A stretch of DNA of 64,000 nucleotides, taken from assembly GCF_963853765.1 (NCBI RefSeq), contig NC_088859.1:30008001-30072000 (forward strand), given 5' to 3'. Of this stretch, positions 1-64,000 are shown piece by piece (positions within the stretch are counted from its first letter, which is position 1; each line of letters opens with the position of its first letter). Source of the DNA: Magallana gigas (lineage: Eukaryota). Made by a program: the position numbers and the translations under genes. The notes beneath the pieces were generated by a model that worked only from the letters and a program-made list of their open reading frames with translations, was not told the DNA's origin and did not search any database.

Positions 1-3000
1 GGCCGTCTCCAACACCAGAATGGTGGCCACCCAGACCCGGCTCATCATCGAGGGGCTGGTCCAGGCCGGGGGGAGGCTCGCTGACATCCACCTCATAGGT
101 CACAGCCTGGGGGCCCACACCGCGGGATCCACGGGCAGACAAGTGGGCGGCAAAATTGGACGAATCACGGGTAAGGTGATGACAAGCCAAAACACTAAAA
201 ATCCCTAGGAATCCTTCGTGCCCAAATAATCGTGTAGTTTGCAAAAGTTGGTTTCAAAACTTAATTAACTCCCCTATATTTTATTCTATAAACAGATAAT
301 GTGGTCTGATCTGGTTTTTGGTTCACCTGAGCTGAAAGCTCAAGTAAGCTTTTCTCATCACTTTCTGTCCGGCGTCCGTCTGTCTGTAAACTTTTTACAA
401 TTTCGACTTCCTCTCAAGAACCACTGGACCATTTTCAACCAAACTCTGCCCTCTTTAAAGAGAAGTTAATTAGAATTATTGAAAATGTGTTGGTAGTTGT
501 CGAAAACCTTCTTCTCAATAACCATCTGACAAGAGAAGCTGAATCTTGTGTGGAAACATCCCCAAGTATGGTAGACTGCAACAAGGGGTCCCGTCTTTTC
601 ATAGAAATATATAGGGTAAATCTTTAAAAAGTTTCTTCTCAAAACCCATATTAGACAGGGAAAACTGAAACTTGTGAGGAAGCATCCTTAGAAAGTTGAG
701 ATTCAAATTTGTTAAAATCATGATCCCCAGGGGTAGGATGGGGCCACGATGAGGGGTCGGATTTTTGCAGAGGAATATATAGAGTATATCTTTAAAAATA
801 TTCCTCTTAGAAACCAATCAGGAAGGCTGAACTTGTATGGAAGCATCCTCAGATAGTATAGATTGTAATTTGTTTCAGATCATGATCCCTGGGGACAGGG
901 TGGGGCCCCAATTGGGGGCGAATTTTTGCATAGGAATATATAGAATAAAATCTTTAAAATTCTTCTACTAAAAACCATTTCCTTAGAAAAGCTGTAACTT
1001 TAGTAAAAGCAACCATAGATAGTGTAGATTCAAATAAGTCAAAATCCTCAGAAGTAGGGCGGGGCCCAATTTCGGGGTCCAATTTCACAAAGGAAAACAT
1101 TTTAAATTGATAAAAAAAACTTAAGTACCAGTCCATATTAAATTCAGACAAATGGTGATACATGTAGGTTCTCAGATTATGATGATATTTCACATACTGG
1201 TTTTTTATGGTCCAAATATAGTGTATGTAAAATAAAAATTAAATTCATGAAACGTTGCTATGGAAATCAGTTAAAGATAGTTCCCTTAGCAACGGAGCTG
1301 AATTTGCTCTATGGTTTTGGTATACTATCACCATTTCAGATGTTAAAATTTAATCTTTAAGAATCAATCTGATTAAACAAAATCTGATATCTTAAAGACA
1401 TTATATTATATACTATAATCATCACCAAAATAGATTAAATAGATAAAGGAATTTATTTCTACCGATCCTCAAAAGATAGGTCATTTTCAAATTTTGCTGA
1501 ATCAGCGTTTTAAGCAGTTTTTAGTCAATTTTAATTGAGTAAAGCAAAAAAAGTCAGATAAATATGCATGGTAAGTATATTCAAAATGAATAAATAGGAG
1601 ATGAAATAATTATATCTACTTTTATTTCCGTGGGCTCTTTCTTTAATATGCCCGTTGCTAGGCAACAAAAAATGGTTGTTTTTATACTGAAAATACAAAC
1701 AAATCCCTTTAAGAACACACATTTTAGAAGTTTTACTGCATAAATCAGATAAATGTTATGAAAAGATTTTTTTTCCACCAATTATAATATTTGTAGGAAA
1801 CAAGGTTGTGTTGTGTCCTTGACCCAAGGTCATGTGGACAAGTTCAAGGTCACTTAAATAAAAAGTGTCTGATCCATATATTTCTTTTGGAGTAACATGA
1901 TGATTAGGAATTTCTATATCACACAAAAACTGTTGATGGCCCGAGGTGTGACAAGACCTTGACTCAAGGTCATTTAGATAAGTTCAAGGTCACTTGAAGA
2001 AAAAGTGCATTATTTGTGTCCAGTGAATAGAAACTGGGGGAGTTTTCACTTCATACAATTTGTCAAAGATTGCAAAAGATCTGAATGTGTGTCATCATCT
2101 TGACCCAGGGTCATTTAGGCAAGTTCAATGTCATTTGTTTTAAACTATGCATAATATTTTCTTTGGGAAATGTATCAATACTATGTCACAATACCTCTAA
2201 TATCATGATATAATAGAATTGCGAAAATGTGAATTTTGCTAAATTGCCCTTTTTTCATTTTCTTTAACTACCAGTGGTTTGTCAGACCATTTACTGTCTG
2301 TTTTTTGACATTTTAACAATTTGTTTAACTTAGCACACCTGAATAGACCAATAGGTAATTGATATGCAGGTGATGGTAAGAATGTGATATCTGTTCAATA
2401 CCTTACATTTGGGCGCTTTCAATCATGAGCCAAATATTAAAATTTTGAACACATCGATCACTAAATCATGCAGAGCAATTGTCTTACAAGATTTTCAGTT
2501 CATTTTTATATATTTCTTGAAATAATTTGCAATTAAGGAGAAAAACTTATCTAATCCATTAGGCACAGTATTTTTTTTTAATAACCTATGTACATTTTTT
2601 GTTTGACATGAATTTAATTATATTATTATACCTGTGATTGAGCTATTTAATCCTATTAAAGAAAATATGAAAAACAAATTAAATTGAGCTTCCACATTTA
2701 ATTGTTCTTCTGGAGAATTTCAGCAAGTAGGAACTATGAGGATGATATTCATATGAAAATACATGGGGTTCAATATATCAGCATGGTTTTTGGTCAAAGT
2801 ATCAATTATGTATTAATTTTACATGTAAATTGTATTTAAATTACTACCCAGTGGTGTATTGGTCAACCGATACAATCATTATCAGACAATAATTTTACTT
2901 ATTATCGTACATAATATCTGAAGAGACTGTTCATGTAGATTATTCGTTAAAAATGGAGTCTTGCTCACCCCTCATCCCATTACACACAATCTTGTACATC

Positions 3001-4656
3001 AATTCAATTGAAATGATACCATGTTATCATAAAACAAGAATGAATTAACAGGGCTGGATGGTTGAGGTCATTGTAAGATAGTATTCACTGGTATTCTTAA
3101 AGGGCAGAGCTCTTTATAAAGATATTTAAAAAATACTGACGTTCACCAGCTGAAATTTAATGATTTTCTTTAGCTTAGCACGTCATATCTAAAAATTAAA
3201 GGTTACTAAGAGCTGATGAGTAATGTGTTAACCACCCAGCTTTCTTTTAAAATCTACAGATATTGTCACAATAAAAACACTTTGCATAAGTTATATACAT
3301 CTATGTATCAAACAATTTCAGTCCTTGTCACAAAATGAGTAATGTTTCTATCTCAGTCAATTATGTCATTCCTACTGAAATTCTGCAGCTGTTTCGGCCT
3401 TAGCAATGTTCAAAAGAACTGCATCCAAATCATCATCACTGATATCTGTGGAGGACGTTTTTTTCAATGCAGAAAGTCTTGAAAAAAAAGATGAGATTTG
3501 ACCAACAGCCAAATATTGGTTTGCACTGAATCTTTTTTCTCCATTTTCATTTTTAGCAACTCTCATGTTTTTAGCGACAACTGATGGATGTACCTTTGCT
3601 CCACTACTCTCTCCTTGCAAGAATATATCACTAAGATATGATTTCAAGTCATCTGAGAATCTAGCACTTTTTCTCTCTTTTTTCAAAGCCCAACCCATAT
3701 CAGACTGCACACACACTTGCTCAGTGACCCCTTCTCCGGTTTTAGAATATTTCAGAGTATCTTCTGATAGTGTACAACATGCATCCATCCATCTCATTTT
3801 TATATCATCATAAGATGACCTTGCTTGGAGCTGGTAAGTGTGATTGCCGATTAAGCAATGGTTTTGCATCTCACTGTATCTTGTGAAGATCTGGGTACAT
3901 CCTGCTTCAGGACAATTAAAAGCATGATCATCTGAAGAATCAACAACATCATTGCTCTCTTTGGGGTTTTGAATGTGCCCAACTGATCCAGATTTCAAAA
4001 CAAAATCAGATATAATTTCTAATTCTGCCAGGTCCTATAATTAAAACATGCAGTGGTTAGTCATGTATTTGAAAGATTTCCTTAATGTTTGAATTGCATT
4101 AATTAAAACTGTAAGAGTAGTTGAACTGGTTTGACTTCTAAAGCTTGATGTCATTATAAACATTTCAGTGTACTGTAATAAACAATCTGTGTGCTTAGTG
4201 CTGCACATACATTGTTACACTTACATTGTTTTCATGTTCAATAGGCAACTGCTTGCCTGTGCCAATATTGAAGGCCCTCCAAGTTGTTAGATGCTTTGGT
4301 TCAAACTTGACATTTGAAATCCTGGTTATGCCCTTTATTGGGCACTTAGCTGTAGAAGGAGGAAATCCCTGGAGCTTAACATGTGCTGCTTGACATCCAG
4401 TTGTTCCTTCATACAGGTCTATGGCAGACTTCATGTTGGCTGCTGTAAGGATGTTATATCCTGATGCGACAACTTTGCTAAACTTCCCTCTCATGTGGGC
4501 TATTTTAGCATCACAGTAGGACTTCCCACTTTGGGCCTCACTGTAATCGTAGCGGTCTATGAACACTCCTGAAATGAATTATATATATAAATATATATAG
4601 TATTCATGGTAAAGAAAGTAAACTTTTGACTGCATGATGCCTTGCTTCAATAAAGG

Positions 4657-4719
<63 letters not shown>

Positions 4720-7700
4720 GTCTTACTCATAAAATTAATTCATCTACAAAGCATTTACTATACTTAATCCATTTGCTGTGTCAGTTATTAGGTTACAAAT
4801 GCATATATATTTTTAATATATGACTTGGAGGATAAATAAAAATTATTTACCAGTGCGCCTACTAATGCCTGGTATGGCAAGCCATAGATTGCCGCAATGG
4901 TAGCACCCGGCATTATCACTCCGAATAAATGCCCTTGTTGTACTGGGAAGTTGCAGTTTCACATGATGAAGTGTGTCTTCCAAAAGACAGGCAACCGCTA
5001 ACCAGTCTTGACGCACTCCATCCAACATGTGAGCGAATGTTCTATGCTAAAAAACAAAAAAACTTAACATGAGTTTGTAATGCATTAAAAGATTGAGTAG
5101 ACCTAAAATTCTTTATATAACAATGTGTATTTTTATGCTGCATGCATGATTTCATAATGCATCACTACATTGTAAGTCATTTTATATTGATTTGCAAATG
5201 TACAATGTACATGACTTTTATTCAGATTGAACTGATTGTGTGTGCATGCTTATTAACCCATTGGCAAGGCTGCTTGGAAAGTAAAAATACAACTTATTGT
5301 CAAACAATATCATTTAATCCATCAAAAATCATGAGAAATCCTATAGCCATAGAATTACCACATTAAATTGTTCTCACTAATCTCACCTTTAAATTTGAGT
5401 TTTCATCCTTGTAAATGCACACAGACACGTGCCAATTTATGCCCTTCTGGCCATACCAGTCGCTCTGTTTTTCTCTAAATGTAATTGGTAAGAATTTCAT
5501 GGCCCAGTCCATAATAATAAGAATATCACCAGGCTGGAGATCTTGCAGTGTGTGTGTCCTAGCAGTATCCTGATTGATAGTTCTAATTATGTGGCTTTTC
5601 CATTGAAGAATCTTTGTTACCGCTGCATCAATATCCATAAACAATTCTTCTCTGGTGTTGGGGGAAAGATCTGTCAAATTAATCATTATTTTAAAATCAA
5701 ACTCAATCGAACAAAATTCAATATTTTTAGTATACACTCAGTGCCATGTTTCACTTTCAAATCTTATCAAATTGATAAGAATTATTCATTAATAGCAAAT
5801 TACCTGCGAGATTGCTCAGGATTTCCTTCAAATTTAAAACTGCTTTTGGAAGTAATTGGCAGCGGTCGCAACCAACATCATGTTGGTGGTCAGTACATGC
5901 TTGCTGGAAATGAATGTCAAGCGGATCACTTAGAGCATGGTTAATGCAATGATCACTGCAGTGGTCAGTCTGCATAGAAAGAGAAAAAATAATTGATTTA
6001 AATTAAATTACCTCAGTTAAGCAAGTCCATTATGAATAACAAAAATGGATCAAATCTGATATTATAATTTATTTAAAAAAGTCCCATTTAAACTTGCCAC
6101 TTAATTTTACATTGGTAAAGTGTAACAGTCATATTGAATATGACAGCAATAAAACATATTATTTTAATACATTGCAATTATATACCTGTTTCAAATGCAT
6201 TTTAAAATCTGTTTTCATATAAATTCTACTGGATGCCAAGGATTCTTTGCATTCCTTCAGTTCCATTAGCAATAATCCATCTGTTATGTACTTTTCCACA
6301 TCTACAATACAGTACATAATGAAGTCATAATACATGTTGTAATGTAATTATATTACCGATTATCACCGTAAGAGTAGAGGATATGAACGTCTTTACTGTT
6401 TGAAACACGCTTTTGGTTATGAGAATTTGTCAAAGATACATGTGCATTTAGCATTCCCTTGATTGGTGACATTTCCATCACATACCGTAAGTGTAAAAAG
6501 TCAATATCAAAGAACTATGGTATAAATTCTACAGGAAGCTGAGGAGAATTTAGCAATTTAATCTATATACACGTATTGTCTTTCATGAAAAATAAACTTT
6601 ACAAACCTGCAACTACTGATAGAAGCACATCATATGAGCTCTCTCCATCTGCTGTTATATTGTCCAGACCCTTCAGATTTGTGCGCCTTGAAGCGGGACA
6701 AACTCGAAGAATATGGAACAATGTAGACCTAGACAGAGGAATAAACTCTGTCTCTTCACAATATGCCAGATAGAGTTTGATCAGAGTTGAGTGCCAGACT
6801 GTTCTGACCACCTCTGGAATGGACACAATGCTGCCATCCTCTAGTCTCATCTCTTTAGTACCAACAGAGGAAACCTGTTTAATATAAGTTATATATACTA
6901 GTTAGGTCTTGCACTTTTTTGCTCTGCTACACATGTAATATCAATATTTAATTACACAATTTAAAGTATTATGAGTTCATGCATAAATGAAATTGCAAAA
7001 ATTACAATTGCACATGTTTGATTGTTTAATTACTGTAAACCAATTACTACCCCCATAATTTTTTTCTGGGGGGGGGGGGGGGAATGACCTCTTTAATCCC
7101 TGCAAACAAGTAGTCACATTTTTTTCACAGGCATGTTTGGCCGGTAACTGTATTCTAATAAGTATATATTAATAAAAGTTTAAACTTGTTTAAATGGTAC
7201 CATATCACTTTATGCAATCATTGGAACTCAGGAATATTTATCACACAAGGATAATACTTGGTTTATAGTACATTTATTTGATCATCATTCATGATCTGAA
7301 TTATTATAATTGAAATACATGAAATACATGTTATAATTATATTTTCATATTTTATTGAATAGCACTTAAGGAGTTCAATTGAAATGAATATATTAATTAA
7401 TCATTTTGCCAATGGTTTTGGTTAGAGAGAATCATGATTATTTTTGCAGACACAGAGAGCTGCCATACACAAAGTGAAATCATGAGTGAAACCTTAATTT
7501 GCATGACCTGATACAGATTTATCATTACATTGAGGTACATAATTGCAAAGAACTGCATGATACATACAAAACAATTAATAGATACCTGATGAAATGCTGG
7601 ATTGAAGATAAAATCCAGTGCATGGTCCAATTTCATGAGATCAATTTTCTTATGAAATACTGGTTTCTGTTTAGGAACCTCAGCACCTGTAATAAATGGA

Positions 7701-8406
7701 TTAAATGTAATTAACAAAGCTAATTCTCAACATGTTTTTACTCACAAGTTATTTGGGCACAAAATGAAGCAATCAAATTAAGGAATTAAAAAACCTAGAA
7801 ATATATATCAGTTTTCTAGCTAATAATGAATTACACTTATAATGTTCTTAAAGCACACATTGGCATGAATATAACACACACATTCAATACATGTGCAAGT
7901 CATAAAGTGATGAAAGTGAATTACTATACCTTCAGAATGTTCAACAGCATGTTTCCTTGCCTCATTTATAGCATGCATGGTGACTGAGGGAATGATCTGC
8001 TGAAGCTGTTTTTTTGTATGAGAGCAAGCAATCATGGACAACAGTCGTTTCTTAACAGCCTTGTCTGTGCTTTCACAGTACAGTTTAACAACAAGTTGAT
8101 CAAGTTTGCTAGAGCTTGTTTCTTGCTGCTGCTCTGGCTCGTGAATGAGCTTTAACAATTCATTTCCCTGTCCTGGAGCTATACCTAAAATAAATAAAAA
8201 ACTGTGAATATGGAGCACAAATATAATATATGAGAGACAAAGAGAAACAGAGAGACAAATATCAAGTCATTGTAAGATAGAGATATACATTTACTACTGC
8301 TAGTATGGATTTTATATATAAATGAATAAAATTTTTGAGAGAGAGAAAAAGAGACAAAGAAAGACAGATCTAAAGTCACCATAAGATAGAGAGATACTAC
8401 TACTAT

Positions 8407-8457
<51 letters not shown>

Positions 8458-8569
8458 TCTTGATTCACAGAGCGATAGGATATTATATGAATCAGTTAAA
8501 ATAAATATGAGAAAGAGAATCTTGATTCACAGAGAGATAGGATATTATATAAATCAGTTCAAAGTTAAA

Positions 8570-8628
<59 letters not shown>

Positions 8629-11600
8629 TGAGCCAATAAGAGAAANNNNNNNNNNNNNNNNNNNNNNNNNNNNNNNNNNNNNNNNNNNNNNNNNNNNNNN
8701 NNNNNNNNNNNNNNNNNNNNNNNNNNNNNNNNNNNNNNNNNNNNNNNNNNNNNNNNNNNNNNNNNNNNNNNNNNNNNNNNNNNNNNNNNNNNNNNNNTAT
8801 AATTAACTGTGTTACAAAAAAGAAATAAAACATACTCTCAAGAACTAAATTGACTGCTTCTGTGGCTTTTCTCTTAAGCAATCTTGTAGTGGAGGGCTTA
8901 AGGCTGTCCAGCCTCTGATGTACTTTGAATTTAAGTGGGCTCATCTTCCCATGTCCAAGCAAAGTTACAGCCTTATTGAAAATATCTAGAGTGTTGTTAT
9001 TTTCTTCACTCCAAGATGAGGATTGTGATGATGGTTGAGAACCAAGAAGCTGTCAAAATTAAGAAAATCAGTTTTACAACCAAAAATCTATAACGAGAGC
9101 TATATTTTTACTACAACTACTGAATAAGTGTAATTTAGTCAACATTGTTAACAAATTTTAAACAGTTGCATACATATATATTAACTTGATTTAAACTAAC
9201 ATCCATTTACCTGGTAGGTTTTATCATAAATATGTTGTTAGTACATGTCAAGTGAATATTGCCCAATAAAAATTAAACAAGTAATTTATGTCGTACATTT
9301 TATTCATATAATAAATTATCAGTGTTTTGATAGTAAAAGTTAATTAAATGATGAGTTGATTTTGCAATGCTTTATAAGTACACCACGACCAAAGTTGTAA
9401 TCAGTTCAAGTATAGTCATCACAGATACTTACACCCACTGAATCTTCATCAGAAAATATCTCCAGGTGATCATCAGTTTTCCAAATTTCATTGTTTTCTT
9501 CCTGTATAAAAATAAAACTTTCAATTAAAATGCACCATTATTTTATCAATCAGGTTCTAATTAAAATCATGAAATACATAATCAAAAAATAAGGAAAGCT
9601 GATTATCTTTACATGCATATTATTGATTGTCAGCGATTTAACCAAATTACACATACAGTGATATAGGATAAAATAAATCATCATTGATGATTTTAAAATA
9701 AAAATATCCATGTGTACCATATCTACATTAACTTCCTTAGTGTCCTCAATCTTTATTGGTGTCAATACATCTGGATGTGTACACTTTGGTGGTAACTGTA
9801 AAATATAATAATTAACAACTACATGTAAAACTTAATGTATCCAAAGCAATTTAATCTAATTTAACCACATTCAAACTATAAATGAAATAATTGCATATAT
9901 ATATATATATATCCATTCCTCTTATATTACTGTGTCAACTTTTCATATCTTACTTCATTCTCAATCTTGTTCGAATTTTCCATCTCCTTGTACAATTCAA
10001 ATCTACATCTCCGACAAATGCCTGGACAGTAAAAGAAGACTTTGAAGTTAATTTAATGGCAAGATTTGCTTATTAAATTAAAGGTTAAAAAAAAATTTAA
10101 AAAGATATAAGTAAATGTAAATATATTGAGAGCATATTACAGCATTTTCTGAAATAACAACAATATTTACATAACACTATACATCTATAATCAATCTTAA
10201 CACAATCTGCACAAATTAATCTTGAAAGCCCTTTATTTAATTTAGGGAAAACAATTTTTAAAATTAATATTTTATCTTGAACAGTGTTGAGAGTTTAAAA
10301 AAATAGACCCCCTGGGGGATTTGATCCTGGTAATATTAAAAGAACATCACTTTTTTTTTTAAATTGAGAGTGAATTATCCTGAAACTAACCTGATCCAAC
10401 AGGCACTAACTCTCCTTTGTGCTCAAGGATGAATCCAGACATTTGTGGTGTCACTGGCCGTTCCATCTTTCCATTGTGAGAATGGTCTGGATATGAACAC
10501 TTCACACTGTGTCTTTTCCATTTTACACCGAGTTTTGCACGATGATTAGGGCATATATTAAAATTATTCAGAACAGGTGAAAATAATCCAATTCTGAGCA
10601 GAAGTAAATGTCCCTCAGATGGAATGCTGTCCTGTCCAAGTTTTAAAGACCTAAGATGCCCACTCATTGGCGGATCCAGAGGGGGGGTTCCGGGGGTCGG
10701 AACCCCCCCTTTCTCTGGGACATATGAATTTTTTTGAAAGCGTTTAATGCCTATTTAAAGACAATTTTTCCCATTTATAATAGAAATACTGTAATTATCT
10801 CAAATAAATGCTTTTAAAATTGCTTATTTAAATAATTTCGTACTACGTCCCATAATTTTGTTCTTATATTAAAAAAAACCCTATCGATTTTTTATCGAAA
10901 TAAAGTACATTGTACTCCCCTTTAGCATCCGGTGTTTACTACACTGAGTAAACATGTGGAAAATTAAAGAAAAAATACATAAAACTAAGCAGTATTATAG
11001 ATTTATAATAACATTTACAATGTATTTTCTACTCTATTTCTTTTTTTTTTAAAATCGAATAATATATAGTTCGTACAGTTTTGAACTGACATTAGTCATC
11101 GAGTAAAACGACTTAACGGTTCAAATACAAGTACACGCATTCGTTTTACTTTAAAATGCCGCTTTCAAATGTATTGTTTAGTTAATTAACCTAAATAATT
11201 ATAATAGATGAGTTTTACTTCGTTTCATACGAAAAATACAAAGAAAACTACATGACCCGCTTATGCGGGTTATGCTATTTTTCTGGAATGCTAGCTACCT
11301 TCATACCCACTTTTAAACACAAAAGAAAGCCTTTTTTGTTTTGTTTCCAAGAATCGGAAATTCTGTTACAAACATACCTTGTAAATGGTTTATATGTAAA
11401 CCATTATGAAAATGCACAACTTTTCAATTTTTTTAAAAAAATGCTCGCGTCTGTACCAGTCCGGATGATGTAGCGCACCCATTACAGAGGTCACATCAAG
11501 TTCCCTGGGACGACAATTGCTTTTACCATTGTATTACACACGTACCATCTTTTCAGCAGATAAATTATCCCCATTCTTTTGTCATATCATGTCATTTAGA

Positions 11601-14600
11601 CCTTTATTTAAGAAGGCAATCAATAGAAATCAAAATCGATAAATAGTTCAGAATTTAAAAACATCAAAGACATAAAAAAATTTACCAAAATATCCATTTA
11701 TTAATAGTTTGTTATAATTAGTCTGAGTTGTGTTTTGTTTCTTAGTGTTTCTTTTCTATCAAGCATAGACGCACTGAATTTATCATTGCTGGAAAGTTAG
11801 GTTTCTTAAGGCTACCCTTAGCAAAAACAAATGCTATATTTGCATTGAAATTTGATTTTATTTGTCTTGAAAATGCATTTAACATTGAAAGAGCATTTAT
11901 TTTTGATTGAAAACATTTCAACAGGCTAAAAACCATTTATTTAGAAGCGATTGAATTAGTATTGTTTTGAGAAATACAGATTCAATGCATTTATTTTGCA
12001 TTTATTCTGGATTGATATGATGTCATACAAATAAAATTCCAAACATCAAGTGCTCCCTTTGAGAAATTGTTGATTGAAATTGTAGTTCTTTTCTGGAGCA
12101 TTTATTTGAAAATAAATGGTAATTAAGATTGCTGCATGTAGAAATGTTAGCATTATTTATCATTGACCATTCGTGTAACTGGTCATTAGTGTTGGCTGTT
12201 CTCAGCAGGAGTTATGATGCTGATAAAAACCACGTGGTTACTTCTACGTCACATTCTCATCAAATTCAAACTTACAGGCTTTAGAGTAGCCATCTTTGAT
12301 AAAAGTGATTTGCAATTTGTCATCCTTTCCTATGGACAAAACAGTACAATCATGCCATGGCAAAAAGTACTGTTGAGTTTTAAAATGATGGAGACAGGAG
12401 TGTTGTATAGTAATGTGGTAGACAAGTGATATTGGAGATTGCATGATGGCAGAATGATTCTGAAGAAGATGCCATAAGATGGATCTATTGTTTTCTCTGG
12501 AAGTAAGTTTTTATTATGTTTGTCAATTCATTCTTTGTAATTTTGTATATTCTATAATGTTTAACTGATATATCATACAATATTAAAAATACCCTTTAAT
12601 AATTAAAAAAAACCCCAACTTGTATATGTAAAAAGATGCAAAGATAAATCAAAAAGTCAAAATCAGCACACATATATATAAGCACAGTAAATTATTTTGT
12701 GCACGTGAGTCTGTTTATAGAAGATATTATTGATGGGGTAAACATATAGAATATGACATCGGACAGTTTTTTCTTAGTCAACATAATATAGGTCAACAAG
12801 CAAGTCAATGTATGATGGACTCAGCTGCTATCTATCTTCTCAAGTTTCACCTGGAAATTAGGGGGGGGGGGGTTATCTGCTGCTTAATCTGCTCAAGTGG
12901 GTGTTTATCATATATGCAATCTGCAAGTGCCTAGTTATAAACAAATAATACTAATCAAGATTATTTGAATTTAAAACAATCAGTGTTCTGTCATTGAACA
13001 TTTGAATGAATGATTTTATTTTCAAAATCATTTACACACAAAACTTAATTCTTTTAAAATGTTTTAATATCTTTCAGAGTACATGAACACTAAATATGAA
13101 AAAATGCCGTTAGATCCAATTCCGCTGAAGACCTTCAACAAGGAAATACAAAGCAAAATCGGAAACCTGAGACATGAGACGAAAGGAAAAGCAACACTTG
13201 TTTAATGAAGTGCCTTAATTTGTGGATAAATGTGATAGATCTAATGTGGGACAAAATTTGGAGTCAAGTTTATACATGCATATAGTTTGTTTTAATATTC
13301 ACTGGATTTAAATTTAACGCTGGATTAAACAGAAAACTCTACAAAAGACATTCCAGATAAGTATATCTGTACAAAAGAATAAAGATAGATTTGATTATTT
13401 CACTATTTGCCAATTTGGGGCATGTACATTATGCAGTGAGACATGTTACTGATAAATATATATACACATGTATTAAATACTGTGGAAACCAAATGTATTC
13501 TCATATGTCAAGAAAAGGGTATTCTTTCTTTTTTAATGATTATATAATATTTGTAGGGCCAAGTTTGATTTTTGTTAGAAGAATTTTTATAAATTTTTTG
13601 GTCACTAGATTTTTTTTATCTACTATTCATTATATTTTGTAGCCTCTTTAATGATTAGAGATTTGGAGTAAATATGCATTTAGTTTCTCTTATTTTGTGA
13701 GTTTTATTGCATCACATCAATGTTTTCATTTGTATTACTTTTTAATTTTTTTGTGATGTCAAATCAATCTTTTAATGACATCATATAAATGCTTTCTTTT
13801 ATAACATATGTATTGATTGATTTTGCATTTTTCTGTGATGTCATAAAAATCCTTTATCTCATTTGCATTTTCCGGCCAAATCCAGCCACGTTCAATCAAA
13901 AATAAATGCAAAATAAATCTAAAACCAATGTTAAATGCTTTTTCAATGGTTTTTTTCTCATGCACCTCAGTTAAGAGTTAAGTAGATTCCTCTACTAATC
14001 AAAATCCAATGGAAATTCAATGCTCAGAAAATAACTCAAAAATAAATGAAGATTCAATGGATTTGTTTTTGCTAAGGGTAGGTATAATGCAAATCTTCCT
14101 TACCTAAACCAAAAAGGCAAAACACTCAATAATGCAATGCACTCTAATGTTGATATAGATGTGAAATAGATAGTGATGAGATAAATGTTTATTAAATACA
14201 GTTGTATACGCACGGAAAACGTTCAAAAAGTCCTTGTTTATAGACAAATGATGAATTTTGCACCTATTGATTTTCATCAAATGGAACCCCCCCTTTTCCA
14301 AATTGCTGGATCCGCCTCTGCCACTTACATCTTTTGAACAGTCAGAAATTTGAACAAATTCTCTTTCAGATGGGAAAAACGCTGATAATCCGCATGTGAT
14401 GTTCGAAAATGCAGAAAAACTGCATTTGTTTTTAAATGCATAATTTGGATGACAGTCGTCTGCCATTTTTAATGGACGGAATCTTGTTTCTAATTCAGAA
14501 GAGTGTCACAAAGGGAGATAATCTTAAGGATTAAACTCCTATTGTTTAGACAGTTGTAAAAATCTTTTAGTAATAGAGCCCACGGAATTTTAATATGAAA

Positions 14601-16302
14601 TAGATAGTTTATCATTTAAATGAATATATTACACACATGTCTTGTTAGCATGTATCTGGTCTTTGTAAAAAATTAAACCCAAAGCTACTATGTATACTAT
14701 AGAAATAATAGGCATTGCAGAAAAAAGTCAGCATACTTTAAAATGCTCTCTTTACTAAACCGCTTAAGCAAATTCCTTGAAATTTTAAACATATCATTTT
14801 TTAATAAAGTCCAATCCAAATTACACTGTAAAAGTTTATTTCATGATATACCATGTATCACATTTTTTAAAGTTTGTCTGGTTTTTATATGGACTGGTAC
14901 TTAAGTGTTTTAAGGTATGGTTTTACTTATATACAAGCATTTTGACAAATTGTGAATTCTATAGATTTGTTAAGTACACTTTGGCCCCTGGACAATTCCT
15001 TGGCCTCGCAAGGGGTTCAAAATTTGATTTATAGGTTTATATCTTTTATAAAAAGTTGTTTAAGAAATTCTTGAGAACTGCAATGCTCAACATGTAATAT
15101 AGCTATTATATCACCGTGTTACAAAAGGGGCTTAATAATAAACAATTATAAAATATCCAAGGGGGAAATTCAACTATTTTATACAGAATATGTTCAACTA
15201 CATATTTTGTACAAAAAACTCCATAAAGCTGATTTTATTATGGCTGTTGTTGCTCATGTGAGCTATGTGACCCATGGGCCTCTTGTTTTAACAATATTTT
15301 CTAGGACTGGATCCAGCTAAACCAGCCTTTGAAAACCACCCAGAAGGAGTAAGAATAGATTCCTCGGATGCTGTTTTTGTGGACATTATCCATACTAATG
15401 GAGCGCCCATACGTCTTGGTGGTGCTGGCTTAATGGAGGTGTCAGGTCACGTGGATTTCTACGTCAATGGAGGAGAGAGACAACCAGGATGTCCCAACCT
15501 TGTCACCGGGACGTTTGAACAGTTATTCAGTCGCAATCTATCTGGTAAAAAGAATGTATTATTTTTATCGATTCTTTTTCAACTGAATGTCGGTGTTATG
15601 TTTATTACAAACTTGCAGTGGTATATTATATAATTGTTTTTTCATTATTTGCCGTTGTTTTTATGGAATAATGTTCGTGTGCATTGAATATTGGTGACAT
15701 TCTCATACGAATGTGTTCTTATATAATACAATTATTCCTTCACTATCAGGTGGTGTTTTCGATTTATATTATATTTAAGTTAGTTTAAGATAAGGAGTAA
15801 TTTTTTTGTTACATGTTGTATGTCCTTTTTTCCATGATGAAAAATTAAAAAACAAAAACAAAAACAAAAAAACCAGATCACAAAAATAGTCATGTATGAA
15901 AATAGAATCATCATCTTATAAAAAATCACAATATATAAATGTAAAACATAATCACAAAATATGATAAAAAGGAACCTTTTTATCGATCATGAAATAAAAC
16001 CACATTAAAGTAAAACAAGAGGCCCAACGGCCACACAACTCACCTGAGCAAAAATAGCCACAAGTTCAATTATAAAATCAGCTTTATCTAACTAAATAAA
16101 AACTATCTGAAATTTAGTAGAGAATGTCTTGTTTAAAAAGGATTTATTATTCACATTTTTCACCACATATACCTATGCTAAACATCGGGTGCCTTTTGAT
16201 GTATCAGTGATCGTTGTTTCAACAATTTAATAATCAAAGTACTGAAGTACTGAAACCGGGCTCTTTTGGTGTGTCTTTATGCATATTGTGTTGTAAAGAC
16301 TG

Positions 16303-16370
<68 letters not shown>

Positions 16371-19300
16371 GCTTTTAATGTCGGCAATGCGTCAGAGAGC
16401 GACCAAATTTAAGCGGCTATAAACAAAAATAAACAAAAATATGTCTGTCTAGTAGGAAAAAAATCAACAGTTGCTGCCTTGAATTTTGCAACAAGCGTTA
16501 TATGTTCAATTCCCATTTCTTCAACGCGCAGCAAGGTAGTTCATGGAAATTCGTGCGCATTGTTTGTCTCCCAAATGCATAGTCTTGTTTTTAAAACACG
16601 TTATTAATAAGAAAACTGAAAAAGATAAACAATTCTCTCGAAATTAAAAGAAAAGAAACAAAATGCCAACACTTTTGACAAAAAGTGGCTCTTTGTGTAA
16701 TTATTTGGTATAGCGGAAGCTTTTACTTTGACGCTGTTTGGTTTTTTGTTTACTTTTGAAGTTTGCTATTTATAGTAACATTGGCGATTTGCCTGCTTAC
16801 AGCCAGGACTCTGCTTTCAGCAGAGCCCGGCTAAAAATACACTCTGACGCATAATGATATTTTAAATTGTATCCTTAAAAAAATATTTCTTACTGATTTT
16901 AGATATAGTCATATGCTGATTTTATAACCTCTCCAGAGTTCCCGTATTTAGTTTGGAGGTCATTATTTCATTGATTTAAATCTAAACTATAATCCTCAGG
17001 AAGCTTCCATTAAAGAAATATCATTAAAAATTTTCAAATGAATAAGTTGATCCCCTATTGGACCCGCTTTACCACCGCCGATCATGATTTAAACAAACTT
17101 GAATCTACACTACCTGAACATGCATTCAAACAAGTTTAAACCTTTCTGACCGAATGGTTTTTTAGAAAAAATTAAATTAAAAAATTAAATTGAAGATTTT
17201 CTCTATTTATTTGTATATATGAATAAATGCCCCCCCCCCCACCCCCTCCTCCAGTGTGGCCCAACCTTACACCCGGGGATCATGATTTGAACAAACTTGA
17301 TTCTACACTACCTGAGGATGCTTCCACACAAGTCTTAGATTTCTGGCTAATGATTTTTAACAGCAAGAACAGCTGTTTTATAAAACTGGATTAAACTGGT
17401 TATCTCTTATAGACTGTTGAGACGAGGATGAAAATATAATCCATGAAAAATAACTCTTTTTGCTTTTAACAATAAAATCAACTTTATTATTGAATAATTG
17501 TAAAACATGGTGTTTTTACAACAGGTATGAAATACATTTTTAAACCGATAACATAGAAATCAATGTTTGGGAACTACTTATGTAAATTACATGTAAAATC
17601 ATACGCAGTGATTAGGTTGTTGCATTTAAAGACATTTAAAGATTACAGAATTTTAATTGAAAAACACAGTAGAATGTAAATATTTTGTAATGCAGGTGCA
17701 CTTACAGCCGCGTCATGTAGCCATAGCCGGTCTCACGAATACTTCACCGAGTCTATACTAACTGATCGTCCCTTAACAGCATACCCATGTGACAATTATG
17801 TAAGTGGTTTTACAGGCGTAAACGTTTAGATTTCAGGTTTTTTCCACATAATACATGTACACATAATACATTTAAAACGTATAATTATGAAAATAAATTT
17901 ATTTCCCTCCGTAGAGGATCATGATATAAAACATTGTTTGCTTGCGATTAAAATATACTACGTTTTTGTTGTTTGTAACCTAATTATCTGATCAATCATA
18001 TCAACCTTTGGATTTTAAAAAAAAACACCAACAAACCAAATTTAAAACAACAACAACAATGACAACAACGGTGAAATTAAACACCCAAAATCCATACAAA
18101 TTTAATACGAATTTGTAATACATGTATGTTCTCACATTTTTAGATTAAAAATGTATAAATATACAATGTACATAATAGGAGAAGTTTAGCTCCGGAGGAT
18201 GCAGAACGTGTCGACGGGTAGGTTGTTCCCAGCTTGGATTGAACGCAGACGTAAACTCAGGACGCGGGAAAATGTTTCTTGACACCCTCAGCATGGCACC
18301 CTTCTTTGGTAAACTTAATAACCCATGGAAAGGTTTGGGCCAAAGGTGCTGTTATTTTTTAATTTGGTTTGTACAAAACCAACAAAGTCTGTTCAAAACC
18401 CTCTTGTGACTTAGAGTTAAGTAAAATGCAGTCATCGGAATAAAGTAAAAGCATTTTCTTGCAGGTTATCATTATCTTGTAACCGTAGTGTTTGGGACGC
18501 GCGATTCCATTGGTCAATTACTACTAACAGGTCACGATAGTGCTGGCCAAACGCATCTAATTCATATGACTGGGTGAGCCTTTACGAACAGAGGTTCAAT
18601 TAATATTATGTTTTAAAAATTGATAATTCTAATTTTCCTTTTTTAAAGCAATATGAGCTGTAATTTTTAGAATTTTATTTTGTTGCAGAAACATGCTAGT
18701 ATGATAAGTCTGCATTTAACTTAAACTTTTATGGTAAATAAAGTCTGCAAATAACTTAAACTTTTATGGTAAATAAAGTAAATAAAAAAAATTCATTAAT
18801 TTTTGTCAGAAGAGAGATTTCTCTTATAAGGCATATGTAACAAAATCAATTTATGTACAGGACGACAATAATTCAATTTTGCTCCAATAAAGGCTTTACT
18901 CACAAAAATACAGCTTACAGATATTTAAAACCATGATTTTTTTAGTCATTTTAAAAGAAAAACACATTTTCGTAAAAAAAAAATTTCAACATAAAAATTG
19001 CAGCTCATATTGCTTTAAGAATATTTATTCCCAGAGAATCTTGTTGTAGGATTTTAGATAGAAGATTTCTTTAAATTTATTACTTTGGCTTTGCAGTTCT
19101 GAGGTACAATTAAGAGCAGGAATGCCTCATGCCAAAGTAGTCATTTTGGAAAGAAGATTTGCGAATATTAAATCTATTGATGTTGTGTATGTAAAAAAGA
19201 GAGGATTTTTGTTTGGACTTGGAAGAGTACTAGATGAAATAACTTTGACATCTATTACTGTGGAAAATATTCAGGCTAACAATAAGTAAGTTTGTATCTT

Positions 19301-19656
19301 CACTTGCGTCCCTACTGCCATTATTTTTCTTTCAGTTTCTACTGAGGTAACGAGCTTTCTAAGAATGAATTACAAGTGTATGTTTTAATTCATTATGGTA
19401 ATTTCTCAGTTGATATAAACTTGAAGGACATAATTATATTATGTTAAATTACTTTAAAAAAAGATTTTATTTTAAGAATTCGAACAAGTAGAATTAATTA
19501 TTCAAGTTATATTTTTATATATTAATGATATATTATTATTATTATTATTAAAACACTGTGATTCTTTCTAGATTCACGTTCTGTTTGGGAGGATTACGAT
19601 TTCCGGATAGAGTATCCGTGACCACCACTCAAAGATCCGCCTCCGGAACTTGTTAA
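1..19656 (+). CDS. Pancreatic lipase-related protein, tandem copy 1 (5'-partial, multi-exon)
   Basis: Exons <1-170, 15305-15544, 17696-17799, 18179-18308, 18465-18573, 19097-19285, 19572-19656 (TAA). All introns are GT-AG with consistent phases, and exon sizes (240/104/130/109/189/85) equal those of copy 2. GHSLG nucleophile, GLDPA Asp, CSH His, C-terminal PLAT-like exons. Confidence 0.93.
1800..2140 (+). repeat. ~140-bp tandem repeat, about 3 diverged units (satellite-like)
   Basis: Core (C)CTTGACCCAAGGTCA..AAGTTCAAGGTCACTT recurs at ~1817, ~1957 and ~2099. Confidence 0.7.
3372..14466 (-). CDS. Sola3-type DDD transposase, 14 exons, 1078 aa reconstructed; exon 1 split by an insertion
   Basis: Exons (minus): 14466-14321+10659-10391, 10021-9954, 9795-9718, 9501-9433, 9049-8836, 8184-7930, 7686-7586, 6874-6607, 6301-6186, 5969-5804, 5670-5387, 5046-4851, 4568-4225, 4034-3372. 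All GT-AG, phases consistent, total 3237 nt. Motifs: IMDWAMKFLP..REKQSDWYGQKGINWH, RSDNAGCYH, EAQSGKSYCD, C2H2-like CPEAGC-x12-H-x5-H, N-terminal ICPNH..C..H..ICRRC. Family assignment is from recalled motifs. Confidence 0.85.
4658..4716. repeat. (CT)n microsatellite in transposase intron
   Basis: Uninterrupted CT run. Confidence 0.95.
8410..8626. repeat. (GA)n microsatellites flanking a ~63-bp tandem duplication
   Basis: Two GA runs around two copies of GAATCTTGATTCACAGAG.GATAGGATATTATAT.AATCAGTT. Confidence 0.85.
8646..8797. other. Assembly gap
   Basis: N run, lying inside a transposase intron. Confidence 0.99.
10665..14320. mobile_element. Non-autonomous TIR element with 5-bp TSD, inserted in transposase exon 1
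   Basis: TSD CCACT at 10660-10664 and 14321-14325. Termini CATTGGCGGATCCAG and CTGGATCCGCCTCTG with sub-terminal GGGGGGTTCC. Removing the element and one TSD restores in-frame ..KDVSGHLRSLKL.. Confidence 0.88.
11815..14078. mobile_element. Non-autonomous CCC..GGG element (EnSpm/CACTA-like), TA TSD, nested in the 5-bp-TSD element
   Basis: Perfect 18-bp TIR CCCTTAGCAAAAACAAAT (11815-11832 / 14061-14078) flanked by TA on both sides. Inverted sub-terminal motif blocks (GCATTTAACATTG, GCATTTATTTTTGATTGAA) at both ends. Confidence 0.75.
16014..17360 (-). mobile_element. Helentron-type element fragment with ~165-bp satellite monomers, containing an unrelated insert and a (CT)n run
   Basis: AACAAGAGGCCC..ACTCACCTGAGCAA at 16014-16051 is the reverse complement of the Helentron 3' end. 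Monomers GATCATGATTT.AACAAACTTGA.TCTACACTACCTGA occur at ~17080 and ~17278. (CT)n at ~16307-16368. Confidence 0.6.
18647..19014. mobile_element. 368-bp MITE, TTAA TSD, AG..CT termini (Kolobok-like)
   Basis: TTAA at 18643-18646 and 19015-19018. 23-bp TIR AGCAATATGAGCTG(T/C)AATTTTTA with 1 mismatch. Confidence 0.8.
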
Positions 19657-20230
19657 ATCATCCTACATAAAATAATAAAAATATACTTAATATATGTAAT
19701 TTAATAAAGAAACGAGATGATATCTAAAATTGCAAACGGCCAAGCTTATTCTTTTTTCCGTTCTTTCACGTTCACTCCAGTTTCCTGAATATCATACGTT
19801 TAAGAAGGAAAAATGTCGATTTGAAAAATGTACCTTTAGTTGAACTGGATCTTTGGTTGCCCCCCCCTCCCCCCCCCCCCCCCCCCTTTCAAAGACGGCC
19901 TTTCATATTCATTAGTTTAACAAATCATTATACTATCAACTAGTTGAAAAATTGTGAATTAAACATATTTTTCAAAAATGCGTTTAGTGTCTTGATAATT
20001 AAATATGTTGATGTATTTGGTCCCAAATGACACGCGCTTTGAATTCGTTTTTCGAAGTGCGTATTTTTTTCAAAGTGCTGTTATGATGTAAATTTTGAAT
20101 TGAAAATTTACAACACGATAACTTGTAAATTTTGTATTTACACCTAACCATGACAGTGCGCTGCAACACATCATCCACATGTTTTCTGTTTGATAAGACA
20201 AACACTCACTGACGGAATATCCGCCAACAC

Positions 20231-20239
20231 TATATAAAG
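20231..20239 (+). promoter_or_regulatory. Candidate TATA box of lipase copy 2
   Basis: TATATAAAG ~380 bp upstream of the ATG, followed by a probable non-coding exon (donor gtatgt ~20318; acceptor cag 20581-20583). Confidence 0.45.
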
Positions 20240-20608
20240 ATCGACCTCATCAACTTGTTAGAATCGGTCAAACAGAGACTTTATCACGGTTTATCTGTTA
20301 TTTGTGGTTCAATGAAAGTATGTCGTTATATGTCTGTTGTATTATTTTGAATTGCATATTATTTAAAATCTTTTTTTTTTAAATCAAAATTCGTTTTCAA
20401 CCACATTTAACAACCCTTTCCTGTAAAAAAAAATATTTTATTTATGCATAGATATTTTATGATATCATTCTCATTTACATGTATTTGTGAAATCACATTG
20501 TTTAGATAATGTTATTAAATACAGTATATTATGATAATGTAATTTGAAGGTATTAACCTTTGAAAGGGAATAGAAGGTCCCAGAATTGTGTCGTCTTCTG
20601 ATAACACA

Positions 20609-23600
20609 ATGGTTAACAATATGACGTCACAGATAGCAATCTTGTTGACTTTTGTAGGTAAGAATTAGTAAATATTCATGATCATCAGAAATTAAGTGGC
20701 TAAACTCTGTATATCAACAATTCATTGAAAGTAAAGTTATCTTAAACTATCATGTTCGATAATATTAATTCGCTGAGCAAATTGTATTTTTTAAATGGAT
20801 GGCTGAGTTACACATTCATTTTTTTATGAGTTTGGATTTTTTTTTTCGTTATCAAAAGCCGGTGTATGTACGACAAGTACAACGGAAAACCCGTATGAAA
20901 ACAGAACAGTGTGTTACAAATATGTGGGCTGTTTCAACAACCTCCCTCCCTTTGACAACGCTGCTTACGACTTGCCACGCTCGCCCGAGGAGATAGGGAC
21001 AGAGTTTTTGCTTTTTACACGGAGGAATCCATCAAATCCAGACCGTCTGGATTATGTATCCCAATCCTTTGTCCTCAGTTCTCAGTTCCAGAGCAGTGTC
21101 CAGACCAAGATCATTATCCATGGATTCGCTAACACAGTCAAAACCACATGGTTATACAATATGAAAGATGCATTTTTAACAAAGGTAAAAAAGGGCGTTC
21201 GTTATTAGTGTAATTTTTCTTAAAAATTAAATATATTATTAGTTTCAGTTGAAAAAACTTCAATTACAATGAACATTTCTTATTATCAGATCTTTATCAT
21301 AATAAAAGACATTTAATATTGATAAGAAACTATAACACACGGTATTTCGGTCTTTCTATGTGTCTTATCAAACGGTTGAAATCGTAAACGCGTGGAATAA
21401 ATTATTCTATCTAAACTGAGAAGTTGTTTTATATTTCGACGAAGGTTTTTATTGCTAAATAAATTCCTCAACAAATTAAATTATTGTGTGTATTACCTTG
21501 GGAAAAAATCATCTTTACATCAGAAACATAATAAATACTCTGTTGAACAAAAAAGGGGGGTGGCATATTTGAATTTTTAAAGAAACTGTGTTTTTTGTGA
21601 AAGTCAAAACAATTTATAAAAAAGAAATAGAATAAAATACATTTCAAAATATAGAAATATACATATCTCGTTTCCATTTTTAATACCTTTGTAGTACTTC
21701 ATTTATGAAATTTGAGTTTTGAGATGTACCCTTTTAAAACCCAAACGACCTAATCTAGTATATTAGTACATTATGTGCAATATATTTTTACTCAGTACAT
21801 ATTGCTAGTTACAATTCACCTATAGAAGCCAAACATAATTCCATTTAACTAAGACGGTTTAAATATGGGATGAAATAAACCTTCATATAATTATCAAACT
21901 GGTAAATTGTAAATCCGCTTCTCTACGATACGCTATACTTTTATACTGATACGCTAACGAGTGTACAAGTATAGCGTATCGTTGATGATAAGCTGTATAC
22001 AAGTATAGCGTATCGTAGAGGAGCGGATTTACTAGTCTGATTTTAACTGGTTGGTATTTATCAATAACAACATCACTCTGTGCCACATCCCTCCATAACT
22101 TTTCCTTGTTCGAGGCCTCTCCTACAAAGGAAAAGCTCCAGTTTCTATGTCAGTGTATATTATGATACATTTAATTGACAGGGAGACTACAACGTGATCG
22201 TTGTGGCGTGGGGTGCGGGAGCCGCGGCCCCCGACTACAACCAGGCCGTCTCCAACACCAGAATGGTGGCCACCCAGACCCGGCTCATTATCGAGGGGCT
22301 GGTCCAGGCTGGGGGGAGGCTCACTGACATCCACCTCATAGGTCACAGCCTGGGGGCCCACACCGCGGGATCCACGGGCAGACAAATGGGCGGCAAAGTT
22401 GGACGAATAACGGGTAATGTGATGACGAAATCGGAATATATGATGTAATTATTTGCTCACGGTTATTGTGCTTGTTTATGGTCGTGTGGTGTTTGGGAGT
22501 TCATGTCCTCTATATTGGATTCAATGTATCGACAATTGGTGTCCAACCCGATGTACTCTTTTTAAATAATATTTACATTCAGATAAAGGAAAGAATATTA
22601 TAGGCAAAGGGGGGGGGGGGGTCTAACCGTCACATTTAAGTAACTTTAAAGATACTTAAAGTAAACTTTGCCTGGTTCTCATTTTTATCAAAATATACAG
22701 ATATTATTACATAATAGCGTGTTTGATACATATTTTGAAGGTTTTGCATTACAATGATGTGAATTTTAATATATCATTATAAAATTATGTGAAGTTTAAT
22801 AAGAGGTAATTTGTAACAAAGCTCATGCAAATCAAAACTTATATTTAAAATTATTTTTTAAGTAAACGTGAATGTAAGGATGTTAGTTCGGTAAAGGAAG
22901 CATAATTTATTAATTTTTCGTTTGAACATAAAGCACTATTTCCTTTAAAAAGGATTGTTTTCAAAAATTTATTTGATTTAAAATATGATATTTGTATGAG
23001 CAATATACTTGATAGTGAGAATCCTGATGTAAATATCAGATATTTTGTTTTAATTGGTACAATTAAAACAACTAAGGCGAGAAACCCCTTACAGTGGTTA
23101 CTTTGACATTGTCCAGGACTGGACCCAGCTGAGCCAGCGTTTGAAAACCACCCAGAAGGAGTAAGAATCGATCCCTCGGATGCCGTTTTTGTGGACATTA
23201 TCCATACAAACGGAGCACCCATACGGCGGGGCGGGGCAGGCTTAATGCAGGCGTCAGGTCACGTGGATTTCTACGTCAATGGAGGGGAGAGACAGCCGGG
23301 ATGTCCTAACCTTGTCACCGGGACCTTTGAGCAGCTGTTTAGTCATAACGTTTCAGGTAAAATAGAGGTAATAGTAAAGAAGTTTCGATGGTCGTAGACA
23401 TTTTTAGGCTGTATTGATCTCCGTTAGAAGAAGAGTTCTCAGACTGTATAAAATATAGTGAAATACCTTAATTCAAAAGGTAAGATATATGGGTTTTTTT
23501 TTTCTTCCTGAAACAAAAGTTTCTTGCTAAAATAAATATCTTACAATTCTAGGTAGATTTAATGGTTATTTTGGTGACCATCCATCATCCTTAATAAAGA

Positions 23601-25825
23601 CTGATAAAATAGATCGCGGTAACAATTCTTAAACGTTTTCAAAAGTGTTTAGACTGGTAAAGGCGAAGAGAAATATTTGCGACAACGATTTTCTCGCAAG
23701 TCTCACTAAAAATTTCTTTTATACGAATAAAGTAGTTTCATTGTATAATATTGTCTGATTTGTTATGTAATTCCAACTTACCTTGAAGAAAATCAGCCGT
23801 GTTGGAAATGTTTTTCTTATTAATTTCTCACCGATCGTTGAGGTTTAAAAAAGGAGGCTTTCCAAGCACGACAGTTTTGTTTGCAATATTTGATCTCTCT
23901 GAATGCAGAACGGAGGTTTGCCAGTTCTTTGTGACAAAAGGATGCAAGCAACCGAACTATTTTATTAGTAGTTTTGTATTCTGTTATGCAGGTGCAGTTT
24001 TGGCTGCGTCATGTAGCCATGGTCGGTCTCACGAATACTTCACCGAATCCATACTGACCGACTGTCCCTTCACCGCATACCCATGTGACAATTATGTAAG
24101 AGTGCAGGGACTTGATATGATGATAGGAAAAATTGTCTCGTTATAACACAATTTCTGACATGTTCATTACGGCAACAAACAATCCATAACTCAGATTAAA
24201 TTCAGTCTTAGGCACACATTAGAGGAATCTTTTGTTGCTATTACTATTACCTTCTAACTAAAAGGTGTCGGCCTAACTGTTTGCCAACATTCATAATAAA
24301 TTATTGTTTGTTACCCAATTTTCTTATCTATCTTATCAACCAAAATATTGTTTCGAAAATGAAATGTAATTTGGTAATACAATTTAAGTAAGAATCGTTG
24401 ATATTGGACCACACTTTGGTTTCATGAGTAAAATTTAATATAATTATACAAAATAGGTCAAGTTTAGCTCCGGAGGGTGCAGTACATGTGGAATGGCAGG
24501 CTGCTCTCAGCTTGGCTTGAACGCAGACGTAAACTCAGGACGCGGGAAAATGTTTCTGGACACCCTCAGCATGGCACCCTTCTGTGGTGAGCTTTAACTG
24601 ATGACAAAGGACGAGTTTAAGAGATCGCTGTAACACAATTAACAAAACGTGGCTTTCCCTCTCTGTTCTAAAGTACTTCTATGGTTTCAAACATTAAGCA
24701 TTGGGTTTGAATAGTATTTAAAATGTTTAATGAACTAGTAGCTTTACGCGTTGTCATAAAACCAGATGGATTTGAATTAGTATCACTGACAACGAGACTA
24801 AATAGCATAGGACGTGCGTTTAATAATGATTTTTGTGATAAATCATCTTCATTATACCCTACCAACGAGTAATCATAAGAATAAAGTAAGTGTATCCCCT
24901 TTTAGGTTACCATTATCTTGTAACCGTTGTGATTGGAACACATGATGCCATTGGTCAGTTACTTCTAACAGTACATGGTAATGTTGGACAAACACAGCTG
25001 ATTCCTGTCACTGGGTAAGCCTCATACAGCCAGTTCTTATATACATGTATATCAGTGCTTATTTAGAATTTCTCCGATCCAAAAATACTAACCCTTTTGG
25101 TTTTGTGCAGCGAAGATAAATTCAGAAATATTAGGGGCTTGGTCACAATTTTTTCCTTCAAATTTTACTTTTCTTCTCTAAATGCTTTTAATTCTGTAAT
25201 AGTCAGCCATATTATTGTCAGTTGTCAAGTTATAAGCGAGATACAGAACTGGCAATTCTTTGTCATGTAAACAGCTTGTATAATTAAGTAAAATTTCATA
25301 ACTTTGGTAAAAATCTTATAACTTTATAAGATGTGGTTTTGCAGTTCTGGGGAATCCTTAAGAGCAGGGATGCCTCATTCCAAGGTTGTTGTTTTGGAAA
25401 GGAGATTTACGGATATTAACTCTGTTGATGTTCTGTATAAGAAAAAGAGAGGATTTTTGTTTGGATGGGGAGGAGCACCAAATGATATATCACTGACGTC
25501 CATTACAATTGAGAAAATCCGGGCAAACGATAAGTTAGTATTTTTATCCTCCATTGTGTCTTTACTGCATTTATTCTTTAAAATGGGTAATATTTTCCTT
25601 CAAAATTATGCGCTGAAATAGCAAATATCATTTTGACACGACTCGAAGTTTTGCATTTTTTCATTAAAAACTTTCAGCATTACTTTTATCAAACTTTTGT
25701 TATTGGAACAAGTATAAAGATATATTCATTTTTTGTCCAGATTCACGTTTTGCATGGGAAGTTTACGCTTCTCGGATGGAGTATCCGTTACCACCACTCA
25801 AAGATCCGCCACCGGAACTTGTTGA
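20609..25825 (+). CDS. Pancreatic lipase-related protein, tandem copy 2 (complete)
   Basis: Exons 20609-20657 (signal-peptide-like [17 protein letters not shown]), 20859-21184 ([13 protein letters not shown]), 22182-22413 (GHSLG), 23117-23356 ([21 protein letters not shown]), 23992-24095 (CSH), 24457-24586, 24906-25014, 25345-25533, 25741-25825 (TGA). All junctions are in phase. Confidence 0.95.
21909..22032. repeat. Small fold-back element
   Basis: 32-bp inverted arms (21909-21940 / 22001-22032, 1 mismatch) with internal copies of GTATAGCGTATCG. Confidence 0.8.
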
Positions 25826-26410
25826 ATCATGCAATGAAAAAAAATCGCTTCACATTTTTATTTTGGAGACACAAGTTATGAAATGAGAATACCAAGAAAG
25901 AAGTTTTCAAATAAAAATTATTACAAATTAAGTGCAGTTGTTTTGTGTAGGTAAATCACCATTTGCATTGACATTTTTTTTAGATCACTCATATCATACA
26001 TCAGCCGATCGTACAAAGTGTTTTGGGAATTGGTTGACGTGAAATATATGGGAAGAGGATTCGAACCAAACATTTAAAAAATGTACTAAAAAACTTTTCG
26101 GGATCTCGTACATTAAAACCTATACAGCCCAAGTCTAGTTCATATTTCCCTTTCTTTTCCTCTCGCTGGTTTATCTATTATATTAGAATGTCTCTGGGTT
26201 TTCGACTTTTGTGCATTGCAAGCAAAGACGACCAACTTCACGGTCAAAATCTAAGACGCACCTGAAAAGTCAAAATAGATACAAACTTAGATGTATGATG
26301 TATGACAGATATTATATAATCTGGTCACCATATGATTTGGTCACCAAGTACTGTGTTCTGTAAGTGATATGGTTCGGTGGGTTCCTTATCTCTGGCAGAA
26401 GGCGTCGACT

Positions 26411-40900: not shown

Positions 40901-43900
40901 ATTTTTTTAAGGCTTATTTTTGGAAAAGAGCTGAACTTAAATAAACCTTATCATCATGTGGATACCAGTAAATTCTACCCACCACTTGGCTTTATGTGTC
41001 CTTCCTCTCTGTCGCCTTGGTATTAGGATGCTTATTTTGGTTCGCACAAGTCACAGAGGTGACCTATTGTTATCCATGTCAGTTGAATTCCTGTAAGTAA
41101 ACTATTGAATAATTGAAATCGTCCATTTTCCTTGGTATGTAGCAGATTATACTTGAGTTAGTGTGGCCTAATGGATCATCAGATCTGGTGATGGCCTAGC
41201 TTAGCTAGCTTGCTTTTGGCAGGATCATATTGTGAAATCATTTCTAATACAGATTGGTACTTTTATAGAGTCAATTAATGTTTTATACCTGGGTGACCAT
41301 AAAGGTTCATGAACCTCTTGTTTCGTGAGAATTTAACTTATGTATAAAGGTCCTATATAGCTGTGAAATCATTTTTATCCAGAATTGAAGAATGTACATA
41401 GCATATATGTACTAGATCGTGGATTGGTATATACATTATTTACAGGAATTATTTAGTATTAATATGATATATCTGAAAATTGCATGGTTATATCCATGCC
41501 TGTATAAATAGATTTTCAGAGTGACAGAACGTCATGGTTCGTGATAGCTTTATAAGACATAGAATTACATTTAAAGTGGTCATGAACAAACACCGTTCAC
41601 CACTTGTCACTGAAGGAGAAGTGGAGTGTCATTTTGAATTTGAGAACACCAAGTATATAGTCTTGTCTGCATATATATTTCTTCCTTGTTTGTAAACACT
41701 TATAATGTGTTCTCATGTTGTTAACATATATATTATAATACTGTTGTAACAATTCAGAACACACATCTAACACTTGTGTGTATTTATGAATATGTAATTA
41801 TACTTTACCATGCTTCAGTACACTCATTATACATATGTACATACATCCAGCACAAGAATTAACATAATAATTACAAATACATCTATATAATGCTTGACAT
41901 GTGTATTGGAGGAAAAAGTCATGTTTGTACACATCATTTTATTAGTATGCTTCATGTATCTGTTGCAGTGGGGCATACTAATGTTTATTTTCTACAAATG
42001 GGTACACTTTTTCATATCACTAATTACATACTGCATTGTCAGTTTTCAAATAAATGTAGATCTGCACAATACATGTATCAGCAGGATTGCAGTGTTATGT
42101 TCAGTGACCAATACAAGGGGGTACAAGATTTCAGGCAATTTTAAATATGATATGATTATGAATCAGATTGTTCAAAGGAACCCCCCCCCAAAAAAAAAAA
42201 AAAAAAAAGATTCACAGGGCTGTCTGTCTGATATACTAGGGGAAAAAAATATTTTTTGGCAGTACATGTACTATAAAGTTATGTAGAACATTCAGTTGAT
42301 TTATAGACATATTTTATATGTTAATTCTCACATTCTGTTTCAACTACTTCTCCGGAGGCATTATTGGTTACGAAAAAAGTGGAGTTGTCAGACTCATGAA
42401 AATTAAGCAACCCCTCTTTATGCTTAAAAATGACTACTGGTGAATACATTATGTATATTAAAAATAAGAAAATTTTTGGTGGCAGGGTTCTTCTTCTTCT
42501 TCTTCTTCTTCTTCTTCTGTATATACTTAGTTCCATCTGGTGCACAGTCATATACATCATTTTTAAATTGTATGTACATATGTATATATATTATAATTAT
42601 GCTTGATTTTTTAATTATCAGGATGTAAATAAAGCAAGACCTGGGACTTTCTCAAAGCCAAGATCAGCCCTTCAGGAAGATAAAAACTTGGGAGGGAATG
42701 TAGGCAGATCACAACCAGGAAATACAATTAGTAGCTGTGATGTCACAACAACAACCCAACGTGGAAATGCAAAAGAGTCTTCATCAACGAGCTTTACCAG
42801 CAAGAGAAACAGTAAATTAAACATTCCTGCTGCGTTTTTGGCAGACAAGCAAGAACCAGCCATGAATAGGCCGCCAGTAGTTCCGAAGAAAATTGTGTCA
42901 ACTCCTGTGGAGGAGAACAAACCGGGGATGACTCCTAAGCCGCCATTAAAACCCAAAGTTCCTATGGATAAGGAATCAAGTGTAGCTACAATACTCAGGA
43001 CCATCAATAATGCGCAGAGTAATCGGTCACATGAAAACGGTGATATTTCAAACACCGAAAGTGAAACAGTGAAAAAACCTATAAATCCATTTCTAGCATT
43101 AGACAGAGAAAAGAAAGTGGAAAGTTCAACTAATAAACCTGTTACTCCTGTAAAACCATTGGGTAGGTCAGATTCGGATAAACCAGTTCCACCATGGAAA
43201 ATGCCAAAACCTGCAGAATCGGACAAGCCTACACCACCTTGGAAGGTCCCTAAACCAGACACAGACTCAGAAAAACGGGTGCCTGCATGGAAAGCCGCCA
43301 GAGATTCTCAAGAACAGAGTTCTGAAAACAAGAGTGAAAATGTTCCACCATGGAAAGCCCCCAAAAAATTCCCAGTGGACACCAACAATGTGTCGGAAGA
43401 AAAACCTGTGCCATTGTGGAAACAGAAAAACCTCCAAAACAAGCCGGAGACATTAAATAAACCAGAGGCAAATAAATCTGATTCTCCCCCCACTCCATCT
43501 TGGAAAGCAAACACAGAGCCTTTAGCAAAAGATGGCAACAAGCAACCACCAAGTAAATTAAAAAGTCCATTCCTAGCGGACAAATCGGAGCTTAATGCGG
43601 TTATAGGTAGATTGAACAGAACAAGTAGTGCATCATCAGATGAACCACCCCCTGTGCTTCGGAATTTAAAACAGAAAAAGTCAATCAAGCGGAAATCTTT
43701 AACTAGAACTTTTGATCAGAAGAAGTTTTACGCAGTAGACATACAGACTGTGGAGACGGATAACAATCCGCCTCCGAAACCTGCCAAGATGTTCGGTGCT
43801 GTAAACATTGACATCATTGTGGAGAGGTACAAGGCCCGACTTGCTCCTTCATCAGGTATGACCAAAAACAAAAACATAACATAGATAAAATACACATACC

Positions 43901-46900
43901 CCGGTATATTACTAAAGACAAAATTTTTTTACAGTTAGCCAAAATTCTTGTCAATGATAAAAAAAATCAATTCCTTTTATTCATTAGTTAAATTGAAACA
44001 CCCCCTTCTTTAATCTCATCCCACCTTTCACATGAACCTAGCAACTATTTTGCTTTTGGTTATGTGTTGTGTACAATTACATGCATTCCCACAGGCAGTG
44101 AGTCTCGCATATATTTCTACGCTATGATGCTGTCAATGAGTGCATGCGAGATGTCAGACTTTTTATCAGTATTATACTCAGTGACACACACATTGCCTGT
44201 GATTGACATTAAGCAGTGAACCTCTGATGGTGCTTTTTTAATCAGCAGGCTTAGAATTTTTAAACCTAGTCAATTGATGATCTATTGAAATCAACCAAAA
44301 ACATGCTATATCATCATAATAAAATGAAATGATGTCAAAAATTCAATGTTTAGTTATCACTTATAAGACACAAAATAGATAATTTCTTCAGAGTACAATG
44401 TTTAGAATACAATATAAGATATACACATCATTTTATCCAGTCTATATTTAGATAGGTATATAAATTTTACTGCTTTAGGATGTTATCTGAAAATTTATAC
44501 TCTTGAAATAACAATATCTCTTTTTTAAAGCCTCTTTTTTTTTAAATTTAATAATTATATTTAACAACAATGATGGATAGTACGTACTTCCTGACACGAA
44601 CACTATTTCTAACCCCCCACCCCCCCCCCCCTTTTTCCTATGAAATACATTGTATCATAATCAGGAGCTTGCTACATGAATATGCTGTGGGCTGAAATGA
44701 GTATCATAACTCATCAAAGATTTCAAGCTAGATGTACTTGAATTAATTAGCAAAGATGAAATGTTAAAATTACTTCCTGGTACGATACTTTGTAACAGCT
44801 ACTGGTGCTTTTACTGGTGCATTTAATATTGTAACAGTTACTTTTAGCAACAGCTATGTTTACTGGTACAGTTACTATAGTAATAGCTACTTTTACTGGA
44901 ACATGTACAGTTACTATAGTAACAGTTACTTTTACTGGTACATTTACTATATAGTAGTAACAGCTATGTTTACTAGTACATCTTCTATATATAACAATTA
45001 CTTTCCCTAACGACGAGGTAATTATCATTAGCTGATCAACTGAGGATCTGAATTTAAATGATCGATCCTCAATTCTCATCATATTGTTCAACTTGATTTA
45101 TTGATTTGTGGGATTGTTTTAATTTTGTTTTCCACATGCAAAATTTCATTTTCAAATAAGCATTTGTATCGATAAAAAGTAAAAGAATATAGAAAAAAAA
45201 ATCATTATATCTGCTAATTTTGATCTCTTAGGCTCTTGTTTGTCACAATTAAAACAACGTTGAAAGTATGAATAAGAGTTAATTTAAAATACAGACAAAA
45301 AGATTCAAGCTTCTATAAACAAGTTTAAAAATAGTATTATATTTATATATTATATTTATTTATATCTTACAAGTCAACAGATTTTCTTTCTAAATTATAG
45401 GCATGCATTTAGGCATGACTGTTTACTTTATGGAACGCCATATAGGCTTTTATGTTAAATTTTGTTTGTGAAAAAAAGAAAAAGATGTCCAAGGCAATAG
45501 CCAATGTTTTGACAGCATGGCGCAGGGGTTTTATATTTGCTGATTGGGGGTTTCTCTGAGGTAACCTTTTATGGGATGTTGTTGGATCCTCTCAGCTATA
45601 CTCTTCAAAATACAGGAGCGTTTAGGGTCTAATATTGAACAAGATTGTTCATCGCACTCAATGTTTGACTCTGATGATAATCAGAATTCTCCGTTAAATT
45701 GGGATATCACTAATTTATCCCATTTTATAGATGTGCATGAACGGCAAATAAGCTCAGAGGATGCGTTTAGTTAAAACAGCCATAACCAGGTGAGTTGTGT
45801 GGTCCAGAAGCATGTCAAAAAAATTGGGTAACAACATATCGTAAAGTCATATATTTTGTGAGACATAAGCAATTTGCTAATAAGGGATTTTTTTTCTAAC
45901 ACATCACTAAAATATGATTCTCTATAATTTAAAGATAAACTTAAACAATAATATATCTTGCTTAATTGTCACATTGGCCATGCAACTTAATATTCGGGCC
46001 CTTATAATAATTAATTCTTAAGTATATCATTTCCTCACATAATTGCAAACTTTCTTATGAGTCATTACAACAAATGTCTTATGTGATTTATTTAGGTTTT
46101 AGACTATCAATAAATATCTTGGTTTTTATTTTGAAATAGTAAATCTATTTTTTGGGAGTTGATTTTAATCAACTCTCCTATGCACTTACTCGGGCAAAGC
46201 GAAAGTGAAACAGTGTTAGGACCTAAGCACAAATCAATACTTAGTTCTTGAAAATAATCGATAAATTCGAAGCTATATCTTCTGAAGTATTGTTTTTCAA
46301 GAAAACTTATTTATTAATACCATGAAAATACCTAATAAGATTTAAAATTGTACAAACAGTTTAGATATTCTTTAAAGTCTTATGTATTCCTACGCTAGAG
46401 TTCAATGTAGTCACGTTCAACCAGACGCTTGGCTGTCTCCGTTAATATCCGACAAAACAGAGTCTCTTTTGCTTGTCGGAGACAGCCGAGCGTTTGGTTG
46501 AACAAGACAAGAGTTCAATCTTGCCTGGATCCATACAATTTCTCAGAAATATTTCGATTACTGATACTACTTGTCATGCAAAATCACATATCATTGATTT
46601 TGAATAAATGATAATCGATAAAATCAACTTCCGTCAGTACTTCAGTACTTTGATTTATGTTTAAAAGCAATCATTTGTACATTAAAGATACCTTTACTCC
46701 TTGTTAAATCAGACTATAGTGTCAGTGATTTGATTTTTGTAGGTTAACAATCAATATTCTAAATGTTTAAGAATTTTAACATCACAATTACTCCCCGAAA
46801 TGAAAACAAAACAGAATATGATATCTACAAAGCCTGTGTAACATGGTTTTAAGGTTGTTAGTTGGATTTTATATGCCGGTTTATATATTTTACTTCAGCA

Positions 46901-49900
46901 GTCAGGTATACATGTATGTTTGGATTTTTTCAGGAGTGAAAACAGAGCCCTCTCCTGAGGCTGAGGTGGAGGAAGAGCTTGAGGTGGATGAACTTTACGA
47001 GGAGCTTCCCGAGGAGCCAGTGGCAGTGAGGAGAAGGTCCGAGGGACAGAATAATTCTAGAGCCTCAAAGGCAGTTTCTCTTATGTATGTCACAGTAGTT
47101 TCTTTATTTTCCATAATTTTTTTTTTTTAATTTCCATGTTAAAACTTAAAGTAACCAAACTTAAAACTGAAATATTTTCACTTATACATGCATATAAACT
47201 TTCATCAATGTTAATCAAGCTAGAAATATGAAAATGTGATATGAAATTCAATGTGTATGCTCATGATTTAAAGATGACATATATACTTAATAATTGACTT
47301 GATATGTGTACAATATGAAATTAAGGAAATAATTGCATCTATCATACTGTCAATTAATGTTCTGTATGTATACATGATTAAAATATTTGTTTTGAAGTTT
47401 GAATCAGTGGTTTGATGATGTCATTGAATGATTATTCCCTTATAGACCAGAAATGGCGTCTGATGAAGAAGAGGAGGAGTATGATGATACGGCCATTGTT
47501 GTAGCCACCCCTCAAGCTAGTCTTCCTCCACCCCCTCCAAAAGACCTCCCCCCACTCCCTGGAATCCCTTCAAGGGCCAGGCCACCACCCCCACAGATAC
47601 CCACACCATCAGATGCAAACGGTAATGTTCTTAATTGATTACATGTATTTTAATTATAACATGTGTACAAGCAGGGTGATTATTGTCCCATTTAACATTT
47701 ATTGATCAATCAATTTCAATGGTTTAAGTTCTCTTTGACACAATTGGGTTTAAACAGAAATATCATAATTTTATAATCCAGCCCCATTTTGAATTTTCTT
47801 ATTAATTGATGAATGTGAATGGAGCAAAAATGACAACAGGAGCAAAACTAACCATGTATGTTTGATTCGACCATATATGGCATAGACTTAAATTAGCAAA
47901 TTCCTACCACATGTGTATTTTCATATGGCCTCTTAACACTATAGATGAATTTGTTTTTGAAAATTCATCTTTATAGTATCTTAAGATTTATGGACAAAAA
48001 ATAGAAAATGCTGTTTATTGTTACCAGTTAGGAACTTTAGTCCTAGCTGTTTGTGCAATCCAAAATGCCAAAAAAGGCTTATGAAGGCTGGATGGTTGTT
48101 GCCATNNNNNNNNNNNNNNNNNNNNNNNNNNNNNNNNNNNNNNNNNNNNNNNNNNNNNNNNNNNNNNNNNNNNNNNNNNNNNNNNNNNNNNNNNNNNNNN
48201 NNNNNNNNNNNNNNNNNNNNNNNNNNNNNNNNNNNNNNNNNNNNNNNNNNNNNNNNNNNNNNNNNNNNNNNNNNNNNNNNNNNCACAAATATTATGATGT
48301 CATATTTTGTTGTTTTCATAATAAACTGCAATGCTTAAAATTTCAGTTTGACTACCATAAAACTTGACTATGATCTTTATTAGGGCCCCGCTCTGCGGGC
48401 ACCCTGTAGTGATCAGTCTGTCCGTCTGTCCATCCATCCTTCCGTATATGTGGACAGTATATATATGCTCTGAAAAAGAATTTTGCAAGATCTAATATGA
48501 CCTTGACACTTGACCTACAAACATCATTCAACATCACTGCACAGCCTTTGATCGTAGGCACTCTGAGTGAAGTTTGAGCCAGATTCGACCACAGGGAGAA
48601 AAGATATGCTCTGGACAAGGATTTTTCATTTAATTCTGCTATGAGCCAGATTGGGCCAAGGGGAGAGAAGATATGCTCCGGACAAGGGATCTCGGACGGA
48701 CAGACAACACTACATATATTACAGGGCTCATTCCTGAATTGCAGAATCTGAATGCGTTTGCACACTTTATTTATTTTTTTAACTCTGTTTTCAGATGACC
48801 TTGATCAAGAGGAGTATGCAGATGCTGAGGCCGGGGGAATAGTAAGCAATAGAACCAGTTTATTTTTTTTAACCAAAATCATTTAAAGTCTTCAAACTTA
48901 ATTTTAAATTCAGTTAGATTTGGTTAGAATTTTTTTTTTCATTGCAGTAGAAAAATCAAATATACCAGATTTTGTATGCATGGTCATCCAAGATGGCTAT
49001 AGAAAAGAACTTTAAATCAATGATATGAAGGAAGATGAACATCGCGGCTTAGAACATTGTGTTCAGTAAATGAAATGTTAATTGACTTGTACAACATGTA
49101 AAATATGTCAGCTGGTACATACTCCCTCAATTACAGTACATTTGCACAGGGAAACTGCTTGTAATTTTAAAATATTGGCCTGTTGATTTAATATTATAAT
49201 AATATGATATTCAATAGCTTTATAATTATATATCTGTATTGTCTGAGAGTCACTTTTAGACATTATAGACATTATGAGAATCATTTCAAATAGATATTAA
49301 GAGACCACTTTTTGCTGGCAAAAATTTAAGTGGTATATTTCATAAGGGAATTTTCAAAAAAAATATTTTGGTATGAAGAAAGGTATTAAAAAGTGATTTC
49401 ACCCTTACACCTTATTTTTGTATTATGAAGGTTCATTTGTTATATGACATTTCTTTTGGCAATTTTATTTTATTGGGTGGGGGGGGGGGGGGGTGGTCTG
49501 TAGATCAAGTTTAACAACATAATGGTTCATGTTCAAATACGAATATCATGTGTTAAAATTGAGATGTATAGTCTATATGATGTGACACATGCACATGCAT
49601 GTAAAAACATACAAACAATTTAGTGTCATGTAATCAAAGGTTTGATTAAAAAGAATTCTATTTAACAGGAAGAAGAGGGTTTAGAACAGGATGATGTGTA
49701 CGAACCACTAGATGAAATTCAAGAGTAAGTCAATCGTTCCTGTGACCAAGCTAATTATAGCTTTCTCAATTGTGTTTATAAAGAGAGGGATTTCCTCCTC
49801 TAGAACCTTTAAAACCTATCAAATGAATTTTCAGGAAATGAGACTTACACGTGTACATGTATATGTACAAACACAACAGTTAGTGTTTATTTGTAGATGG

Positions 49901-52900
49901 TACGATATGTTCTCTGTAACGGCATGTAGGTTGACAAAATATATATACAGTGTAGTAGGTCATGATTTGGCCTCATTTCAATAGAATTTATAGTCCTGAG
50001 ATGTCTTTCATATTTATAAATTTTGATACATGTTGATTATAAATCAAGTGACATACAATATGTACTAATATCTTGCTTAAAAGTAAACAAATATTCTTTT
50101 TTGATAAAGGCAAACTTTGATGTGAAGCACTGTATTGCTTAATTTACTGGAAAAACTGTTGAATTATTCCATACGTACATTATAAGCAGCATTTTCTAGA
50201 TATCCTTTAAATGAAAGTTGAATGTTGGAGTGATGTCACAATGAATTTCTTTCTTACATCCATATATAGACACTGTTTTAATGGAATTTTTTTTGCTCTT
50301 AATTGTTAATGTTTCATATATACCAGTATAATTCCAATATCATATACCTACATGTATTAACTGAAAATAAAAGATGATTTTTCTAAAGAATATTTTGCAC
50401 AAAGTTCATCTACAAGGGTATACATGTACATTAAACTGAAGGCAGGAGGTGCAAAACCCATATTTAAGCTTTTAACTGAATTGTGATAAAAAAAACAACA
50501 AATATGAGGCATTATATTATCCCACTCATTCTAAGCAGTTGATTCTCAGCTCCTTTATTAATAGCTAGTATCAAAAATGAGACTGTGTCTGCACCACGTG
50601 GTGTCACGGGATCTTTAACAATCAACAGAAAACTCATTTTATATGGTGTTTTCATGCCTAAATTTAAGTACAACTACAGTATGATAGCAAAGAGCTCTCT
50701 TAGATTTGTCTAGTCACTTCTTCTGTAAATGTATGTATTATATGAAGTACACTGCAGGATTTTTTGATGTGTGTGATGTGTTATTGTGATAATTAAGTGG
50801 TTTATCTTAGGGAGTTGAATAAAAAGGAGGAAGAAGAAAGAAAAAAACAACAAGATGAAAAGAAGGCTGAGAAAGAAAGGAAAGAGAGGGAAGAAAGGGA
50901 AAAGAAAGAGGAGCAGGTACAATGCTCTTCATAGACAAATATGAACTAGCTGTTACCCTGGTAATAAACAAGTACATGTAATACTCTAGTTATCTCCCCT
51001 AAAATTATTCTTAAAAATTGTATATAGTGATGCATATTAAAAAAGCAATGACCTTTCAGGTACATATACGAAAAATCCTAATATCAATAAGATAATTCAT
51101 TCAACTGTTTTTTGATGCCAAACCACACCCAAAAGTATTAATTATCAATTGCATTAAAATGTGATGTTACAAATGTAAGTGGTCTTTTTAAATGAGATAT
51201 TCCTTTGGTTATAATTATCAAGAATCAACTTTTATTCACCTCTAAGAAACAATCTTTATCTCTAGACAAAAAGATTTGGCCATAGTAGAGGAGAAATAAT
51301 AATCTCTTGTCATTAAATTATTGGAGTCACTTCCACACTTTCTAGATCAAAGTTTATAAGGGTTTTTTAGGAGGGGTGTTGAGAATTTAGAAATCTTTAC
51401 CTGTAGTTTCATGATGAAGAGGGTGCATTCTCGATTTATCTGATACAGGAATTATTATTAAAGTTAGATATATACTGTATATCCAGTTATTTCTTGATGA
51501 TATAATTTTCGCTTTTTCCGTGATCATTTTTACATATCACAAGATATCCTATACACAGAAATTATATCCAGTATTGTTTGCTTAAAAAACATTTTAAATG
51601 ACAAAATAGACTGGCGCAAATAAAAAACGTTTCACATTTTCCAATTTTTGCAAATTTATTGACACACAAAAAAAAAAGAAATGGATATTATATATATACA
51701 GTATTCAGATGTTTATCAATCTTAGCTTTTTTATTTTTATAGAAAAGGTTGAAAGCTGAAAAGAAACGACAAGAAGAGGAAAAGAAACGACAAGAGAAGG
51801 AGATGAAAGCTTTAAAGAAAAAGTTCAATGTAAGACTGATAATACCAAGATAACCCTTCATCAGCTTTTTTGTTGTATCTATTAACTGATGTCATGTCCT
51901 GGTTATATTATACATTGTATCAATTGTCGTATAAACACTATAACAGCCATGGATGTCCTTTTTTCAGATTCAACCCTCCGACCTTGACTCACCTCAAGGT
52001 GAAGGTGATATAAAGGAAGACGACAAGGGAGGTAAAAACAGTCTAGAAGTCAAAAAGGGCACAAGAGTTCAGTTAATCCGTTTAACTGATAATCCAAAGG
52101 GGAAATGGCTGGTGAAATTAGCAGTTACTGGATTGGGTAAGCTCCGGGATATACATGTACATTGTTTATATTACATGTAACACTCTTTTTACATAGATGC
52201 AATGTGTTTGAATATACATGCCTGCATTAAAATACTAGCTCTTTTCAACTTGATAACTTCTCAAGCTTCGGAGGTACCAATGTAAGTAATTGAATATTGT
52301 ACATATATTAACCCAAAGTGTTTTCCGTTTTCTGTATTTGGTATATTGTCAAAAATGTCAAATTGTTTTGGTTTGATTTCGAATTTTCAAATTTTTTTTT
52401 CTTAAAATCCATTTCAGTTCAATTTTTTTCAGTTCAACAGTAATTTTTTTTTATTCGAATAGAAAACTGATCAAAGTTCTAATCAGCATTTACATTGTAA
52501 ACACAAAACCCTCTTGATTAATGCTGATTTAATTAGCATGTTTTCTTTGAGTTATTTTTAGTCACCATGCAAATATACAGCATATGCCCTGAAGATAATA
52601 ATTAATCTTATAATATACTGTGAACCACCTTTTCTTCAAAATGAATTTATTTTTGGATTCACTGTAGAGTGGATAATGGCAACTAATTTTCCTTTAAAAA
52701 AGAAAAAATAAGAACAGTAACTTAATTTACATTGATGCCAATTAAACAACATATGGCTCATGTATAACTCAAGAACCTAAAAACAATTAAAACCCTTGAA
52801 AAAATATATCTGTAATATGAACTATATGGCGAATAGTAAATCCATAGTATATACTAGTATGATAAAAAAAAACATGTCCAGTTGATTGCAACATCGATCA

Positions 52901-55900
52901 TCATAGATAATTGGGGAAAAAAATATCGGAGACATTAAAAGCGGGATTGTATGGAACGCCAAATTAACATATATTCAAATATTTGTACCTATCTTCAAAT
53001 AATTGTACCCATCTTCAATTCAATTGTACCTATCTTCAATTCAATTGTACCTATCTTCAAATTGAATTAGAGATAGGTACAATTCAATTATACCTATCTT
53101 TAATTCATTTGAAGATAGGTACAATTGATTTGAAGATAGGTACAAATGCAATGAATTGAAGATAGGTACAATTGAATTAAAGATAGGTACAATTGAACCT
53201 ATCTTCAATTACTAAAATATTGGCAATAATGAATACTCCCTGTATAGTACTGCATCAGATGAAGGCGCATCCATTTTGCTGTTGTTGTTTTGTATTCATA
53301 CGCGACGCTTCATTTACATTATTTACATTTTTGATCAATGACACTTCAAAGTTTTTGATTTGAAAATGTTTTATTAAATGATAAGAAATGAAGATAATAA
53401 TTTTTCTGTTGATCGACGTATCAAAGAAAAAATTGACCGGAAAACTTTTTAATCAATGCGATACGTCGATCAATAGAAAAATTATTATCTTCATTTCTTA
53501 AATTAATTGTTTTATGTAGAACGTTTAGACCAAAATACAGTCAGAATGCATGATTTTAATATTTCTTATCTTTATTTTCAAAAATTTCTATAGGCACTTG
53601 ATACCCCATCTAATAGAGGGGTTGTTGGTGCTTCCCTCGTTTCCCTCCATGTTGAAATGTCTTCAAGGGAGCGTTCATTATTTTCAACAATACACAAAAC
53701 GAATTGAACCTAGGTATAATTGAATTGTACCTATCTTCAAATCCTTTGTAGATATGTCTGAATTGAACCTATCTTCAAATCAATTGTACCTATCTTTAAA
53801 TGAATTTTACCTATCTTCAAATGAATTAGAGATAGGTATAATTCAATTGAACCTATCTTTAATTGAATTGAACCTATCTTTAATTGAATTGTAGATAGGT
53901 ATAATTCATTTGTACCTAGGTATAATTATTTAGAGATAGGTATAATTATTTACACCTATCTTCAATTCAATTGTACCTATCTGTAATTCAATTGTACCTA
54001 TCTTCAAATGATTTGAAGATAGGTACAATTAATTGAAGATAGGTACAATTATTTGAAGATAGGTACAAATATTTGAATATATGTTAATTTGGCGTTCCAT
54101 AGGATTGCAGCAAGAAAAGTTTGCAGCTCCCGCACATGAATAAAATTTGGTTTATGGTACAGAAGTCCTTTTGATATATTTTTTCAAAAACCCAGTTACA
54201 TGCACATACAAATGTTATTATTTTTTGTTCCAGTATTTTAGCATAATACTGTGTGAAATATTTTCAAATGTATACTTAACCAAATTTTATTGTCTATATA
54301 AAACTTCTGTAAATGTGATTCCGGTATCTTTGTGGTGGTTTGAGTAGATTGGGGTTGTAATTTGAGATATTCGATTCTTAATTAACGTTTTGGAATATAT
54401 AATCCTTTTGTTCTGTTATAATTATTTTTTTTAAAGACAGCAATATAATTGCAGGTAAATATTACATAAATCATTGATTTAGATACCCAGAGAACAGAGT
54501 TTTAAAAGCCGCATTTTTCTTGCATTAAACACAACAATATATACATAAAATTTATACCTGCTAGTACATTACGTGTAACAGATAATTTTTCATGTATCCT
54601 TATGGCCATGGTGAATTGTTTTATAAATATAACTTGTATATTCTGTTTCTTTAATTTTTACACAGTTGGATATGTAGAGTCCAGCAATGTGGAAGTGGAC
54701 AATAATCTCATTAAATCGGTAAGTTGCTTCATGACTCTAGAAAAATTCCAAACAGATAGCAAAAAAAAAATTCATAAAACTCAAAGACGATGATGTAATT
54801 TTCAATTTGATCAGAACTTTGTTCTTCTTTTTGAATAATTTTACCATCCGAATTTATGAAATGTAAATTTCAGCTCATATATATTGCTTTGATCAGAAAA
54901 GTAAATGTGTTGTTGGGGTATTGCATGCTTTAGATGTGTATGTATATTAATGACTTAACTGATAAATTTAAGGGAAGGGAATCTAGATCATAGAAAAAGT
55001 AAATATTCAGGATTTAGTGCATGTGTGCATTAATTTGCAAATCAAATGACTGGGAAAAAAATCATTAAGTGTTCATGTAGGAAACAAATTTACATTTGTT
55101 GTAAGATTACATTTTGGTAAGTTAGATATGGCATGCCAAATTCACAAAAATAAACTAAACATAGTTTCACTGTTTATCGATTGTACTAAACTTAATTTTA
55201 AGTTTATACATGTGTGAAACTATAGTTGATGACGTTAATGTATCTTTCTTGTCTGTAATTAAAGCATATAGGTAAAAATACGCTATCATTTATGTTTCAG
55301 GAGTGTTTTAGTTTATTATTATAAATATATAGTTTCAAGATTTCTGAACCTATGATGAACAACTCTCAATTATAGTTCACAAATGTAAATTATAGTTTAC
55401 AGATGTGAATCTCTTTTCATCACCAAAATCTATTGTTGAAGTTTATTTACAGACAGAAAAACTTAGATAATTCGTAAACTATAGTTTACAACTGTTATAC
55501 ATGTATATGGTTTTGCAGTTGAAAACTATAGTTACCAAATCATAATAACTATATTTTGTGGTTCATAAACTATAGGTAACAGTTGATAAACCTAGTTTAT
55601 CAACTATGAAACTATGTTTAGCTCATTTTTGTGAATTTGGCGATGCCTTAGTTAGATGTATGTTCCTGATTTGATATTTAATTTCAGGAAAGTCTTGGGC
55701 CCCAAATAAAATTTGTAAAAAATAAATTATATGTTAGAGTGAGTATATGTATTATATAAGAAATAAGTTAATTTAAATTCAACCATAGTATTCATATAGA
55801 TAAATTTACAGGTGTATGAAAAAGTATTGCTTTGATGTAGAAAATCATTTACAGTCATGTCGATTAATTACACTATAGAAGTACCATAAATTACCAGTAT

Positions 55901-58900
55901 AATAGACTTAGGTTTATAAATGTTTATCACTTTCCTTAATTGCTCATATATCTTTGTATATTGACCATTTTAACTTACAGCTAAAGTAATAGCTGGTACT
56001 TACAAATGTAATTAACACAGCTATATTATAGATTTATATTTACTGGTACATTTTTAATGTTTTTACTTTTCAATACACATATCACATGACATTAGAGCAC
56101 CTGAATTAAACACACATTAGGTTCCAATCAGTACATGTTCATGTAATGGCCTGATCGTTCTGTACCAAGAGAATAAGAAAATTAAATCACGCTCAGTTGT
56201 TTATATAATTGTGATGGTCAGACCAGTTCGAATACCGGCGCCAGATAGCTCAGTTGTTAGAGCACCTGACTAGATATACAGGGGGGCCTGGGTTCGAATC
56301 CTGGTCTGATCGGTCATTGTTGCCCCCACCCTGTTACAGTATTAAACCTAAATAATTCTGTATATAAGACGTGCATCTCTTTTATTCGACAGTTGTTATA
56401 ATTGGCTGAGACAATCAGTTTCTTAAATTTATATACATTATGTTTTGATTTAACCTACATGATTTGTTGATGAATAGATTTATGACTAGTATTTACCTCC
56501 ATAATGGTGAATTTGACATGAATTTTTTCCTCTCTAAATAAGACAGTCTGATTTTTTTTTTCTGAGTTAATACGTGTCTCCCTCTTTTACCTGCATGTTA
56601 TCCTTGACTTGTAGAAGGTAAGAGATTATCACTGCTTAGAGGTGTCGTGTTTTCTTTATGACTTCCATCTTGCATGGGAATACATGTATATTGTCATAGC
56701 TTTCTGCTTATGTAGTGCTGGGTGGTAGTTGCCGGGACATCCTTAGATCCTGTGTGCATGTTGGGGCTATATATGATTTAGAATATGTATCTTGTATGAT
56801 ATATAATCAGACTTTTAATCACTGACATTAAAATCAGGCTCTGATTACACGTACCATGAACTGAGAAGAGACTAAAGTCAAAATTTCGATAACTTCCTGT
56901 TTCAAATACCTTCCATATTTAATTTGGTTTGTATTAATTTAAAACAATGAGTTAATTGACCTTTTATTACTGTGGTTTCATCAATATTCGTTGAATACCA
57001 ATTTTCGTGGATTTCGTTGTTAAGTTGATCCATGAAATAAAATGTTCATTGAAGGGCAATTTCTATTAAGATTTTGTATTGATAGGGTCATTGGCCTCGA
57101 ATTTACATATCCTTGAAACTGTGATATTCACTTTATCCACGAAAATTGATACCCTTGAATATTAATGAAACCACAGTATTTACTTTTCATATTGAGAATA
57201 AATTTAATTTTTAGTTTTGTCTTTTGTCTATTCTCAGTTCATGGTCGTATAACCATTTATTTCAAAGGCGGTGGCACTGATTACAGGGAATTTTTTTGCC
57301 CTCTTTTTTTTCTCTCTTTATTCTCCCATAAATTATTGTCAGTGATTTCAAAACAGCTAGGATTTATTTCAATTGTAAGTTACATCTCTTTAAACACAAC
57401 TGTGAAAGGATGAATTTGGATTATTGAATTCAAGTTGGGAGTATGGAGGGGGGGGGGGGGGTCATTTACAAGTGTGATAAAAGAAAGAGTGGCAAAAAGT
57501 AACTCTGCATGTAACACAGCAGTATTTTCAATTGAAACATTGCCATATCATAATGTTGGATTTACCAGAGTAAAATGATACTGTAAATTTGATATCTTAA
57601 GCGAGTAATTCCGCAATTCTACTGTTTTGTATCTTTATTAGCTAGAATATAACCCACTTTTTCATCCAATTGGCAGTGGCTAAATATTCTATTAAGTGAT
57701 GTCTTTAATCATTAATCTCTATGTTCACAGCGACCTCACCTTTCGATTGATAGCTTATAGAGAGCCATAAACAAAAGATAGGTAATTATTTGATTGGTGC
57801 AGAACTTTTGATCAGCCAATGGAAAAGTGGGTTATGTTCTAAGTAAGTTATATCCTATCAAGTAAAATTTATGCGATTATGAAGGGGCTTGGTCGCTTCG
57901 CTCCCTCTGCCCCCTTCTTAATCGCGTAAAGTTTACTTAATGTGATCTAAATATTACATATTAGGATCTATTTCAATTAAACTGCAGTGTCTTCCATTGA
58001 AATAGATGTAGTTTAGTAACTATCATTAATGACAATTATCTTAACTTTTATACTCTTTGTTAATATATGTTCTTCATGTTAATATGTAGAAATCTAACTG
58101 TTCTTCAGTAAATTGTAAAATGAATTGTCATATACATATATTTATACTACATGCTTAAATTTAAACTGCTCCGCCATCAAAGAAATCTATTTGTGGTCAA
58201 ACTCATTTCTATAAACAAATTTTTAGGAAATCAAAATTTGCTTTAGTTTAAGAAATAATTTGTAAAGCTATTTAATGGTACATATATTTTGATTATTAAA
58301 AAGAAATTAGCTACAAAAAAACATATGAAATAGCAGTTTCCTAATATTTTGACAAAAACATGCAATTTAATTATAAGGTAATGTCTATAGAGAGTAAATA
58401 AATATGAAAACTTGACAAACCTGGGGTAGTAAAATTTAGAATTTTCACTACAAGCATGTATTCATATTTGATTTAATTACAGTGTTACTGTATACCCATA
58501 ACACTTAAATTATGATGAGCATTGAGTGTATATATTAGTTTTATTTAATACACTGTGCATCTAAGTGCTTTTTGTACTTCATATGCATTGTATCGAATTC
58601 ACATTTATTTCATCCTTACATCAATTTTTTGGTCTCTCAGTTTCGTCTTTATAGGGATATTTCAAAAAAGGGTTAAAGTCCCAGAGTGTATTGTGACTTT
58701 ACCTAAATAATAGAATAATTTTTTATAAGTAGACGTAATCATATGAAGGTCTTTTTGATTTTTGGTTTCACTGATTTTGAATGTCTAATTCTAATATTAA
58801 AGTGGATTAACACACCTGGAAAAAGTCCCCAAAATTCACAGGAAATTTTTTGATAATGAAAGATATAATGATGATAAACTGTACAAATATCAAATAAGTG

Positions 58901-61900
58901 AACAATTCGCAGTTTGGGGGAAAAAATGAATACATGTATCTAAAATAATTATTCCAGTAAGTATAACAAAAAAAGCCCCTGCGGGATTCAAACTCTGGAT
59001 GTACGGATCACAAGTCCACACTTTATCCACTCGACTATGGAGAAAGTTACATGTTTCAGTCCATAAAATCCTTTTAATAAAACGAAATGTCGCTTCCATC
59101 AGTGGTCAGCCATTTTGTGATGATGTGTTATTCCACCTTAAATTGATTTTCAAAAATACAATACATGGCCACAGTAGTCTATATTTGGTAGAATATTTAG
59201 CTTTTTGTGGGTTTGATCATAAAAATGTTCCAACACATTAAGTTTTTTTAAAGATACTGTAGAATCTTTTCCATTTGATTTGCCTAATGGAAGCATTTAG
59301 GTTAGAAATTAAACACTTAGGACAGGCTGTGTATCCATACTGATAGGTCTGATCAGAAGAACCATCAATGTTTAATGGTTTGAGCCCCTAGCATTATATA
59401 GGTGTAAATTTGAAGTCCTTCTGACACCAGCAGCTATTTGAATACTGTATACAGGGTTATTTTCGCCCCGAGTAATTTTCGCCCTTCTACACTTGCAAAC
59501 AGTTTCGCTCAGCCTTGAATTCACCCAGACAGGCTTTTGTTCAAAGAAAAATAATTGAAGGCATCGGAATTCGCCCAGTCTTAATTTCGCCGCTAACAAC
59601 AAAGGCGAAAATAAACGGGGGCGAATATTTCCCTGCATACAGTATGAACCATAAAACCACAGAAATATATCAAATACCTACGGTAATCATATCTCAATAG
59701 ATATTGCTAGTAATAAACGGAATAATACACTTATACTTCAATTGTTCTTGTGTAGACATTGCATTAAAACACATCAGTACATATTAAACATGTCTTGGGC
59801 ATTTAAGTTTTTGTTTATTATAATTCATTATGTACAAATATAGTTTTGTTTATAGTTCATAACACTCATAATAATTGTATACCAAGAGTATTGTACTAAG
59901 TATTTATGAAGCTTGTGTTTTTGAATGAAATGAGTCTTAATTATTTCTTTATGTGATGATTTCTTTTTGTCAACTACACGGATCAATCTTTTTGATTTAA
60001 TTTATTTGCACAAACTGGGACAATTATAAAAATGAGAGAGACATCAATTCTATTTATGTCTCAAGTTTGAAAACTTTTCACTTTTTTTGCGAAGTATTTT
60101 TGTTGACAAAATAAACCTTATAAATATATGTATTAACTTATTTTCTTATGCACATGTTATTTTCAGGTAATGGCAGGTGATTACATGAATAGTCTACCTC
60201 CCCCACCTCCAGAGTAAGTACTATTAATACATGTATTTTTCTTGGTGACTGTAGATTTGTGTTCCAAATTAAACGCAAGGAATTAATGTACACATAAAAT
60301 CACGGAAAGCACCTCTCATGCAAAATCTCTTTTTTATTTTTTTTAAAGAACTACCAAATAAAAAAAATTATAACAAAAGTTCAGTGCTCTCATTTTTGTA
60401 TTTTTGCGGAATCTTTCAATTAAGTATAGTAGGCTAGCGTTTAATAATGAATCTACAGTATACAACTGAATTTACAGAATTATCCAAGCGATCATTGCAG
60501 AAAAAATTTACATAACACGCTAACACGGGTTATGTATTTTCTCTGCAATGTTGCAACCTTCATATCCTGAATGAATCGTCAAAGAAAGCATTTTATTGTT
60601 TAAGTATACAGTAATACAGATACAGTATATATCCCCTTTTCCTGAATTTTCAATATTTATAATTCAAAAAGACGTTGATCCTCCGAAATTTTTATTTATT
60701 ATAATGAATTATGATTATGAAAAATAATTTTTTAAAGACAAATTTGCTGATTTTCATTACAGGTTTCTAGTGGATGACCAGGAAGAGTATGCTGATGCTG
60801 AGATTGGTGCCGAGGAAGAAGATGGTACGTGTCACTAAGCAGTCTATATATAATGCTTGTACGAATTAAGGCATTTGATAAAAAAGTCTCATGATTGTTA
60901 CTGACCCTATAGTTTCTTTTATTTCATGATTAGAAGAATTTTGTTTTTCTTAATGAATATAGTCAAACTTCGTTATCTCACACTAGATTGGACTGTTTGA
61001 AAACTTTGAGATATCCATGTTATCGAGATATTGAGGGTAAAATACCGAAAAAATTAGTAGTTGGGACTTAACAAATCACTTCCTCATATCCATTGTATTC
61101 GAGATATCGGTGTTTGAGATATCGAAGTTCAACTGTATTCTAATTCTTTTAATTTTCATCAGATCAATAGAGGAGTAATAATCTGTCAAATGCATGTTTA
61201 TGAGATAATCAATTTTTGTTTACCTGCTACTACAGTTAGATTGATTAACACTTGAAAGATACAGGTAGTTACATGCGATGTCCAGATATCGCCATTTGCA
61301 AAAGTTCAATCAACAGCTTGTTTGGAATTACCACCAAGCTGTAATTGTGACAGCGTGACAGGAAAATGGTAACAATTGACTGCATCTTGTTTGACAGTGC
61401 AGTGGTGTCTTTTCTTAGGATGTAGATCAAAGCAATGAAGCATAATAGCTTGTTGTGTGACAGTGCAATCATGTCTGTGAGTGGCGTGTTCCTGTGTAAA
61501 GTTGTGCTGTTCTGATGGCATATTGTATAAAGATATGTTAGCTAGCGTAAAGACATTAAGTTGTTTTATGAGACTTTTTCAAAACTTGCTTAGGGCTTTA
61601 ATTGCAATGGCCCCATTCAGACACCTGTGGTTACATTATAAATGAACAATTTGGTTTATGTTGGAGAGGAAAAAAAAGGGGGGGGGGCCTGAGCAGTCAA
61701 TTCTGTAATTGTTTACGTACCATATTTAAATCACAATCAAGCAATTTATTGTATGCTTAATGTTTCTTTGTGTATCAATTCTTTATATTTTTGTATTTGT
61801 TTGCTTATTAATAGTTTATTGAAAAGGCTACCACTTTTTATATATTTGATGATTTACTGAGAGTAAATGAAGCTGCTCATTTAAGAGGTCCATTTATTAT

Positions 61901-61963
61901 ATGACCTTTGATTTTTATATGATAGTCTTTTTAGATCAATATGAAACTCTTCCATCACCACAG
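30791..61963 (+). CDS. FYB: FYN-binding protein (ADAP/FYB)-like adaptor, 3'-partial, multi-exon
   Basis: Exons 42622-43855, 46934-47084, 47446-47621, 48795-48841, 49669-49724, 50811-50916, 51743-51829, 51968-52136, 54666-54718, 60167-60213, 60763-60824, 61935-61963, all phase-compatible. hSH3 signature GGKNSLEVKKG..LIRLTDNPKGKWLV..GYVESSNVEVD follows a Lys/Glu coiled coil, as in ADAP. The start exon (ATG 30791-30793) is inferred. No stop codon was found in the window. Confidence 0.82.
32535..32790 (+). mobile_element. Truncated copy of the 55.1-kb MITE family
   Basis: GGCACGCCAAATTCACAAAAATGATCTAAACATAGTTTCACAG matches the TIR of 55127-55650. No second end found. Confidence 0.65.
35243..36369. 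mobile_element. Fold-back MITE with 11/22-bp GATATCA repeat arms, 6-bp TSD (IS3EU-like ends)
   Basis: TSD CTTTTG at 35237-35242 and 36370-36375. TIR TATG(A/G)GGCGCCGTTTTAATATTTTTGAGGTATTTTCTGATATCA. Unique core of ~430 bp. Confidence 0.85.
39048..39375 (+). mobile_element. Two tandem degenerate tRNA-derived (SINE-like) heads
   Basis: A-box-like (TAGCTCATTTGGTAGAGC) and B-box-like (GATTCGAATCC, GGTTCAAATCT) motifs with shared tail GGTCTGGTC. Related to the copy at 56238. Confidence 0.6.
39976..40320. mobile_element. Palindrome-ended non-autonomous element (possibly Crypton-like)
   Basis: 65-bp arms 39976-40040 / 40054-40118 around loop GACGCGAAGCGGA. Body ends ..TTAACCAATCAGA..GTATAAC. Family assignment is tentative. 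Confidence 0.5.
40632..40708 (+). repeat. 37-bp tandem duplication
   Basis: ATTCTGGGTATAACTGTGCCTTCATACTGGTCAGTTT x2. Confidence 0.85.
42489..42518. repeat. (CTT)n microsatellite
   Basis: About 10 CTT units. Confidence 0.9.
44785..44985 (+). repeat. Degenerate minisatellite
   Basis: Recurring TTACTATAGTAA(C/T)AG and TTTACTGG(T/A)ACA units. Confidence 0.75.
48106..48283. other. Assembly gap
   Basis: N run in a FYB-like intron. Confidence 0.99.
48372..48715. mobile_element. Helentron/HINE-like fragment(s) with CTGT/CCAT microsatellite
   Basis: GTAGTGATCAGTCTGTCCGTCTGTCCATCC near 48406 and inverted GACGGACAGACAACACTAC near 48695, with TGACCTTGAC repeats between them. Confidence 0.45.
51475..51701. 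mobile_element. Tc1/mariner-type MITE remnant
   Basis: TA|CTGTATAT..ATATACAG|TA ends. Confidence 0.45.
52950..54101. mobile_element. Fold-back MITE with 22-bp TACCTATCTTCAA repeat arms, 6-bp TSD (IS3EU-like ends)
   Basis: TSD GGATTG at 52944-52949 and 54102-54107. Long near-perfect TIR TATGGAACGCCAAATTAACATATATTCAAATATTTGTACCTATCTTCAA. Confidence 0.88.
55127..55650. mobile_element. MITE with ~43-bp TIR, 6-bp TSD (IS3EU-like ends)
   Basis: TSD GTTAGA at 55121-55126 and 55651-55656. TIR TA(T/A)GGCA(T)(C)GCCAAATTCACAAAAAT..CTAAACATAGTTTCA. Internal AACTATAGTT repeats. Confidence 0.8.
56238..56340 (+). mobile_element. tRNA-derived SINE-like unit
   Basis: GGCGCCAGATAGCTCAGTTGTTAGAGCACCTGAC..GGGTTCGAATCCTGGTCTG; A and B boxes present, no closed acceptor stem. 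Confidence 0.65.
56970..57176. mobile_element. Tc1/mariner-type MITE (207 bp)
   Basis: TA|CTGTGGTTTCAT.AATATTC..GAATATTAATGAAACCACAG|TA. Confidence 0.8.
57598..57940. mobile_element. Non-autonomous element with internal inverted repeats (possibly Crypton-like)
   Basis: TAGAATATAACCCACTTTT (~57643) is inverted relative to AAAAGTGGGTTATGTTCTA (~57823). GCTTCGCTC motif near the right end. Confidence 0.4.
58965..59040 (-). mobile_element. Degenerate tRNA-derived SINE-like unit
   Basis: Minus strand reads TAGTCGAGTGG..AGTTTGAATCCCGCAGGGGCTTTTTT (A box, B box, oligo-T). Confidence 0.5.
59445..59642. mobile_element. Tc1/mariner-type MITE (198 bp)
   Basis: TA|CTGTATACAGGG..CCCTGCATACAG|TA with internal TTTCGCCC repeats. 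Confidence 0.8.
60960..61135. mobile_element. Tc1/mariner/pogo-type MITE
   Basis: TA|(T)AGTCAAACTTCGTTATCTC..GAGATATCGAAGTTCAACTG|TA. Confidence 0.7.
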
Positions 61964-64000
61964 GTCAGGGTTACTTCCCTTTTGCTGTGCAAAATGGCAC
62001 AGTTTGGTGAAATATATGATGTATCAGCAATTAATTTAAGTTGCATATCTATCCATTGAATGAATTTTCTGCAAAAGGGCAGTTCCACAATTGTGTAACC
62101 TGGGTTATAGTTTTAAATTATCAAGAGCAGTGTTGAGGTGAAGAAAGTGTTGCTAATTAACTAATAATTAATGTTAAGGTATGTCTGTGTAAAAAAAAAA
62201 TTAGGTGATCGAATGAAAAAAATGTGTTTCTAAATGACTCATATTCAATAGAAAATGTGGAAAAACGTTGCATTTAAACATATAGGAGTTAATTTCTTTT
62301 ATTTCAGACAAATTTAATAAATCCAGGTTGAGGACATTTTCCTGGAGAAAGTAAATTTATTTGTTGTGAACCTCCTCTTTAATTAATATGTCCTTTTAAT
62401 TAATATAAGGTATCTGGATAACTATCATTCACACAATTTTAATTTGAATGCTGTTTGCTAGAAAACTCATTTACTACAGATCTTTGATTAATAAATTGAT
62501 TTGCGAACTTTGTTCTCCAGTATTTTAATTTTTTATAAAAGAATAACAACTTGATATTTCCATTTTTCCCTTTTTACCATGCAGACCTTTTTAATTTCTG
62601 TTGGTTTATCATTATGGTATTAAGGTACCATCATTTCTCCTATTTATAGGTAGCAGTTCCTTCAGGTATTTTTCAACAAAAATGTGAACTGTAAACTGAG
62701 TATGTGTATATGTACATATAGCTATAAAACATATTTCTCCCTAAAATGAATTATTCCCCCTTATTGTGATTTGCACCATACCATATGTTTACATCATGTA
62801 CGTAGCACTGCTATAGTCTATGGTCAGAATAAGTTCTGATATTTCGGAATAAGACACAAATATTATGGTCAATTAACCAAGCCAGATCAATTTTTTTCAA
62901 GGTATTTTTCAAGCTGCAGCTCAGCATATTGTTTTGTACATTTTCTTAAGGAGAAACCTTTTAAATTTAATTAACAATAATTAGAAATGCTGTATTCTTT
63001 TATTTCAATTAACGGTATATAAGGGACAGTTGATATTGAATGTGGACATCCTACTCAATTAAAATATCAATCATATGCAAAACATGTCTGCAATGATTGC
63101 TTATACAAGAAGCAATAGTTAAGAGAAAAGCAATTTGAATTATATAATATTTGATTCACATACATGTTTAAATTTCAAAACCTTCTATGTTTGGCATTTT
63201 AATTTTTTAATGAACATTATAGGGAGAAAACATGCAGTGATATATAATAAAAAAAAATTTCAGATTGGGGGGGGGGGGGGTATGTGCTGTAAACATATCA
63301 CTTTGAAATATGTCAGGGAAACACTTATACCAATGTTTGCATATACCTACAATGTACTACGCCCTTGTTACTTATCAATCCCTTACTACCACTACTGCAT
63401 TCATATTCCCATAATTTCAATTGCTCTTATGACGTTTTAAAGTTGAAATTTTAACGCAAACATAAATGAAAAAAAAATTGTTTTTTATTGATCGGATTGC
63501 ATTATAATAAACATGTACATGCAATGACTCTGCTGCTATGTTACGTCCATAATGTGCATCGCGTATACGATCATGAAATATGGCCAGCAGAGTCGTAGCA
63601 GTTTATAATGCTAATAAGACTGCGTCATAATCCTGGAGCCAGTTCTGACAAATCTTAATTTGTTCCTAAATTTTGGGATATGGCACGATTGTGGCACTAC
63701 AATGTCCTTGATATGTAGATATCTTTATTGATTATTTGTTTTCCATAAACCATAGAATCAAGAATAGAAAGTTTCATGAAGAATTCTGCAACCAAAACTG
63801 AAAAATTGCTTTATCCCCATATTCCTTACCTAATATACCAGTCTGAGTAATATTGCCTTCACAATTTTATCAAATTTATCTAATGATATATATACATATA
63901 CATGCAGTCAACCAATATTGTTAATACAAGCATTTCAATACTACATGCAATTACCAGGTCCACAATATAGCATAGTTTAATTCAGGTTTGTCACATATAT

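What the first reader, a model, noticed from the sequence alone, without database searches (positions are those of the whole stretch)
3372..14466. Intron-rich (14-exon) 1078-aa Sola3-like transposase, open throughout except for one clean insertion
Seen: 14 minus-strand exons join by canonical GT-AG junctions with consistent phases into 3237 nt, without stops or frameshifts, once the exon-1 insertion and one TSD copy are removed. The protein has three candidate catalytic Asp motifs (DWAMK, SDNA, GKSYCD), a C2H2-like finger and Cys/His-rich N-terminal clusters. Known (recalled): Sola3 elements use TTAA targets and have long TIRs, but are usually described with GAG..CTC ends. Here the ends are GTA..TAC. 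Inference: this is a recently active, possibly undescribed Sola3 lineage with unusual termini and host-gene-like intron density.
Basis: partly seen in the sequence, partly recalled or inferred. Interest (0 to 1): 0.72.

Follow-up and report, generated by a model that had tools for sequence, protein, structure and literature searches.

The report
Intron-rich Sola3 transposon in oyster
This is one of four near-identical copies of a 10-kb cut-and-paste DNA transposon of the known Sola3 group in an oyster genome; its transposase gene has 13 introns, is transcribed and spliced, and this copy is broken by another transposon that landed in exon 1.

Summary
Fourteen minus-strand exons (14466 to 3372) join by GT-AG into 3237 nt without stops once a 3,661-bp insertion in exon 1, counted with one AGTGG copy, is removed. 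The N gap (8646-8797) lies in intron 5. RNA contigs join exon 6 to the end of exon 5, and relatives without that intron read straight across the junction.

The gene sits in a 13,776-bp element (1125-14900) with 28-bp imperfect TIRs and TTAA on both sides. Three more copies have the same ends and unrelated flanks, and are 97-100% identical to the window in the exons. One has all 14 exons open. A paralogous empty site shows TTAA is duplicated on insertion.

Pfam finds nothing. The catalytic blocks match the published Sola3 rows (Sola3-1_HM, C. remanei CRE_08425). An AlphaFold model of a relative has an integrase-like RNase H fold (Z 11). D638, D722 and D763 are invariant family-wide.

RNA contigs from three studies, partly backed by polyA reads from a fourth, confirm introns 5-13.

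GTAC ends are not peculiar to this element: three Sola3 lineages in this genome have them. Whether Repbase already holds the family could not be tested.

Verdict: a new member of a known kind, moderately interesting. The scan noted this stretch before as a nested stack (s1-364124), and another Sola3-like element elsewhere in this genome (s1-369118).

The parts
1121..1124 (.). TTAA target-site duplication, left copy
   Evidence: Paralogous empty sites carry a single TTAA.
1125..1152 (+). Terminal inverted repeat at the 3' end of the gene (28 nt, starts GTACCAGTCCATAT)
   Evidence: The same end is found in the three other copies.
1125..14900 (-). Whole Sola3 element, 13,776 bp with the nested insertion and about 10.1 kb without it
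1153..3371 (-). Non-coding 3' part of the element (3' UTR and subterminal region), shared by all four copies
   Evidence: 2,156-2,247 nt aligned, about 2% mismatches. RNA contigs run past 3300 (table 8).
3372..4034 (-). Exon 14 with stop codon 3372-3374. It holds a C2H2 finger (3840-3914) and a conserved C-terminal three-helix module (GWAL...RFS...QISSFFSRL).
   Evidence: The intron 13 joint is seen in RNA.
4225..4568 (-). Exon 13, with the third catalytic Asp D763 (codon 4510-4512) in GKSYCD
   Evidence: Introns 12 and 13 are confirmed by RNA.
4851..5046 (-). Exon 12, with the second catalytic Asp D722 (codon 4915-4917) in RSDNAGCYH
5387..5670 (-). Exon 11, with the first catalytic Asp D638 (codon 5507-5509) in MDWAMKFLP
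5804..5969 (-). Exon 10, a Cys/His zinc module just upstream of the catalytic core (C..HC...C..H.H...C..C)
6186..6301 (-). Exon 9
6607..6874 (-). Exon 8
7586..7686 (-). Exon 7
7930..8184 (-). Exon 6
8185..8835 (-). Intron 5, which holds the assembly gap 8646-8797 and GA/CT microsatellites
   Evidence: RNA contigs splice it out (table 7). The gap letters were not read from other copies.
8836..9049 (-). Exon 5
9433..9501 (-). Exon 4 (phase 0-0, weakly supported)
   Evidence: No RNA or homology test was made.
9718..9795 (-). Exon 3 (phase 0-0, weakly supported)
9954..10021 (-). Exon 2 (ICRRC motif)
10391..10659 (-). Exon 1, second part (Cys/His-rich N-terminal domain)
10660..14320 (.). Nested non-coding transposon in exon 1, counted with one AGTGG copy. 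Its ends are CAGAGGCGGATCCAG / CTGGATCCGCCAATG. It holds a further nested element marked by perfect 21-nt inverted repeats at 11812-11832 and 14061-14081.
14321..14466 (-). Exon 1, first part, with ATG at 14464-14466
14467..14872 (-). 5' non-coding region of the element (presumed promoter and 5' UTR)
   Evidence: The function is inferred.
14873..14900 (-). Terminal inverted repeat at the 5' end of the gene
14901..14904 (.). TTAA target-site duplication, right copy

Best explanation
The stretch is one copy of an autonomous-type Sola3 DNA transposon in an oyster genome. It inserted at a TTAA and was later disabled by another transposon that landed in exon 1.

The element carries one gene of 14 exons. 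The encoded transposase of 1078 aa has these parts:
- an N-terminal Cys/His domain;
- a helical region;
- a Cys/His zinc module;
- an RNase H-like DDD catalytic core with D638, D722 and D763;
- a C2H2 finger;
- a C-terminal three-helix module.

By analogy with other DDE/D transposases, the protein would bind the GTAC-initiated 28-bp terminal repeats, cut the element out and join it into a TTAA that is duplicated on insertion.

Shown here: the gene structure, its splicing in RNA, the copies, the ends, the TTAA duplication, the fold and the conserved residues. Inferred: binding, cutting and joining, and that the family is still able to move.
For: - Gene model: 14 exons, GT-AG throughout, 3237 nt open.
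- RNA: contigs from three runs of three studies show eight of the nine introns 5-13 each, and together all nine. PolyA raw reads from a fourth study show junction reads at four of them, one to six reads each.
- Copies: four, each ending TTAA|GTACCAGTCC...GGACTGGTAC|TTAA with unrelated flanks. Exons are 97-100% identical, apart from exon 4 (94%, C1) and exon 3 (96%, C6). Non-coding divergence is 1.6-2.0%.
- One other copy has all 14 exons open and exon 1 uninterrupted.
- Empty site: the C10 copy sits in a repeat whose uninterrupted copies carry a single TTAA at that point.
- Sola3 identity: the blocks KFLPITFREKQSDWY, GQKGINWHV, RSDNAGCYH and RYDYSEAQSGK line up with Sola3-1_HM and CRE_08425 in the supplement of Majorek et al. 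2014 (PMC3985635). RSDNAGCYH is identical in 9 of 9 residues to the C. remanei row.
- Fold: a relative's model (pLDDT 89.8) has the order b1-b2-b3-a1-b4-a2-b5-a3. It matches retroviral integrase cores at Z 10-11 (rmsd 2.6 A over 130-140 residues) and Mos1, IstA, TnsB and Hermes at Z 8-8.6.
- The three Asp are invariant in 60 aligned family members.
- Selection: dN/dS is 0.11 against a sister subfamily with the same ends and the same exon borders.
Against: - No transposition event was observed directly. No allelic empty site or insertion polymorphism was tested.
- This lineage has Ser where 95 of 103 relatives have Asp (GKD to GKS). It also has Ser where 97 of 104 have Glu (NEG to ASG). Reduced or altered activity is therefore possible.
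- Reads and contigs at 95% identity cannot say which of the four copies is transcribed.
- Introns 1-4 were not tested with RNA.
- The Sola3 reference comparison was made by eye on about 130 published residues, not by a scored search.
Confidence: 0.88

Rival explanations
1. The family is a relic. Its transposase is catalytically weakened by the GKD-to-GKS and NEG-to-ASG changes. The four copies were moved in trans by another Sola3 lineage with similar GTAC ends, or they no longer move at all.
For: Two positions that are acidic in more than 90% of relatives are Ser here. Related Sola3 lineages with TTAA|GTAC ends and open frames coexist in the genome. Three of the four copies are broken.
Against: The same GKS state is found in a bivalve-wide clade of long proteins (P0055, P0049, P0091, P0093, P0103), so it is old and tolerated. 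The three invariant Asp are kept. dN/dS against the sister subfamily is 0.11. Within the family dN/dS is 0.3-0.6, not 1. The TIR of the other lineages differs after the first 4-14 bases.
Confidence: 0.15
2. It belongs to another TTAA-targeting superfamily (piggyBac or Kolobok), not Sola3.
For: It has a TTAA duplication and a DDD/E RNase H fold. In one tree of Majorek et al. the Sola groups sit next to piggyBac (file 8).
Against: No exon matches Pfam PF13843 or any transposase model. The ends are GT..AC, not the RR..YY given for Kolobok (PMC9587614). The sequence blocks match the Sola3 rows and not the Sola1 or Sola2 rows of the same alignment.
Confidence: 0.03
3. It is a domesticated host gene with many introns, copied by segmental duplication.
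For: The intron density is host-like, the RNA is spliced and polyadenylated, and the protein is under purifying selection.
Against: Similarity between copies stops exactly at TTAA on both sides, and the flanks are unrelated. The ends are inverted repeats. A paralogous empty site has one TTAA. Three of the four copies are broken. More than 80 related places exist in the genome.
Confidence: 0.02

Closest known systems
Sola3 group of the Sola superfamily (Bao et al. 2009; reference Sola3-1_HM of Hydra; clade E.13 of Majorek et al. 2014)
   Same: The catalytic blocks around all three Asp, a 4-bp duplication, TIRs, and size and TIR length within the published Sola range (2-9 kb, some above 15 kb; TIRs 11-1124 bp; PMC10741241). 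Neither has a Pfam model.
   Different: The gene has 13 introns, against 2 in the exon 6-14 region of a second Sola3 family in the same genome, and against a single 660-680-aa frame there in three others. GKD is replaced by GKS and NEG by ASG. The ends begin GTAC; the termini of the reference families could not be read here.
piggyBac
   Same: A TTAA duplication, short TIRs, a DDD triad on an RNase H fold, and Cys/His modules.
   Different: There is no sequence match to PF13843. The ends are not CCC..GGG (recalled). The best structural neighbours listed were integrases, mariner, IstA and Hermes; piggyBac was not among the 50 rows. Seamless excision is untested.
Kolobok
   Same: A TTAA duplication, and multi-exon transposase genes common in bivalves.
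   Different: [quoted passage not shown] Here the ends are GT..AC and the sequence after the second Asp reads D-N-A-G-C-Y-H.
Intron-bearing transposase genes (recalled: P element, Ac, En/Spm). Tc1-like elements with spliceosomal introns in molluscs are known here only from a title in a reference list (Puzakov et al. 2020, in PMC10294476).
   Same: The transposase mRNA needs host splicing.
   Different: Thirteen introns in one transposase frame is at the high end. No alternative or tissue-specific splicing was seen here.

Membership tests
Sola3 (Sola superfamily) | Catalytic-core sequence signature of Sola3 transposases | tested here: met
   By-eye alignment to the two Sola3 rows in supplement file 5 of PMC3985635. 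Identities: 7/15 and 7/15 in the KV[LI]P...Q block, 5/9 and 5/9 in the GK.G..HV block, 6/12 and 9/12 around SDNA, 7/14 and 6/13 around SE..GK. The Sola1 and Sola2 rows do not fit. It was not a scored search.
Sola3 (Sola superfamily) | DDD triad on an RNase H-like fold | tested here: met
   D638, D722 and D763 are invariant in 60 relatives. The spacing is D-83-D-40-D. The model of a relative places them on b1, at the end of b4 and in the helix after b5. Z is 10-11 to integrase cores. Catalysis itself is not tested.
Sola3 (Sola superfamily) | 4-bp target-site duplication (TTAA for Sola3, recalled) | tested here: met
   TTAA lies on both sides of four copies and of a sister-subfamily copy, C8. 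In the distant family, one of three copies has it on both sides and the two others only at the 5' end. It is single in paralogous empty sites. The held paper states only '4-bp TSDs' (PMC10741241).
Sola3 (Sola superfamily) | Terminal inverted repeats with group-specific termini | tested here: inconclusive
   A 28-bp TIR with 3 mismatches is present. The published Sola3 termini could not be read, because Bao et al. 2009 and Repbase are not held.
piggyBac | Match to the DDE_Tnp_1_7 (PF13843) transposase domain | tested here: not met
   No Pfam family for any of nine exons at E up to 1. The 120 listed homologues carry no Pfam domain.
Kolobok | [quoted passage not shown] | tested here: not met
   The ends are GT..AC in all copies. 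There is no CxxH or DxxH after D722, which reads DNAGCYH. Criteria are from PMC9587614.

The most novel reading that the evidence does not exclude
This is a Sola3 lineage that is still able to move in living oysters. It gained at least six spliceosomal introns (5-10) after it split from the other Sola3 lineages of the genome, so its transposase supply depends on host splicing. If so, it would be the first Sola element with a realistic route to an activity assay, and a second TTAA-specific cut-and-paste system besides piggyBac and Kolobok.
Probability: 0.3. Interest if true: 0.6.

Novelty: new member of a known kind. Interest (0 to 1): 0.4.

Why it matters
To my knowledge (recalled, not checked here) no Sola transposon has been shown to move in an experiment. 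The group also has no Pfam model, so its genes are annotated as 'uncharacterized protein' in bivalves, corals, anemones and amphioxus. A profile of this family hits 8,622 protein clusters at E up to 1e-10.

This family offers natural copies with exact ends, a proven TTAA duplication, a transcribed and spliced 14-exon gene, and one uninterrupted frame. That makes a direct activity test possible.

It is also a clean case for how introns accumulate in a selfish gene. Two introns are shared with a distant Sola3 family at the same position and phase, and at least six are not.

For genome annotation, it warns that intron-rich 'host-like' genes in oysters can be transposases.

Tried and rejected
- Pfam on nine exons: nothing but noise.
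- PDB sequence search with the family profile: only weak C2H2 hits and one weak Ku70 SAP hit, in a C-terminal part that the window protein lacks.
- Rfam on 1-16000: nothing. Tandem repeats in the 3' region: none.
- Exons were searched apart by reference, and contiguous frames of relatives (L033-L035) stood in for it. The joined frame was built only inside scripts, to count stops and number residues.
- A tree with Sola1, Sola2 and Sola3 could not be built. The only reference letters are about 130 residues in a paper's supplement, and they were not typed into tools.
- Bao et al. 2009 and Yuan & Wessler 2011 are not held.
- Empty site for the window copy: both flanks are themselves high-copy repeats that end near the insertion, so no paralogous empty site was found. 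The C10 copy gave one instead.
- MITEs: seven places share a 47-bp Sola3-like end, but the sequence left of TTAA is conserved too. They are parts of a larger repeat, not simple MITEs.
- The third GTACCAGTCC, at 11453-11462 inside the exon-1 insertion, shares only the 10-mer with the TIR and has no TTAA. It is taken as chance.
- TIR search by inverted repeats in L033-L035 gave nothing clear.
- Exon-14 model against PDB: best Z 5.7, with homeodomain and HTH-like three-helix bundles, including the SETMAR and Mos1 DNA-binding domains, at Z about 5. This is below the tool's noise level and is only a hint.
- Intron 5 was left out of all copy comparisons, so that the gap letters were not read from other copies.
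Full report
**What is there**

On the minus strand, 14 exons run from the ATG at 14466 to the TAG at 3372-3374. I placed every border with short anchors. I then read the splice sites and translated exon by exon with the split codons. All 13 introns are GT..AG, the phases agree, the exons sum to 3237 nt, and there is no internal stop.

Exon 1 is split by 3,661 bp (10660-14320, counted with one of two AGTGG copies). Three results show that this is an insertion:
- In the copies on contigs C1 and C10, the two halves of exon 1 are contiguous with one AGTGG.
- Mussel and amphioxus homologues align straight across the junction.
- The inserted element's family has at least 349 candidate places, some 100% identical, and loses similarity exactly at 14320.

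The insertion has no long frame and holds yet another element marked by perfect 21-nt inverted repeats.

**The assembly gap**

The N run at 8646-8797 lies in intron 5, between the exon 5 end at 8836 and the exon 6 start at 8184. I did not read its letters from other copies, and I left intron 5 out of all copy comparisons.

Two independent results show that nothing coding is hidden there:
- RNA contigs in two runs from two studies continue from 8184 directly into the reverse complement of the last 30 nt of exon 5 (table 7).
- Relatives that lack this intron read ...CESIAPGQ... in one frame, where the window has LE, a split-codon S, then IAPGQ.

**The element**

The gene lies in a 13,776-bp unit, 1125-14900. 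The two ends share GTACCAGTCCATAT, then CAGACAAA, giving 28 nt with 3 mismatches. TTAA lies outside each end.

Searches of the whole genome with each end found three more copies, on C1, C6 and C10. The genome is 564 Mb in ten large contigs. Sequencing runs that hold this DNA are labelled oyster.

All four copies read TTAA|GTACCAGTCC...GGACTGGTAC|TTAA, and their flanks are unrelated. The copies measure 9.9, 10.6, 12.2 and 13.8 kb. The differences are nested insertions and small deletions.

For the C10 copy I found paralogous empty sites. It sits in a palindromic repeat whose uninterrupted copies read ...attcatTTAAgttttctatat... with one TTAA. C10 has that TTAA on both sides of the element. So TTAA is a true target-site duplication.

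**State of the copies**

- C1 copy: all 14 exons without indels or stops, with GT-AG kept.
- C6 copy: a different insertion in exon 1 and three one-base gaps.
- C10 copy: a frameshift in exon 1 and a truncated exon 14.
- Window copy: open apart from its exon-1 insertion.

Against the window, non-coding divergence is 1.6-2.0%, dS is 1.5-2.0% and dN/dS is 0.3-0.6.

A sister subfamily (C3, C8) begins with the same TIR bases, has the same exon borders for exons 1, 2 and 5-14, and differs by dS 0.88 with dN/dS 0.11. The protein has therefore been under strong purifying selection while the lineage diversified.

**Transcription and splicing**

Six RNA runs hold 38-67% of the sampled words of 3300-8640. 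Exons make up 45% of that stretch.

I laid three contig runs from three studies and one polyA raw-read run from a fourth. The contig runs give joints at 4033/4224, 5046/5387, 5670/5804, 5969/6186, 6301/6607, 6872/7584 and 7684/7928. Each has CT..AC on the plus strand, and all fall at the predicted borders within the stated cut tolerance. Single contigs also carry 4224-4567 next to 4850-5048, which is the joint for intron 12. The polyA raw reads show one to six junction reads at four of these joints.

With the exon 5/6 junction above, 9 of the 13 introns are confirmed. Exons 3 and 4 are phase 0-0 and weakly conserved, so they are the least certain part of the model. At 95% identity the reads cannot be assigned to one of the four copies.

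**What the protein is**

Pfam gives nothing for any exon.

Because the joined model may not be searched, I used relatives in the same genome in which the region of exons 5-13 is a single 660-680-aa frame. One of them found 202 homologues, all 'uncharacterized' and without Pfam domains. They come from oysters, mussels, a pearl oyster, corals, an anemone and amphioxus.

A profile of 60 members hits 15,208 protein clusters at E up to 0.001, 8,622 at 1e-10 and 2,476 at 1e-30. Atlas neighbours are unnamed clusters from Mollusca, Cnidaria and Rotifera.

The link to a named family comes from the supplement of Majorek et al. 2014 (PMC3985635). It prints the RNase H core of Sola3-1_HM and of C. remanei CRE_08425 as clade E.13. 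The window's blocks line up with both rows:

| Window block | Sola3-1_HM | CRE_08425 |
|---|---|---|
| MDWAM | KDYCQ | MDWSQ |
| KFLPITFREKQSDWY | KVLPSKFREGQKEYF | KVIPMQSLEPQSDFY |
| GQKGINWHV | GKKGMSLHV | GKSGISVHV |
| RSDNAGCYH | KSDNASSYH | RSDNAGCYH |
| RYDYSEAQSGK | RYDYNEPCRGK | SFTFSEAQGGK |

The Sola1 and Sola2 rows of the same alignment do not fit. I made this comparison by eye on short blocks. It is not a scored search.

**Fold and catalytic residues**

An AlphaFold model of the relative's residues 300-680 has mean pLDDT 89.8 and pTM 0.87 (alignment A2; model). It shows the strand and helix order of an RNase H-like core.

Foldseek and the wide structural search both put retroviral integrase catalytic cores first (Z 10-11, rmsd 2.6 A over 130-140 residues). 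They are followed by Metnase and Mos1, IstA, TnsB and Hermes at Z 8.1-8.6.

In the 60-member alignment the invariant acidic residues are the D of DWAMK, the D of SDNAGCYH and the D of CD. In the window protein these are D638, D722 and D763, with spacing D-83-D-40-D.

Two other strongly conserved acidic positions are changed in this lineage. GKD is GKS (Asp in 95 of 103 relatives), and NEG is ASG (Glu in 97 of 104). The same GKS state marks a clade of bivalve proteins, so it is old. I could not measure distances in the model, so taking D763 as the third catalytic residue rests on invariance and on its place in the helix after strand 5.

**Other modules**

- Exon 10 carries a Cys/His cluster whose Cys and His are invariant or nearly so in the family.
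- Exons 1-2 carry a Cys/His-rich N-terminal domain conserved in mussel and amphioxus proteins.
- Exon 14 carries a C-x4-C-x12-H-x5-H finger whose four ligands are invariant, with weak profile hits to C2H2 fingers.
- A well-predicted three-helix module follows the finger. Its best structural matches are homeodomain-like and transposase DNA-binding domains at Z about 5, which is within noise.

**Introns in context**

A second Sola3 family of about 9.8 kb has at least six copies and ends TTAA|GTACTGCTCC...GTAC|TTAA. It has exons 6-11 fused in one 424-aa frame, and exons 13-14 fused. It does have introns at exactly the window's intron 11 (phase 0) and intron 12 (phase 1) positions.

Three further lineages have the whole exon 5-13 region in one frame.

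So two introns are old within Sola3, and introns 5-10 are absent from four other lineages in this genome (family A gave no exon-5 match, so intron 5 is unscored there). Gain in this lineage is the more economical reading, but loss in the others is not excluded.

The same comparison shows that GTAC ends with TTAA are the rule for oyster Sola3 elements, not a peculiarity of this one.

**Surroundings**

Both flanks of the window copy are themselves high-copy repeats. I confirmed the nesting but did not test the lipase reading.

**Verdict**

The Sola3 reading is supported, and so is the mobile nature of the element. The 'unusual termini' and 'undescribed' parts are not supported or not testable.

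It is a new member of a known kind. It is of moderate interest for its intron load, its verified splicing, its proven TTAA duplication and the presence of an uninterrupted copy.

Noticed in passing
window 10660-14320: The element that broke exon 1 belongs to a high-copy, non-coding family with at least 349 candidate places, some 100% identical. Its ends are CAGAGGCGGATCCAG / CTGGATCCGCCAATG and it makes a 5-bp duplication (AGTGG). It looks recently active, but its superfamily was not determined.
   Followed up: partly
window 11812-14081: Perfect 21-nt inverted repeats (CTACCCTTAGCAAAAACAAAT and its complement) bound a 2.27-kb unit nested inside the exon-1 insertion. The unit has many AAATAAATGC-like subterminal repeats.
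   Followed up: no
window 596-1118 and 14903-15290: Both flanks of the Sola3 copy are repeats. The left one has more than 5,000 candidate places, often in tandem arrays. The right one is a unit of about 390 bp with more than 2,400 candidates, and its similarity starts 2 nt inside the TTAA.
   Followed up: partly
window 15296-15500 and 23108-23312: This pair is an 88% identical paralogous segment within the window.
   Followed up: no
G000:C8:42013816-42023586; L047-L052: A second Sola3 family of about 9.8 kb has at least six copies, 95-99% identical. It ends TTAA|GTACTGCTCCGTGTAAGAGTCAGGCAG...GTAC|TTAA and has long open frames. It shares two intron positions with the window gene.
   Followed up: partly
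L053-L056 (G000:C4:37925100, C1:66838540, C1:65026940, C1:26667540): A 47-bp Sola3-like terminus (TTAAGTAACAGTCCACAT...) is embedded in a repeat longer than 5 kb, with at least seven copies, of which the four fetched are 97-99% identical. The sequence left of the TTAA is conserved too, so the terminus travels as part of a larger unit.
   Followed up: partly
L037:1-291 and L057-L060: A palindromic MITE-like repeat of about 275 bp, followed by a TA microsatellite, occurs in many copies up to 100% identical over a 208-bp stretch. One copy hosts the C10 Sola3 insertion.
   Followed up: partly
window 11453-11462: A third exact GTACCAGTCC lies inside the exon-1 insertion. It has no TTAA and no further similarity to the TIR, so it is probably chance.
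   Followed up: yes
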